From NCBI GenBank assembly GCA_050246315.1, contig JBFWWG010000002.1:32001-96000 (forward strand): a DNA stretch of 64,000 nt, given 5' to 3'. This stretch comes from Nitrospiraceae bacterium. GTDB taxonomy: Bacteria > Nitrospirota > Nitrospiria > Nitrospirales > Nitrospiraceae. Shown here piece after piece: positions 1 through 64,000 of the stretch (position 1 is the first letter of the stretch; each line of letters begins with the position of its first letter). The notes under the pieces were generated by a model, which ran no database searches, was not told the DNA's origin, and saw only the letters and a list, made by a program, of their open reading frames with translations. A program made the translations under genes and the position numbers.

Positions 1-176
1 AGATATGCGTTGGCACCGGCGAGGACGACCGACAACACGAGCGACAGAATCAGTGCCTTGCCCGTGATTTCAGGAAGGCAGGTGGTGGCTGGAACGATCG
101 GCCCCTCGGAGGGCGCTGAGGCCGAAACGGCATCGACGGGAGCGTTGAGGTCAGCCGGCATCCTGCCGTCGTTCAT
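1..176 (-). CDS. OPT-family oligopeptide transporter, N-terminal part (runs off window edge)
   Basis: Not in the ORF track. Manual translation of the minus strand from ATG at 176 gives MNDGRMP...LPEITGKALILSLVLSVVLAGANAYL, matching the OPT N-terminal motif (ELTxxAxILG...xANxYLGL). Confidence 0.75.
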   Translation of the reverse strand, partial: MNDGRMPADLNAPVDAVSASAPSEGPIVPATTCLPEITGKALILSLVLSVVLAGANAY

Positions 177-910
177 ACCATGGCTTTTCTGACAGGTCCA
201 CCGCCTCCTTGCTAGACCGGGCAGGTTTCTCGAACCGATGAGTCTGTCATCATGAACCTGGTGCATCCGAGAGCTGCGTCGAGCAAAAGGACAGGCGGAT
301 GAGCAGCCGGCAGACCGTTGGTAGGTTGGTGATTGATCGCTTGCGTGCATGGGGCATCGAGTAGATCTTCGGCAGCCCGAACGATGAGGTCCTGACCTTC
401 TATGAATTGCTGCGCAGTCTTCTCTGCTGTTGATAGAGACGATGGGATTTGCAGTCCCACTGCCGTGAGGGTCTGATTGGCCGACCGACATCTTGCCCGC
501 TCGTACTGGTGAGGGACGGAGCGTTTCGGATGATCTGCGCGGAGTTGGCCACGGGCTTCCGTTGCGGGCCGGCGCCCATCGTACTTATTCTCAACCACCA
601 TCGGTATTCGACCGAGCGGGACAGTTTGAAAGAGAGGTTCAACGATATCCCTGTGCGGCGTGACAAGAAGGAGATGAAATGAATGGTGATGGATTGGGGC
701 TGGGCATCCCAATCTATGGCGAGTTTGTGAACTCGTTGGACCGAGCCCTGCGCGACCGATGTACGCTCTATGTACCGAACATTTTGGCGGGGCCAGCCGA
801 TCAATCGGTCGGGATGAAACGGCTGGCAGGATGATTAGCAAGTGTCTGGCGGCTCAGCGGGAATCCCGAACGGCGATCAGGAAGCGAGTTGGGTCGCCGA
901 TCCGATGTCG

Positions 911-1636
911 TCAGGCTCTCGTCCGGCGTCGTGCTCGAACCCCCGTAAGCCAATTTTGGAGCCGGGCGACTCTCTTGGTCTTGGCGATGACTGAGGTCAT
1001 GGTTGGCGCGAACTCGGAGTCGGACGAAGTATCGAGTTCATCGGGATGCGTGACGATGGGTGCGGCTGCCGTCGAAATGTTCGTTTCATTTTCCTGGTCA
1101 CGAGATTTAATCGACTGGGCCGTTGATGGGGCCTGATGAATCGAGCCGCTACCTTCGGCGATGATTCCTGCCAGAGCGGTCACGGAAGGATCGGGTGGAG
1201 GGACTTTCTTGATCCTGGGAAGGCTCCGTTCGATGACATTGATCTCCTCATCCAGCGGGTTTGTCATGAGGACGACGGTGCAAGATTTGCGTGCCGATTC
1301 GGTGTTGCCCTCTGCCGCGTAAAGTTTGGCTAACAAGCGATGGGCCTTCAGGTTTTCAGGACTGAGCACAACTGCGTCCTCTAGCACGGCCTTGGCCTTG
1401 GCATCTTCGCCAACCTGTTGGTAAATCGATCCTAAGACCACCATGGCGATTACATAGCCGGGATAAACGAGGAGGCCCTCCTGTAAGACGACGACGGCCT
1501 TTTGCGATTGGCCGGCCTTCACGTATTCTTCAGCCAACTGGACGAACACTTTGGAATGTGGATTATTCGTCCATTCTGCTGCGAGTCGCTCAAGTCGTGC
1601 GGAGCTGGAAGGGGCTGGCTCGGAGGTGCTGGGCAT
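911..1636 (-). CDS. Tetratricopeptide repeat protein
   Basis: TPR-like helices (FVQLAEEYVKAGQSQKA, LGSIYQQVGEDAKA, PENLKAHRLLAKLY); directly downstream of coaBC. Confidence 0.8.
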   Translation of the reverse strand: MPSTSEPAPSSSARLERLAAEWTNNPHSKVFVQLAEEYVKAGQSQKAVVVLQEGLLVYPGYVIAMVVLGSIYQQVGEDAKAKAVLEDAVVLSPENLKAHRLLAKLYAAEGNTESARKSCTVVLMTNPLDEEINVIERSLPRIKKVPPPDPSVTALAGIIAEGSGSIHQAPSTAQSIKSRDQENETNISTAAAPIVTHPDELDTSSDSEFAPTMTSVIAKTKRVARLQNWLTGVRARRRTRA

Positions 1637-1645
1637 GAAGGTGAC

Positions 1646-2956
1646 CTACTGGTCTGCAGACGTGTCCCCTCTTTCGTCAGCTTTGAGCTTGAGGAGTTGG
1701 TCGAGCAAGGCATCCGCCGCCGCACGCTTGGACATGAGCGGCAATTCCGACACCCGTCCTCTCTTCTCGATGAGAACGATCTGATTGGTGTCTGAGCCGA
1801 ATGCCGAACCCTCGCCGAGCACGTTGTTGGCGACGACGAGATCCAAACCTTTCCTTTTCAGTTTGGCCTTGGCATGGGGCACGAGGTCCTGCGTTTCTGC
1901 GGCAAATCCAACCAGGAACTGCTTGGTTCGCCTGCGCGACAGGTCTGCCAGGATATCCACTGTCGGTTCGAGCTCCAGGGACGTGAGCGTCTTTGCGTCC
2001 TTCTTGATTTTCTGTCCAGCCGGATGGACCGGTCGAAAATCAGCCACCGCCGCCGCCATGATCACGATTGTCGACCAAGCCAGATGGCCGGTCAAGGCTT
2101 TGTGCATTTCCTCTGCAGTCTTGACGGCCACGATCTGCACGGCGGGTGAAATGGACAGAGAGGTTGGACCTGTCACGAGGGTGACCTCCGCACCGCGTGC
2201 GATCGCCGCTTCAGCGACGGCATAGCCCATTTTCCCAGACGAGTGGTTGGAGAGATACCGAACCGGGTCGATGGGCTCCTGCGTTGGTCCTGCCGAAACC
2301 AACACCCGTTCACCGCTGTAATCCCGATGCGGAGCGAGGGTTGCAACCACCGCGTCCAGAATGACCTGCTCCTCGGAGAGCCTTCCCCTCCCCGTTCGTC
2401 CGCTCGCCAGTGGACCGATCTCTGGATCGAGCACCGTCACTCCCCGTGTCCGCAGTGCGGCCACATGAGATTGGACGGCAGGATGCTCCCACATGCCTCC
2501 GTCCATGGCGGGGGCCAGAATGATCGGACACTGGGCGGCCAGCAGGAGTGATCCCAGGAGGTCATCCGCCAATCCAAGCGCAACCCTTGCCATCGTGTGG
2601 GCCGTGCAGGGAGCGATCACGATCGCCTGGGCCTCCTCAGCCCAGGTGAGGTGACGCATTTCATGGCCGACGGTAAAGAGATCTGTCGCGACGGGACCTT
2701 GCGACAAGACCTCAAACGAGAGCGGCGTGACGAACTTGGTAGCGGACGGGGTGAGGACCACCCGGACCGTCGCCCCCTCCGCCTTCAGTGCACGGAGAAG
2801 CAAGAGGGCCTTGTAGGCCGCAATGCTCCCGCACACGCCCAGGACAAGGCGGCGCCCGATCAGGCGAGGCCGTGAAGCAGAGGCCGCTGTCTCTGGAGCG
2901 TCACCCTGCTCCTTCTGCGTCGGCCGGTGCCGATTCCTTTGGGGAGTCATCGACAT
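1646..2956 (-). CDS. coaBC: Bifunctional phosphopantothenoylcysteine decarboxylase/synthetase
   Basis: GSIAAYKA, APAMDGGMW, SAGPTQEPIDPVRYLSNHSSGKMG, GFAAET motifs; start uncertain (overlaps rpoZ by 56 nt). Confidence 0.96.
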   Translation of the reverse strand: MSMTPQRNRHRPTQKEQGDAPETAASASRPRLIGRRLVLGVCGSIAAYKALLLLRALKAEGATVRVVLTPSATKFVTPLSFEVLSQGPVATDLFTVGHEMRHLTWAEEAQAIVIAPCTAHTMARVALGLADDLLGSLLLAAQCPIILAPAMDGGMWEHPAVQSHVAALRTRGVTVLDPEIGPLASGRTGRGRLSEEQVILDAVVATLAPHRDYSGERVLVSAGPTQEPIDPVRYLSNHSSGKMGYAVAEAAIARGAEVTLVTGPTSLSISPAVQIVAVKTAEEMHKALTGHLAWSTIVIMAAAVADFRPVHPAGQKIKKDAKTLTSLELEPTVDILADLSRRRTKQFLVGFAAETQDLVPHAKAKLKRKGLDLVVANNVLGEGSAFGSDTNQIVLIEKRGRVSELPLMSKRAAADALLDQLLKLKADERGDTSADQ

Positions 2957-3269
2957 AATTGCTCAGCTCTTTCTTGATCTCGCGCGCGTCTTCGGCGGTC
3001 ATCATGGCCATCCGCTCGTTTTCGAGGTCCCTGCCTTTGCGTGATTCCTTGATGGCATCCCGGGCCTCTTTCCCGCGAAGGTACTGGATCTGTCCTTGTA
3101 AAACCTCATCAAGAGCCTGCGTCGTTTCCTTCGCGAAACGCGCATGACCGAGCGATTTCGCGCCCTGCACGAGATGCTTGGCCCGCTGGGCAGCCACCAA
3201 TACCAACCGATGCCTGGAATCGAAGCGCTCCTGAAAATTCTCCGGTAACAACTGCAGCATGTCGCTCAT
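2901..3269 (-). CDS. rpoZ: RNA polymerase omega subunit
   Basis: SRHRLVLVAAQRAKHL...ALDEV; conserved gmk-rpoZ-coaBC order. Confidence 0.9.
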   Translation of the reverse strand: MSDMLQLLPENFQERFDSRHRLVLVAAQRAKHLVQGAKSLGHARFAKETTQALDEVLQGQIQYLRGKEARDAIKESRKGRDLENERMAMMTAEDAREIKKELSNYVDDSPKESAPADAEGAG

Positions 3270-3907
3270 GGACTACTCCCCTCCTTTTCTTCCTTCTCGA
3301 GAATGAAATTGGCCTCAAGCCATCCGATGTCGAGGCGTTTGGTCTTGATCCGTTCGGCGATGAAAATGCTTTCCATCTCCTTCAACGATTGCTGCAGATC
3401 GTCATTGCGGACGATGTAGTAATACTCACGGTAGCTCCAGACTTCTTCCCGCGCTTTCTTCAACCGGCGCGTAATTTCCTCCTCCGAATCTCCCGCCCGC
3501 ATCTGCAAACGGGTCTTGAGCACCCGAAGGGATGGGGGCAGGATATAGATGTAAATTCCATCCTCAAATTTCTTCTTAATCTGAGTGGCCCCCTGGCTGT
3601 CGATTTCCAGCAGGACATCCACTCCCTGGTCGAGCTTGTCGGTGATGGCTCTGCGGGGCGTGCCGTACCAGTGCCCGTAGACTCTGGCCCATTCAACGAA
3701 TTCCTGTCGCTCGATCATGTTCTGAAACGTCCGGTCGTCGAGAAAGAAGTACTCGCGCCCGTGTTCCTCGCCGGGGCGCGGCTGTCTTGTCGTACAGGAT
3801 ACGGAATGCCAGAGATTGGGGACGAGTTGCACGATCTGTTTGCACAGCGTGGTTTTCCCCGTTCCTGATGGCGCCGACACAATATACAACAAACCTCGAC
3901 GTTCCAT
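3266..3907 (-). CDS. gmk: Guanylate kinase
   Basis: SAPSGTGKTT, SCTTRQPRPGEEHGREYFF, YGT, LLEID motifs. Confidence 0.97.
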   Translation of the reverse strand: MERRGLLYIVSAPSGTGKTTLCKQIVQLVPNLWHSVSCTTRQPRPGEEHGREYFFLDDRTFQNMIERQEFVEWARVYGHWYGTPRRAITDKLDQGVDVLLEIDSQGATQIKKKFEDGIYIYILPPSLRVLKTRLQMRAGDSEEEITRRLKKAREEVWSYREYYYIVRNDDLQQSLKEMESIFIAERIKTKRLDIGWLEANFILEKEEKEGSSP

Positions 3908-3968
3908 CCTAAGCCGACACCGAGCCTTTCAACAATCCGTAGGGGTTGGGAGATGAAGACGGCGGTGA

Positions 3969-4850
3969 CTACTCGATATTTTGCACTTGTTCGCGGATCT
4001 TTTCCAGCACCGTCTTCATTTGCACGACGGTGGAGGCAATTCCTGCGTGGTTGGCTTTGGACCCGATGGTATTCACTTCTCGCCCCATCTCTTGCAGGAG
4101 GAAATCCAAGGTCTTGCCGACGGTACCCGACTTGGCAAGGGTTGTGCGAAACTGTTGAAGGTGCGAGGCTAAGCGAACCAGTTCCTCTGTGACGTCGCTC
4201 CGGTCGGCGAGCAGGGCGACCTCCTGGTGGAGGCGCGCTTCATCGACCACGGGTCCCTTGAGCAGGCACTCGACTCGCGCGCGGAGCTTGGTGAACGTCT
4301 CATCCGCCAGTCGCGGCGTTTGTTCGGCTACTCCTGTTCGCGCCTCTTCCACCGCGTCGAGATGGCCGAGAATAGCCTGGCTCAAGGCCTGCCCCTCGCG
4401 TTCACGCATCAGAACCAACTCTTTCAACGCGGCCTCGACCAATCGGCCTGCCACCTTGATCAAACTCTTATCCGGGCCGACGAATTCCTCGGAGATGGTT
4501 ATCAGTTCCCGCACACTGGCCAGAGTATTGATATCGAGTGTGCCGCTCAGGCGAAGCTTTTTCTTGAGGTCGCGCAGCGTGTGGCAGTATTGAGTCGCGA
4601 GATCGTGGTCGAGCGTGACCTGCTTGCGGCTTTGACGGGCACCACTGATCGTGAGGGTGACATCGACGCGACCTCGCTGACAACACCGTTGGACCGCCTC
4701 CTTACAGGCTTCCTCGAACGAGGACAGGCCCCTGGGAATTCGACAGGCGATGTCCAGGAAACGGTGGTTCACCGATCGAATCTCGACGATCAGCATCCCG
4801 TCCCGCCAGGCGGCTTCTTGCCGGCCAAATCCAGTCATACTCCGTATCAT
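3969..4850 (-). CDS. yicC: YicC/YloC family endoribonuclease
   Basis: Start reassigned to MIRSMTGFGR (ATG 4850, ATGA overlap with nth stop); EIRSVNHRFLD and GKTLDFLLQEMGREVNTIGSKA...KIREQVQNIE. Confidence 0.95.
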   Translation of the reverse strand: MIRSMTGFGRQEAAWRDGMLIVEIRSVNHRFLDIACRIPRGLSSFEEACKEAVQRCCQRGRVDVTLTISGARQSRKQVTLDHDLATQYCHTLRDLKKKLRLSGTLDINTLASVRELITISEEFVGPDKSLIKVAGRLVEAALKELVLMREREGQALSQAILGHLDAVEEARTGVAEQTPRLADETFTKLRARVECLLKGPVVDEARLHQEVALLADRSDVTEELVRLASHLQQFRTTLAKSGTVGKTLDFLLQEMGREVNTIGSKANHAGIASTVVQMKTVLEKIREQVQNIE

Positions 4851-5491
4851 CGAGGCGATTTTCCTTTCCAGGGACAGAGGTCGTATACCACACAAGTGCC
4901 GCAGGTCGGACGCCGCGCCAGACAGACATATCGTCCGTGCAAGAGCAGCCGTTGGGATCCTTCTGTCCATTGAGAGCGCGGAATACTGCGCATGAGGTCC
5001 TGCTCGATCTGATCTGGGTCCGCGGACTTGGACAGGCCCAGTCGCTGGGCAACCCGTTTGACATGCGTATCGACCACCAAGGCCGGCAGTCCATAGGCAT
5101 GCCCCAGAATGACATTTGCCGTCTTCCTTCCGACCCCTGGAAGGGTCACAAGGTCATCCATCGAGGACGGAACCCGACCGTGAAACCGTTTGACCAGAGT
5201 GGTTGCGCAGGCCACAAGGTTCTTCGCTTTGCTTCTAAAGAAGCCTGTTGAGCGAATCATGGACTCCAACTCGGGAATGTCGGCGCCTGCCAGATCTCTG
5301 GCCTTCGGATAGCGACGAAACAGGTCTGGCGTAACCAGATTCACGCGGCGATCCGTGCACTGCGCGGAGAGAATGGTCGCCACCAGCAATTGATAAGGAT
5401 CGGCGTAGTCGAGTTCCACCTGCGGCTGCGGAGTCGCCTCCCGCAAGGTCCGAAGGATGTCCGTCACCGCTGGACTGTGCCGGCGCCTCAC
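4847..5491 (-). CDS. nth: Endonuclease III
   Basis: LLVATILSAQCTD, LPGVGRKTANV (HhH), VDTHVKR, C-x6-C-x2-C-x5-C Fe-S motif. Confidence 0.97.
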   Translation of the reverse strand: MRRRHSPAVTDILRTLREATPQPQVELDYADPYQLLVATILSAQCTDRRVNLVTPDLFRRYPKARDLAGADIPELESMIRSTGFFRSKAKNLVACATTLVKRFHGRVPSSMDDLVTLPGVGRKTANVILGHAYGLPALVVDTHVKRVAQRLGLSKSADPDQIEQDLMRSIPRSQWTEGSQRLLLHGRYVCLARRPTCGTCVVYDLCPWKGKSPR

Positions 5492-7227
5492 ACGCCAGCC
5501 CCGCTCGTCGATACGACGGTCTCTCCGCGCTTCCCTTCAAGGTGCGTCGAGTCCGTATCTTCACGTGAGACTGACAACGCGTCGTCGGATATCATGGGAT
5601 TGACGAAGGCATGGACGCGGCACAGCATGCTGTCCAGATGGGCGATCAACGGCGAGAGCGACTCCGGCTGCATCGCCGAAATCGCGAGGGCTCCGAATCG
5701 GCGGCAAAGCCCTTCTCGTTCGGTTGCAGATACCTGATCGCACTTGTTGAAGACGAGCAAGCGCGGAATATCGGTCATGTCCAGATCCCTCAGTATGTCC
5801 TCAACAATGCGAATCTGTCGATCGGGATCGGAAGCATTGGCGGCGACGAGGTGGAGCAACAGATCGGCGTCGCGCAACTCGCGGAGCGTGGTCCGGAAGA
5901 TACCCATCAAATCCTTCGGCAGGTCGCGAATGAACCCCACGGTGTCCGTAACAATCACTTCGCGATCGCGTGGAAACCTCAGCCTTCGGCTCGAGGTATC
6001 GAGCGTTTCGAAGAGACGATTCTGCGCGGACACCTGACTCTGCGTGAGTATGTTGAGCAGGGTGGATTTCCCCGCGTTGGTGTAGCCCACGATCGAAACA
6101 ACCGGAATCGCGTGGCGCTTGCGACGGGCGCGCCGTTGGTCCTGATGACGCGCGAATGTGGCCAACTGCCGTTCCAGATGGGCGATACGATCCCGCACGC
6201 GACGGCGATCCGTCTCCAGTTTGGTCTCGCCCGGTCCACGCCCGCCGATGCCTCCTCCCAACCGAGAGAGGCTCGTACCCTGGCCCGACAGACGGGGAAG
6301 CAGGTAGCGGAGCTGCGCCAATTCGACTTGCACTTTGCCTTCGCGCGTATGCGCCCTCTGCGCGAAAATATCCAGAATGAGTTGTGTGCGATCGATGACC
6401 CTGAGATCCGTGACCTCCGCAATCGCTCGGGCCTGAGCTGGCGACAGATCCTGATCGAAAATCAACAAATTGGCTCCCTGTTGCAGCGCGGTGATCACGA
6501 CTTCCTTTAACTTGCCACTTCCCATCAGATACTTGGGATGGATGACCGGCGTGCGTTGAACGACGCGGTCCAGTACGGTGATACCGGCGGATCTGGCCAG
6601 TTCGGCGAGCTCGACCAGGCGCTCTTCCTGTTCGATCCGGCTGCGCGTGCTGGCGCTGACCAGGATGGCAGGATCCAGGCCTGCAGCGACTTCGTGGCCG
6701 GTAGACCACTTCGCGATTCGGTTCTCCAAGTCGGAGATGAATCGTGCGCAATCCAGGTGCAAATCGTGAAAAGAGACCGGCGGATTCACTTCATACACCA
6801 GGCCGGCGGCGTTGGGCGGCAGAAGGTGCGCCAGGCGGATCTGGCCGGGAGTTCCGTCCTCCGCGACGCTCAATTTTGCCAACAGGTCGAGTCGCAGTAG
6901 GGCTAGATTGGTCAGGTCCTCACGGGGCACGTCTTCGTCACGAAGGTGAGTGTGGACCAGCCTGGTGCCGCGCAGGGAGCGATCACCCAGGCGGAGTTTG
7001 GACACCGAGGCGATGGGATGAGCCCAATCGGCTCCGACCACCACACGCTCTACGGCTCCCCGCCTGGTCAACAAGGCACCGATCGGACGGCCGATGAGAC
7101 GGGAAAGTTCCGTACAGCTTCGAGCGAGTTCGGCGGAAATCAGCTTGTCGGCCGGCACGCGGCGGCGCGTGAGATGTTGCAACTGCAACAAATGGCTCGG
7201 CTTCAGTCCTCCGATGTACCCGATCAC
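5488..7227 (-). CDS. hflX: GTPase HflX with N-terminal extension
   Basis: DRTQLILDIFAQRA, GPGETKLETDRR, GYTNAGKST, LFETLD, DTVGFI, NKCD. Confidence 0.95.
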   Translation of the reverse strand: MIGYIGGLKPSHLLQLQHLTRRRVPADKLISAELARSCTELSRLIGRPIGALLTRRGAVERVVVGADWAHPIASVSKLRLGDRSLRGTRLVHTHLRDEDVPREDLTNLALLRLDLLAKLSVAEDGTPGQIRLAHLLPPNAAGLVYEVNPPVSFHDLHLDCARFISDLENRIAKWSTGHEVAAGLDPAILVSASTRSRIEQEERLVELAELARSAGITVLDRVVQRTPVIHPKYLMGSGKLKEVVITALQQGANLLIFDQDLSPAQARAIAEVTDLRVIDRTQLILDIFAQRAHTREGKVQVELAQLRYLLPRLSGQGTSLSRLGGGIGGRGPGETKLETDRRRVRDRIAHLERQLATFARHQDQRRARRKRHAIPVVSIVGYTNAGKSTLLNILTQSQVSAQNRLFETLDTSSRRLRFPRDREVIVTDTVGFIRDLPKDLMGIFRTTLRELRDADLLLHLVAANASDPDRQIRIVEDILRDLDMTDIPRLLVFNKCDQVSATEREGLCRRFGALAISAMQPESLSPLIAHLDSMLCRVHAFVNPMISDDALSVSREDTDSTHLEGKRGETVVSTSGAGV

Positions 7228-7251
7228 GTTTTGAATGGCAGGTGTTCCTTT

Positions 7252-8340
7252 CTATGCGTGAGTGGACGGGAGGCGCCGCGAGCGGTCGGGTTCGGTCTGG
7301 CCGAGCGGATGATCCAAGCCGGGGAAAGACGCATTGGCCACCGACTCCATGTCCCAGCATGCGATCCGCCCCCGGCGGTAGGCATCCAGACCGGCTCTGG
7401 CGATCATGACGGCATTGTCGGTACAAAGCGAGAGCGGCGGGATCACGATCTCGATACCGTCGATTGCACCGGCCTCCATCAGACGTGCGCGGAGCCGTGA
7501 ATTGGCCGAGACACCCCCGACGACGGCCAGCACGCGCTCCCCGCTCTGTGCGACTGCCCTGAGCGCTTTGGTGACCAGAACGTCCACGATCGCTTCCTGA
7601 TAGCTCGCGGCAATATCGGCACTTCGGTTGGGTTGCTCCCAATCGGGATGGTCCCGCAGGTAATACAGCAAAGCGGTCTTGAGCCCGCTGAAACTGAAAT
7701 CAAGACTGGTCCGTTTGCCAAGGGAACGCGGAAACTGAATGGCCGTGGGGTTGCCGGATTGAGCCAGCTTGTCGACCGCCGGTCCTCCAGGGAATCCCAG
7801 GCCTAACAGCTTAGCGCCTTTATCGAAGGCCTCTCCCGCCGCATCATCCAAGGTGCGTCCAAGGAGACGATACCCGGAATCGCCAGTCGTTCGGTAGAGG
7901 TGTGTGTGTCCACCGGATACGACCAAGACCAGCGCCGAAGGTTCGACAGCGGGACGGTCGATCCAAGCCGAGGCGACATGCCCTTCGAGATGATTGACCG
8001 TGACCCATGGAATTCTCAAGGCGTAGGCAAGGGCTTTTCCGTAGCTCAACCCGACCAGGAGCGCGCCTGCGAGGCCAGGACCGCTGGTACAAGCAATCAG
8101 GCGAAGGTCGGTCCAGCCCGCGGTCGCCTCGTCCAGCGCGCGGCGGACGATCGGCTCAATCGTTTCGATATGTCGCCGCGCCGCCAATTCCGGGACGACA
8201 CCACCGTAGGGTCCATGAGTCGCATGTTGCGATGAGACAATGCCGGATCGCACCCGCCCCTCCAAATCGAGAACGGCCGCAGCAGTCTCGTCACAGGAGG
8301 TTTCGATGCCAAGTACGAGACCGTCTAAATTGGCATTCAT
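7252..8340 (-). CDS. tsaD: tRNA N6-adenosine threonylcarbamoyltransferase
   Basis: GIETSCDETAAAV, GGVVPELAARRH, NHLEGH, VSGGHT, DDAAGEAFDK, FSFSGLKTA, TDNAVMIA. Confidence 0.97.
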   Translation of the reverse strand: MNANLDGLVLGIETSCDETAAAVLDLEGRVRSGIVSSQHATHGPYGGVVPELAARRHIETIEPIVRRALDEATAGWTDLRLIACTSGPGLAGALLVGLSYGKALAYALRIPWVTVNHLEGHVASAWIDRPAVEPSALVLVVSGGHTHLYRTTGDSGYRLLGRTLDDAAGEAFDKGAKLLGLGFPGGPAVDKLAQSGNPTAIQFPRSLGKRTSLDFSFSGLKTALLYYLRDHPDWEQPNRSADIAASYQEAIVDVLVTKALRAVAQSGERVLAVVGGVSANSRLRARLMEAGAIDGIEIVIPPLSLCTDNAVMIARAGLDAYRRGRIACWDMESVANASFPGLDHPLGQTEPDRSRRLPSTHA

Positions 8341-8395
8341 GGCAAGCGCGAAAAAGCAAACCCCGGATGGAACGCGATCAAGCGATTGAAAAGCA

Positions 8396-8426
8396 CGAAG
8401 GCCCCCGGAATCTTCGGGGGCCTTCG
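8396..8426 (-). terminator. Probable rho-independent terminator after clpC
   Basis: Hairpin cgaaggcccccg-gaatctt-cgggggccttcg followed on the minus strand by TGCTTTT. Confidence 0.7.
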
Positions 8427-8468
8427 CTCAAATTGCGATCAAGGCTCATATGTGACTGGTCGTCGTGG

Positions 8469-10898
8469 TCACACCTCCGCCAAGGCGCCGATTTCTTCGA
8501 ACACCGGCGCACCGTCTCGGAGGACCACCCGTACCCGGCGCGCTTCTTTGAAGCGTCCCTTGATTAGCTCCTCGGACAAGGGATCTCCGAGGCTCCTCTG
8601 AATCGTCCGTCGCATCGGCCTGGCTCCATAGAGCGGTTGGTAACCCTCCTCGATGAGCCGCTGCTTGACCTCGTCGCTGACCTCGATTTGGACACCCTTT
8701 TCGAGCAGGCGGTTGTTAAGCTCCGCCAGCAGAATATCCAGGATCGCGAAGAGATGGACCTTTTCGAGCGGATGGAACACGACGACCTCATCGATTCGGT
8801 TCAAGAATTCCGGGCTGAAGGAGCGGCGCAGCTCACCCAACACCTCGTCTTTGATCTTTCGGTCGTGCACGCCGATTTCGGTGCTCTGGAACCCCAGCGA
8901 GACGTTCCGTTGGATCAGTTTGGTTCCCAGGTTAGAGGTCATGATCACAACTGTATTCTTGAAGTCCACCTTGCGACCCAGGCTGTCGGTCAGCACCCCG
9001 TCGTCGAGCACCTGCAAGAGGACGTTGAAGACATCGGGGTGGGCCTTTTCGATTTCATCAAAGAGAACCACGGAATAGGGTCGCCGCCTGACTTTCTCAG
9101 TGAGCTGGCCGCCTTCCTCGTACCCGACGTAGCCGGGAGGCGCGCCGAAGAGGCGGGAACTGGTGAATTTCTCCTGGTACTCCGACATGTCCACGCGAAT
9201 CAACGCATCTTCGGTATTGAACAAGAACTCGGCGAGGGCCCGTGCCAGTTCCGTCTTACCAACCCCTGTTGGGCCGAGGAAGATGAACGAGCCGATGGGC
9301 TTTTTCGTTTCCTTGAGCCCGGCGCGTGATCGCCTGATGGACCGGCAGACAGCCGAGATGGCCTCGTCCTGGCCGATGATACGGCGGTGGAGAAACTCTT
9401 CCATGCGCAGAAGCTTGTTGGATTCTTCCTCCTCAAGTTTGAAGAGCGGAATACCGGTCATCTTTGATACGACATAAGCCACGTCCTCTTTGCTGATGAC
9501 GGGCTTTTGCTTCTCTTGACTCTTCTTCCACTCGCGCTTGGACTCCTCCAGCAGCTTGCGCAGCCGTTCCTCCTCCTCGCGGTGGCGGACCGCTTCTTCG
9601 AAGTTCTGCATGGAGATCGCCACTTCCTTCTCACGCGAGACGCGCTTGAGTTCCTGCTCCAGCGCTTTCAACTCACCGGGAAGGGCGTAGGTTTGCAACT
9701 TGGCGCGAGACCCGGTCTCGTCGATCAGGTCGATGGCTTTGTCAGGTAGGAACCGGTCCGTAATATAACGGTCGGAAAGCTTCACCGCCTCCACGATGGC
9801 TTCGTCCGTGATCTCCACCCCGTGGTGTTCCTCATAGCGATCACGCAACCCTTGGATGATCCGCACTGTCTCGTCCAGACTCGGAGGCTGCACATGGATG
9901 GGTTGGAACCGCCGCTTCAGCGCTCCGTCCTTCTCGATGTGCTTGCGATACTCATCGAGCGTGGTGGCCCCAATGCATTGAATCTCCCCGCGCGACAAGG
10001 CCGGCTTGAGCATGTTCGAAGCGTCAATCGAACCTTCTGCCGCACCGGCACCGACCAGCGTGTGCAACTCATCGATGAAGATGATAATGTTGCCTGCCTG
10101 AGTGATTTCCTTCATGACCACCTTCAGGCGTTCTTCGAATTGGCCGCGGTACTTGGTGCCCGCCACCAGGGAACCCAAGTCGAGCGCGATCACTCGCCGA
10201 TTCAGAAGGTTGTCCGGCACTTCCGAGGCCACGATCCGTTGTGCCAGCCCCTCGACGATGGCCGTCTTCCCGACCCCTGACTCTCCGATCAGCACAGGAT
10301 TGTTCTTGGTCCGGCGGCTGAGAATCTGTAGGACCCTCTCGATTTCGTCTGAACGTCCGATGACGGGGTCCAACTGACTTTCTTGAGCGAGCTGGGTGAG
10401 ATCCCGACCGAATTCATCCAACGCAGGCGTATTGCTCTTGCGGTCACGCTCGCGCGGCGCGGATTTTCTGAGGAACGTGACGGTCAGTTGCCTGGCGGTC
10501 AGCAGGTTGGCGCCGAGACTTCTGAGAATCTTGCCGCCGATTCCCTCCTCCTCCCGCAACAATCCCAGGAGCAGATGCTCGCTACCGATATGGTTGTGCC
10601 CCAGCAGCCTGGCTTCCTCGACCGCATATTCAATGACTTTCTTGACTCGCGGGCTGAAGGGAATTTCTCCGAACGTCATCGTGGTGCCGCCACCGGGGAG
10701 ATTTCGCTCGATCTCAAGCCGAATCTGCTCCGGGGATAACCCCATCTTCTTGAGGATCATGAGCGCAATCCCGTCGGATTCGCGCAGGATGGCAAGGACA
10801 AGGTGCTCGGTGCCGAGGTAGTCGTTCTGGTGCCGTTCCGCCTCTTCTCTGGCCAGGATGATGATCTTCCGACCCTTGTCAGTGAATCGTTCGAACAT
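8469..10898 (-). CDS. clpC: ATP-dependent Clp protease ATP-binding subunit ClpC
   Basis: MFERFT start, two Clp-N repeats, Walker A GESGVGKT and [11 protein letters not shown]-like middle domain, LGF loop. Confidence 0.96.
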
Positions 10899-11175
10899 CC
10901 GTCCTCCTTGTGGGTTAAGCGTTCAGGGGAAAAGCACGGAACCCAAGGAAAAATCTCAAGTTATTCTAATCGGCAGGTTGAAGCATGTCAAGGTGTGTGC
11001 AAATCTCCGTGCTCCGGAATGCGCACATCAGGATCTCGCGCATCGTTCCGCGTTCTCTCACGCTGCGTGCGCTGAAAAATGCGGTGAGGCGGGCGCTATT
11101 CGTTGACTTCGCGAAATCGGGTCACTAGTATCTGGCGCTTCTCTACACGGTTTACATGGCTCGGTAAGGCGGTCG

Positions 11176-12030
11176 ATGAATCGGATCGGAATTCTCACGA
11201 AACCCAAGTTTCCCGATGTGGCGCAGACGCTCCGCGAGTTGTGTCTGTGGCTTCGGGATCGGGAAAAGGAGGTGTTGCTCGAAGCTTCGGCGGCGTGCCT
11301 GATCGACGAATGTCAGCCATTCGACCGGCGGAGCATTGCACAAGAGGCCGATCTGATCATCGTGCTCGGGGGCGACGGCACGATGTTGGGTGCCGCCCGC
11401 CTCGTCGCGTCGCGTAACCCGCCGATCCTGGGCGTCAATATGGGCGGGCTCGGTTTTCTCACCGAGGTGACGGTCGATCACATGTTCGAGGCATTGGAGC
11501 GGGTGTTCAACAACAACTTTGTGATCGACGAGCGACTGATGCTGTCCTCCACCATGGAGCGTGAGGGCGCCGTCATTATGGAATCCACGGCGCTGAACGA
11601 TGTCGTTATCTCCAAGGGGACCCTGGCACGGATGATCGAGATGCAGGTGGGGATCAGCGGGCAATTCGTGACCAATCTGAGAGGAGACGGGCTGATCGTC
11701 TCGACTCCGACCGGATCGACGGCCTATGCCCTCTCCGCCGGGGGACCGATCGTCAGTCCGTCCGCGTCCGCCTTCATGCTGGCGCCGATCTGTCCCCATA
11801 CGCTGACGCATCGTCCGCTCATCGTGCCGAGTACGGTCCGCATTTCGGTTTCGCTCAGCAGTAAGGACGCCGGGGCCATGGTCACGCTTGACGGGCAGGA
11901 AGGGATGGCGATGCAGAAGGGAGATGTAGTGATCATCACCGCTTCGGACCACCGGACCCATCTGATCCGATTCCCAGAGCGGACCTACTACGAAACCCTT
12001 CGATTGAAGCTCAAGTGGGGAGATGGGTGA
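11176..12030 (+). CDS. nadK: NAD kinase
   Basis: LGGDGT, GVNMGGLGFL, ALND, GDGLIVSTPTGSTAYALSAGGP. Confidence 0.97.
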   Translation: MNRIGILTKPKFPDVAQTLRELCLWLRDREKEVLLEASAACLIDECQPFDRRSIAQEADLIIVLGGDGTMLGAARLVASRNPPILGVNMGGLGFLTEVTVDHMFEALERVFNNNFVIDERLMLSSTMEREGAVIMESTALNDVVISKGTLARMIEMQVGISGQFVTNLRGDGLIVSTPTGSTAYALSAGGPIVSPSASAFMLAPICPHTLTHRPLIVPSTVRISVSLSSKDAGAMVTLDGQEGMAMQKGDVVIITASDHRTHLIRFPERTYYETLRLKLKWGDG

Positions 12031-12057
12031 GGAGTTGGGCAAACGCCTGAACGATGA

Positions 12058-13434
12058 TTATTTGGCGCGGACGGCGTGGATATGTCCAAGCATCTCCTGA
12101 TTGGTTACGTACTTGAATTCGCCAATACAGTCGCTGGGGACCTGAGATTCCTGCTCAGCCCGTTGCAGCGCCCGTAATCCGGCCGCGTCGACATAGGCGG
12201 TCCTCCGCTGGCTCAGCAAATCGGCCAGTCGCTTCATGGACGAGTCAATCGCGGTCCGCGTAATCGGGGAGCGGCTGGTGAGGAAACGACTGACCACCTC
12301 CGCGCACCACTCCCCATCTCGCTTGGCCACACCGACCAATCCCTCACTCGCTTTGCGCGCCCAGCCTGCGAGAAAGACGCCGGGCAATGCCTGGCTTGAC
12401 GCCTCATCAAATGCCTGGAAGAGGGCGTCGTCCGGCTCGTTGTTCGTCTTGTTCGGATTGGTGACGAAGCCTCCGTTCTTGTACGGAAGACCGACGGTCT
12501 CATCGACCTTGTCTCCGACGGCGAACACGACGCTGTCCACCGGAAACTCATAGTACTGTTTCAGGCCGACCGCGGCCGTATCTGCCCCCTTCGGCTCCAG
12601 CTTGGTCTCTTCCATTTCAAGCGCCCGGACCCGGTTGTGAGCGTCCACAAGCACCCGCTTGGGCGAAGCCAGAAACCGGAACCCGAATTTCGTCTCGCTG
12701 GTCTTCGGCTCGCACTTGTCACATTCCGCCAGGATGTCTTTGAGGATCGCATCGGGCTGTTGCCCGACCGCTTCGAGCCTCGGCTTGATACGCTCGAATT
12801 CCTTGGCGAGGGCTTCTTGATCAAGGTTGGCGCAAATGGCTCGGATTTCTTTGGGGTTGTATTTGCGTTCGGCTGGTCCACGGCGGGCGATGGCCGTTAC
12901 ACGCTCCACGTTCTTATAGCGGGTGAGCCAATGCGCGATATCGACCATGACATCACCGACCCCGATGACGGCGACATGTTTGCCCATGTCGAAGGGGCGA
13001 TCACCAAAACCGGGAAGTCGATTGAAATGATACACCACATCCTTCGCATGGAAGACACCCTGCGCCGAATCGCCTTCGACTCCGATGGTCTTGGTTCCCT
13101 GTGCACCCGTTGAAAAGACGATCGCGCTGGCGCCCAGCGACCGAAGCTGCTCCACGGTCAAGTCCTTGCCGACTCCGACGGAGACGTTGCCGAAATAGTG
13201 GACATTAGGCCGCTCCAGGATATCCCAATAGGTCTTCTTCAAGCCGCCTCGTAATTTGAGCTTGCTTGGGAAGATGCCGTATTCCGCAAGGCCGCCGAAC
13301 TTGATGTCGCGGTTCATGAGCACGATTTCGTGTCCGGCTTTCGACAACACGTTGGCCACGGACATGCCGGCCGGGCCTGCGCCGACCACGATGATCAGAT
13401 GTGATGCTCCGGATGAATGATGGGCCGTATTCAT
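12058..13434 (-). CDS. FAD-dependent oxidoreductase, ferredoxin/adrenodoxin-NADP+ reductase-like
   Basis: GAGPAG, GGLAEYGI, VIGVGDVMVDIA, ARRGP, LAGWARKASEG resemble FprA/adrenodoxin reductase. Confidence 0.8.
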   Translation of the reverse strand: MNTAHHSSGASHLIIVVGAGPAGMSVANVLSKAGHEIVLMNRDIKFGGLAEYGIFPSKLKLRGGLKKTYWDILERPNVHYFGNVSVGVGKDLTVEQLRSLGASAIVFSTGAQGTKTIGVEGDSAQGVFHAKDVVYHFNRLPGFGDRPFDMGKHVAVIGVGDVMVDIAHWLTRYKNVERVTAIARRGPAERKYNPKEIRAICANLDQEALAKEFERIKPRLEAVGQQPDAILKDILAECDKCEPKTSETKFGFRFLASPKRVLVDAHNRVRALEMEETKLEPKGADTAAVGLKQYYEFPVDSVVFAVGDKVDETVGLPYKNGGFVTNPNKTNNEPDDALFQAFDEASSQALPGVFLAGWARKASEGLVGVAKRDGEWCAEVVSRFLTSRSPITRTAIDSSMKRLADLLSQRRTAYVDAAGLRALQRAEQESQVPSDCIGEFKYVTNQEMLGHIHAVRAK

Positions 13435-13589
13435 ATGCGACAGCAATCCCCTTGTGCAGTTTCAGGAGTTTGATGGGAAAAAGGTAAAAGTTTTCGCGGA
13501 CTTTAGCACAGCACCTTTGGGCCTGTCAAAGGAACGGATGTGCGTCGTAGACAATCCAGGTACTTTTCGTGTCCTCTGCCCGTTGCGGG

Positions 13590-15059
13590 CTACCCGCCCG
13601 CGCTGCCGACGGGACCGCCCGGTTCCGTCATTCGCCAAGGGTCGAGCAATTCCTTGAGACGCTTTTCCTTGAGGACCTGCTTCCGCCTCGCCACCTCTCG
13701 GACGGTCTTGCCCGCTTTGTAAGCATCCTTGGAGATCTGGGCCGCCGCATCGTAGCCGATCTCCGGTGCCAATGCGGTGCACATGGCCAGACTTTGCTCG
13801 ATGGAATCGCGACAGCGGTCCTCATTGGCCTGGATGCCTTCGACGCAGCGGGCCGCGAAATTGTCGGAAGCCGTGGCGAGCAATTCGATAGATTGCAGGA
13901 GGTTGTAAGCCATGACCGGCAGCATCACCAACAGCTCAAAGTTCCCCGCCTGCCCTCCGATCGTGACGGCCACATCGTTTCCGATAACCTGCGCGCAGAC
14001 CATGGTGACGGATTCGGCGATCACCGGATTGACCTTGCCGGGCATGATCGAGGAGCCGGGCTGGGTCTCCGGGAGGCGAAGTTCTCCGAGCCCGCATCGG
14101 GGGCCTGAGCCGAGCCAGCGAATATCGTTGGCGATCTTCATCAGACTTACCGCAATCGTGCGCAGTTCTCCGCTGGCCTCGACCATGGAATCCTGGGCGG
14201 ACTGAGCCTCGAAGTGGTTCTTGGCTTCCTTGAGCCTGCAACCGATCTCCTTTGCGATGACGGCGATCACGCGACGGGCAAAATCCGGGTGAGCATTGAG
14301 ACCGGTGCCGACGGCAGTTCCACCCAAGGCCACCTCGCTCAGAGCGGCCTGTGCGTGCCTGATCCGCTCGATCCCCAATTCGATTTGGCGGGCATAGCCG
14401 CCGAACTCCTGGCCCAGGCGAACGGGCGTGGCGTCCTGTAGATGCGTGCGGCCGATCTTCACGATTGGATCGAACTCCTTGGCCTTGCGCCCCAAGGCCT
14501 TCCGCAGCCTGGTGAGTGCAGGAATGAGCTGGCGTTCCATCATTTCCACCGCGGCGATATGAATGGCGGTGGGAATCACATCGTTGCTCGATTGTCCCAG
14601 ATTCACATGATCGTTGGGGTGGACATACTTGCTTCCCCTCGCTCCCCCGAGCAATTCCGTTGCCCGGTTGGAGATCACTTCATTGGTATTCATATTGGAC
14701 GAGGTGCCGGAGCCTGTCTGGAAAATATCCACGGGAAACTCGGCGTCGAGCTTGCCCTCAACGACTTCCGTGGCAGCTTGTCTGATTGCCTCGGCCTGTG
14801 GTTTCTCGATCAGGCTAAGCGAATGGTTGACCGTCGCGGCGGCCCGTTTGATCAAACCCATGGCGCGGATGAACGAACGCGGAAACCGAAGGGAGCTGAT
14901 GGGAAAGTTTTCAATGGCGCGCGCGGTTTGCACGCCATAATAGGCCTCGGCCGGGACGGCGAGTTCACCCATCGTATCGCGCTCCATCCTGGTTGGTCCC
15001 TGGGGCGCTGGGATGCCCGTACGGTTGTTCATCGTTTGTGCGGCGCGTCGTTTCTTCAT
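13590..15059 (-). CDS. fumC: Class II fumarate hydratase
   Basis: RMERDTMGE, QTGSGTSSNMN, HPNDHVN, GRTHLQDA, GSSIMPGKVNP; start uncertain. Confidence 0.95.
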   Translation of the reverse strand: MKKRRAAQTMNNRTGIPAPQGPTRMERDTMGELAVPAEAYYGVQTARAIENFPISSLRFPRSFIRAMGLIKRAAATVNHSLSLIEKPQAEAIRQAATEVVEGKLDAEFPVDIFQTGSGTSSNMNTNEVISNRATELLGGARGSKYVHPNDHVNLGQSSNDVIPTAIHIAAVEMMERQLIPALTRLRKALGRKAKEFDPIVKIGRTHLQDATPVRLGQEFGGYARQIELGIERIRHAQAALSEVALGGTAVGTGLNAHPDFARRVIAVIAKEIGCRLKEAKNHFEAQSAQDSMVEASGELRTIAVSLMKIANDIRWLGSGPRCGLGELRLPETQPGSSIMPGKVNPVIAESVTMVCAQVIGNDVAVTIGGQAGNFELLVMLPVMAYNLLQSIELLATASDNFAARCVEGIQANEDRCRDSIEQSLAMCTALAPEIGYDAAAQISKDAYKAGKTVREVARRKQVLKEKRLKELLDPWRMTEPGGPVGSAGG

Positions 15060-15329
15060 GTCGCTGGATCCCCCCATGCTGGGCCTCATGATGCAGGCGG
15101 ATTGGGCTTGTCGTGCCATTGAAGAGCCAGGCATCTTAATCATTTGTCGGGTGGTTCACAAGACCATCGCCTGGGCGGACGCACCAAGTCGGTGAGGTTC
15201 AGGCAGGACTCGCCGACGAATAGGTCTTGAAGGATGGCTCGGATGCGCTCTCGTGTGCGCTGAAGCCTCGGCAGGGCGACGGAATTAAGTGATCGCGATA
15301 GGAGCAGAACCACAAAGTGACCAAAACAC

Positions 15330-15356
15330 GAAGGCCCGCCAGCATGGCGGGCCTTC
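15330..15356 (-). terminator. Probable terminator after hsp20
   Basis: Hairpin gaaggcccgcca-gca-tggcgggccttc followed on the minus strand by GTGTTTT. Confidence 0.65.
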
Positions 15357-15389
15357 CGTAGCCGTGCCGAACGACGAATCGACGACCGA

Positions 15390-15839
15390 TTAGGCGACCT
15401 TGACCTCGATGGCCCTAGGCTTCGCCTTCTCTGATTTCGGAAGGTGAAGGTGCAGGACCCCGTCCTGATACTCCGCCTTGATCTTGGCTTCATCGACGTA
15501 ATCCGGCACCACAAAGCTCCGCACAAACCGACCATAAGCTCGTTCGATCCGATGGAACTTTTTCCCCTTCTCCTCCTTCTCATGTTTTCGTTCGCCCTGG
15601 ATGCTGAGGACGCCCTCTTCGAGGGTGATCTTGACGTCCTCCTTCTTCACCTCCGGCAATTCCGCCTTGATGATGTACTCGCCCTCGGTCTCGCTGATAT
15701 CGACCGACGGCGTCCAGTCGGCCACCGTCATGGTTTCCTTTCCGTCGGCTTTCGCGGTGAGCGCGCGCCCGAACACGCGATTCAGACGATCCGATACCTC
15801 TTCCAATTCTCTGAATGGGTCCCACCGTACCAAATTCAT
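15390..15839 (-). CDS. Hsp20/alpha-crystallin small heat shock protein
   Basis: WDPFREL, PSVDISET, AELPEV, ERAYGRFVRSF, AEYQDGVLHLHLPK; GGAGG RBS. Confidence 0.96.
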   Translation of the reverse strand: MNLVRWDPFRELEEVSDRLNRVFGRALTAKADGKETMTVADWTPSVDISETEGEYIIKAELPEVKKEDVKITLEEGVLSIQGERKHEKEEKGKKFHRIERAYGRFVRSFVVPDYVDEAKIKAEYQDGVLHLHLPKSEKAKPRAIEVKVA

Positions 15840-16074
15840 TATCGCACCTCCTTGACTGTAAGTGTGTAGTGATTCCGATCACCGTATGTTGCAGTAGAAG
15901 ATAATCCGGCCGGTGCCATCGTCAAGGGGTGGGGTCGCGGTGGTGCAGGTTTTCTCCTTGAGTGGGGACGTTGACTCTTGAGAATAAGGTCTTATTGAAT
16001 TTGTTGGAATGAGCCTCTCAGGAAATTGGCGGCGGCTGCGCCGTTCCGGTTCGTCCGTCACACGGACGACGTGA

Positions 16075-17208
16075 TTAGCGCAGGTGGACCGGTACGTAGG
16101 GGCGGCCATGCTCTCCTGAATAGATTTGTTCGGGGCGAAAAAGTTTGTTCTCGCGCAGTTGCTCCAGCCAGTGAGCCAGCCATCCTGCCACCCTCGCAAC
16201 GGCAAAAATCGGCGTGAATAGCTCCATATCGATCCCCATCTTGTCGTAAATGATGCCTGAATAAAAATCGACATTCGGGTAGATTTGTTTGGCCTCGAAA
16301 TAGTCGCCCGCCACTTTTTCGAGTTCGACGGCGACCTGGTACAGAGGGGAAGGCCCAAACTCATCGAACAGTTGCTCGCAGAGCCGCTGAAGGATGACCG
16401 CCCGCGGATCTTTCACTTTGTACACGCGATGACCAAATCCCATCAGCCTGCCTTTGCTCTTGAGTTTCTCCTCGACATAGGTCCGGACGTGTGACGGGCG
16501 CCCGATTTCGCGGAGCATCTGGACCACTTCCTCGTTGGCGCCGCCGTGCAACGGCCCCTTCAATGCCCCGATGGATGACGCCACCACCGTGTAGGGATCG
16601 GCCAGAGTCGAAGCCGTCACCAATCCCGCGAATGTGGAAGCGTTCATTGTGTGTTCGGCGTGCAGAATCAGGCAAACCTCCAAGATATGGGCCCAGGCCT
16701 TGGGAGGTTCCTGATCAAATAGCATGGCGAGAAAATTTGCCGAGAAGCCGAGATGGTCGCGCGGCGGCACATGGTCGTCTCCGTGACGCATGCGTGCGAC
16801 GGCGGCCACGATGGTGGGAACCTTGGCGATCAGCCGAACGGAGGACCAGTAGTTATTGTCGACGTCCGCCACATTGCGGCCGGGGTAGAACATGCCGAGG
16901 GCGGCCACGGCCGCCTGCAAGGCATCCATCGGGTGCCCCGTCTCCGGCAAGCACTTGATGAGGTCGATAATCTTGAACTTAATGCGGCGATGATGGGTGA
17001 TATCGTCGATAAACCGGCTCAAGTCCTGTTCAACAGGTAGACGTCCGAACAACAGGAGGTAGGAGGTTTCGAGGAACGAGGAGTTGGCACAGAGGTCCTC
17101 CACGCGGATGCCCCGGTATTCCAAGACGCCCTTTTGGCCGTCCACATCGCTGATCGCGGATTTGGCGGCGGGAACTCCGGCCAGGCCCGGCATGAAATCA
17201 TGCGCCAT
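16075..17208 (-). CDS. gltA: Citrate synthase
   Basis: PGLAGV, HAEHTMNASTF, GPLHGGANE, GFGHRVYKVKDPRA, PNVDFY. Confidence 0.95.
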   Translation of the reverse strand: MAHDFMPGLAGVPAAKSAISDVDGQKGVLEYRGIRVEDLCANSSFLETSYLLLFGRLPVEQDLSRFIDDITHHRRIKFKIIDLIKCLPETGHPMDALQAAVAALGMFYPGRNVADVDNNYWSSVRLIAKVPTIVAAVARMRHGDDHVPPRDHLGFSANFLAMLFDQEPPKAWAHILEVCLILHAEHTMNASTFAGLVTASTLADPYTVVASSIGALKGPLHGGANEEVVQMLREIGRPSHVRTYVEEKLKSKGRLMGFGHRVYKVKDPRAVILQRLCEQLFDEFGPSPLYQVAVELEKVAGDYFEAKQIYPNVDFYSGIIYDKMGIDMELFTPIFAVARVAGWLAHWLEQLRENKLFRPEQIYSGEHGRPYVPVHLR

Positions 17209-17424
17209 GGTTGTCTCCTATCTATCATGTATCCTTCCAGTCGATGCCAATCGCGCTGCCGGAAGGTGACGCCGGCGCGATCTGCCCTCATTATGCCGCC
17301 CGGCCGGGGCTCTGTCGAGTATTCGCCGCCGCGATACATCGCCGACCACTCGTTCCGCGACCTTGCAAAGGCCCGAAGCGATTGGCATACTGAATATACG
17401 TAGGCATGAAAGCCTGGACAGGGG

Positions 17425-17688
17425 ATGCTCGATCCGGCCATGAAGGAAATGAGGATTCTCGTCGTGACGGTGCTGGGTCTGGTGCTGGTCGCAGTCGTGG
17501 CCTTCTTGTGGATGCGTCAGGAGCCGCGACCGCTTCCACGCATGGTGTCACCCTTGGGACAGGCCCTCCCCTCCTCTTCACGGGTCGGGACCAGCGCCTT
17601 GAGCCACGGTGGTCCGGTTCCCGAATCGCTTCGGAATCCATCTCGAAGGGTGAACGGACCGAGCGCTCAGAGTGAAGAGGGCCCCTGA
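17425..17688 (+). CDS. Small hypothetical membrane protein
   Basis: Single hydrophobic segment (ILVVTVLGLVLVAVVAFLW) and low-complexity tail; start uncertain. Confidence 0.5.
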   Translation: MLDPAMKEMRILVVTVLGLVLVAVVAFLWMRQEPRPLPRMVSPLGQALPSSSRVGTSALSHGGPVPESLRNPSRRVNGPSAQSEEGP

Positions 17689-17720
17689 TTGGGCACAAGA
17701 AAGGAAACGGCGACCGGCTG

Positions 17721-18140
17721 ATGGAGAGGACGCGGATGATGCTGATGAAACCTGCTTGTGCCGGCTGGGGAAGACTCTTGCTCCTCGTCGTAACCATCGG
17801 TGCCGCCGATTTTGCTCTGGCGCAGGACGGGGAGTTACAACTATTCGCCGTCGTCACCAAACCTCCCAAAGATAAGGCGGCGGTGACCGCACAGGTTGTG
17901 ATCGAGGGGATCGTGAGCGAGACCAAGTTGATTCCAAGCGAGCGAGTGTTGGGCAATCCGGTCTGGCGGACGCTCGAAATGTGTCATTCACTGAAGGCCG
18001 AGGTCAAAAAACTCGCCGAGGGCTACCAGGTGCTGTCTGTGCGGATTCTGGATGCGTCCATGTTGCCGATGAATTTGCAAAGCACCGCGGGAGACTGCTT
18101 GATCCAGAAGGCTATCGAAGTGGCGCCGCTCGTGGATTAG
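17721..18140 (+). CDS. Hypothetical exported protein
   Basis: Signal-peptide-like N-terminus ending ALA-Q; two Cys in the mature part; no family recognised. Confidence 0.7.
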   Translation: MERTRMMLMKPACAGWGRLLLLVVTIGAADFALAQDGELQLFAVVTKPPKDKAAVTAQVVIEGIVSETKLIPSERVLGNPVWRTLEMCHSLKAEVKKLAEGYQVLSVRILDASMLPMNLQSTAGDCLIQKAIEVAPLVD

Positions 18141-18239
18141 AACCGCGCTGAGTGCCGAGGAATCAGCGCTGAGTGGAGAGATCCCAAGACCGTTTCAGCA
18201 CCAACGCGCATCCAGCGCCTATCATTCAGCACTTCTCGC

Positions 18240-18617
18240 TCAGCCCTGAGGTCGGCATTCGGGGCAGTCGGTTGGTTCAGCGTCCTTTCGATACTCATCC
18301 GTCGTCAGCGGAAACAGTTGTTCACAGCGACCACACTGCCGGATTTCAAAATAGGCCACCCCTTTCTCGTCGATTTCCGTCGGCAGCAACAATTCCACGG
18401 GGTCGTATCCGATCATGACTCCGTCTTGAAATTTCACGACGGCCAGGCGGACGTTAAACAATTCGAAGATGGCTTCCTGCCCCTTGCGCTCGTTGAGATG
18501 GCCGAGCACGAACACCGGTTGGCCCTTGCGTTTGGTCCGAAGTTCCCGTAACGTGCGCTGGCCGGGCGCGGCGACGGCAAAACAGCCGGTTGAACTGGTT
18601 CCCGCCGAGATGATCAT
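18240..18617 (-). CDS. Hypothetical protein with C-terminal zinc ribbon
   Basis: CGRC...CPEC motif at the C-terminus. Confidence 0.7.
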   Translation of the reverse strand: MIISAGTSSTGCFAVAAPGQRTLRELRTKRKGQPVFVLGHLNERKGQEAIFELFNVRLAVVKFQDGVMIGYDPVELLLPTEIDEKGVAYFEIRQCGRCEQLFPLTTDEYRKDAEPTDCPECRPQG

Positions 18618-18730
18618 GGATGCCTCTTTTTACCGACCTGAGCTGGAGCCGGGTAACGTGCACAGGATGTAACAACCGGGATCGGAAGGTCAAGACGGTC
18701 CGGAGTTCCCTTTTTGTGAAGGACAATGCC

Positions 18731-19093
18731 ATGGCGAAGATTACCATCTACCAGAAACCCACCTGCTCGACCTGCCGCCAGGCTTTGCGGATGATTCGGG
18801 AAAGCGGGGCCGACTATTCGTCCGTGAATTATTACGAAACACCCTTTACCAAGGCTCAGCTCAAGGGTCTCCTGAAACGCGCCGGACTGAACGCGAAGGA
18901 TGTGCTTCGCACCAAAGAAGACATCTATCAGCAACTCAAGCTGGCCGAGCGTCAGTTCTCCGACGACGAACTGATCGACCTGATGCTGAAGCATCCCGAT
19001 CTCATCCAACGTCCTCTCGTCCAAAAGGGAGAAAAGGTACTGCTGGCAAGGCCCGCCGAATCCGTTCAGGAACTCCTGTCCCCGTCCGGATAA
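18731..19093 (+). CDS. ArsC/Spx-family thioredoxin-fold protein
   Basis: MAKITIYQKPTCSTCRQA...HPDLIQRPLV; start reassigned to ATG 18731. Confidence 0.9.
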   Translation: MAKITIYQKPTCSTCRQALRMIRESGADYSSVNYYETPFTKAQLKGLLKRAGLNAKDVLRTKEDIYQQLKLAERQFSDDELIDLMLKHPDLIQRPLVQKGEKVLLARPAESVQELLSPSG

Positions 19094-20274
19094 CAGATCA
19101 CCTGCCCGGAGTCCGCTGAGATTCGAAGCGAGGTTCGGCCCTCCAGCACCGAAAGGATTAGGTCTCCGGCGATCGTTCTCCGCCAACCTTCGAGAAGCGG
19201 CACGGTCGAAGTGGTACCGGTCGCCCGCTCTTCCACGATTTTCTGGAGGTCGCCGGCCGTGGCCAGCAACGTTGGCGCGATCCCAAGGGCTGCGGCGCGG
19301 GCCTTGAGGGTGGCTTGCAGCAATTCGATCTGTCCGGCGGATTCCGGTTCGGGCTTGCGGTCACGCGGAACGTCCGGCCATTCGCTGGCAGGCAGCGTCA
19401 AGGCCTGCGCGATTATCGCGAGAATCGCCTCGCTGCTCCGCGCGACTTCCTGAGGAGGGAATCCTCGGATTTCCCGTAGCTCGGTCTGGCGCTTGGGAGC
19501 TTGTCGGGCGACTTGCAACAGGACCTCATCTCGTAGCACGCGTCCGCGCGGCACATTGCGACGGCGCGCTTCCGTCTCCCGCCAGGCTGTCAGTTCCCTC
19601 AAGACCGCCGCCTGGCGAGGCTTCAGGCTGTCCCAACCCCGTATCCGCTGATACCGTTCTCGGCTGGTCTGCTCGCGCTCCACAACCAACGTACCGAGCC
19701 GGTCGAATTCCTCCTGCACCCATTCGAGCCGGCCGAGCGATTGCAGCCGCCGGAGAAGTTCGTCGTGGATGGGCAACAGGTACCGGACGTCCGCCAGTGC
19801 ATAGGCAATCTGGTCGTGCGACAAGGGACGCTGGCTCCAGTTGGTGAACGTGTGTGACTTCTCCAGTTTGGCTCCCTGCGTACGCTGCACCAGTTGAGCA
19901 TAGGCGATCTGGGCGCCGAACCCGAGCATGGAGGCGGCGATCTGCGTATCAAAAAACGGGCGCGGAAGCTGGCCTACGTAGGTGGCAAGGAGTTCCAGAT
20001 CCTGCCGGCCCGCGTGGACGATTTTCTCGATCTTCGTCGAGCAGAGGATCTCGCATAGACGAGGCAGCGCCTGGCACTGTTGCAACGCCGGAAAATCCAA
20101 TACCACTTGGAGATCGGCCGTGCTCAACTGGATCAGTTCGAGCCGGGGAACGAAGCTGTCCTCCCCGATGAACTCCGTGTCGATCCCGAGGCGTGTACAG
20201 GATTCAAGCAGGTCGCACAGCCTGCTAAGAGCCTGTTCATCGCTGATATAGTGCGGGAGGTGTCGGTGCGGCAC
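19066..20274 (-). CDS. rnd: Ribonuclease D
   Basis: GIDTEF, HAGRQDL, FDTQIAA, WSQRPLS..QIAYALADV, HRDC (WRETEARRRNVP). Confidence 0.95.
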   Translation of the reverse strand: MPHRHLPHYISDEQALSRLCDLLESCTRLGIDTEFIGEDSFVPRLELIQLSTADLQVVLDFPALQQCQALPRLCEILCSTKIEKIVHAGRQDLELLATYVGQLPRPFFDTQIAASMLGFGAQIAYAQLVQRTQGAKLEKSHTFTNWSQRPLSHDQIAYALADVRYLLPIHDELLRRLQSLGRLEWVQEEFDRLGTLVVEREQTSRERYQRIRGWDSLKPRQAAVLRELTAWRETEARRRNVPRGRVLRDEVLLQVARQAPKRQTELREIRGFPPQEVARSSEAILAIIAQALTLPASEWPDVPRDRKPEPESAGQIELLQATLKARAAALGIAPTLLATAGDLQKIVEERATGTTSTVPLLEGWRRTIAGDLILSVLEGRTSLRISADSGQVICYPDGDRSS

Positions 20275-20277
20275 TGG

Positions 20278-20919
20278 TTACTCGGTTGGGCGGAAGGGGG
20301 CGTCAGCATGCCGCGGAGGTTCGACGTTGCTGAGGCTCAGTGATTCTTTCAAAAATTGATACGCTTCGATGATCCGCCGCAGTTCCGGCTCCGCGCTGCG
20401 ATCCCCTTCCCGCGCATCGGGGTGAAGGTCCTTGGCCCGCTGCCGGAATGCGCGTGTGACTTTCAACAAGGAGGCGCCATCTTCCAGTCCTAGGATGTCG
20501 TAGGCTTCACTCATAGTCCGAACCTCGCCCGTCGGCCTCGTCCCATCCCAGGAATTGCCCCCTCCGCCGGCGGCCTTTAGGAAATCGGCGAGGTTGATCC
20601 GCCGGCGCCGGCGACGGGGCCGCTCTCGGACTTCGCTGTCGAGATCATCCCAACGATCCTCAACGAATTCAAGCCGGGCTTCTAACCGGATGGCGTGGGA
20701 CAAATCGCAAACCAAGGGAAGCTCGGCATCGATCATGTCCAGCGAGTGGCCGATCTCCTCCAAGGCCTGTTCGACCTGAAAAAAGCTATCAACTCGCTCC
20801 TCCATCATGTGATCGACCGCAAATTCCAAGCTGTCCGTTGTTCTGGTGCGAAGCACCTCGATCCGGCGGCGCATGCCGTCCTGATAGCGCAGGACCTTGC
20901 GTTGATTAAAGGGCATCAC
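20278..20919 (-). CDS. J-domain protein (C-terminal DnaJ domain)
   Basis: AYDILGL...AFRQRAKDLHPD...IIEAYQFL; coiled-coil N-terminus. Confidence 0.88.
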   Translation of the reverse strand: MMPFNQRKVLRYQDGMRRRIEVLRTRTTDSLEFAVDHMMEERVDSFFQVEQALEEIGHSLDMIDAELPLVCDLSHAIRLEARLEFVEDRWDDLDSEVRERPRRRRRRINLADFLKAAGGGGNSWDGTRPTGEVRTMSEAYDILGLEDGASLLKVTRAFRQRAKDLHPDAREGDRSAEPELRRIIEAYQFLKESLSLSNVEPPRHADAPFRPTE

Positions 20920-21043
20920 TGGTCCGCAATTAGTTCACAAGCACCGGTCAATGGAGGAAGGAATCTTAGCATATCTCTCAGGATCGGCGCAGTGAGTGGA
21001 TGCCGACGGGTGACCTTGTGCCGGGAATGAGTCCAGGGGGAGG

Positions 21044-22483
21044 TCAGTCGGTGAGAGGCCCCTCACCGACTCGGTCTCGGCGGCGGGCGACGACGGTCTC
21101 GCGGGCCGCGGCGGCCACGGCCTGGGCGATTTTCGGCACCACTTGCTTGTCGAAGAGGCTGGGAATGATGTAGTCGTCGCTCAGCGACGTGGCCGGGATG
21201 ATCTCCGCCAGCGCCCGCGCGGCCGCAAGTTTCATGGCTTCGTTGATCTCGCGCGCCTGCGCATCAAGCACCCCGCGAAATATGCCGGGAAAGGCCAGGG
21301 CGTTGTTGATCTGATTCGGATGGTCCGATCGGCCCGTCGCGAAAATGCGGGACTTGGCCATCCCCGCCAGGGGAGCGATCTCCGGATCAGGGTTCGCCAT
21401 GGCGAACACGATCCGGTCCTTGTTCATGAGCACGAGGTCGTCCGCAGTCAAGACATTGCCGACCGAAAGCCCGATCAACACGTCGGCGCCCTTGAGCGCA
21501 TCCTGCAGCGTGCCGGCGGGACTGTTGCGATCGATCGCGGCGCGCAGGTCGTGACGGCAGGCCCGCAATCGATCCCCATCGCCCTGCAACACGATGCCTT
21601 CGGGTTCGATGCCTTTCAGATACGAGACTCCCGCGGCCAACAGCATGCGGCAACAGGCGGTCCCAGCCGCGCCCAGGCCGACGACCACCACCCGCGCCTC
21701 GTCCAGCCGCTTGCCGACAAGCTTCAGCGCATTGGTCAACGCCGCGAGTATCACCACCGCTGTCCCATGCTGATCGTCATGCATCACCGGGATATCAAGC
21801 GTCTCCTTCAGGCGGCGCTCGATGTCGAAGCAACGGGGAGCCCCGATGTCCTCAAGATTGATAGCGCCGAATCCCGGCGCGAGGTGGGTGACCGTGCGCA
21901 CGATCTCTTCCGGGTCTTGCGTGTTGAGACAGATCGGCCAAGCGTCGATCGCTGCCAGTTCGCGAAACAGCATCGCCTTGCCTTCCATGACCGGGAGCGC
22001 CGCCTCCGGTCCAAGGTTGCCTAACCCGAGCACGGCAGAGCCGTCGGTGACGATGGCAACGCTGTTCTGTTTGGTCGTGAAGGCGTAGACCTTCGAACGG
22101 TCGCGCGCGATCGCCTGAGAAACACGCCCCACGCCCGGCGTGTAAACCATCGAGAGGATGTTGCGGGTGGAAAGCGGCAGCTTGCTTTGGACCTTGATCT
22201 TGCCGCCGAGATGGAGCAGAAAAATCCGATCCGACGCGGACAGCACCCGCACATCCGGAATGTCGTCGAGTCGCTTGAGGACGTGTTCGCCGTGCGCCTC
22301 GCTGCTCACATCGAACGTAATGTCGCGAATAATCCGGTCCGCCGTAGCGGACACGATATCGACCGCCCCCAAATTGGCTCTCTCCTCCGCCAGTCTGGCC
22401 GCGACCTGCGCAAAGGTACCCGGGCGATTGCACAGTTCAAGTCGAACGGTCAGCCGATAATTGGAATAGGGTCCGATATCCAT
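21044..22483 (-). CDS. Malic enzyme with N-terminal ACT domain
   Basis: NRPGTF ACT motif; VYTPGVG, VTDGSAVLGLG, PVMEGKA, NLEDI, HDDQHGT, MANPDPE, NQINNALAFPGIFRG. Confidence 0.93.
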   Translation of the reverse strand: MDIGPYSNYRLTVRLELCNRPGTFAQVAARLAEERANLGAVDIVSATADRIIRDITFDVSSEAHGEHVLKRLDDIPDVRVLSASDRIFLLHLGGKIKVQSKLPLSTRNILSMVYTPGVGRVSQAIARDRSKVYAFTTKQNSVAIVTDGSAVLGLGNLGPEAALPVMEGKAMLFRELAAIDAWPICLNTQDPEEIVRTVTHLAPGFGAINLEDIGAPRCFDIERRLKETLDIPVMHDDQHGTAVVILAALTNALKLVGKRLDEARVVVVGLGAAGTACCRMLLAAGVSYLKGIEPEGIVLQGDGDRLRACRHDLRAAIDRNSPAGTLQDALKGADVLIGLSVGNVLTADDLVLMNKDRIVFAMANPDPEIAPLAGMAKSRIFATGRSDHPNQINNALAFPGIFRGVLDAQAREINEAMKLAAARALAEIIPATSLSDDYIIPSLFDKQVVPKIAQAVAAAARETVVARRRDRVGEGPLTD

Positions 22484-22603
22484 CGTGCGCGGTGTCGCCC
22501 GTCTTAAGCAGGAGAATAACATAGAGGCACGGACCTTCGCTCTTTATCTGTTGACTGTTGAGGCCCGTTGACCGGCTTCTCTACCCGGTGCTAGGTTGCC
22601 GTC

Positions 22604-25600
22604 ATGGCACACACAACCGAATCTCGACACTCGAATCGGCTCCTCAACGAAACCAGTCCGTATCTGTTGCAGCATGCCCACAATCCTGTGGATTGGTATC
22701 CTTGGGGACCGGAAGCCCTGGAACGGGCGAAGCGGCTCGACCTCCCGATCCTGCTCTCCATCGGCTATTCTTCCTGCCACTGGTGCCATGTCATGGAGCG
22801 GGAGTCATTCGAAAACGACGAGATCGCCGGGCTCATGAATGAGCACTTTGTCTGCGTCAAAGTCGATCGCGAGGAGCGGCCGGATCTTGACGAAATTTAC
22901 ATGCAGGCCACGGTGGCCATGAATCAGGGTCAGGGCGGTTGGCCGATGACGGTGTTCCTGACACCGGAGCAACAGCCCTTCTTTGCCGGAACGTATTTCC
23001 CCCCAACCGACCGATGGGGACGGCCGGGCTTCGGCACGTTACTGAAGAAGATCGCGGAGTTTTGGGAGAGAGATCGCCAGGGTCTACGGGAACAGGCCGG
23101 ACATCTGACCGATCGGCTCAAGCAGGAAATCCAACTCTCAGCTCCGGCTTCGATTGGCGATTCGGAGTTTGACACCGCCGTGCATCAATATGAAGAGGAA
23201 TTCGACGCGCGATACGGCGGATTCGGCGGTGCGCCGAAGTTTCCTCCGGCCACCGGCCTGTCGTTTCTGCTCCGGCAGTTCCGGCGAACCGGGAACCGGA
23301 AGATCCTCGACATGGTCCGCCGCACCCTGGATGGCATGGCCGCGGGGGGCATCTACGACCATATCGGCGGAGGGTTTGCGCGGTATTCCACGGATGCCGC
23401 TTGGCTGGTGCCGCACTTCGAGAAGATGCTGTATGACAATGCCTTGCTGGCCAAGGTCTACGTGGAGGGCTATCAGGTCTTGAGAGAGGCGCGATACCGC
23501 CGTGTGGCGACCGAAACACTGGACTATATCCTTCGAGAGATGGCCGGACCGGAAGGCGGTTACTATTCCGCAACAGACGCCGATTCCGAAGGGATCGAAG
23601 GCAAGTTTTTTGTCTGGACGCCCGAGGAGATCCGGGCGACGGTCGGTGACGAGGAGGACGCCAAGCGCTTCTGTGCCTATTATGACATCTCAGAAAAGGG
23701 GAACTGGACCGAGCCGGCCGGGCATGACGCATTGCAAGGAGTCAGGAACATCCCGCATACGCCTAGGTCGATCGAGGAGGTCGCACGGGATTGCGGAATC
23801 GCGGTTCACGAGCTCCAGGACAGCCTCGATCGGTCGCGTCGCCTCCTCTATGAGGCCAGACGGAAACGCGTTCCGCCCGGATTGGACGACAAGATCATCG
23901 TGGCCTGGAACGGTCTGATGATCAGCGCCATGGCGGAAGGGGCTCGGGTGCTCGGAGAGGAACGATATCTCAACGCAGCCGTCAGGACTGCGGACTTTCT
24001 GCTCGCGACCATGCGGAAGGCGGACGGCCGGCTTTTCCGCACCTATCGACTCGGTCGTCCACAACATGGAGCCTGCCTGGAGGATTATGCCTGCCTGGCG
24101 GAGGGGCTGATCGATCTCTATGAAGCTGGCGCGCCGGAGCTCTATCTCCGGGCGGCAGCCGGACTGACGGAACGGATCGTGGAAGAATTTCGTGACGAGG
24201 AACGGGGTGGGTTCTTTACCACAGGACAGAGACACGAGACACTGCTGCTGCGCAGCCGAGAGGGGCCGGACGGCGCCACCCCGAGTGCCAACGCGGTGGC
24301 GGCCTCTGTTCTGGCGCGGTTGTCCTTTCACTATGGCCGGGACGAATGGCGCGGGTTGGCGACCCGCGCCATTCGTGCGTATGGGCGCGCCATCGGCCGG
24401 TACCCTCGCGCCTTTGCCAAGAGTCTGATCGTCGCAGAGTTCTTGCTGGAGGGGCCGATCGAACTGGCACTGATCGGCCAATCCCACGAACCGAGTTTTG
24501 AGGCGCTTCGTTCAGCGATGAACCGTCCGTATCTGCCTCATCGCATCATTGCCCACGGCCATCCTTCGCACGAACCGGTCGAACACCCCCTGTTGTCTGG
24601 CAAATCCCTGGTCGATCATCGGGCGGCGCTGTACATTTGTCGCAATTTCACGTGTCAGGCTCCGCTGACTGATCCGGCTTCGGTTGAATCGGCCTTGAGC
24701 GACGGATCATCCACGGCAACGGACTCGCGGGCGGGTCGTTCTCTTTCCGGTTCGAGACTGACGGGATACGCCACCCCCGGAGGAACGGCTGGCTATGCAG
24801 CGCGGAAACTCGGGGCGGACCCGTCTCTCTCCGGCCACGCCTATACGTCATTCGGCGCCACCGGGCTCACGACCAGCCGACTGGGCTTCGGTTGCTATCG
24901 AGTGGATACCAGTGATCCGGAGTTCGGCGTCGCCCTGGCGCTGGCGCTGCGGAAGGGCTGCAACCTGATCGACACCTCGACCAACTACGCCGACGGCGAC
25001 AGCGAGCGACTGGTCGGCCTGACATTGGCCGAGCTTCAGCGCAAGGGTGAGATCAGGCGAGATGAGATTATCGTGGTGACGAAGCTCGGCTATGTCCAGG
25101 GTCAGAATCTTAAGCAGGCCCAGGAACGTGAGCGGATGGGGCGGCCCTATCCCGAGATGGTGAAGTACGGCGACGACATCTGGCACTGCCTCCATCCCGA
25201 ATTTCTGGCAGACCAATTGACCTCCTCATTGGATCGAATGGATCTTTCGACGGTCGATGTCTGCCTGCTGCACAATCCGGAGTATTTCCTGTTGGATGCG
25301 CAGCACCATGGCCGGGCGCTTGAAGAGACGCGTCGAGAATTCGACCGCCGCCTCGGCCAAGCCTTTCGATATCTGGAAGACCAGGTCAGGGATGGTCGCA
25401 TCCGACATTACGGCGTGTCCTCTAACACAGTCATCGGTGCGGCCGACAGTCCTGAGGCAACCTCATTGTCCCGTATGCTGGAGATCGCAGCTACCGCAGC
25501 CCGTGAGGCGGGACAGGCCGCTGGTCATTTTCGGGTGTTGCAATGTCCATTGAATTTATTCGAATCCGGGTCCGTCCTGCTCCCCAATACCGGGCATGGT

Positions 25601-26323
25601 GGCGAGCAGACGGCCTTGAATTATGCAGAGGCCGCGGGCGTCGCCGTGTTGGCGAATCGGCCGCTCAATGCCATGCCGAATCGCCCGGAATCTCGCGGCG
25701 GCATCGTACGGTTGGCGGACGTGCCGCTCGAATCTGAGTCGATCGATTTCGCCGGCCAGCGAGACGCCGTCGCTGCGCTGGAAGCCATCTATCAGCGGGA
25801 GGTGGCTCCACATGTGCCTCATGCCGGACAGGGCTTGGATCCAAAAGAATACTTTACATGGTCGACGGAATTGGCGAAGATTCGACCACATCTGGATGGG
25901 TTGGAGCATTGGGAGCAGGTCGAGCACCAGATGGTTGCGCCGCACTTGAATCAGGTTGTGCGTGCGCTCAATCAGGTCCTCGTTGGAGAGCGGGCCGAAC
26001 CGTGGGAGGCATGGAGGGATCGTTATCTGCCCGAATTGTTGCGCCTACTCAGAAGCCTCAAAGGAGAAGCCGCCACACGGAGTCGACTTCGGACCGATCT
26101 CATTGCCGCGGCTATCAACCCTCTCCTGCCACCATCTATGGTTCAGGCTCCGCTATCACAGAAAGCTCTGAGGGTGGTCATGAGTACACCGGGCGTGACC
26201 GCCGTCCTGAATGGGATGCGCACCAAGGCCTATGTCGAAGACTCATTCGCGACGCTCCGGGGGACGCTGCTCCCTCAGGTTACCTCCATCTATGAAGCAG
26301 CCAGCCGAATCGAATTACCGTGA
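22604..26323 (+). CDS. DUF255/YyaL thioredoxin-(alpha/alpha)6 protein fused to a C-terminal aldo/keto reductase
   Basis: [46 protein letters not shown]; then LGFGCYR, IDTSTNY, TKLGY, LLHNPE, YGVSSN. Confidence 0.9.
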
Positions 26324-26358
26324 CCTGGATATCATGACGCCCTCATCTGTATGGGGCA

Positions 26359-26664
26359 CTCCGGCGCTGGCATATACGAGACCACGAAGAGGAGCCGCCG
26401 GTTCTAGCAAAGCTTGGTATGGAATAGGTGGAGACAAGAACCTATAAGGAGTCTCTCCGGCGCCGTCATATACGAAACAGCGAAGACGAGGCGCCGGTTC
26501 AACCGAAGGTTGGTATAGAGGGGCTTCGCCCGAGGAGCCGCCGGTTCTAGCAAAGCTTGGTATGGAAAAGAAAGAGAAGAATCACTGGCGGGGTTTCTCC
26601 GGCGGCGTCAAGGAAGATGGGCTTCGCCCGAGGAGCCGCCGGTTCTAGCAAAGCTTGGTATGGA
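26359..26664 (+). repeat. Tandem array of a structured ~65-nt repeat (3 full units plus one 3' half)
   Basis: The 35-mer gaggagccgccggttctagcaaagcttggtatgga is identical at 26389, 26532 and 26630, with a variant at ~26486-26519; three units begin ctccggcg, which pairs with cgccgg. Confidence 0.9.
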
Positions 26665-26670
26665 GGGCCG

Positions 26671-27249
26671 ATGAAGACCGTTCGTTCGCACCGGTGGCTT
26701 CTGCTCTACGGCCTGTCGGTACTGGTCATGGGCGTTGGCTGTGCAACGAGATCCGGCTCCGGCTCCGGATCCGGACAGGAGAGGGGCGGTGAACCTGCGG
26801 CCGTAGAGCAGGAGGTCATGAATGCGGAACAAGTCGCTGAGCCTGCCCTGAAAGACGTGCCGTTTGAGTCAGCGCAAAAGGCCGTGCCCCTCCCGCCCGA
26901 ACCCGCAGAACCGGCCACCGCCTATCTGCTGGATGTGCCCTTCGATTTCGACCGCTACGTTCTGCGCATGGATGCCGTGGCGATCGTGGAGACCAACGCC
27001 AAGAATTTGAGCAAAGATACCGTCTCTCAAATCGTGCTGGAAGGCCGGGCAGATGAAATCGGAACTGCGGCCTACAATATGGTGCTGGGCGAACGGCGGG
27101 CTAAGACGGTGAAGCGCTATCTGGAGGATCTTGGCTTCTCATCCTCCATCCTCTCCATTGTGACCTACGGCAAGGACCGTCCCCTCTGTTTCGAGCATAA
27201 CCCCGAGTGCTGGCAGAAGAACCGCAGTGTGCGCTTCACGGTCAGATAG
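26671..27249 (+). CDS. Pal/OmpA-family peptidoglycan-associated lipoprotein
   Basis: Lipobox GVGC; FDFDRY, LEGRADEIGTAAYNMVLGERRA, YGKDRP.C, KNR; start at ATG 26671. Confidence 0.88.
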   Translation: MKTVRSHRWLLLYGLSVLVMGVGCATRSGSGSGSGQERGGEPAAVEQEVMNAEQVAEPALKDVPFESAQKAVPLPPEPAEPATAYLLDVPFDFDRYVLRMDAVAIVETNAKNLSKDTVSQIVLEGRADEIGTAAYNMVLGERRAKTVKRYLEDLGFSSSILSIVTYGKDRPLCFEHNPECWQKNRSVRFTVR

Positions 27250-27371
27250 GAACGCCTCCTGTCCTCCGCTGCCCATCTCAGTGCGGAGCCTCTTCATTGA
27301 TTGTTTCTCGTAGCACACCGGCGCAGCCAACCCATCCCTCATGCGGTTAGCGAACGCGCCGCACTCGGATA

Positions 27372-27405
27372 GTTAACACACCTGTAACCTACGAGTTACC
27401 CCATG
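27372..27405 (+). promoter_or_regulatory. Pho-box-like 11-bp direct repeats upstream of the pstS-like gene
   Basis: TAAC at 27374, TAAC at 27385, TTAC at 27396 (exact 11-bp period). Confidence 0.55.
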
Positions 27406-27460
27406 GCAATCATCCCGATTTACTCTCCCTACCTGAGAGTAATTGGAATTTGGAGGCACG

Positions 27461-28558
27461 ATGATCTGCAACCACGTAGTCCGCAAGCGAACACGGTTCA
27501 CCTTTTCCCGGCTCACGATGCTGTGTGTCTGTGCGAGCATTCTATGGGGAAGCGCGCTTCCGTCTCAGGCCGAGCAGAGTGGACCCTACGCCGCCCTCAC
27601 TGTGGATGCTGATCGCCCGCGCTATGCGCCGCAATCTTATGTATCGGGCGGGTTCAAAGTGAGGGGCTCGGATACGATGCACCCGTTGATGACCCGTCTT
27701 GCTTCGGAATTTCAACGCCGGCAGCCGAAGGTCACTATCGAGATCAGGACCGGCGGTTCCGCCAAGGCCATAGCCGAATTTCTCGAAGTGCCTCCGGTGG
27801 GTCGAATTGTCTTGAAGGAGGAGCGATCGAGCCAGGTGGTTCTGGTCGCGACCTCTCGCGAGCTATTGGACACCGAAGTCAAGCAGTTTTCGTCGCAGCA
27901 TGGGTACGAACCGACGGCTATTCCGGTCGCGGTTGATGCCGTGGCGCTTTACGTTCACAAGGACAATCCATTGCCCGGTCTCACGTTGGATCAAGTCGAT
28001 GCGATGTTTTCCACTACCCACCATCGCGGTTATCAGAGCCCACTGACTGAATGGGGACAACTCGGGTTGGAGAGCGGGTGGGAGAAGGCGTCGATCCGGT
28101 TATATGGACGCGACCGAAAATCCGGCACCAGAGGATTCTTTCAGGAACACGTGTTGGGAGGTGGAGAATTCAGCCCTCTCGTGCACGAGCAACCGGGCGC
28201 AGCCTCGGTCATTCTCGCCTTGAGTCGAGATCAATTGGGAATCGGCTATAGCGGGTTGGGGCTGCTCGCTTCGAGCGTGCGCGCCATACCGCTTGCCGAA
28301 CATGAGGGGAGGCCGTTTATTACGCCGTCATACAGCACAGTGGCCGATCAAAGTTATCCACTGCGCCGGGTCTTGTACCTGTATGTCGATCAGTCACCCG
28401 CCTCGGCTCTACCGCCCGCAGCTCAAGAATTTCTCACTTTTATTGCCAGCAGAGAGGGTCAAGAAACTGTCGTCCGGGCTGGATTCTATCCACTTCCCTT
28501 CCCTCAGGCGGAGAGGGTTTCCGCCAGTCTCTCGGAGCCCGCCCTATTCAATCGCTGA
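27461..28558 (+). CDS. pstS: Phosphate-binding protein, PstS family
   Basis: GSDTM, GGSAKA, VAVDAVALYVHKDNP, GRDRKSGTRGFF, GIGYS, YPLRRVLYLY; signal peptide; GGAGG RBS. Confidence 0.88.
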   Translation: MICNHVVRKRTRFTFSRLTMLCVCASILWGSALPSQAEQSGPYAALTVDADRPRYAPQSYVSGGFKVRGSDTMHPLMTRLASEFQRRQPKVTIEIRTGGSAKAIAEFLEVPPVGRIVLKEERSSQVVLVATSRELLDTEVKQFSSQHGYEPTAIPVAVDAVALYVHKDNPLPGLTLDQVDAMFSTTHHRGYQSPLTEWGQLGLESGWEKASIRLYGRDRKSGTRGFFQEHVLGGGEFSPLVHEQPGAASVILALSRDQLGIGYSGLGLLASSVRAIPLAEHEGRPFITPSYSTVADQSYPLRRVLYLYVDQSPASALPPAAQEFLTFIASREGQETVVRAGFYPLPFPQAERVSASLSEPALFNR

Positions 28559-29004
28559 CTCGAACTCTCGTGCTACCGGCCAGACCAAGTCGAGGGACCT
28601 GATCGAGCTTTGGCAGGAGGTTGAAAACGTCCGCCAGTTTGGTCGGAGCCGCCATGAGCGGTCCTTTCTTGATGCAACGGGTGTGACGCGAGGAGGCTCA
28701 CTCCTGAAGGAGTATCTCCAACGGTCTATGATAACCGAATGAGGGGAATCGCGCGTAGGGTGTTTCTCTGTCGGCGCAGTGACGAAAAGTCGTAATCCGC
28801 TGGCGGTTCAAGCGAAGCTTTGGATGCACCTCTTCGTCTCTTGACTCGCCGCGGCCACAGCCGAGAAAAGGCGCACCTCGGCGCACCGGGGTTGGACGGG
28901 TGAGAATGCCTGCCTTGTTCACTATTCTGCGGGAGGTTCTGAGATAGTCCGTGAATGCCGGCACAGCGAAGGAGCACGGGTGCTCGAACGGTTTTCGCCC
29001 CCCG

Positions 29005-29931
29005 TCAGGGAGCGCGCGGAGCCGGTTTCGGCGGCAGTTTCGGTTTCTTTCCCGCCTCTGTCTGGTCACGGTTCAATTTTTCAAGATCCCGTTTGAGATC
29101 GTTCATCTGCCGGGACTGCTCTTCGAGTCTCTTGCGCAACTCTTGATTCGACTGTGTCAGTTCACGGATCTGTAACTGCAATTCCTGAATGGATGGGGCG
29201 GCGCGACCTGCGCTGGGAAACTCAAGAAGCGCTTTGTCGTTCTGCTCCAACCGGCGCGTCGCCGCTATGTCTTTCATGTTCAGCGAGATGTGCACGGTTT
29301 CGAAAGGAGCCCATTTGGGCTCCTGCTCCGGCGGAACCGCAACGGCTCGATAGGGTCCTGTCACCCAAAGTTTCATTCCTTTGGTATCTCTCGGGTCCTT
29401 TTCGTCGCCGCCGGCCGTATCCGCTCTGGTGTAGGCCCGGTGATCCGTGACCACGACATGGAGATAGGGTTCGCGGATAAACAGGGCCCCGCTCGTGCGA
29501 TCCTCGTTGTAAGGAGTCTTGAGGTTTGCCAGCGTGAAAAAAACCCGTTCACCGGGGCCGGCTTGTTGAAATGCCAGGCTGGCCGGACGCGAAAGCTCGG
29601 CGAGCTCGCCTGCCTCGAATAACGGAATCGGCCTGGGTGATTCAAACAGGCCGACGACCGTGCCGCTCCATCCGCTGACCTGGAGCGTGCCCAGGAGTTG
29701 CCGAACTTCTTGGAAAGTAATGGTGACGGGGTGGCTATTTCGGATCGCAGGCGCTCCCCGTGAGATCGAGGGATCGGTCTCAATCCCTACCCGAATGCCC
29801 TGCCGATCATAAATCACCTGCGTGCTTGGAAGAGTCCCGCAGCCGCATAGGCTCAGGAACGCGACAGTAACGAAAACGGCCCACTGCCATCGCTTCGCGA
29901 AGCATGGATGGTCTCCGTCTCCTACTCGCAC
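29005..29931 (-). CDS. Hypothetical lipoprotein with C-terminal coiled coil
   Basis: Hydrophobic leader ending LCGC; coiled coil IQELQLQIRELTQSNQELRKRLEEQ. Confidence 0.7.
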   Translation of the reverse strand: MRVGDGDHPCFAKRWQWAVFVTVAFLSLCGCGTLPSTQVIYDRQGIRVGIETDPSISRGAPAIRNSHPVTITFQEVRQLLGTLQVSGWSGTVVGLFESPRPIPLFEAGELAELSRPASLAFQQAGPGERVFFTLANLKTPYNEDRTSGALFIREPYLHVVVTDHRAYTRADTAGGDEKDPRDTKGMKLWVTGPYRAVAVPPEQEPKWAPFETVHISLNMKDIAATRRLEQNDKALLEFPSAGRAAPSIQELQLQIRELTQSNQELRKRLEEQSRQMNDLKRDLEKLNRDQTEAGKKPKLPPKPAPRAP

Positions 29932-30242
29932 GTGAACTGAATCCCCCAGAGCCGCGTGCTCCCCATTTGGCCGCGCCAGGTTCGGTCAACGGTCTCACTC
30001 ACCTTCGGCATCGCCCCTTCCTTGATGATCCGTGAGCCATTGGGACATTTCTGGTGAATCATCTGCATGGCATCCCGTCGACCGGCGGACGTGAGGATAT
30101 CCGAGTCGGTTTGCACGGAATAAGAGACCACCCCTCCGGTCGGAGTTTCGCGGACCAGGGATGCTTCCTGCCCGCAACCGGCTAACGCCTCGAGGGCGAC
30201 CAGGGCGCATCGAAAGGCCATCAGTGCGGTTCGGTCGGGCAT
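29922..30242 (-). CDS. Small hypothetical lipoprotein
   Basis: LAGC lipobox; Cys pair (KCPNG...FTCE); overlaps neighbour as in an operon. Confidence 0.7.
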   Translation of the reverse strand: MPDRTALMAFRCALVALEALAGCGQEASLVRETPTGGVVSYSVQTDSDILTSAGRRDAMQMIHQKCPNGSRIIKEGAMPKVSETVDRTWRGQMGSTRLWGIQFTCE

Positions 30243-30275
30243 CGTCGATCCTGAACGGTCCGAGTCGATTCCCCA

Positions 30276-30821
30276 TCACTCCCCTGAGGAACAGAACGTC
30301 TCTTCCTCAAGCGGTTCATACCCACCACCCGCGTTGAACGGGAATTCCGCGATTTCCTTCCTTCCGGTCTTCCATATGTGCACACATCGGGCAATAAGAG
30401 ATGGAAGACTCCGTTGGACATCATCCACGATCACCGCCTTCGGCCTCTCCGTGGTCCCGACCACCATGAGATGATTGCCGGCAACCAGCCATTTCGCATC
30501 GATGTGACCGGCATAGGAGATGGCATACTCCCCGCTCCGTTTCCCCGTATCCTTGGGGCCGAACGCGGGGTGTTCGACAATCGGCAGGTGGGTGACGATC
30601 ACCACGATCTGATCCGCTCTGATATCCGCTTCGATAATTCGCCCACCCAGTTGTACTTTGCGTCCAACCTGCGCGCTTGGCATCATGCGCCACGCGGCAA
30701 AATCAAAATCGTGGTCCACTCCCTGTCTGACTTCCGGTGAGAAAACCGGCGTACGGGCACAGGCAGCAACTCCGATCGACAAGAATACGAGCAGAATTGC
30801 GAATCGGGACGTTCTCTGCAT
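30276..30821 (-). CDS. Slp-family outer-membrane lipoprotein
   Basis: VAAC lipobox; GRKVQLGGRII...MVVGT...HIW pattern typical of Slp. Confidence 0.75.
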   Translation of the reverse strand: MQRTSRFAILLVFLSIGVAACARTPVFSPEVRQGVDHDFDFAAWRMMPSAQVGRKVQLGGRIIEADIRADQIVVIVTHLPIVEHPAFGPKDTGKRSGEYAISYAGHIDAKWLVAGNHLMVVGTTERPKAVIVDDVQRSLPSLIARCVHIWKTGRKEIAEFPFNAGGGYEPLEEETFCSSGE

Positions 30822-30890
30822 GCCTGTTCTCCTTACTCCTAGTCGCGACACATTGCAATGGTGGATGCCGTTTCGGTTCCATTCCTCTCG

Positions 30891-32420
30891 TCAGATGAAC
30901 CGGACCTGGAACATCACGAGAAAGGCGTTATTCGCAAAGGGATCGGTGGCCGAGTTATAAGGTACGCCTGGCCCATAACCTTGATGGTGACGGAACTCAT
31001 AGTTGAACTGAATTTTTGATTGAACTTTCGGAGGGAAATTCTCGAAATAGTACGTTAGTCCGAGGATCGTCCTCGTATACAGATCGTTGGTGGTCGCCGT
31101 GTTGGGATCGAATTGTTCGTACATCACGGTCGGCTCCCAATTCTGAAACCATCCGTCCGTAATTAAGTATTTGCCGAGAACGTACCAGGTGCGGCGCTGC
31201 ACGCCCGGGGCTCCGGATCCGCCGCAGAGGACTTGGTCGAGACAGGCGCCATTGGCCGGACGACCTACTGTCGTCTGGTTGGCGCCATCATGTCCCTGCC
31301 ACCACTCTCCTTGGATCATGAAACCGGGAAACAACTTAGACGTGTATCGAAAATCGACACCATAGCGATCGAACGCGCCCTTTCCGCGCCCGTTGATGTT
31401 GGTGTTGGCGTTGTTGGATTCGCCTTGAATCGTGGTAAAGCTGACCCATGACACGTCGGTTCCGAAGAGACGGACACGGGTATAGAAGCTCTTGGGTGCA
31501 TTGGCCCCTGTCGCGTTTGCATGGTAGTTGTTGTTGTTCATGATTCCAACGACATATTCGAGACGGTTCGCGATCTTACCGCGCATATCGAGAAAAAAGT
31601 CGCGTTCCTGGATGAATTCGATGATGCCGGCCGTCCCTGTCTGGTTGCCGATTCCGGTCCCCACCGCGGTCAGATAAGGAGAACTGATGACATCTCGCAA
31701 GCCTCCCGACGTTTCGGTGAAGATACCGAACGGCATCCGAAAGACGCCGAATCGGAAGAAGTTCAGGTTGGGAGCCCAGGATTGAAACGGACGAAAATCG
31801 ATATAGGATTCACGAAAGAATGTCGCGGCGACCGGCTGTCCCGTCGCCGCCCCGCTCCCACCGGTTGGAGTTTCTTTGCCCAAACTGATGCTTTGAAACT
31901 CGAAAAGAGCGTGCCAGCGTGGGATCATGTCGCTGATTTTTCCCCAGAACAGGAGCTCCGATCGGCGGATTGAAAAGTTGTCCTGACTCTTGCCTTCCGG
32001 GACCTCCGCATCCTGATGCGAGTAGAGGAATTGGAGCGCATTCAGACCGAAATTCACCTTGTCTCGTAGGATCGGCAGGAGTTCGGTCTTGTTCTTCCAG
32101 TCCTCGATGGCATCGATGCGCCTCGCCTGTTCGGCAGCTCGATATTCCTGCTCGGCCCGTATCTGGATCCATTCGTCCATGGTAATGGTGCCTTTTTGGA
32201 GCAAGAGATCTTCGATGGAGGTCCCACCCGGCGGCAACTCCCCGGGTGCCGGTGGACCGGCTGACGGACCCGGAGGCGTGTCCGCTTGGGCCAAGACTGA
32301 TTGAGTCGACCGAGAGACCGGCCGCGTGGGCGATTCCTCCGCGATTGAGCGGCCGGCAAGCAAAGCAAGAACCGTTGCGACGATAGCACTCATCAGTGCG
32401 ACTCGCTGAAATCTGCCCAT
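30891..32420 (-). CDS. Outer-membrane porin, phosphate-selective OprO/OprP-like
   Basis: Signal peptide; LLQKGTITMDEW N-domain; FSIRRSEL..GK, amphipathic beta strands, terminal FQVRFI; phosphate gene context. Confidence 0.7.
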   Translation of the reverse strand: MGRFQRVALMSAIVATVLALLAGRSIAEESPTRPVSRSTQSVLAQADTPPGPSAGPPAPGELPPGGTSIEDLLLQKGTITMDEWIQIRAEQEYRAAEQARRIDAIEDWKNKTELLPILRDKVNFGLNALQFLYSHQDAEVPEGKSQDNFSIRRSELLFWGKISDMIPRWHALFEFQSISLGKETPTGGSGAATGQPVAATFFRESYIDFRPFQSWAPNLNFFRFGVFRMPFGIFTETSGGLRDVISSPYLTAVGTGIGNQTGTAGIIEFIQERDFFLDMRGKIANRLEYVVGIMNNNNYHANATGANAPKSFYTRVRLFGTDVSWVSFTTIQGESNNANTNINGRGKGAFDRYGVDFRYTSKLFPGFMIQGEWWQGHDGANQTTVGRPANGACLDQVLCGGSGAPGVQRRTWYVLGKYLITDGWFQNWEPTVMYEQFDPNTATTNDLYTRTILGLTYYFENFPPKVQSKIQFNYEFRHHQGYGPGVPYNSATDPFANNAFLVMFQVRFI

Positions 32421-32553
32421 TTCGCTCCCTCCACGCGGCGATCTGAAACGGCACCCTGTCTGTTTGGGAACAGACGGCATCGTCAGGTCATTACAGGCCT
32501 CATGCACGATGCCGGCAAGCGATATGGCCCACGACATCGTCCGATATCCGGCA

Positions 32554-33162
32554 TCAAGTAGTAACGAAGCGAGTTGCAAATCGGCGCCACGAGCCGGCTG
32601 AATGCGGAGCCATGTGCCGATTGATCCTTCTCCCGACCGGGTAGACGACCAGTTCGGCGATGCTGGTAGTGTGGTCCGCCACGCGTTCGAATGACTTCGC
32701 GTCGAATGTCAGGCGGATCGCATGGGAAACGGTGCGTGGATCCTCCCGCATGCAGGAGAGCAATTCCCGGAATGGCTGACCCATGAGGGCATCGACGAAG
32801 ACGTCGTCCCTCAGGATGTTCTGCGCGAGGTGGACATCGCCCCTGACAGGGCTGTCGAGGCTTTCCTTGATGCGTTCCGCCAGATCGCTGATGCGCTCGA
32901 GTTCGGGAGAGATTTTCATCGCCGTGGTGATCAGACGGAGATCCCGCGCCGTCGGCTGCTGGAGGGTCAGGAGCCTGATACGATCCTCGTCGATCTCCAC
33001 ATCGAGGGCGTTGATCCGATGGTTCCCCTCGATCACGTGATCGGCAACCGCGGAGTCCCGTCAGGTCAGAGCTTGCAAGACATTCTGGATCTGCCCCTCG
33101 GCCAACCCAACCATTTTCAGCAGCGCCATCAAAATCACGCCCGCTGCAGCGGCATTGTCCAT
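32554..33162 (-). pseudogene. phoU: phoU pseudogene
   Basis: PhoU motifs INALDVEIDE, QPTARDLR, ELERISDLA, ERVADH; in-frame TGA at 33061-33063 and an apparent internal deletion after DLAERI. Confidence 0.82.
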
Positions 33163-33342
33163 AAGATCCTCCCCCGGCTAAACCGTGCTGGGCCCGCCGA
33201 TCTTGATAACGAGCCTTTAGCGGACGAGGCACTGAACTCCAACTCTGTGGCGTACAGAGCGATCGGAACCGTCGTTCCAAGAAGCGCCGGAGAAACAGCG
33301 GTTCCGGCACATCGACTACGGCCGACAGAATGCGGAATCGAC

Positions 33343-33380
33343 ATTACCCGGTCATTATGTGATTGTTAAGAAATGGTTAC
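33343..33380 (-). promoter_or_regulatory. Pho-box-like 11-bp direct repeats upstream of phoU/porin operon
   Basis: Minus-strand TAAC/TAAC/TAAT/TAAT (plus-strand gtta 33376, gtta 33365, atta 33354, atta 33343), exact 11-bp period. Confidence 0.6.
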
Positions 33381-33571
33381 ATCTGATTCACCCTTGAGCC
33401 GGGTGGTCTGAGGTCGGTCGCCAGGCCTCCCTCGCTTGTGCTAAGCTCGAACCCCAGGACGACAGGATTGTCCGCTCTGCTTTGAAACATGGGCGGATCG
33501 GCACGTGAACAGGAGCAGGAGGAACCTCCATTCACCCCGCGCCTCCTTCCCCAATCGCTGCATAGGATCTC

Positions 33572-35125
33572 ATGGCCAAACTCGGTATTCTCGACATCGG
33601 CACCAATTCGATCCACCTCGTTCTTGCCGAGGTCGAATCCGACTTTTCATATAAAATCGTTGATCGACTCAAAGACATCACGCGGTTGGGTGACGGCGCA
33701 TTCGTCGCCAGACGCTTGTCGGATTCGGCTATGGCCCGTGGGTTGGAGGTGGTCCGCAACCTGGTGCGTCTCGCTCGAAACCGAGGATTCGAGCGCATCG
33801 AAGCGGTCGCCACCAGCGCGGTACGGGAGGCCAGAAACGGCGGGCAATTCCTGGAGGAGATCGCACGAGGAACTGGTTTGACCGTCCGCGTGATTACGGG
33901 AGCCGAGGAAGCCCGACTGATTTTCCTGGGCGTTCAACACAGCATGACGCTCACCGAGCGCCCGATCTTGGTCGTCGATGTCGGGGGAGGATCGGTCGAA
34001 CTGGTGGCGGGCAACCGCGATGGTCTGTTACGGGGATGCAGCCTGAAACTGGGCGCCATTCGCCTCAAGGATCTGTACCTGCATCGCAGTCCTAATTCAA
34101 AATCGATGCAAAAGCAGATGCGGGCGCTGATCGGGGCGCAACTGCAGGAAGCTTTCAAGGACTTTCGCCGCACACGGTTCGATCGTATAGTCGCGACCTC
34201 CGGCATGGCAGGCAACATGGCGGAAATCATTCATTTGGAGCGTACCGGGCGACCCCTTCCGCAGCTGAACTTGGCCACGGTCACGTACAAGGAACTCGAT
34301 GCGATGGAGGCGCGCCTGGCCCGGTCCAGCCCCAAGGAACGGTTGGCGATTCCAGGGATCGATGCAAAACGAGTCGATACCCTCTTTCCGGCTGCGGTCG
34401 TACTGCGCATGGTACTCGAGCTCTGTGAAGCGGACGATCTGACCATCAGCGACAAGGCCATAAGGGAAGGCCTGATTTACGATTTTATTCAGCGCCATCG
34501 CGAGAAGATCAAGGCCGAGCAGGAGATACCGGATGTCCGGCGAAGAAACGTTATCGGCCTAGCGAGGCGGTACCAGGTTCCATTGAGTCACGGCGAGCAC
34601 GTGGCCAAGCTGGCGCTTCAACTGTTCGACCAAACCAAGGCCCTTCACGGTTATGGGCGGAGGGAGCGGGAATGGCTGGAATACGCGGCCATGTTGCACG
34701 ATGTCGGCTACATGATTAATCCCCGGCAGCACCACAAACATGCCTATTACTTGATCAAGCACAGCGAGCTGTCGGGATTTCGGTCTGAGGAGATCGAGAT
34801 CATCGCCAATGTCGCACGCTACCACCGGCGCTCGCATCCACACAAGAAACACGGGGTTTACGGAACCTTGTCCGGCTCGTCCCGACGGATCATCGACACG
34901 TTGAGCGCCATGCTACGCGTGGCCGACGGCCTGGATCGTTCCCATTTCGCCGTCACCCGCAGCCTACAGGTCCGCCTTGGAACCACCATCACAATCTCGT
35001 TGCAGACATCCGGCGATGCTGAACTCGAGCTGTGGGCGGCCAAAGGTCGTGCCGACCTGCTCGAGGTGGTGTTGGGCCGCAAGATTCACTTCGTCAAGAT
35101 TCGTGCAAAGGGAGCCGCGGCATGA
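33572..35125 (+). CDS. ppx: Exopolyphosphatase/pppGpp phosphohydrolase with HD domain
   Basis: DIGTNS, ATSAVREA, EEARL, DVGGGSVE, REGL, LHDVG, ADGLD. Confidence 0.93.
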   Translation: MAKLGILDIGTNSIHLVLAEVESDFSYKIVDRLKDITRLGDGAFVARRLSDSAMARGLEVVRNLVRLARNRGFERIEAVATSAVREARNGGQFLEEIARGTGLTVRVITGAEEARLIFLGVQHSMTLTERPILVVDVGGGSVELVAGNRDGLLRGCSLKLGAIRLKDLYLHRSPNSKSMQKQMRALIGAQLQEAFKDFRRTRFDRIVATSGMAGNMAEIIHLERTGRPLPQLNLATVTYKELDAMEARLARSSPKERLAIPGIDAKRVDTLFPAAVVLRMVLELCEADDLTISDKAIREGLIYDFIQRHREKIKAEQEIPDVRRRNVIGLARRYQVPLSHGEHVAKLALQLFDQTKALHGYGRREREWLEYAAMLHDVGYMINPRQHHKHAYYLIKHSELSGFRSEEIEIIANVARYHRRSHPHKKHGVYGTLSGSSRRIIDTLSAMLRVADGLDRSHFAVTRSLQVRLGTTITISLQTSGDAELELWAAKGRADLLEVVLGRKIHFVKIRAKGAAA

Positions 35126-35871
35126 CCGCACAGGTGAGCACGTTCGCGCATCCTCATCCCTATCCGGGGAAATTGATCATCGTCGAAGGCATCGACGGGT
35201 CCGGAAAGAGCACGCAGCTTTCGCTGCTTCAAAAATGGCTGGAGTCGAAAGAATACAAGGTCTTTTTTACGGAATGGAATTCGTCCGAACTCGTCAAGGA
35301 CACCACCAAGCGGGGGAAGAAGAGCAAGTCCTTGACGCCGACCACCTTCAGCCTGCTGCATGCCACCGATTTCGCCACCCGCTTCTACCACGAAATCTTG
35401 CCGCCGTTGAAAGCCGGGATGTTGGTGTTGGCGGATCGCTATGTCTATACCGCGTTCGCGCGCGATGCCGTCCGCGGGGTGTCTCCAGCCTGGGTGCGGA
35501 AGGTCTATCAGTTTGCGGTGCGCCCGGACATGGCCTTCTATTTCAATGTCCCCATCGACCTGGCCATGGGGCGTCTTCTGCGAGGTACGCGCGCCCAACT
35601 CAAATATTACGAGGCCGGCATGGACATGAACCTCCATCCGGATCTGACCGAAAGCTTTCGGATCTTTCAATCACGCATTCTCTTGGAATACGACAAGATC
35701 GTCGGTGAGTACGGCCTGACAGTGATGGACGCGACGAAAGATATCGAGGTCCAGCAAAACGAAATGCGCCGGCTCGTCGATCAGGCGTTGGTCAATTACA
35801 AACCCAAGCGGGGCACGCATGGCAAGCGGACAGTATTTTGGCGACGGTTTAGCGTACGTCGATCCGAGTGA
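35122..35871 (+). CDS. Thymidylate-kinase-like protein 1
   Basis: P-loop EGIDGSGKST and ADRY motif; ATGA-coupled to ppx. Confidence 0.85.
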   Translation: MTAQVSTFAHPHPYPGKLIIVEGIDGSGKSTQLSLLQKWLESKEYKVFFTEWNSSELVKDTTKRGKKSKSLTPTTFSLLHATDFATRFYHEILPPLKAGMLVLADRYVYTAFARDAVRGVSPAWVRKVYQFAVRPDMAFYFNVPIDLAMGRLLRGTRAQLKYYEAGMDMNLHPDLTESFRIFQSRILLEYDKIVGEYGLTVMDATKDIEVQQNEMRRLVDQALVNYKPKRGTHGKRTVFWRRFSVRRSE

Positions 35872-36556
35872 TCTCAAGGGGCAACTGATCGCGATTGAGG
35901 GGACCGACGGGGTCGGCCGCTCCACGCACATCGAATCGCTGCAGGAGTGGCTGGAGGTTCAGGGGTACGGGGTCGTGACGACAGGCTGGACTAGGTCTAC
36001 GCTGATGTCCAAGACCATCGAAATGGCCAAGCAGGGCAACATCCTCGACCGGTGGTCATTCAGCCTCTTGTATGCGACCGATTTTGCGGATCGACTGGAG
36101 CATCAGATCATTCCCGCGCTGCGTTCCGGCTTCATTGTCCTTGCGGACCGGTATATCTACACGGCGTTTGCCCGGGACATCGTTCGGAGCGGCGACCGCA
36201 GGTGGATCAAGGATGTGCTGGGTTTCGCCTTGGTTCCCGATCTCGTGTGCTACCTGCGAATCGACGTGGACACGCTCGCGCTCCGCGTCATTGAAACCAA
36301 GGGCATGGATTTCTGGGAATCGGGCATGGACCTTCGCCTCGGCACGGACCTGTATGACAGCTTCAAGAAATACCAATCGCTCATGATCGAAGAATTTGAC
36401 AAGATGGCCGAAGAATTCGGTTTCGAAGTCGTCGATGCTCGACAACCTCCGGAAGAAATCCAATCGGAGTTGCGTGCGCATATTCAACCGCTGCTAGAGC
36501 GCACGTCCAAGAAGGTCGAATTGCTCGGCACCGACAAAGCTCCCTCCGTGCCATAG
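35819..36556 (+). CDS. Thymidylate-kinase-like protein 2 (P-loop Lys to Arg)
   Basis: EGTDGVGRST and ADRY; paralogous to the upstream gene (shared ATDFA, ADRYxYTAFARD, ExGMD). Confidence 0.85.
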   Translation: MASGQYFGDGLAYVDPSDLKGQLIAIEGTDGVGRSTHIESLQEWLEVQGYGVVTTGWTRSTLMSKTIEMAKQGNILDRWSFSLLYATDFADRLEHQIIPALRSGFIVLADRYIYTAFARDIVRSGDRRWIKDVLGFALVPDLVCYLRIDVDTLALRVIETKGMDFWESGMDLRLGTDLYDSFKKYQSLMIEEFDKMAEEFGFEVVDARQPPEEIQSELRAHIQPLLERTSKKVELLGTDKAPSVP

Positions 36557-36587
36557 GACCGTCTCGGTCTCACTGGGACTTTTCCCT

Positions 36588-37082
36588 TTACAGACCCCGG
36601 AGTACAGCGGGTGGTATCCACCATTCAAGGAGGCCCCTCCCCGGCTTGGGATGGTCCGCAAAAGTGATCAGGCAGGCGCCGGCTTTTTTCATCGTCAGGG
36701 CTGCGGTGGGTTTCCCGAACAGCATGAGGCTCGCAGTCTCGCTGAGGTGCGGTTCATGTCCCACGCAAATAACCGTAGCGTCGTTGGGCAGCGTGGCCAA
36801 CAGTGGGAACACCTTATCAGGCGGACTGTCGGGGATCAGCTCATCGCAGATCCGGGGCGAGGTTTTTATTTTCAGGATGTGGTAGAGAATCTGAGCGGTT
36901 TCATGCGCACGAAGGAAGGGACTGGTCAGGATTTGGGTGGCTCGGATGTCGAAATGGGCAAGGCCTTCGGCGGCCTGCCGCACGCGGTTTTCTCCCTTCT
37001 TGGTCAGGGGCCGTTGCGCATCTTCTCCCTGCCAGTCTTCCCGCGCGGCGGCGATGCCGTGTCTGAATAGGATGCACTGCAT
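36588..37082 (-). CDS. sixA: Phosphohistidine phosphatase SixA family
   Basis: RHG, RPLT, TSPFLRAHETA, VGHEP, KKAG. Confidence 0.9.
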   Translation of the reverse strand: MQCILFRHGIAAAREDWQGEDAQRPLTKKGENRVRQAAEGLAHFDIRATQILTSPFLRAHETAQILYHILKIKTSPRICDELIPDSPPDKVFPLLATLPNDATVICVGHEPHLSETASLMLFGKPTAALTMKKAGACLITFADHPKPGRGLLEWWIPPAVLRGL

Positions 37083-37190
37083 GGTGGGCCGATCTCCTTT
37101 CGCTGGTGAGTCCGGCTGGATTTTATCATCCTTTGGTGTCCTATCGGTAGGTTCAGCCCGCACAAGCCGTCGTCGAGCCGTTGCATCCGC

Positions 37191-37687
37191 TCACGATTTC
37201 CCGACCAGGACGCGTTGGATGGTCTGCACAGCCTCCTCCATCCAGGAACCCTCCGTGGTCTTCTGACGGTCGGCGGCCTCGGCGACCTTCTTGAAGCGCT
37301 CCAACCTCACGGCGGCATCCTTATCACTCGAGGTTGAGACGCTGGCCCGGCGATAGGCGGCAACGGCCTCCGCCATCGATCAAGATCTTCAAGCGTACGC
37401 CCCAGGTAGTGATGGATGGTGATCATCCGACGATTCAGCGGAGCAGCCTGGGTCCCTAAGGCCTAGCGGAAAGCCGCAGCCGCGTCGGGCAATTGTCCGG
37501 TCGTCCGTAGCAAAGACCAAGCTGACCATAGGTCTGTAGGCGTGTCTCCCGTTTCAACCATCGGTGCGCTGGACGATTCGGTCACTTCAGACTCACGATC
37601 CTGTGGCATTGGGACTCCGCCGATTTCCGTAATCTCGTCCGAAAGCGCGTCGTCGGCCGCGATGGCGGCCAGTCCCGTCAGGGCCAT
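37191..37687 (-). pseudogene. Degraded TPR-protein gene
   Basis: Joined reading AAAAFR*ALG...HYLGRTLEDLDR / MAEAVAAYRRA gives TPR motifs with an in-frame TAG (37463-37465) and a frameshift near 37376; 5' limit uncertain. Confidence 0.55.
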
Positions 37688-37970
37688 TTGAAGGAATAGA
37701 CCGTCGTGGTCTCCATCGCACCCTGTTTCGATCAGGAGACGACTCGTCAGGAACGCGTCATCCCGCTGAGCCGCCGACTCAGCGTGGTGTCGCAGATTGG
37801 ATTCACCACCCGAGGGATTCCGCCAGCCATGCGTCAGCTCAGGGCGCAGGCCCGGTCGGTGGTCAGTTTAGGTCCACAGGCCCCTGCCGCAAGCCGATGG
37901 TGAAGGAATTTACCGGTTCCGCAGCGGGTATCGAAGCGATGCGTGACTCCATACTCAGGCCGAAAGCCGA

Positions 37971-39939
<1,969 letters not shown>

Positions 39940-40392
39940 ATGCTGCGCACCCTTTCGGCGGCGAGGGGTGAGATGAACGGCGGACCGGTGTGATGAATTC
40001 AACCTAGCAATAGCCATTCGTGAAGGAAAGCGATTTACAATTCCGAGCACCTGTGGCGGACGGCCGCAACCGATCTGGGATGTCTGCTTGGGCGTCCGAC
40101 CTCAGCACAAATGCTCCGAACGCTGTATTCGGAACCCTTCAGAACGACAACCGGACCGCGGCAGGTCGCACTGAAGCTTGCGCAGAGGCACCGCCGCCGC
40201 ACAGTCTCGATGATCATCCTGGTGTGATTCTTTCTTGTCCCACGGGTTGAATGAGCCCGGTCGGACAGGTGTCATGACCTGCCTGGAGCGCGTCGTCGTC
40301 TCTCGTCGTGATTTGTAGTATTTGATTTGCTATTTGCTTCATCGTCACGCTACGATGACAAATTACACGCCCCAAAAGCGATCCGTCGGTCT

Positions 40393-41289
40393 ATGAAAAA
40401 CCTAAGCCGCCAGGCTGTCGTGTTCGCCTTTGTTGCGATCGCCGCCTTTCTGGTTGCCCATACACTCAACGCCTTTGTCGCACAAGCTCTGCTTCCGCCC
40501 TTAGAGGGGACGGAACGGGCTATCGTGCGTCCTGCTACGGACCGTCATGTTCAGGATCTCCGTCAACTAGCTCGCGAGGTTGAGACCAGCCGCCTGTTTG
40601 CGCTGCCTCCCGCTTCGATGCAGCCCGCACCGGGGAGCCCGGTCTCGGGAGGGCCGATGGGGCAGCCCGCCGTCATGGCCGCGCTCGACGCCGTGAAGAA
40701 GCTCCGGTTGCTCGGAACGGTTGTCGGAGATGGCGCGCAGTCGCTCGCCGTACTGGAGCACTTAACCGGGCGCCGGCAGGCTGCGTATCGAGTGGGCGAT
40801 CAGGTCGAGGGGGTCGGTATGGTCAGCGAGATCCGAAAGGAGTCGATTCTGTTGACGCAAGGGCCGCTCCAGGAGGAATTGTTCTTGGACATTCTCCATC
40901 AGTCGGCTCCGGCCGTGGTTCCTGCCGGAGCGGTCGTGGCGCCGGCCTCGACAACGGGATCCGGACCGTTGCGGCGATCCGTCGATCGAGCTGAGCTGAC
41001 GCAGATGCTGTCGGACGTCCCGAAGTTGATGACGCAAGCACGCGCAATTCCCTATATGAACGAAGGAAAGGTCGATGGGTTTCGCATGGACTTTATCATG
41101 AAGGGCAGCTTCTTCGAGAAAATCGGCCTTCAGGCCGGAGACGTACTGCAACGTATCAACGGGGTGGAACTGCGCGATCCAGGCATGGCGCTGGGCCTCT
41201 TTCAACAATTGAGAAACGAGCAAGTCGTGGCGGTGGATGTGCTTCGCAACAATCAACGCACGACCTTGACCTACGATATCAAAGGGTAG
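40393..41289 (+). CDS. gspC: Type II secretion protein C (with PDZ domain)
   Basis: N-terminal TM, LRLLGTV HR domain, GLQAGDVLQRING PDZ; immediately before the secretin. Confidence 0.85.
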   Translation: MKNLSRQAVVFAFVAIAAFLVAHTLNAFVAQALLPPLEGTERAIVRPATDRHVQDLRQLAREVETSRLFALPPASMQPAPGSPVSGGPMGQPAVMAALDAVKKLRLLGTVVGDGAQSLAVLEHLTGRRQAAYRVGDQVEGVGMVSEIRKESILLTQGPLQEELFLDILHQSAPAVVPAGAVVAPASTTGSGPLRRSVDRAELTQMLSDVPKLMTQARAIPYMNEGKVDGFRMDFIMKGSFFEKIGLQAGDVLQRINGVELRDPGMALGLFQQLRNEQVVAVDVLRNNQRTTLTYDIKG

Positions 41290-41294
41290 GTTTC

Positions 41295-42905
41295 GTGATC
41301 CCGGCTTTTTGTCCCCATCGACCGATCTCGCGCATTCTCAAACTGTACGGCTTGATCCTGCTTCCGCCCTTGTGCATGGGGCTCCTGACAGGGCCGCACC
41401 CGCTCGGAGCGCAGATGTCCACGACGAAACCCAATGGACAGAGCGGACGCGTCACGCTCGATTTCAACGAAGTCGATTTGCCGGTCGTGATCCGCTTTAT
41501 CAGCGAGCTCACGGGAAAGAACATCGTCGTCGACGAAACGGCCAAGAAGAACAGCGGCAAAATAACTATCTTTTCGCCGACGAAGGTCACTGTGGATCAG
41601 GCCTACCAGATGTTTCTCGCAGCCCTGGAAGTGAACCGGCTCACGGCTATTCCCAAAGGCAACGTGGTGGAGATCGTACAAACCGCCGAGGCGCCCCCGG
41701 AGCGCGCGGTGTTCGTCTACAAACTGAGGCATGCGAATGCGACCGATGTGGCGGCCCTTCTGACGAACTTAGTCGCGCGCGCGGCGGCTCAACCGGTCAG
41801 TACCCAACCTGGCGGACGGCCGCCGATTCGCCCGCTCACGGAATTTGAGGCCCCGGTGCAGGTCTTTGCGGACAAGGCCACCAACGCGGTCGTCATCAGC
41901 TCGACCAAGAACGCCTATGTCATGTTGGAAAGCGTGATCCGCGGGCTCGATACGAAGCGCAATCAGGTGTTCGTGGAAGCCGTGATCCTCGAAGTGGGAG
42001 TAGACCGGCTTCGTCAGATCGGCACGGACCCGGTGCAAGCCGTCGGTGCGGCCAAGGCTGGTGACGTCCAAGGTCTGTTCGGTCTCAATCGAGCGCCGGA
42101 AGATATCGCAACCATCGCGCAAATTTTGAGCGGTGCCACATCGGGCAATACCCTCACGATTCTGGATACCCTCAATATTCGAGTGTTTCTGCAACTCCTC
42201 ATGACGATGACTGATACCAACATCCTCTCAACCCCTCAGGTGTTGGCCGCGGACAACCAAAAGGCCAAGATCGTCGTCGGCGAGAATCGGCCTTTCCCCA
42301 CCGGTCAGGCGCAGGGCATCACCGGAGGAACCCTGGTGACCATCGAGCGGAAGGACGTAGGAGTGACCCTGGAAATGACGCCGCAGGTCCTTGACGACGG
42401 GCTCATCCGCATCGAGGTCAAACAGGAGATCACGGCTATTGCGGAGAATGTGTCTCAGACGATCGGAACCGGAACGTCGTCTGTCCCGGTCGGGCCGACG
42501 ACGACCAAGCGAGCCATGGAGACCACGACCGTGGCCAAGGATGGGCAAACCATTGTGGTCGGCGGGTTGGTCCGCGATAACGTGACGCTGATTGAACGAA
42601 AGATCCCTTTACTTGGCGATATTCCATGGCTCGGGTGGCTATTCCGGTTTCAAGGCAAGCAGTCGGAGAAACTGAACCTCCTTGTCTTCTTGACCCCCCA
42701 TCTGGTACGCGATGAAGTTGACATGGTCGAGCTCAACAGGCGCAAAGCGCAAGAGTCGGACCTTGTCCAACGGCTCAACCGAGTTGACGAACCCACCGCC
42801 GCACAACGCAAGATCCTGGAACAACTGATGCCGAAGACCGCTCCGTCGTCCGACACCCTCCCGGAGCCCGGAGAGCCAGCCGAGACTCCGGTTCCCCAGC
42901 CGTAA
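41295..42905 (+). CDS. gspD: Type II secretion secretin
   Basis: TLDFNEVDL...ISELTGKN (N0), YKLRHANA (N3), QVFVEAVILEV, NILSTP, RKDVGVTL, KIPLLGDIPWLGWLF, LLVFLTPH. Confidence 0.93.
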   Translation: MIPAFCPHRPISRILKLYGLILLPPLCMGLLTGPHPLGAQMSTTKPNGQSGRVTLDFNEVDLPVVIRFISELTGKNIVVDETAKKNSGKITIFSPTKVTVDQAYQMFLAALEVNRLTAIPKGNVVEIVQTAEAPPERAVFVYKLRHANATDVAALLTNLVARAAAQPVSTQPGGRPPIRPLTEFEAPVQVFADKATNAVVISSTKNAYVMLESVIRGLDTKRNQVFVEAVILEVGVDRLRQIGTDPVQAVGAAKAGDVQGLFGLNRAPEDIATIAQILSGATSGNTLTILDTLNIRVFLQLLMTMTDTNILSTPQVLAADNQKAKIVVGENRPFPTGQAQGITGGTLVTIERKDVGVTLEMTPQVLDDGLIRIEVKQEITAIAENVSQTIGTGTSSVPVGPTTTKRAMETTTVAKDGQTIVVGGLVRDNVTLIERKIPLLGDIPWLGWLFRFQGKQSEKLNLLVFLTPHLVRDEVDMVELNRRKAQESDLVQRLNRVDEPTAAQRKILEQLMPKTAPSSDTLPEPGEPAETPVPQP

Positions 42906-43107
42906 GCTGATCCAACAGGATGTGCCTTTCCCCTCCGGAAGCCTGAGTTGGTGGAATAGGCCGACAACTTGTCACATTAAAATACACGTATTTTGGCCTA
43001 CCACCTCACCTCACCCTTCTTGCAATCCTCGACCACTCCAGACTAGGATGTCTGCGTATCATTCTCAGGTAGACGTTGCGTAAGACTGGCAAGCCTGTCC
43101 GTTCATC

Positions 43108-45231
43108 TTGCGAGACTTCTGCAAGGGGGTATCCTCGATGGAACGCTGGAATGAATCTCTTTCCGAGAGGAGGAGGGGGTGGCAGTGCATGGCGTCTCTT
43201 GGCATCTGTCTGGCTGTGCTCATGGGGCCGAACGGCGCAGCTGCATTGGAAGAACGACAGGTCAAAGGTGTCAGCAAATCGGTGGCGCCCCCCCATGCAA
43301 CTGACCGGGTTCAAGAGATGGAGAAACGGGGGCGTGTGTCGGCGCGCTCCCATCAGATCCAAGAGGCCGCTCCGCATCATGATGTCGTCCCGAACAAGCC
43401 CTTCTCAGGGGTAAGGAAAAAGCCGAGAAGCCTCAATCTCGGCAGCAGCCCGCGGGTCCTCCCACCCGAGATCGATGAACGATCCGCCAAACTCCAGACC
43501 TCCTCTGCTCCCCCGCTCAACATGAGTTTCCCCGGGTTAACCGATACGGCATGGATTCCTCCCGACACCCAAGGGGCGGCCGGTCCCGCCCATCTCATGG
43601 AGACCCTCAACGGCGGCGTCGGCATCTTTGAGAAGGCCACCGGTACCCTTCTCAGTCAGATCTCCCTACAAGGCTTCTGGTCTTCGTTGGGAACCGCGGT
43701 TGGTGAACCGGCCAGCTTCGCATTCGATCCAAAAATTCTCTACGATCAGTTTGCCAACCGATTTGTGGTGACTTCTGCTGGGGGAGGTAGAGGTAACCCA
43801 AATAACTCCTTCATCATGATCGGTGTATCGGCGACTTCCGACCCAACCGGCGAGTGGTTTCTCTATGCGATCGATGCCGATCAGTTCAATGGCCAGCAAT
43901 TTAACGAATGGGCCGACTTTCCTGGATTAGGGCTCGATGCACGGAATTACTATGTCACAGCCGATATGCTTCCCAATCCGATGGGCGGTACCTCGAGTAG
44001 AAAAATCTGGATCATTCCGAAGGGACCGCTTTTCCAAAATTCTGCGACCATCCAATTCACTGAATTTCGCTCATTGGACTTCGGATTGGGTATCCGCCCC
44101 TCCCACACATTTGGAGACGCCGAGTATCACTATTTTCTGTCCTCCAACTGGTTCATCGGTCCGGAGCCGGGCCCCAACGCCCTTCGTCTCGGCCGCATCC
44201 GCTTCCTGCCGGACCCGGTCTATGAGGACCTCGGGTTCATCGCGGTCGACCGATATCTTTCTGCTCCCTCCGCTCCTCAGCAGGGGGGCGTGCCGAGCCT
44301 GGAGGTCGTCAATCTCGCGCCGAACAATGTGGTCTTCAGGAACGGCCGACTATGGACCGTCAATCATGTCGGAAGTTCCGATCGGCAGCGGGTGGAAGTG
44401 GCCTGGTATGAACTCGATCCTGCCGAAGCGTCGTTCTCGGAAGCTGGACCTCCCGTTCAGGAAGGCCGGATCAGCGACGGTGTCATGTCTTTCTTTTACC
44501 CCTCGATCGGGGTCAATAAGGACAATCACGTCATGATCGGCTTCAGCGCGTCCTCTCCCGGGATGTATGCCGAGGCGTACTACACAGCCCGGGAAGCAAG
44601 AGATCCGCTAGGTTCAATGCAGCCGGTTGAACGTATAAAGGAAGGTCTAGGCCCGTACTACAAGACGTTTGGTACCTTCAGAAACCGTTGGGGCGACTAT
44701 AGCGCCACGATGGTGGACCCGGAAGATGACCGAACGTTCTGGACCATCCAGGAGTATGCCGAGCAACCCGTTGGATCGGGCACGGTCGATGGAAATGGAC
44801 GGTGGGGCACTTGGTGGGCCAGCGCCAAGTTCGGCATCTTCAATATTGCGGTGACCAAGAATGGCACCGGAGGGGGAGCTGTGGTTTCCGCTCCTGGCGG
44901 GATCGATTGCGGTTCGACCTGCCAAGCGGCATTCGGCACTGGGACCTCGGTCGGCCTCACCGCAACGGCCGCTTCCGGCTCGACCTTCGCCGGATGGTCG
45001 GGAGGCAACTGTATAGGAACCGGGACCTGCACGGTCTCCTCCGAATCGGCCGTCACCGCAACGTTCAATACCATCCCACCCCCGCCCCCGCCTCCAGCGC
45101 CTGCGAGTACCGGAGATGATAGCGGCGGATGCGTATTGAATCCCTCATCGCCGTTCGATCCCCTGTTACCGCTGCTGGTAGTCGCTTCGATCGGGTATCT
45201 GCTCTGGCGAGAGCGCCGGAGACGGAACTGA
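43108..45231 (+). CDS. Exported protein with probable beta-propeller-like domain, InlB-B-repeat-like domain and JDVT-CTERM-like sorting tail
   Basis: Signal-like leader; PPDT.G, FDP, DFPGLG, RWGDY motifs; GGIDCGSTC...FAGWSG repeat; poly-Pro linker; tail GGCVLNPSSPFDPLLPLLVVASIGYLLWRERRRRN. Confidence 0.8.
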   Translation: MRDFCKGVSSMERWNESLSERRRGWQCMASLGICLAVLMGPNGAAALEERQVKGVSKSVAPPHATDRVQEMEKRGRVSARSHQIQEAAPHHDVVPNKPFSGVRKKPRSLNLGSSPRVLPPEIDERSAKLQTSSAPPLNMSFPGLTDTAWIPPDTQGAAGPAHLMETLNGGVGIFEKATGTLLSQISLQGFWSSLGTAVGEPASFAFDPKILYDQFANRFVVTSAGGGRGNPNNSFIMIGVSATSDPTGEWFLYAIDADQFNGQQFNEWADFPGLGLDARNYYVTADMLPNPMGGTSSRKIWIIPKGPLFQNSATIQFTEFRSLDFGLGIRPSHTFGDAEYHYFLSSNWFIGPEPGPNALRLGRIRFLPDPVYEDLGFIAVDRYLSAPSAPQQGGVPSLEVVNLAPNNVVFRNGRLWTVNHVGSSDRQRVEVAWYELDPAEASFSEAGPPVQEGRISDGVMSFFYPSIGVNKDNHVMIGFSASSPGMYAEAYYTAREARDPLGSMQPVERIKEGLGPYYKTFGTFRNRWGDYSATMVDPEDDRTFWTIQEYAEQPVGSGTVDGNGRWGTWWASAKFGIFNIAVTKNGTGGGAVVSAPGGIDCGSTCQAAFGTGTSVGLTATAASGSTFAGWSGGNCIGTGTCTVSSESAVTATFNTIPPPPPPPAPASTGDDSGGCVLNPSSPFDPLLPLLVVASIGYLLWRERRRRN

Positions 45232-45260
45232 GCGGCTTGAACTCGGAAAGGGTGAATGCC

Positions 45261-45791
45261 ATGATCGAGTCGACAGGTGCATCCCGTCAAGGTGAGAAGA
45301 CCTGGCATGAAAGCTGGCACAGCCTGGCGAATACCTGCGGGCTCAACCATCGGCCCGGGTGGACCAGCGATCCCTACCTTGTGGGGGCGGCGCTTGCTGC
45401 GATGGGGTATTGGATTGTTCTGGCCGTCGTGGGCATCGCCGGCTCACCCAACGGGGCCGCTGTCGATCTGATGGTCGTGCTCTCGGTCGTGCTATGGCAG
45501 CCGGTCTTTGAGGAACTGTTCTTTCGTGGCGTCCTACAGGGACTTCTGCTGGAAGCGACGGGAGGCTGTCTCCTCTACGGATCGCTCACAGTGGCGAATG
45601 TCGCTACCAGCCTCGTCTTTGCATCGGCCCATCTCCCAGCCCATCAACTGCTCTGGGTGGCAGGCATAGGGTTGGTCTCTCTGGTGCTCGGCTACCTTCG
45701 GGAGCGGCTCGGAAGCCTGTATCCGTCGGTGTTGCTGCATAGCTATTACAACGGCGGCTATCTGCTGTTGATGGGATGGGCGCCACAGTAG
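45261..45791 (+). CDS. mrtJ: CPBP-family glutamic intramembrane protease, MrtJ-like (JDVT-CTERM system)
   Basis: PVFEELFFRG, FASAH, LHSYYN motifs; directly downstream of the gene with the JDVT-CTERM-like tail. Confidence 0.75.
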   Translation: MIESTGASRQGEKTWHESWHSLANTCGLNHRPGWTSDPYLVGAALAAMGYWIVLAVVGIAGSPNGAAVDLMVVLSVVLWQPVFEELFFRGVLQGLLLEATGGCLLYGSLTVANVATSLVFASAHLPAHQLLWVAGIGLVSLVLGYLRERLGSLYPSVLLHSYYNGGYLLLMGWAPQ

Positions 45792-45807
45792 AAATCGGGG
45801 GCAATCG

Positions 45808-46437
45808 TTACTTGAGTGTCTTCTCCGTCCACCAGTCTGGAAAGGCTGCCCGCACCTCGCCTGAACGATAAAGTTGGTTCGCCAGTTCGAGTGCTGCCAA
45901 ACCCGGGGCGGTCTTGATGACGACCATATTCCCGCCGATTGGAAGCTTCGCCAGCACCTCCGCCTGATGCCGAGTCGCCCAGGCTTGAACCTCCTCTTGA
46001 GACCAGGTCGGATCGAGATCGACGATCACATTTCCGGGAAGCAGGCGCATGGGACTCTCCGGTGACGGGGCATCGCGGAACACCGGTGAGAATTTTCCCC
46101 TTCCGCCGCCGGCGCCGAGTTCCTTGACCAACCGATCAGGAGCGACTCCCTTCTCGACCGTCCAGAGCCGGATACCACGGGGACTTTGAGGGAGGACAGC
46201 GCCGAGCGGCAAAGTCGTCTCTGAAGTCGAACCAGGAGTCAAATCCGCCACTTGCTCCGAGTCGAGCCAGACTCGTCGTTCGCTCGTACCATCGTGCCAG
46301 ACAAAGGAAGTACCCCAGCGGTCTCTTGCCGGCTCCTGGGAATGGGCTTGCGGGGGGTAGGCCATCTGTTCGAATCCGGCATAGCTGACGATCGCGGTCA
46401 ATCCCAGAACCAACAATGGTGCGGTATGTCTAGCCAC
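45808..46437 (-). CDS. Exported protein resembling a stand-alone subtilase prodomain/chaperone
   Basis: Signal peptide; C-terminal PGNVIVDL...ALELANQLYRSGEVRAAFPDW resembles I9-like prodomains; same strand as and downstream of the S8 gene. Confidence 0.6.
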   Translation of the reverse strand: MARHTAPLLVLGLTAIVSYAGFEQMAYPPQAHSQEPARDRWGTSFVWHDGTSERRVWLDSEQVADLTPGSTSETTLPLGAVLPQSPRGIRLWTVEKGVAPDRLVKELGAGGGRGKFSPVFRDAPSPESPMRLLPGNVIVDLDPTWSQEEVQAWATRHQAEVLAKLPIGGNMVVIKTAPGLAALELANQLYRSGEVRAAFPDWWTEKTLK

Positions 46438-46632
46438 GTGGTCTACTCCCCTCTCAGTCGCTTGCCGATGTCAAGTCATTCTACGGTGACAAACGACCTG
46501 CGGGCATCTGCGTCTTCTGGACCTGAATTAGTCCGAGGTATTTATCGCTTCGAGAGTGCCATGAGTGTCAATTTCAGTGAAGAGGCCTTTGGCATTTCCG
46601 AGCATGCGGCCTCGCATCGACCGGCAGCGCTA

Positions 46633-48270
46633 TCAGGTCCCGTAAAAGGTCAGTTTCCAGGAGGTTAGGGTTCCTGTCAGGCCTGAACTCGCGTCTCGAA
46701 TCTGCAACGTCCAATTACCGTCCGTACCCTCTCCGAGATGACGGGCGCTGCCGAAGATCCATCCATCGTAGTTGCCGCAGAGATCGATGCCGCTTCCTGC
46801 GCAGGTGCGTGGCTCAGCCAGGACGCTGGTGGTCCCCGTGGTCTCATTGCGGAGAACGATTTCCAACTCACCGTCGTTGGGATGGCTGAGGGTCACCTCA
46901 ATCTCGATCCATTCGATGCGGCTGATGCCGCTAGCGGAGATCGCGACCGTGTTGGTCGTGGTCCCTGCGTCGGCCAACGCCAACGACGGAGCCAGGGTTC
47001 GCGAAAAGGTACGCTGTGGACCGAGATTGGTCCAGGTGCGGGCCCGTGTGACGGCTGTTTCGGCGTCAACTGTGCCGAAACCGTACTTGTGATTCACGTG
47101 AAATCCGGCGCCGTTGAGGGTCCAGTCGGCGTCGCCGGCATCGTTCTGTCGCGCGGTTTCCGCCAGCACCCAGCGTACATCGCGCCATCCCAAATTGGGA
47201 TTCGCCTGGAGTATCAGCGCGGCCACTCCCGAGACCACAGCGGTAGCGGCGGACGTACCGCCGAACTGTGTCGTGTATCCCGCATTGACAGCCTCCCCGC
47301 TTGAGCCGCCGGTATTATATCCTTGCGAGCCGGACCGATCCGTTGTCGTGATGCCGGGTAATGGAAAACCTGGTCCGACGGTATTGGAGGGAGCGCACAC
47401 CCACAGGTTGGCTCCGGGATCCGAATAGGGCGGCTGCCGACCGGCCGCATTGACCGCACACACCGCGATCACCCCACGAAAATTCGCATAGCCCTCATAG
47501 TTTGAATTATCGCCTCTCCGTGGCCCACCGTTCCCGCCTGCCCAGACATAGATTGTGCCCAGCCCGTTTCGACCGCCGGACAAGCCGGACAACACACCGG
47601 TTTTCCAGAGGGGACCGCTGGGATGCAGACGCCCATCATCGGGCGCGCCCCAACTGTTGTTCGAAACCCACACGGTGACCGCATTTCTCGTCATGGCGTC
47701 GGCTTCAAGGCTATCCGGACTGATGACCCCGCTGGCCAGCAGGTTGTATCCCACCAGATTTGCCTGGGGCGAGACGCCGCGGCCGCCGACCTTATTTGCG
47801 AACGCTGCGGCAACTCCGGCCACCGCCGTGCCGTGACAGTCCGCCGACCCTCCGGCCTCTCTGCATGTTCCGGTGCTGATGGGAGTGGGATCGGAACCAT
47901 TGGTGAGATAGTTGTGGCTTTGCCCTGGGATCACATTGGGAACGAGGTCTTCATGACCGATCTCCAACCCGTCATCGACGACGGCGATCCTGACTCCTCG
48001 ACCGCCGATATCCTGATTCCATACTCCGACGACCCGCGCATCCTCCCCGGCTGTCCCGCCGTCCTGGCCGGTATTTTCCAAGTGCCACTGTTGGGAGAAT
48101 AGTGGATCATCAACAACCGCGACCGGTCCGCCACCGGTCACTCCTCCTGACCCGGTCGGTGTGCTGGTGGTGGGAGTTGTGCTTTCCCCTGCGGAACAAC
48201 CGGAGAGGTTCAGACACAGCGCCCATCCCAGGGCCAATGTTGTGAGAACCCTGATCGTGGGATTCATCAT
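46633..48270 (-). CDS. Kexin/furin-like S8 serine protease with P-domain, lipoprotein
   Basis: LSGC lipobox; DPLFSQQWHL; VVDDG (Asp), HGTAVAG (His), WAGGNG (Asn), GGTSAA (Ser); YGFG; P-domain ending WKLTFYGT. Confidence 0.92.
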   Translation of the reverse strand: MMNPTIRVLTTLALGWALCLNLSGCSAGESTTPTTSTPTGSGGVTGGGPVAVVDDPLFSQQWHLENTGQDGGTAGEDARVVGVWNQDIGGRGVRIAVVDDGLEIGHEDLVPNVIPGQSHNYLTNGSDPTPISTGTCREAGGSADCHGTAVAGVAAAFANKVGGRGVSPQANLVGYNLLASGVISPDSLEADAMTRNAVTVWVSNNSWGAPDDGRLHPSGPLWKTGVLSGLSGGRNGLGTIYVWAGGNGGPRRGDNSNYEGYANFRGVIAVCAVNAAGRQPPYSDPGANLWVCAPSNTVGPGFPLPGITTTDRSGSQGYNTGGSSGEAVNAGYTTQFGGTSAATAVVSGVAALILQANPNLGWRDVRWVLAETARQNDAGDADWTLNGAGFHVNHKYGFGTVDAETAVTRARTWTNLGPQRTFSRTLAPSLALADAGTTTNTVAISASGISRIEWIEIEVTLSHPNDGELEIVLRNETTGTTSVLAEPRTCAGSGIDLCGNYDGWIFGSARHLGEGTDGNWTLQIRDASSGLTGTLTSWKLTFYGT

Positions 48271-48421
48271 TGCGTCATGTCGGAGCGGATTTGAGGATCG
48301 ATCCCCGGAACTTCGAAACAAGGTTCGTAGATGGATCGGAGTGAGTGCCGAACGTTACCAATCGGTCAGCCTCAAATCATCTATACGAAAGTGCTAGGAT
48401 CGAGCGGTTCGCTCGCACCCC

Positions 48422-48662
48422 TAGCCCGCATTATTCACGATGACTGCTACTGCAACCGCCCATACGCCGCTGCGACAAGCCTGCGTGCGGAGTTTCGGCA
48501 CGCAAGCGGCGGGCTCACCTGCCTGTGCCGGGCACGGCAGACAGGCCGCTTGGCCGGTCAACAGACAGTTAAGATCTGCCCTCTTTTCTCGCGGCTCCAC
48601 GCGCCCGCTTCGCAGCGCGACTCCAGAATTTCGCAATGAACCGTCATGACTCATGCGGGCCA
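48422..48662. mobile_element. MITE-like element 1
   Basis: Left end tagcccgcattattcacga; right end is a 15/19 inverted match; first 44 nt are 39/44 identical to the element at 55177; no transposase. Confidence 0.65.
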
Positions 48663-48945
48663 GAGAGTCGAGGGCCAGCCCCTTTTCTCAATTGCCTGGT
48701 CACTGAATTCGCCGGTGTATTAGTATGCCTTCATGAGACCACGACAGCCTGCGCGAATCATCGCCTTTTCCATTGATACTGCTGATACTGCGGCATCCAG
48801 GTGACTCGGCGCGGAACTTGCTTGAACACTCCTGTTTCGGATAAGGTACTTCGCCAGCAATCCTGGTCCGGTGTCTCCCGCCTGGAGAAGCAGTGATTGC
48901 GATTGCCGGCCCGTGCGAACTCGTCGTTAAAAGAAAGGTGCGATC

Positions 48946-50661
48946 GTGCCCTCCGGACTCCCACTTCTTGGGAGGGTCTTGCATGAAAAGTTTCAGCGTC
49001 CCGCTGCCATCCTTGAGGGCGCACTCACGCAACCGCGCCTCTGCAAGATACGCGTAGGCGACGTGCTGGTCAAGAACCGGATCATGAAAGAAGAAGAAGT
49101 TCTCCAAGCGCTGGCGCAGCAATTAGATCTTCCCTGGGTCCCCATTTTGGACGCTGCGTTGGTCAAGGGCGATCTCATCAACAAGGTGCCGATCGGTTTT
49201 GCCCGGCGATTCAAGCTCCTCCCTTTACGGGAGGAGGACGACGGGGTGGTTGTTGCCACGGCCGACCCGCTCCAAGTCGAGGCCCTCGACGACTTGCGGT
49301 TGCTGTTGGGGAAAACGGTCAAGCCGGTGATTACCACGCCGATGATGCTGCTGTCGACGCTGAACCAGGCCTATGACCGCGCCGGGGCACCCGCGGCTGA
49401 AGCGGTCATGGAAAATCTAGTCGCCGAGAGCAATCTGGACAAGCTGGCCCATGAACTGGAAGAGCCGAAAGATCTGTTGGATGCGACAGACGAGGCTCCC
49501 ATCATCCGCCTGGTCAACTCGATCCTGTTTGAGTCGGTGAAACGCCGGGCGAGCGACATTCACGTCGAATCCTTTGAGCGCGGCCTGGTCATCCGCTATC
49601 GAATCGACGGAGTGCTGTATCCCGTGCTGACGCCTCCCAAGCATCTCCAGTCGAGCATTACAGCCCGGCTCAAGATCATGGCGGGGCTGAACATCGCTGA
49701 GAAACGTCTGCCTCAGGACGGCCGATTCGGCATCCGCACGGCGGGAAAAGATGTGGACATCCGTGTTTCGGTGCTGCCCACGTCCCATGGAGAACGGGTG
49801 GTTCTGCGATTACTCCAGAAGGAAAACAAGCTGTTGAACCTGTCCGAAATCGGGTTTTCGCAGGACCAGTTGACGGTCATGCAGCAATTGATTCACCTGA
49901 CGCACGGCATCATTCTCGTGACCGGCCCGACCGGCAGCGGGAAAACGACGACGCTTTACGGGGCGCTGAGTCAGATCAACGCGCCGGACAAGAACATCAT
50001 CACCATTGAAGATCCGGTCGAGTATCAGCTCCAGGGCATCGGACAAATGCAGGTCAATCCCAAGATCAACCTGACGTTCGCCGCCGGGCTGCGGTCGATT
50101 CTCCGCCAGGACCCCGATGTGATTATGATCGGGGAGATCCGCGATTTGGAGACGGCCGAAATCGCGATCCATGCCTCGCTGACCGGACATTTGGTGTTTT
50201 CGACACTCCACACCAACGATGCCGCCAGCGCGGCAACCAGATTGATCGACATGGGGATCGAGCCCTTCCTCGTGGCTTCATCCGTGGTGGCAGTGTTGGC
50301 GCAACGGCTTGCGAGGGTGATCTGCCCGGAATGTCGCCGGCCTTATGAACCCAGCGACGAGGAATTGACGCGACTCGGGATCAATCCGGCCAAGGGCCAT
50401 CCGATGCTATACCGAGGAGCGGGATGTTCCACGTGCGGCAATACCGGCTATCGCGGACGGACCGGCGTCTACGAATTACTCGTGCTGGATGATGAGGTTC
50501 GGCGTCTGATCGGGGCCAAGGCCGACGCTGCTCGGGTTCGGGAGGCCGCCATGGCAAAGGGCATGATCCCTTTGAAGCTCGACGGTGCCGCCAAAGTCGT
50601 GAAGGGGATGACCACCACGGAAGAGATCATGCGGATCACCCAGCAGGAAGTTGAAATTTAG
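48946..50661 (+). CDS. gspE: Type II secretion ATPase
   Basis: ASDIHVE, RIDGVL, EKRLPQDGR, GPTGSGKTTTLY, EDPVEY, LRQDPD, GEIRD, TGHLV, CxxC pairs. Confidence 0.96.
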   Translation: MPSGLPLLGRVLHEKFQRPAAILEGALTQPRLCKIRVGDVLVKNRIMKEEEVLQALAQQLDLPWVPILDAALVKGDLINKVPIGFARRFKLLPLREEDDGVVVATADPLQVEALDDLRLLLGKTVKPVITTPMMLLSTLNQAYDRAGAPAAEAVMENLVAESNLDKLAHELEEPKDLLDATDEAPIIRLVNSILFESVKRRASDIHVESFERGLVIRYRIDGVLYPVLTPPKHLQSSITARLKIMAGLNIAEKRLPQDGRFGIRTAGKDVDIRVSVLPTSHGERVVLRLLQKENKLLNLSEIGFSQDQLTVMQQLIHLTHGIILVTGPTGSGKTTTLYGALSQINAPDKNIITIEDPVEYQLQGIGQMQVNPKINLTFAAGLRSILRQDPDVIMIGEIRDLETAEIAIHASLTGHLVFSTLHTNDAASAATRLIDMGIEPFLVASSVVAVLAQRLARVICPECRRPYEPSDEELTRLGINPAKGHPMLYRGAGCSTCGNTGYRGRTGVYELLVLDDEVRRLIGAKADAARVREAAMAKGMIPLKLDGAAKVVKGMTTTEEIMRITQQEVEI

Positions 50662-50845
50662 CCGACAGGATTCACAACCGGATACATGAGCACGCCCGTT
50701 TTGCCGCTGGCTCTCTTCGACGACGGCAGGGACCGCCGGGGTCGATCTGACACCGGGTTCGCGCCGGTTCCCATGCGTGTCGCCTCACCGCTCCTTCGGT
50801 GATCTCAGGACCATCCAGTCTCATGGTCGTGGATGTGTAACGCCG

Positions 50846-52081
50846 ATGCCTGTCTACGCATACAAAGGCCTCCGGGCGGACGGTGCCACGGCGACCGGGA
50901 TTATTGATGCCGAAAGTCTTCGGGGGGCGAGACTCAAGCTCCGACAAGGGGGGGTCTATCCGACCGAGCTCCGTGAGACCCGCACCTCGGGATCGGAGTC
51001 ACGTCAAGCTGCCGGTCATCCATCGTCAGGGGCCGCTCGCCAGCGCTCACTCTCCCCGACGGACCTTGCGCTCGCCACGCGGCAACTGGCCACCTTGCTC
51101 GTTGCCGGATTGCCGCTCGTGGACGCCCTGGGCATTCTCGTTGATCAAATGGAGAAAAAATCCGTGCAGGGACTCTTCGCCGATATTCGGGAACAGGTAC
51201 GGGCCGGGAAAGCCCTGAGCGCCGCGCTCGGCGAATACCCGCGCGAGTTCGGACAGATTTACACGCAGATGGTCCGCGCAGGGGAGGCCAGCGGGGCCTT
51301 GGATCAAATCCTGTTTCGTTTGTCCGAGTTCCTAGAGAAGCAGCAGGCATTGAAATCCAAAGTCACCAATGCCCTGATGTATCCGGTGGTCATGCTGGTC
51401 GTTGGATTCAGTGTCCTGTTTCTCCTCATGACGTTCGCCATCCCCAAGATCACCGCCGTTTTTACGGATTTGGGTCAGGCATTGCCTTGGCCCACGGTCG
51501 TTCTCATGCGGACGAGCGAATTGTTGTCGCATTATTGGTACGTGCTCCTGATCGGTCTGGGAGCAACGCTGTTCGCACTGCGTCGCTATGCCCGCACGTC
51601 ACAAGGCCAATACCGGATGCATCGGATAATGTTGAAGCTCCCGTTGATCGGAGAGGTCGCGAGGAAAGTCGCCATTTCTCGGCTCAGCAGCACGCTGGCC
51701 ACCATGCTATCCAGCGGTGTACAGTTGCTCGATGCGCTCGAAGTGTCGCGGCGAGTGATGAATAACCGTGTGCTCGAAGCCGCCGTGGAAGAGGCCCGTC
51801 AAAATATCCGGGAGGGAGAAAGCATTGCCGTCCCCTTGAAGCGGAGCGGGGAGTTCCCGCCGCTGGTGACCCATATGGTCGCGGTGGGGGAGAAAAGCGG
51901 CGAAATGGAAGAGATGCTCAAGCGGATCGCCGGTATCTACGACGGGGAAGTGGACCGGGTTGTTGCCCGGGCCACCTCGCTCCTCGAACCGATCATGATC
52001 TTGTGCATGGGCGTGGTCGTCTTGTTCATTGTGGTGGCGATTCTATTGCCAATCTTCGAAATGGGACAAATGGTCCGGTGA
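50846..52081 (+). CDS. gspF: Type II secretion inner-membrane platform protein
   Basis: MPVYAYKG start; TRQLATLL..GLPL, GEASGAL, ALMYP, GEKSGE, LLEP. Confidence 0.95.
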   Translation: MPVYAYKGLRADGATATGIIDAESLRGARLKLRQGGVYPTELRETRTSGSESRQAAGHPSSGAARQRSLSPTDLALATRQLATLLVAGLPLVDALGILVDQMEKKSVQGLFADIREQVRAGKALSAALGEYPREFGQIYTQMVRAGEASGALDQILFRLSEFLEKQQALKSKVTNALMYPVVMLVVGFSVLFLLMTFAIPKITAVFTDLGQALPWPTVVLMRTSELLSHYWYVLLIGLGATLFALRRYARTSQGQYRMHRIMLKLPLIGEVARKVAISRLSSTLATMLSSGVQLLDALEVSRRVMNNRVLEAAVEEARQNIREGESIAVPLKRSGEFPPLVTHMVAVGEKSGEMEEMLKRIAGIYDGEVDRVVARATSLLEPIMILCMGVVVLFIVVAILLPIFEMGQMVR

Positions 52082-52088
52082 GGTGACG

Positions 52089-52577
52089 ATGGCCAAGAGG
52101 CGAGCATGGGCATGGGTTCGAAGGCAGCGAGGGATGACCGGCTGGATCGGCCGTACGGCCGGGTTCACGTTCATCGAGATCATGGTGGTCGTGGCGATTC
52201 TGGCCATTCTCGCGGCGCTCGTCGTGCCGCGAATCATGGGGAGGACCGATGAGGCCAAGCGCACGGCGGCGAAAGTTCAGATCCGCAACATCGAGGCCGC
52301 GCTCCAGCTCTACAAGCTCGACAACGGGGTGTATCCCTCGACCGAGCAGAATCTCAGGGCCCTGGTGGAAAGACCGAGTACGGGGGTCGTTCCAAAAAAG
52401 TGGAAGCTCGGCGGCTATCTGCAAAAGGTGCCGGAAGATCCCTGGGGCAACCCGTACAAATACATCAGCCCTAGCACGCGAGGTGATTACGAAATCATCT
52501 CCCTCGGCATCGATGGCGAGGTCGGAGGCGAAGGACCCAATGCCGACATCACCAATTGGAATCTGGACAAGGACTAG
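52089..52577 (+). CDS. gspG: Major pseudopilin
   Basis: GFTFIEIMVV; ALQLYKLDNG.YP, DPWGNPY, SLG.DG..GGEG...DI.NW. Confidence 0.96.
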   Translation: MAKRRAWAWVRRQRGMTGWIGRTAGFTFIEIMVVVAILAILAALVVPRIMGRTDEAKRTAAKVQIRNIEAALQLYKLDNGVYPSTEQNLRALVERPSTGVVPKKWKLGGYLQKVPEDPWGNPYKYISPSTRGDYEIISLGIDGEVGGEGPNADITNWNLDKD

Positions 52578-52585
52578 CCGGCATC

Positions 52586-53218
52586 ATGAGCCGATATGGA
52601 CATGTTCCTTCGGCGATACTCTCGCTTCCGAAGAGAGATGGGGAAGCCGTGCGTGAAGGAGGGTTCACCCTCTTTGAAATCATGCTGGTACTCGGCTTTC
52701 TTGGACTACTCCTCACGATTGTGATCCCGCGCATTGGTTTGCTGCAGGATGCCAGGACGGCTAGCCGCACGCTAATCGGACTGATTTATGCGTTGAAGGG
52801 CCACGCCGTTTCCTCGCAGCAAGTGTGGCGACTCCATCTGGATTTGGATCAGGGGCAGTACTGGGTCACGGCGATATTCGACGATGGAGAACGCATTCCA
52901 CTCGATCCGAGATACGAGAAGCGATTCGAACTGCCTGTCGGCGTCAAGTTCGAACGGGCGGTGACGGTGTTTCAAGGGAGGCGGGAAACCGGTATGGTCT
53001 ACCTTCAGATCTTTCCGAACGGATACCCGGAAGCGGCCATTATCTCCCTGCGTGATCAGGACGCCAATCGGAATCTGGTTGCGCTCCATGTCAACAATCT
53101 GACCGGCCAAATTCGCGTCAGCGATGTCGACGTGGATCTCGCCCCGCTCCCTCCTCTCCCCGAATACGTCCGTCCCCTGCTGTTCCCTGAGATCTACGGA
53201 GGCAACCTCAGCGTCTAG
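52586..53218 (+). CDS. gspH: Minor pseudopilin H
   Basis: GFTLFEIMLVL prepilin motif; position after gspG. Confidence 0.8.
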   Translation: MSRYGHVPSAILSLPKRDGEAVREGGFTLFEIMLVLGFLGLLLTIVIPRIGLLQDARTASRTLIGLIYALKGHAVSSQQVWRLHLDLDQGQYWVTAIFDDGERIPLDPRYEKRFELPVGVKFERAVTVFQGRRETGMVYLQIFPNGYPEAAIISLRDQDANRNLVALHVNNLTGQIRVSDVDVDLAPLPPLPEYVRPLLFPEIYGGNLSV

Positions 53219-53220
53219 CC

Positions 53221-53679
53221 ATGCACCACTTTGGCCCTCAGTCTAGCATCTTGTTTCGAAAATGGGACGATGCTCGCGGGTTCACCCTGATGGAAGTCAT
53301 GCTGGCCATGACGCTCTTGGCGATTGTCCTGCCGGTCTTGCTGGGCCTGCGCAATCGCGACCTGGACCTTCGGGAACGGGCGAGGGAAATCACCACCGCG
53401 ACCTTTTTGGCTCAGGAGAAACTATTGGAGACCGAGTTGCTGCCGGTTCTGCCGACAGGTGAACAGAGTGGAGATTTCAAGGACGCAGCGCCGGGGCTTT
53501 CCTTTCGCGGGACTAGCGAAGATCGGGCTCCTGGCTATCGCTGGAAACGCTCGATCATGCCCACGCCGTTGGAAAAGATCCAGGAGGTGCGTATCGAAGT
53601 GCTCTGGAATCATGGATTGAACGAAGAGTCCGTTGAGTTGAGTCACTATGTCTTTCAGACGAGCGGCGGATCGACCTAA
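53221..53679 (+). CDS. gspI: Minor pseudopilin I
   Basis: GFTLMEVMLAM; A..LAQEKL; YRWKR; gene order. Confidence 0.8.
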   Translation: MHHFGPQSSILFRKWDDARGFTLMEVMLAMTLLAIVLPVLLGLRNRDLDLRERAREITTATFLAQEKLLETELLPVLPTGEQSGDFKDAAPGLSFRGTSEDRAPGYRWKRSIMPTPLEKIQEVRIEVLWNHGLNEESVELSHYVFQTSGGST

Positions 53680-54277
53680 GCACGACGAACACGGGTTCAC
53701 CCTGATTGAGGTGATCCTGGGCGTGGCTATCCTCGCGGTGGCAGCCGTCTTCATCCTCGGATCGTTGACGGCGACAACCGACGTGATCGAACGTGTCCGG
53801 GAGGATAGCGCGCAGGAGCAAATGGTTCGGAGTTGTCTGTCCCTGCTGACCCAGGATCTGATGTTGAGCCGCAACGCTATCACCCAGCCGTGGATTGGAC
53901 AAAACCTCATTGGCGAAGGCGGATACCCGGCGGATACCTTGGCCTTCGTGACCGGCAATCACCAGAGCCAACAGCGGGATCGGCCCGAGGCCGATGCGGC
54001 GCGAGTGGTCTATGCAAAGGTCGGCCGCAAGCTGGTTCGATTCGTTCGACCCAACATTTATACCCTGAGTGAAGAAGGAGTCAGGCAAACGGATGTGGCC
54101 GATCATGTGGCCGGGTTCAATATCCGATATTATGACAGACAGTCGCGTGTCTGGATTGAACAGTGGGACGGGCGGTCGCGCAAGACCTTGCCGCAGGGAT
54201 TTATGATTGAACTCACCTTACAACGCGAAGACGAGCCTCCGAGAACTTTTACGTCATGGCTAACGCTGCCGAGTTAG
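53648..54277 (+). CDS. gspJ: Minor pseudopilin J
   Basis: GFTLIEVILG; LTQDL; W...W...LP C-terminal pattern; gene order. Confidence 0.82.
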   Translation: MSFRRAADRPKHDEHGFTLIEVILGVAILAVAAVFILGSLTATTDVIERVREDSAQEQMVRSCLSLLTQDLMLSRNAITQPWIGQNLIGEGGYPADTLAFVTGNHQSQQRDRPEADAARVVYAKVGRKLVRFVRPNIYTLSEEGVRQTDVADHVAGFNIRYYDRQSRVWIEQWDGRSRKTLPQGFMIELTLQREDEPPRTFTSWLTLPS

Positions 54278-55167
54278 CGCTGGGACGAGATTCCGTCTGG
54301 TCCTCCTCGATCCGAACCATCCTGCTATGGTGCGCGGTGGGGCTGACGCTGCTGGCCCTGTTTTTCCTTCTGACGTTTCCATTCGAGGCCGTTCAGGCCC
54401 GTGTACTGGCGCAGGTCGAGCGCGGTACTGGGGCCAAGGTACAGGTCGAGCAGTGGAACGTGGGGTGGCCGCTTAGTCTGGTGTGGAAGGGTGTACAGAT
54501 TTCCGGACCAGACAAACAGGCCTTCCGGCTGGCCCGCATTGAGGCCGGTCTGTCGCTGGGCGATGCATGGCATGGTACCCCCGTCGTCGAGCTGTCTTTC
54601 TGGTTGGAGGACAAGGGGGAACCGGCCGCGTTGCAGACCCGAACGGTCTTTTCGGGATGGAATTTCCAGAGTGTCACGAGCGTCGAGGGAACCGCAGAAC
54701 GGATGGAGTTGGCCAAAGCGATCGGCCCTCCCGTACGAGGCGGTCGCCTGAAGGGGCGGTTCCATTTCTCCGGAGGCCGATCCGCAGCAACGGGGATGGT
54801 TGCCATTGGAGATGCTGAGCTGACCATCGACGCGACGGATGTCGCTGTGGAACCGATCACTGCTCAAGGAGGGCGGATGCCTGAGTGGGGTCTTGCGGTC
54901 GTTCACGGCAAGGCAACGTGCGCGGCCGGTATTTGCCGAATCGTTGAGCTGCGGGGAAATGGTCCGGACGGGTCGGTTGTCGCGAGCGGACAGATGACCC
55001 TTGCTCAATCATTGAATGAGACTCGTGTCGATCTGACGCTAACGATCACCTGTAGTCCGTCGCTGTCTCAACGAATGGCCGCAGTCGGAGGATTCCCTCT
55101 TCCTCCCGGTACGCCTGTCACCGTCCGGCTGGTCGGGCCGATTGTGCGCCCGCAACTCTCGCTCTGA
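54256..55167 (+). CDS. gspN: Type II secretion protein N-like
   Basis: N-terminal TM ending FLLTFP followed by a beta-rich periplasmic region; within the gsp operon. Confidence 0.65.
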   Translation: MANAAELALGRDSVWSSSIRTILLWCAVGLTLLALFFLLTFPFEAVQARVLAQVERGTGAKVQVEQWNVGWPLSLVWKGVQISGPDKQAFRLARIEAGLSLGDAWHGTPVVELSFWLEDKGEPAALQTRTVFSGWNFQSVTSVEGTAERMELAKAIGPPVRGGRLKGRFHFSGGRSAATGMVAIGDAELTIDATDVAVEPITAQGGRMPEWGLAVVHGKATCAAGICRIVELRGNGPDGSVVASGQMTLAQSLNETRVDLTLTITCSPSLSQRMAAVGGFPLPPGTPVTVRLVGPIVRPQLSL

Positions 55168-55176
55168 GCGGGCAAC

Positions 55177-55511
55177 TCACCCGCATGATTCACGATGACT
55201 TCTACTGCAACCGCCATGCGACCCGTTGCCGTCCAGGAGCACCGGATACGCCGGGGGGGCGAGCCAGGACAGTCGAAGGTGATTCTCCGGCGGCGACAAT
55301 GAAGAGGGGCTTCGCCCGACGAGCCGCCGGTTCACACGAAGTGTGGTATAGCGGGCAGGCTCGCCCCTCGCGGGGTCAACATACCGTTTCAAGTATGCTT
55401 CGCCGCCTCGGGGCTCCGTGCGGGGGTAGCCATTGCTCTTTTCCATGCAATGGGTCCGACGCTTGGCGTCTTGGCGGTTTCGTCACGAATTCTCGTGAAT
55501 AATGCGGGCTA
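55177..55511. mobile_element. MITE-like element 2, inserted between gspN and gspL
   Basis: Left end tcacccgcatgattcacga; right end tcgtgaataatgcgggcta (55493-55511) is the exact reverse complement of 48422-48440; carries one structured-repeat unit. Confidence 0.7.
55285..55351 (+). repeat. Dispersed copy of the structured ~65-nt repeat
   Basis: ctccggcggc...gggcttcgccc..gagccgccggttc-acac-gaa-gtgt-ggtatag; same architecture as 26597-26664. Confidence 0.85.
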
Positions 55512-55531
55512 AGGAAAGGATTGTGTGACCT

Positions 55532-57097
55532 GTGAGTGAAAGCGTCGGACTTGATATCGGAACCTCGGCCATTAAGGCCGTACGCTTCCGGCGATCATTG
55601 GCGGGACAGGACGAGGTGGAGTACTTTTATCAGCCCCTGCCGTTCCTCCGGGCTGCCGAAGGAGACGCGGCCGAGCGGGCCAAGGTGATCCGCCGTTTCC
55701 TTGAGCGGCATCAACTGCACCGTGCGCCCATTGTGACGGCGCTTCCCTGCCGAACCCTGTCGTTGCGCCGGTTGGCCCTCCCCTTCACCGATCCAGAAAA
55801 GATGGCCCAGGTCGTGCCGTTCGAGATGGAGAATCTCATTCCTCTGTCCATCGAGGAGGTGGCGGTCGAAGGCCTGATGCTGACGCCCAAAGACGTCACC
55901 CCTGGAACCAGACCGCAGAGCGATGTCTTGGTAGCGGCCGCTCCCAAGAAAACGCTGACCGAGCATTTGGAATTTCTCAGCGCCGCTCGTGTGCATCCGG
56001 CCGCTGTCAACGTGGATGCTCTCGCGCTGTATTCGGTCGTCCAGTTGCTTCGCTCCGAGGGCGGCGCAGTACCGGAGAACCTGGCCGTCCTTGACGTGGG
56101 CGCCACGAAGACAACGATTTGCCTGATTCATCGAGACCGTCCCTGGCTTCTCCGCACGCTATCATGGGGAGGCAACCACCTGACCGAGGCCTTGGCGCAA
56201 CGCTACCAATGGTCGTTTGAGGAAGCGGAACGGCGGAAGCGGATGGCCACTGTTCAGCTCGGCGAAGAATGGATTGAACCGCTGCTCCGAGAAGCGAGGT
56301 TGGCTCTGCATGCGTTCGAATCTTCCACTCAAACCACCATTCAGCATCTGTGGGTGTCCGGCGGGGGCGCCAAATTGCGCCACTTTCCCGAGTACCTGGG
56401 GCAGAAGCTCGACCTGGACGTGGTCGGTCCCCGTGAAGGGTTTGGCCAGACGAGCCCCCGAGCCTTTTCCGTCGCCTTGGGCCTGGCGTTGCATCCCAAG
56501 GTGTTGGGCCGTCGCTGGCGAGCCAAATCCAAGGGCGTGGCGCTCGGCTACGACCTCAAGCGGCAATTGCAGGAAGGACAGAGGGTCCGCAGCCAGGAGA
56601 TCAAACAAGATACGATCTGGGCAACGATCGGATTGGCCTGCCTGATCGCCTTAGGGATCGGTGACGCCTGGACACATGTGTCTCTGAAACGTGACCAAGT
56701 CCGCCAGGACCGGGCGGCACTACAGGCCTTCTACCAGAGATCGATCGGCGGCGACGCACTTCCCGGAGAAGAAGTGGAACAGGCGCGCAACCAGATGACG
56801 TCGATGTCCAAACGGATTGAGCTCTTGGAGTCCCAGCGGACCTCGGTCATCCCCACACTGGCCACGCTGGTACGCCGGTTGCCCCCGACCGGGGCCGTGA
56901 GAGTGCGGGGGCTCTTAATGGAAGGAGTCGGAGTGCAGCTCGAAGCGGAAACGGATTCCTTCGACTCCGTCGAACGTATCAAGAAGTCCCTGCAGCAGGA
57001 TGCCGGTTTTCAGGAGGTCACGGTGAGCGATGCGCGGGTCGGGGCTGCACCGAACCAGGTAATCTTCAGGCTCACCTTCACGGCGGAGGCGCGCTAA
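55532..57097 (+). CDS. gspL: Type II secretion protein L (PilM-like actin fold fused to PilN-like domain)
   Basis: VGLDIGTSAIK, LDVGATKT, WGGNHLT, SGGGAK; TM and periplasmic C-domain. Confidence 0.8.
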   Translation: MSESVGLDIGTSAIKAVRFRRSLAGQDEVEYFYQPLPFLRAAEGDAAERAKVIRRFLERHQLHRAPIVTALPCRTLSLRRLALPFTDPEKMAQVVPFEMENLIPLSIEEVAVEGLMLTPKDVTPGTRPQSDVLVAAAPKKTLTEHLEFLSAARVHPAAVNVDALALYSVVQLLRSEGGAVPENLAVLDVGATKTTICLIHRDRPWLLRTLSWGGNHLTEALAQRYQWSFEEAERRKRMATVQLGEEWIEPLLREARLALHAFESSTQTTIQHLWVSGGGAKLRHFPEYLGQKLDLDVVGPREGFGQTSPRAFSVALGLALHPKVLGRRWRAKSKGVALGYDLKRQLQEGQRVRSQEIKQDTIWATIGLACLIALGIGDAWTHVSLKRDQVRQDRAALQAFYQRSIGGDALPGEEVEQARNQMTSMSKRIELLESQRTSVIPTLATLVRRLPPTGAVRVRGLLMEGVGVQLEAETDSFDSVERIKKSLQQDAGFQEVTVSDARVGAAPNQVIFRLTFTAEAR

Positions 57098-57645
57098 TGG
57101 ACGCTCTGCGCCAACGGTGGGGTCAACTTTCGACGCGTGAACGGTGGCTGGTCGGTGCCGGCATGGGCGTGCTGGCGTTGGGGTTGTTGTTCGCCTTGGT
57201 ATTGGACCCGCTTCTGGACGAGGCCGCCGCACTCGATCGTCAACATAACAAGAAGCGACGCCACTACGAAGAACTCGTAGGGATCGCAGAGCAACATCGG
57301 GAGTTGCGCGAACGATTAGCCTCGATCGAGCAACGGCTGGCGCAAAGCAGCGGATCGTTTTCGCTGCTCGCCTTTCTGGAAGAGACAGCCGTGACCACTG
57401 GCATTCGCGACCTGATCGTCGGCATGCAACCTCAGCCGGCGGTCGAGGTGGCCGGGTATCAGGAAAATGCCGTGGAGATGCGGCTCGACGGCCTACAACT
57501 GCCGCAGCTCCTGGCCCTGGTCGGTGCGATCGACGGGGCGCCGGCCCTGGTGGAAGTCAAGCGCCTCCAGGTCGTTCCTCGGTACGACAGTCCCCACCTC
57601 CTTCAAGTGACGATCAGGATCTCCTCCTATGAAAAGGTCGGATGA
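57097..57645 (+). CDS. gspM: Type II secretion protein M
   Basis: WGQLSTRERWLV N-terminal motif, TM, coiled coil. Confidence 0.85.
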   Translation: MDALRQRWGQLSTRERWLVGAGMGVLALGLLFALVLDPLLDEAAALDRQHNKKRRHYEELVGIAEQHRELRERLASIEQRLAQSSGSFSLLAFLEETAVTTGIRDLIVGMQPQPAVEVAGYQENAVEMRLDGLQLPQLLALVGAIDGAPALVEVKRLQVVPRYDSPHLLQVTIRISSYEKVG

Positions 57646-58576
57646 GCGGGGCATTGCGCTGCTCCTTGCGTTACTCGTGCTCACGCTGCTGGTTGCGATT
57701 ATTCTCGATTTTGATGCGGAAGCGCGACGAGAGTTTCGCGATGCGACCGTGTTCCGAGACGGCCTGAAGGCCACCACGATCGCGCGGGCGGGCATCCAAG
57801 CGGCGCGGGCCGTATTGCGACAGGATAGCCTCCTGGAAGCGAGAACCAAGCTCCATTACGACGGGCGGGGCGACCTCTGGATGATGCCGTTGACGAATTT
57901 TCCGCTCGGGGACGGCATTATCAATGCGGTGATCGAAGACGAGCGCGGGAAGTTGAATCTCAACCTTCTCGGTGGCATCAATGATCCTCTTGCCAAGCGA
58001 TCCGCCGTGCTCCGCTTCAAACGGTTGTTCGGGTTGGTTCAAGTCGATCCCCGCATGGTAGACGCCATTGTTGATTGGATCGATGCAGACGAAGTGCCTG
58101 AGGCCGATGGCGCGGAATCCTCCTACTATCAGACCTTGCGCCCGCCTTATCGAGCCGCTAATGAACCGCTGCAAAGTCTCGAAGAACTGCGTTTGGTTAG
58201 AGGCGTCACGCAGGACATGATCGACAAGTTGGCCCCGTACGTGACGGTATTTCCCTCGCAAACAGACGGTCGTATCAATCTGAACACCGCCCATCTGCTG
58301 GTCTTGCAGGCGCTGGATCTCCGCATCAGCGCCGCCATCGCCGGCGAGATCATCCAGGGGCGTCCCTACAAGACGATGCAGGACCTCGATCGCGTCTCCG
58401 GTTTTGAGCCCATCGCTAAGGAACTGCGATTGACACAAGCCTACGATATCAAGAGTCAGTTCTTCTCCATCCGTGGAACGGTGCGGGTCAATGAGGCTGT
58501 GAAATCCGTCCTGGGGGTCGTGAAACGGGATGAAGCCAAGGGGGACACCACGCTCCTCTTTGTGCAGATCCGGTAG
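57629..58576 (+). CDS. gspK: Minor pseudopilin K
   Basis: RGIALLLAL; DERGKLNLN, DWIDAD, GAES.YY, EELRLVRG, INLNTA. Confidence 0.92.
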   Translation: MKRSDERGIALLLALLVLTLLVAIILDFDAEARREFRDATVFRDGLKATTIARAGIQAARAVLRQDSLLEARTKLHYDGRGDLWMMPLTNFPLGDGIINAVIEDERGKLNLNLLGGINDPLAKRSAVLRFKRLFGLVQVDPRMVDAIVDWIDADEVPEADGAESSYYQTLRPPYRAANEPLQSLEELRLVRGVTQDMIDKLAPYVTVFPSQTDGRINLNTAHLLVLQALDLRISAAIAGEIIQGRPYKTMQDLDRVSGFEPIAKELRLTQAYDIKSQFFSIRGTVRVNEAVKSVLGVVKRDEAKGDTTLLFVQIR

Positions 58577-58846
58577 AATGTGAACCTGGATATTCACCGG
58601 TGAAAACAGCTACATCTCTTCCTCTCGCTGGTGGGTTTCGGGACAGATCGACCGTTGGAAGAGCGCAGGATCTCTCGTCTTTCTTCCTCACCCATCGAGC
58701 GATTCAATAGCCAGGAACAGAGTTTTCCTCTGTCGCAAGATCGGGACGATCGCCGGTCTTCTCCCGCAAAAGATGTGCTGAGAGCCCCTTGCGACCTGAA
58801 AGAATAGTCTGGTAGGGTTGCTTCTACGGTCGCGCAAGGAGACTCC

Positions 58847-59104
58847 ATGAACCCGGCAGACACCCTCATGCTCGATGCGAAACAGGCCATCCTCGATGAG
58901 GCTCACCGCCGGTTCCAGGTGCTTCAAGAAGAAGGCCGGAGCGAAGAAGCCATGCAACAGTTTCAAGTGACACTCAGTTGTGCTTCTGATCTCCTGAACG
59001 AATCCCTGCAGATCCTGGAACGGGTCCTGGCCGAGCAGCAGCATGTCGATCAGCCGCCGTCCGATTCGCCTCGCAATGAACCCCGACCTCAATCCCTGTC
59101 GTAG
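58847..59104 (+). CDS. Small hypothetical helical protein
   Basis: 85-aa ORF with AGGAG RBS; no family recognised. Confidence 0.65.
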   Translation: MNPADTLMLDAKQAILDEAHRRFQVLQEEGRSEEAMQQFQVTLSCASDLLNESLQILERVLAEQQHVDQPPSDSPRNEPRPQSLS

Positions 59105-59301
59105 TTTCTCGAGTCTTGCGCAGAAACACTTGTCGAGAATCCGGCTCTGCCGTAAGCCGTTGCAATTGTCATTGAAAGGTCAGCGCCCCGGCATTGCAGG
59201 GGCGTATCACCGCGGACAATCAGCACCCGGATTGCCTTGACAGCTTGGAGAGCGGCTGATATAGGAACACGCAAACGGCAGCTATGGCTGAAAGGTCAGG
59301 C

Positions 59302-59377
59302 GCTGGCGTAGCTCAATCGGCAGAGCAGCGGTTTTGTAAACCGCCGGTTGGAGGTTCGATTCCTCTCGCCAGCTCCA
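59302..59377 (+). tRNA. tRNA-Thr (anticodon TGT)
   Basis: Acceptor stem gctggcg/cgccagc, D-arm agctcaatcggcagagc, anticodon arm gcggt-tttgtaa-accgc, GGTTCGATTCC T-loop, encoded CCA. Confidence 0.97.
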
Positions 59378-59437
59378 TACCACACTCCGTGTGAGCCGCC
59401 GGCTCTTCAACGCCTTACCGTAATCGACGCCGGCGGA
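59374..59437 (-). repeat. Inverted copy of the structured repeat overlapping the tRNA 3' end
   Basis: Minus strand reads tccgccggc...gagccggcggctc-acac-gga-gtgt-ggtatgga; a degenerate second copy lies at ~59543-59585. Confidence 0.75.
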
Positions 59438-60084
59438 TAAATCCCTCCGGTAGATGCGACTTCGATTGCCTGACCCGACCCGGAGCCTTTACGATTGTTC
59501 CAGGCGACGGGATAAACACCTCAAGCGAACCCTTACTGCAATCCACACTTCGTGTGAGCCACCTCTTCGTTGCGATGATGGCGCCTATCCAGCGGACAAT
59601 GAATATGGCTTGATAAAAGTATGAATAATACCTTTGGCCAACATCGTTGAAGAGGCGCACAAATCCCTATTCAAGAAGGAGTACCTTTACTACCACCCTG
59701 CTACCGGAAGCGGCCAAACGACGCCGATCCATCGTGACGATGGCTTCTCAAAATCCTCGATGTGTTGAGACGACAAATCTTGCTGGATCAGGTCAGGTGG
59801 GTATCTTCTGGACCTATCAACCGCTGTTCGCTAACTCTATAACCTCAGATCGCGGGCCTGTGGTGATGGACGAAACCAAACACCTCATTCACATCGACAA
59901 TCGCGCCATCTCTCTCCGTATCGCACCTCTCTTGCGCGCGGCACGGCCGTCAAGCCGAATGGACGGTACCTAACAGGGCAGACGACGCCGCTGGCCTTGT
60001 TCCTAACGGAGGCCAAACTATTCAGGAATTGTCTGGAAGGGACTGTCGATCACACTGGGATCGTAACCGACCACGGTTGGTCGG

Positions 60085-61509
60085 TTACGACTGGATAATT
60101 TCTTCTCCGGCCTCGAACTCTTCCGCCACTTCTTCCACTTCGCCGTCGATCCGACCTTTGGTTGTGGACGGATGCAAGCCGTACTTTCTGAGCATCTTGT
60201 AAAAATCCGCCCGATACCGACCGGCGAATTGGGCGGCGCGGGAAATATTCCCGTTGGTGAGTTGCAACACACTTTTCAGATAGTTCCGCTCGAAGTCCTC
60301 TTTTGCTTCGGTCAATGGCTTGAGGGGGGCCTCCGTCACCGCCGTAATGGATGGCAAGAGGTCCGGTGTGATCAGATCCTGGCGAGACATGATCACGGCC
60401 TTTTCGATCGCATTTTCCAACTCGCGAACGTTTCCAGGCCAATGGTACATGCCGAGTTTCTGCATGGCGGAGGGGGTGAATCCGGTCACGTTCTTGTTGG
60501 TTCGGCCGATTGATTGCTTGAGAAAATGATGAGCCATCACGGGAATGTCATCCCTCCGTTCACGAAGCGGCGGAATGGTCAGGGGAACCACTTGTACGCG
60601 ATAATACAAGTCGCTGCGGAATGTGCCCGACTTCACGGCCTCGCCCAAGTCCCGATTGGTTGCTACGATGATGCGCACATCGACCTTGGTGGTATGGTCC
60701 GCGCCGACTTCCTTGACTTCCCTGTCTTGCACGGCGCGCAGGAGCTTGACCTGCATGGAGAGGGGCATCTCCCCGATCTCGTCGAGAAACAGGGTTCCGC
60801 CGTTGGCACTTTGAAAGAGTCCCTTCTTCGCCGCATGGGCGTTGGTGAACGCGCCTTTGACGTGTCCGAACAGCTCGCTCTCGAATAGGGTTTCCGGAAT
60901 CGCGGCACAGTTCAAGGCGATGAACGGCCCCTGGGCACGGCGGCTGTTGGCGTGAACCACTCGGGCCACGACTTCTTTTCCCGTTCCGGTTTCTCCCAGT
61001 AGACAAATCGTCGCATCAGTATCGGCCACCTGGGCGATTTGCTGGAAAAGCCGCTGCATCTGCGGGCTCCGTGCCACGACATTCTCCATTCCGTACAGTT
61101 CCTTGACCAGGAGTTTGAGCCGCTGAATCTCTCGACTCATCCGCGGTTGCGAGAGCGCCTTTTCAAGGTTGGCCTTCAACTCCTTGTCGTCAAACGGCTT
61201 GGTGAGATAGCCCGTGGCGCCCCGTTGCATGGCCTCCACCGCGTTCGGAATGCTGCCGTGTGCGGTGTGAATGATGACCGGCAGTCCCGGATGAATCCGG
61301 AGCAACTCTTCCGTCACCATCAGCCCGTCCTCACCTTTCAAGCGCAGGTCGGTGATGGCCAAGTCGAACTCGCCCTTTCTGGCTTCAGCAAAGGCTTCCT
61401 GGCCTGTCGTGCAGGTGGTGACGGCGAAGCCCATGGACGTCAACCGCATCTTCAAGAGATGCAGCAGCCCTTCGTCGTCGTCGATTACGAGAATCTTCTC
61501 TTTGTCCAT
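60085..61509 (-). CDS. Sigma-54-dependent response regulator, GlrR/QseF-like
   Basis: REC (VIDDD, TDLRL, HGSIPNAVEAM), GETGTGKE, ESELFGH.KGAFT, LFLDEIG, WPGNVREL, HTH with AGRYRADFYK. Confidence 0.92.
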   Translation of the reverse strand: MDKEKILVIDDDEGLLHLLKMRLTSMGFAVTTCTTGQEAFAEARKGEFDLAITDLRLKGEDGLMVTEELLRIHPGLPVIIHTAHGSIPNAVEAMQRGATGYLTKPFDDKELKANLEKALSQPRMSREIQRLKLLVKELYGMENVVARSPQMQRLFQQIAQVADTDATICLLGETGTGKEVVARVVHANSRRAQGPFIALNCAAIPETLFESELFGHVKGAFTNAHAAKKGLFQSANGGTLFLDEIGEMPLSMQVKLLRAVQDREVKEVGADHTTKVDVRIIVATNRDLGEAVKSGTFRSDLYYRVQVVPLTIPPLRERRDDIPVMAHHFLKQSIGRTNKNVTGFTPSAMQKLGMYHWPGNVRELENAIEKAVIMSRQDLITPDLLPSITAVTEAPLKPLTEAKEDFERNYLKSVLQLTNGNISRAAQFAGRYRADFYKMLRKYGLHPSTTKGRIDGEVEEVAEEFEAGEEIIQS

Positions 61510-61520
61510 GGCATACCTCG

Positions 61521-62321
61521 TTAGGGTTTGGGCTCACCTTCGAGCGGGAGCGGAGCGGGCGGTGCCGGAGGCCTCGCCGGTCTGGCCTTTTCTCTCATCT
61601 CCTGGTCGATCCGCTTGAGTGCCTCGAGTTGATTCGTCAGCTCCTCGATTTTTTTATCCCGCTGCTCAAGCTGGGACTGCAACACCTGCACCATGGCAGG
61701 ATCCGATCCAGGACGTGCCGACTCCTTCCTTCCGGCAAGCTCCTCGATCTTCTTCTGCCGTTCGGAGAGTTCCCGTTGCAGCGTCTCAACAGTGCTGAGA
61801 TCGGATTCTTTGGAAGAGGCGATCTGTTGGAGTTCTTCCTGTCTAACAAGCAATTCTCGGGCCAGGGACTCCACCGTTTGGGTTAGAAGTTCCCTTTCAC
61901 GAGCGATGGCCTGGGCGTTCCAATGGGCTGATACCCATGAATCTCCATTTTGCGCAGTGGGCCCAGTCCGCAATAGTTGTACCCAGGCCTGGCTGGCCTG
62001 CGACAGCTTTCCCTTTGGCGATATGCTGACAACCTTTTGAAAATGCGCGATTGCGCTATCACGATGCTCAAAGAGCGCTGTGAGACCTCTGTTAAAATAG
62101 GCCTGGTCGCAGGTGTTGGTCGTCTGGCACTTTGCAATGAGTCCATCCTGTCGTCGGACTAGCGATTGAAACCCCCGTTGATCAAATCCATCGAGCCTAA
62201 ACACGGGGGAGGAGCCTGGTTGAGGTGTATGGATTGTACTACAGGCAGCCATCAGAAAACACCATCCAACAATCTGCAGGCAATGGGACATGACCCGGCC
62301 GAGCCAACAGGTGGATCTCAT
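61521..62321 (-). CDS. Lipoprotein with TPR and coiled coil, QseG/YfhG-like
   Basis: MAAC lipobox; C-terminal QLEALKRIDQEM resembles the QseG end; lies between kinase and regulator. Confidence 0.7.
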   Translation of the reverse strand: MRSTCWLGRVMSHCLQIVGWCFLMAACSTIHTPQPGSSPVFRLDGFDQRGFQSLVRRQDGLIAKCQTTNTCDQAYFNRGLTALFEHRDSAIAHFQKVVSISPKGKLSQASQAWVQLLRTGPTAQNGDSWVSAHWNAQAIARERELLTQTVESLARELLVRQEELQQIASSKESDLSTVETLQRELSERQKKIEELAGRKESARPGSDPAMVQVLQSQLEQRDKKIEELTNQLEALKRIDQEMREKARPARPPAPPAPLPLEGEPKP

Positions 62322-63790
62322 GATTCTGAACCCTCTTTGGCCAAACGGAGGATGAATTTCACCGTGGCTCCCTTGCCTCGTTCGCTTTCAATCCAAATCC
62401 GTCCACCATGAGCCTTCACGACCTGCTTGGCCAATGCCAGGCCAAGCCCGCTCCCGGCGACGGCTCTCGACCCCTGGCTGCGCCCTTGATAGAACCGCTC
62501 GAAAATATGCGGCAGGTCGTCCGGATCGATCCCCGGTCCGTGATCGACCACCGAGATGAGCAACAAACCCTGCTTGAGCTTCGGTTCCGCAAGAATCCGC
62601 ACCACCGATCCCTCCGGCGCAAATTTAAGGGCATTGGAGAGGAGGTTATCGAGGACCTGTTCGATCCGCATAAAATCGGCCTTAATCCATAGGCGTGATT
62701 TGGGCAGATCACTGAGGATCTGTACATGTTTGGAGTCGGCCAAGAGCCGGATCTTATTGACGCAGACCTCGACCAGCCGGTGAAAGTCTATCGAGACCAT
62801 TCGATATTCCATCATTCCGGCTTCCATCTTCGAGAGATCCAGAATCGTGGAGATGAGGCGGATCAGGCGCCTGCTGCTATCGGACATGATCCGCAGCGTC
62901 TCCTTTTGATCGGGCGTGACCGGTCCTGGAATTTCGTCCAACAACAGTTGCGTCCCCTCTTGAATGGAGGCCATGGGCGTCCGGAGTTCGTGCGAGACGT
63001 GCGCCAGGAATTCCGATTTCATGTCGTCCAACTGTTGCAGCTTTGTTCCCATCCAGTTGACGGTGTCCACCAGTTCTTGGAGATCCTGTGGTGCTGAAAT
63101 CTGAAGCGGGACGCCGAAATTGCCCTGCCCGATATTCTTGATGTGCGATTGAACTCGACGAAGAGGTCGCAGAATGCTGTAGCTGGCGATCCCGGCGACC
63201 GCCAGACCAAACAACAATGCCACGACGATCAGGTGCCTGGTCGCTGCTTCGGCTTTGGCGGCGCTCGCATAGGCGTGACTGATGCCAATGCTGACGCTGG
63301 CATGCCGCAAGTCGGTATAGGCTTGCAGGGTCTGGGTCATGCGATCGACGATCGCATCGCGCGTGCTTTCATAGGCTGGAGACAGCCGTCCCGGTGTGGC
63401 TGGCTGTCGCTGTGTCTCCTGACGGAACAGATTCACCTGTTCTCTTCGGAGACGCTCCACATCGGCCAATAGCTTCTGGGCTTGGGGGTTCCGTTCGGTC
63501 GCCCGCAAGGTCGCCAGGGTCCGGCTGAACTCCTCTCCTTCCTCTTCAGATTGAAGCAGAAACGCCGGGTCCCTGACGGCCAGGAATTTCTTCTCACTCT
63601 GGATACCGCTGAGCAGCAACGTCGTCAGTCGTTTGCTGGTTTCGATGGCCGGGTAATGACTGACGGCCATTTCTGTCGTCAGGATCGTGATTTGTCTCAA
63701 TTGGAACAGGGCATAGATCGTCACGCCGGTCATCACCCCGATGATGACCAGTGTGGTCAAAACCAGCCGCCAAAAAATCGGAAGTCCCAT
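62318..63790 (-). CDS. HAMP sensor histidine kinase, GlrK/QseE-like
   Basis: Two TMs, HAMP, FLAHVSHELRTPMASIQEG, NLLSNALKF, DHGPGI, FERFYQG, GSGLGL; start reassigned to ATG 63790. Confidence 0.92.
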   Translation of the reverse strand: MGLPIFWRLVLTTLVIIGVMTGVTIYALFQLRQITILTTEMAVSHYPAIETSKRLTTLLLSGIQSEKKFLAVRDPAFLLQSEEEGEEFSRTLATLRATERNPQAQKLLADVERLRREQVNLFRQETQRQPATPGRLSPAYESTRDAIVDRMTQTLQAYTDLRHASVSIGISHAYASAAKAEAATRHLIVVALLFGLAVAGIASYSILRPLRRVQSHIKNIGQGNFGVPLQISAPQDLQELVDTVNWMGTKLQQLDDMKSEFLAHVSHELRTPMASIQEGTQLLLDEIPGPVTPDQKETLRIMSDSSRRLIRLISTILDLSKMEAGMMEYRMVSIDFHRLVEVCVNKIRLLADSKHVQILSDLPKSRLWIKADFMRIEQVLDNLLSNALKFAPEGSVVRILAEPKLKQGLLLISVVDHGPGIDPDDLPHIFERFYQGRSQGSRAVAGSGLGLALAKQVVKAHGGRIWIESERGKGATVKFILRLAKEGSES

Positions 63791-64000
63791 AGGCGTCCGG
63801 TACGTTCCCAGACCTGGTCTGGGATTCCTGACACTATATTTACCGTGATGGAACAACGTCTGGCAAAGCAATTCTTTACCGACACGCCACCGATCGGCTT
63901 CGAGCATGAGATGGCGATCGGTCACAGGAGGTGTCAACGGTTCGTTGCGTGGATCGCGCGCTATCCGGTATCCTCTCCAATGTCGCTCCGTTTGGCACGG

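Follow-up and report, generated by a model that had tools for sequence, protein, structure and literature searches.

The window analysed here, a 64,000-nt stretch of a Nitrospiraceae genome, contains copies of a structured repeat that we take, with a probability of roughly 0.6, to be a non-autonomous, site- and orientation-specific mobile element restricted to the Nitrospiraceae. In soils and wastewater plants, Nitrospira have a key part in nitrite oxidation. The repeat occupies about a third of their tRNA gene ends and, in each genome, the ribosome-binding sites of roughly two dozen genes unrelated to one another. Were the repeat mobile, it would select with base precision two "safe" kinds of landing site whose only common feature is a short G-rich motif and, with no recognisable transposase, would point to an unknown joining enzyme. 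Effects on translation and tRNA maturation are possible, given that units are placed 4 nt ahead of ribosome-binding sites and immediately behind CCA ends.

In the mechanism proposed here, the folded three-helix structure would be recognised by an enzyme supplied in trans, which would join it to a short G-rich site, always the same way round, with the 3′ GGTA (or GGTAT) landing immediately 5′ of (T)GG-N-G. This target would be matched, and the insert tolerated, at two types of site: the reverse complement of a tRNA or tmRNA 3′ end, where C72-N73-CCA would read TGG-N-G on the opposite strand, and the Shine-Dalgarno (SD) sequence GGAGG. The target would survive each insertion, and further units would land between the last unit and the target; such survival would yield head-to-tail arrays with the youngest unit beside the target. 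Unequal recombination and decay would later reshape the arrays, and sub-families B and C may be copies that landed within other repeats and now spread along with them. We infer active transposition, a single-stranded or cruciform substrate, and the exact cut sites.

The repeat unit and its copies

All eight places listed as copies in the first-pass annotation proved real by covariance model and nhmmer. The covariance model (R1) was built on 40 copies elsewhere in the genome of the window (G000, 4.39 Mb; G001, G002 and so on denote the compared genomes) and then run on the window, where it matches at seven places with 106.9 to 15.2 bits. A find_repeats-type repeat search also groups the window copies (families D1 and D2). 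The length of ~65 nt given at first was revised; the conserved unit begins near ATCACTGGAGG and spans ~80 nt, or ~97 nt including a purine-rich linker.

The window array runs on the plus strand. Unit 1 (26335..26429; R1 40.0 bits, E 1.3e-8), which is also present in the G002 ortholog, begins 12 nt past the stop codon of a 1239-aa ORF (22604-26323). Unit 2 (26431..26525; R1 64.2 bits) has the P1 strands CCGGCGCC/GGCGCCGG and the P3 hairpin AACC-GAA-GGTT, and corresponds in the ortholog comparison to the gene-proximal unit of G001 and G003. Fused directly to the GGTA of unit 2 is a 3′ half unit made up of P2, the 3′ strand of P1, and P3 (26517..26566; nhmmer E 8e-11, model positions 29-78), and this type of junction, GGTA followed by T(A/G)GAGGGGC, is seen again in nested copies. 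Unit 4 (26573..26670; R1 106.9 bits, E 3.5e-26) is the best-preserved copy and forms the P1/P2/P3 fold on both strands. Its GGTA (26657-26660) is followed by the junction target (26661..26673, plus strand), which comprises the SD sequence TGGAGG (26661-26666) and the ATG (26671-26673) of an OmpA-family gene (26671-27249; Pfam OmpA E 3.5e-14).

Further copies lie downstream. The small hairpin at 28805-28826, previously read as possibly a hairpin only, is indeed a copy, and is the P3 hairpin of a full diverged unit (28742..28834, plus strand; R1 32.9 bits, E 9.4e-7) that is followed by a C-type module, TGCACCTCTTCG...GCCGCGGCC. A B-type unit with P3 ACAC-GAA-GTGT (55261..55358, plus strand; R1 106.9 bits), followed by TAGCGGGCAGGCTCGCC, is held within a MITE of ~330 bp (55180..55509; inverted and direct repeats I1 and D7) with the terminal inverted repeats CCCGCATGATTCACGA ... 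TCGTGAATAATGCGGG; the same MITE without a unit is present in G002 at a place that is empty in G000. The inverted copy first placed at 59374-59437 stands with a corrected boundary, as it starts at 59378, directly after the encoded CCA of tRNA-Thr(TGT), its target (59302..59377, plus strand; ARAGORN, Rfam tRNA 69.7 bits). R1 matches this unit at 59368..59462 on the minus strand (61.3 bits), and the tRNA strand reads CCA, then TACC-ACAC-TCC-GTGT. A degenerate copy follows at 59531..59607 (minus strand; R1 15.2 bits, E 0.042).

The unit consists of three helices, P1 of 8 bp and P2 and P3 of 4 bp each. The covariation of the helices claimed from the window copies is borne out by compensatory changes both within the genome and across genera, at values that none of 500 shuffles reach. 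Among 40 genome copies, 93.7% of the helix cells pair, compared with 22-46% in slid controls, and cells with a double change number 50 versus 16.3 in shuffles (0/500 as high). P1 indeed covaries, with seven distinct fully complementary versions among 98 copies. The same 98 copies uphold the description of the P3 loops as mostly GNA (GAA 68, AAA 12, GTA 5, CAA 4, GGA 2, others 7). These covariation tests, within the genome and across genera, agree with the earlier view that conservation acts on structure and not on sequence. Most P2 loops are TTC, TGC or TAC, which is GAA, GCA or GTA on the opposite strand, and the unit carries one C-GNA-G triloop on each strand. Such triloops are extra stable in DNA.

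Pairing favours neither strand: 98 copies with 16 pairs each contain G·T 41 times and A·C 56 times, as expected if recognition occurs at the DNA level. Single units fold at z-scores between -0.5 and -3.1 whichever strand is taken and whether DNA or RNA parameters are used, so that folding singles out neither strand; for the whole array as RNA, the fold energy is not unusual (z -0.34). Two additional structural elements were considered and rejected. An extra 5′ helix, P0 (CTGGAG/CTCCGG, exclusive with P1), pairs in 76.6% of cells versus 76.0% when shuffled, and a kissing contact of the P2 loop (UUC) with the P3 loop (GAA) was dismissed by eye on alignment A1, where the loops are without covariation. 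In the alignments and junction lists, the unit itself has neither terminal inverted repeats nor a target duplication. Its 5′ boundary is undefined, and one base at its 3′ end is ambiguous.

The expected further genomic copies amount to 130 nhmmer matches (E<1e-3) at 85 loci in the 4.39 Mb genome. All but four of these loci lie entirely outside ORF-based gene calls (81/85; 4/85 are within a called ORF), and many sit between the genes of a single operon-like run. About 30 loci hitch-hike within other repeats, and 21 arrays are antisense to both flanking genes. Among related genomes, 18 of the 24 others from the family carry the repeat, against none of 16 from three sister families. Across 185,579 species genomes, a pattern scan returned 55 loci, 50 of them titled Nitrospira, Nitrospiraceae or Nitrospirae; the five outside Nitrospiraceae were taken as chance, three scoring 17.6-19.9 bits without P3 and two having no match.

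The earlier view that the repeat fits no known family also holds for Rfam, where tRNA alone matches the window at the gathering threshold. At E up to 10 over 26200-26800, Rfam returned chance-level matches alone, all at or below 16.9 bits, and known RNA families, ribozymes included, were set aside for want of a match. A full-text literature search returned no description of the repeat. In a 2025 survey tool paper (PMC12306157), a Nitrospira genome appears in a count table; PMC6006769 is a survey of HUH enzymes.

Junctions, occupied sites and empty sites

Units have a fixed 3′ end and finish in GGTA, which is followed by TGGAGG and a start codon, by the reverse complement of a tRNA or tmRNA CCA end, or by one of two other repeat modules. 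Orientation is fixed in each site class. The junction of GGTA to TGGAGG with an ATG 3-10 nt further on occurs in 22 arrays, along with 4-5 close variants, and all are sense to the gene. A tRNA or tmRNA 3′ end is adjoined by 13 of the 85 arrays, always antisense; CCA followed directly by TACC and a unit occurs at 13 of 47 tRNA/tmRNA genes, and three more have variant junctions. This base-precise joining of GGTA to a tRNA/tmRNA CCA or an SD sequence is the most telling feature of the repeat and was absent from the first-pass annotation.

The genome has about 8775 intergenic TGGNG sites, and the repeat occupies about a third of the tRNA ends versus less than 1% of the other intergenic TGGNG sites. 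A motif of 4-5 nt cannot explain this occupancy, so either a further determinant or survivorship beside essential features must be assumed. The sequence C-N-CCA (TGG-N-G) fits most A-type junctions, with the C-type (TGTACC) and one TGCACC site differing and one base being ambiguous. Where an orthologous SD site lacks a unit, GGAG is preceded by a base other than T in 7/7 cases (A at five), and thus the T may be part of the element, or the exchange may have involved more of the site. A duplication of TGGAGG as target was rejected by eye, since the CTGGAGG near the 5′ end of the unit is unchanged at tRNA sites. The 22 downstream genes that were tested belong to unrelated Pfam families, five of them having none. 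In G007, which is of another genus, the 30 best copies include 13 of the SD class and five of the tRNA class, at partly different genes. Several genera have units at the same tRNA and tmRNA sites, which could reflect host function instead of mobility.

Comparison across genomes reveals both filled and empty sites. The clpX site is filled in G007 and empty in G000, with a homologous spacer between SD and ATG, and at a site compared between G017 and G000 the flank TGCA(C/G)CT is common to both. The tRNA-Thr site of the window is filled in G000, decayed in G001, and empty in G003, where CCA is followed by TCACTCAC. At the L25 gene, the site is filled in G000 and G003 and unoccupied in G001, G004, G007 and G016. 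At flgC and leuA, three species of the genus have a filled site and G016 does not.

Every multi-unit array among the 85 loci is single-oriented and arranged head to tail, and units are also found nested within other units at an internal target-like site. Array content changes quickly, differing between G000 and G002 despite flanks that are ~95% identical; the window array has four units versus two in G002. In G001 and G003 the last unit of the array resembles window unit 2, and G000 has extra units between unit 2 and the SD sequence. Of 34 arrays, 26 have their best match to the family model in the target-proximal unit (13.8 expected, binomial p 2e-5), a test of an age gradient that is biased by a few bits towards proximal units through the TGGAGG flank included in the model. 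Arrays apparently grow at their target-proximal end. Between G000 and G002, the two closest genomes, no clean single-unit insertion difference was found. A 250-nt difference (C4:221561-221809) considered as a unit insertion is better read as a deletion in a larger composite, with 8-9 nt of microhomology, and the other differences are changes in unit number between direct repeats, which recombination between repeats can also yield. Closely related species differ in their arrays, which could therefore be of use as strain markers.

A possible mobilising enzyme and other explanations

The HUH nucleases of REP/RAYT and IS200/IS605 were suggested at first as the enzymes acting on the repeat, a link that failed tests of Y1 proximity, co-occurrence, strand bias and array arrangement. 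The corresponding explanation, that the repeat is a REP/REPIN-type or IS200/IS605-derived (PATE-like) element whose single-stranded DNA is cut and joined by a Y1 HUH transposase (RAYT/TnpA) encoded elsewhere in the genome, now seems rather improbable. It would account for a hairpin-rich, strictly asymmetric unit without terminal inverted repeats or target duplication, for the conserved tetranucleotide GGTA (TACC on the other strand) beside a hairpin, and for a C-GNA-G triloop, stable in DNA, on each strand. It would also fit an insertion that, read on the other strand, lies 3′ of the short motif C-N-CCA as in IS200/IS605, and the genome encodes eight PF01797 (Y1_Tnp) matches, four of them in open frames of 307-328 aa. 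However, a RAYT/TnpA gene flanked by the motif did not emerge, as nhmmer finds no copy within 1.5 kb of any of the eight Y1_Tnp loci (best E 0.19), and the proposed co-occurrence fails in that Y1_Tnp does not track the repeat over 41 genomes. G008, G014, G015, G018, G021, G023 and G024 carry copies but no Y1, while G019 and G020 have 5-6 Y1_Tnp matches but no copy; G007, which is 95% complete, has 56-59 copies and no Y1_Tnp, RVT_1, IS110 or IS607 match. Moreover, the arrays run head to tail and are not inverted doublets, and orientation has no clear link to GC skew (plus:minus 20:11 where G>C, 23:23 where C>G), by which a replication-strand bias of the copies was rejected.

A role for the host has also to be weighed against mobility, either as RNA or as DNA. 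The repeat might be an RNA module that serves the host, as a 5′ UTR cassette in sense orientation and as a structured 3′ trailer of tRNA and tmRNA transcripts in antisense, and this we hold to be unlikely, including its possible roles in the 5′ UTR of keeping the SD exposed, offering SD-like motifs as a ribosome landing pad, or stabilising the mRNA; complementary trailer and UTR copies could in that case pair in trans. The 22-26 arrays that lie in sense 3-10 nt before start codons, with the SD unpaired, speak for such a role, as do the CTGGAGGTG of each unit, complementary to the 16S rRNA end CACCTCC, the GGAG of the purine-rich linkers, and the leuA unit, which lies within a transcribed leader past an apparent T-box terminator. 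RNA-library contigs from three studies span the array and link it to both flanking genes, but they carry no strand information and possibly include DNA; they bridge gene to unit, break within repeats, and give no strand, ends or level. The conservation of the unit structure and of occupied tRNA/tmRNA sites across genera is likewise compatible with an RNA role, and so are the 59 copies of G007 in the presence of 0/4 tested mobile-element enzyme families. Yet the downstream genes have no common functional theme, and where a cis-regulatory RNA should keep a constant sense 5′ UTR position before related genes, only 22-26 of 85 arrays precede a start codon; the ~30 hitch-hiking loci and the 21 doubly antisense arrays also speak against this role. 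A strand-specific RNA should also show an excess of G·U over A·C, and the counts of 41 versus 56 give none; the P0 helix needed for a switch is without covariation support. Furthermore, individual copies can be done without (the tRNA-Thr site has none in G003 and a decayed one in G001, and L25 is unoccupied in 4/6 genomes), and array content turns over much faster than the flanks. Less probable still is a DNA structure kept by the host, such as a cruciform, a protein-binding site (like those of gyrase, IHF or Pol I at REP/BIME) or an insulator, spread by recombination or duplication only. A structure equally good on both strands, the position of 81/85 loci wholly outside called genes, many of them between operon-like genes, and unit numbers that change via recombination between repeats all agree with it. 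Recombination alone, however, fails to explain how new sites at unrelated genes across genera come to share one orientation and one base-precise junction, a binding protein is not known, and a terminator- or promoter-like pattern is absent in or next to the window copies, a scan for promoters and intrinsic terminators having returned 0 sites in 25900-27000 and 59200-59900.

For the mobile element that we favour, the search for a mover covered further enzyme families. By their phyletic profile, Y1_Tnp, IS607, RVT_1 and IS110 were each rejected, and the IS607 transposase NF033518 is above cut-off in 0/25 genomes, with no match in G000-G002 or G007. An autonomous copy, in which an ORF separates the 5′ and 3′ parts, was not found in G000. 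Since none of Y1-HUH, IS110, IS607 serine recombinase and reverse transcriptase tracks the repeat, an enzyme new to transposition comes into question. Tentatively, the mover could be an enzyme not yet linked to transposition, possibly a common Nitrospiraceae protein, that joins folded three-helix DNA in one orientation at GG-N-G by the tRNA/tmRNA CCA and the SD GGAGG. If this were true, site-specific insertion of a new kind would be at work, building polar arrays at safe sites. Going further, the copies in tRNA trailers and those in 5′ UTRs, which are complementary, might form a sense/antisense RNA network.

Comparison with known repeat systems

REP/BIME/REPIN sequences and their RAYTs, as in Escherichia coli and Pseudomonas, typically number hundreds of copies per genome. 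The Nitrospiraceae repeat resembles them in being short, structured, intergenic and multi-copy, with a compensatory hairpin, and perhaps also in the tetranucleotide GGTA (TACC on the other strand) beside its P3 hairpin. It differs in its three helices, its unit length of 80-97 nt, its head-to-tail arrays and its base-precise junctions to tRNA CCA ends and SD sequences, and it neither flanks nor co-occurs with a RAYT gene.

With IS200/IS605 and PATEs the repeat shares the lack of inverted ends and target duplication as well as strict asymmetry; it has subterminal hairpins, and its insertion may lie directly 3′ of a short motif on one strand. In IS200/IS605, folded single-stranded ends are recognised. 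Unlike these elements, the repeat is tracked by no TnpA and has no clear replication-strand bias, its hairpin is only 4 nt from the junction, and its site preference goes far beyond a 4-5 nt motif. No resident TnpA(Y1) with ends that match the repeat was found in G000.

Integrons insert cassettes serially and in a specific orientation between attC and attI, the newest cassette lying beside the site, and the folded imperfect palindrome is ~60-140 nt long. The repeat is similar in its polar arrays, which oriented serial insertion would explain, and in its folded unit, whereas it has many targets rather than one attI and its units carry no genes. By eye, R/L core sites of the GTTRRRY type were not seen in the repeat.

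Rickettsia palindromic elements, Correia/NEMIS and ERIC sequences have inverted ends and/or target duplications and no fixed junction to tRNA CCA or SD sequences, and some repeats of this type are co-transcribed and affect neighbouring genes. The repeat is like them in being small, gene-less, folded and present in lineage-restricted bursts. It is unlike a classical MITE in that terminal inverted repeats and a target duplication are both absent from the unit itself, and only its B sub-family lies inside a MITE that bears such ends.

Fold of the unit and its copies in the window

The repeat folds through three helices, P1 (8 bp), P2 (4 bp) and P3 (4 bp), with the consensus ATCAC-TGGAGG-TG-TTTCT-[CCGGCGGC]-gtCAATGAAGAG-[GGGC-TTC-GCCC]-GATGA-[GCCGCCGG]-TTC-[AACC-GAA-GGTT]-GGTA (alignment A1). 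In arrays, each unit is preceded by a purine-rich linker of about 17-18 nt, and the period is about 97 nt. Across 40 copies, 93.7% of the cells of P1, P2 and P3 pair, against 22-46% in slid controls, and 50 cells carry double changes compared with 16.3 in shuffles (0 of 500 shuffles reach the observed value). Among 28 copies from other genera, both partners have changed in 13 of the 16 pairs, and the paired share of cells is 93.5% (again 0 of 500 shuffles), in an alignment that is model-fitted and favors structure. The covariation claimed in the first-pass annotation is upheld in both enlarged alignments. An additional 5′ helix, P0, found no support. A set of 98 copies contains seven P1 versions with full complementarity and three main P3 versions, and pairing shows no strand preference (G·T 41 vs. 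A·C 56). Whether folded with DNA or RNA parameters, either strand forms the same three helices. On the plus strand, most P3 loops are GAA and most P2 loops are TTC, TGC or TAC, the P2 loops reading GAA, GCA or GTA on the minus strand; one C-GNA-G hairpin is thus present per strand. The triloops of P2 and P3 mirror each other across strands.

A covariance model (R1) trained on 40 copies from the source genome outside the window recovers seven places within it. Four structured units stand head to tail on the plus strand at 26335-26670, in the interval from the stop codon (26323) of a 1239-aa ORF to an OmpA-family gene that starts at 26671: unit 1 (26335-26429, 40.0 bits), unit 2 (26431-26525, 64.2 bits), a 3′ half copy found by nhmmer (26517-26566) and unit 4 (26573-26670, 106.9 bits). 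In a repeat search, these cluster with the copy at 55278-55356, which R1 places at 55261-55358 (plus strand, 106.9 bits). Two further copies lie on the minus strand, an inverted unit at 59368-59462 (61.3 bits) and a degenerate one at 59531-59607 (15.2 bits, E 0.042). The remaining match, at 28742-28834 (plus strand, 32.9 bits), is a diverged full unit that includes 28805-28826, previously thought to be possibly only the small hairpin. With the R1 matches and the nhmmer half copy, all eight places first named are therefore real. RNA-library contigs from three studies join the upstream gene to unit 1 (as far as 26418), span units 1-3 (26395-26550) and units 3-4 (26492-26659), and link unit 4 with the downstream gene (26634-27199). 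These contigs are assemblies only, break within repeats, carry no strand or end information and may include DNA carry-over. No promoter-like or terminator-like patterns were seen in or beside the window copies.

Further genomic copies, named at the outset as a check, were found with nhmmer in the source genome (G000, 4.39 Mb), which has 172 matches at E up to 1 and 130 at E <1e-3, the latter in 85 loci. Of these loci, 81 lie wholly outside ORF-based gene calls and four inside a called ORF, the calls being crude with over-extended starts. A covariance model gives 96 matches in this genome, at least 89-98 in each of three other genomes of the genus, 56-59 in G007 (another genus), 26 in G016, 19 in G004, nine in G010 and one to six in each of ten further genomes. 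Matches are absent from six Nitrospiraceae genomes, five of which are fragmented (310-860 contigs), and from 16 genomes of three sister families. Scanning 185,579 species, one genome each, for an exact pattern returned 55 loci. Record titles name Nitrospira, Nitrospiraceae or Nitrospirae for 50 of them; the remainder comprise three that score 17.6-19.9 bits and lack P3 and two with no match at all. The unit matches no Rfam family, and full-text searches turned up no description of it.

Junctions, site occupancy and array polarity

Units end in GGTA, and the sequence that follows sorts into four classes. In the Shine-Dalgarno (SD) class (22 arrays and 4-5 close variants), GGTA is followed by TGGAGG and an ATG 3-10 nt on, always sense to the gene. 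In the tRNA class, it is followed by TGG and the reverse complement of a tRNA or tmRNA, always antisense, and 13 of the 85 arrays abut such a gene. The B class continues as T(G/A)GCGGGCGGGCTCGCC... (about 20 loci) and the C class as TGTACC...GCTGCGGCC (about 12 loci). Read on the tRNA strand, CCA|TACC and a unit occur at 13 of 47 tRNA/tmRNA genes, with variant junctions at three more. The reverse complement of C72-N73-CCA is TGG-N-G, a pattern that TGGAGG matches. Units occupy about one third of tRNA ends, 22 of 149 TGGAGG-type SDs and none of 608 GGAGG SDs with another preceding base, while the genome holds about 8775 intergenic TGGNG sites; the motif alone therefore fails to explain site choice. 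At orthologous SD sites lacking a unit, the base at the T position is not T in seven of seven cases, so the T that follows GGTA may be part of the element.

Related genomes differ in which sites are filled. At clpX, G007 has a unit and G000 none, within a homologous SD-to-ATG spacer (GGTA|TGGAGGCGGCATG vs. ACCA-GGAGGCCGCATG), and the flank TGCA(C/G)CT is shared at one site where G017 has a unit and G000 lacks it. The window tRNA-Thr gene adjoins a unit in G000; G001 has a decayed one at this gene, and G003 lacks it. At the L25 gene, units occur in G000 and G003 and a remnant possibly in G001, with nothing in G004, G007 and G016; flgC and leuA have a unit in three species of the genus and none in G016. 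The best 30 copies of G007 comprise 13 of the SD class, five of the tRNA class, four B and three C, some at genes that are empty in G000. The repeat also follows the tmRNA gene (G000 C1:202545-202846; loci L056, L058 and L075) in at least four genera with three complementary P1 versions, a result of in situ compensatory change or else of repeated re-insertion.

Among the 85 loci of G000, every array keeps a single orientation. The best family-model match is the target-proximal unit in 26 of 34 multi-unit arrays (13.8 expected, p 2e-5), the TGGAGG flank in the model favoring the proximal unit by a few bits. The window array has four units vs. two in G002; the extra 143 nt are bounded by a 36-nt direct repeat, so this could be a deletion in G002. 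G001 and G003 have three units, the last of which lies against the SD and is similar to window unit 2; G000 has further units between unit 2 and the SD. Apparent half units are largely 3′ parts of host units in which another unit sits at an internal target-like site (...CAA|TGAAGAGGGGC). Between G000 and G002, array content differs while flanks are about 95% identical, and G000 has a fresh tandem duplication.

A probable mobile repeat or a possible host RNA element

The most economical explanation is that the repeat is a non-autonomous mobile element. The unit would be recognized by its fold and inserted in a single orientation directly 5′ of (T)GG-N-G; two permissive kinds of site would retain most of the copies, and growth of the arrays at the target would be accompanied by decay farther away. 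No autonomous layout (5′ part, ORF, 3′ part) was found in G000, and copy orientation has no clear link to GC skew. The first-pass annotation had connected the hairpins to HUH nucleases (REP/RAYT, IS200/IS605). This link is not supported: none of the eight loci of the HUH transposase Y1_Tnp in G000 has a nearby copy and Y1_Tnp does not track the repeat across genomes; IS607, RVT_1 and IS110 were rejected as mobilizing enzymes on the same ground of distribution. The repeat may instead serve the host as RNA, in the form of a 5′ UTR module or tRNA trailer. Each unit carries SD-like motifs (CTGGAGGTG, complementary to the 16S end CACCTCC), and G007, 95% complete, has 59 copies while lacking all four tested enzymes, which together keep this rival alive. 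A ligand-sensing or regulon-specific leader is unlikely, since the genes downstream of the 22 SD-class arrays belong to unrelated Pfam families (GYD, CDGSH, OEP, LemA, UDP-glucose dehydrogenase, flagellar rod, glutathione peroxidase, response regulator with PAS, LeuA, L25, mechanosensitive channel, PepSY, OmpA, PD40, bifunctional nuclease and Band 7), with five of the 22 having no Pfam family.

B copies have probably spread as passengers. The window B unit sits within a MITE of about 330 bp (55180-55509) with terminal inverted repeats (CCCGCATTATTCACGA...), one sub-family of which carries the structured unit internally. G002 (L104) has a unit-less copy of this MITE, with CTA on both sides, where G000 (C2:524775) cleanly lacks the element, and a solo end of the family lies at 48419-48468. 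Just 5′ of C-type units in three genera (G000 C4:221530-221560; L077 of G017, ~1440-1500; L053 of G007, ~1345-1400) is a motif, CAGGATGTTGAAAAAGGC...GCTTTGTT, that resembles the left-hand portion of some larger composite repeat.

Other features nearby

The leuA leader (G000 C7:153210-153420, minus strand; orthologs L191, L192 and L193) resembles a T-box element (GGGTGGTACCACGG), with a hairpin and a T run. In three species of the genus, a structured unit lies between the T-box-like terminator and the SD. Of the 47 tRNA/tmRNA genes, only the 95-nt tRNA-Gln called by ARAGORN at 46212-46306 (minus strand) lacks an encoded CCA. Because the Rfam tRNA model reports nothing there at its gathering threshold, the call could be spurious or mark an unusual tRNA-like sequence. 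The direct repeats of families D3 and D4 (52150-53737) look like the repeated 5′ ends of adjacent genes and encode G-F-T-L-(I/M)-E-V-M, which resembles leader motifs of type IV pilins or pseudopilins; paralogous genes, not a non-coding repeat, are the probable source.
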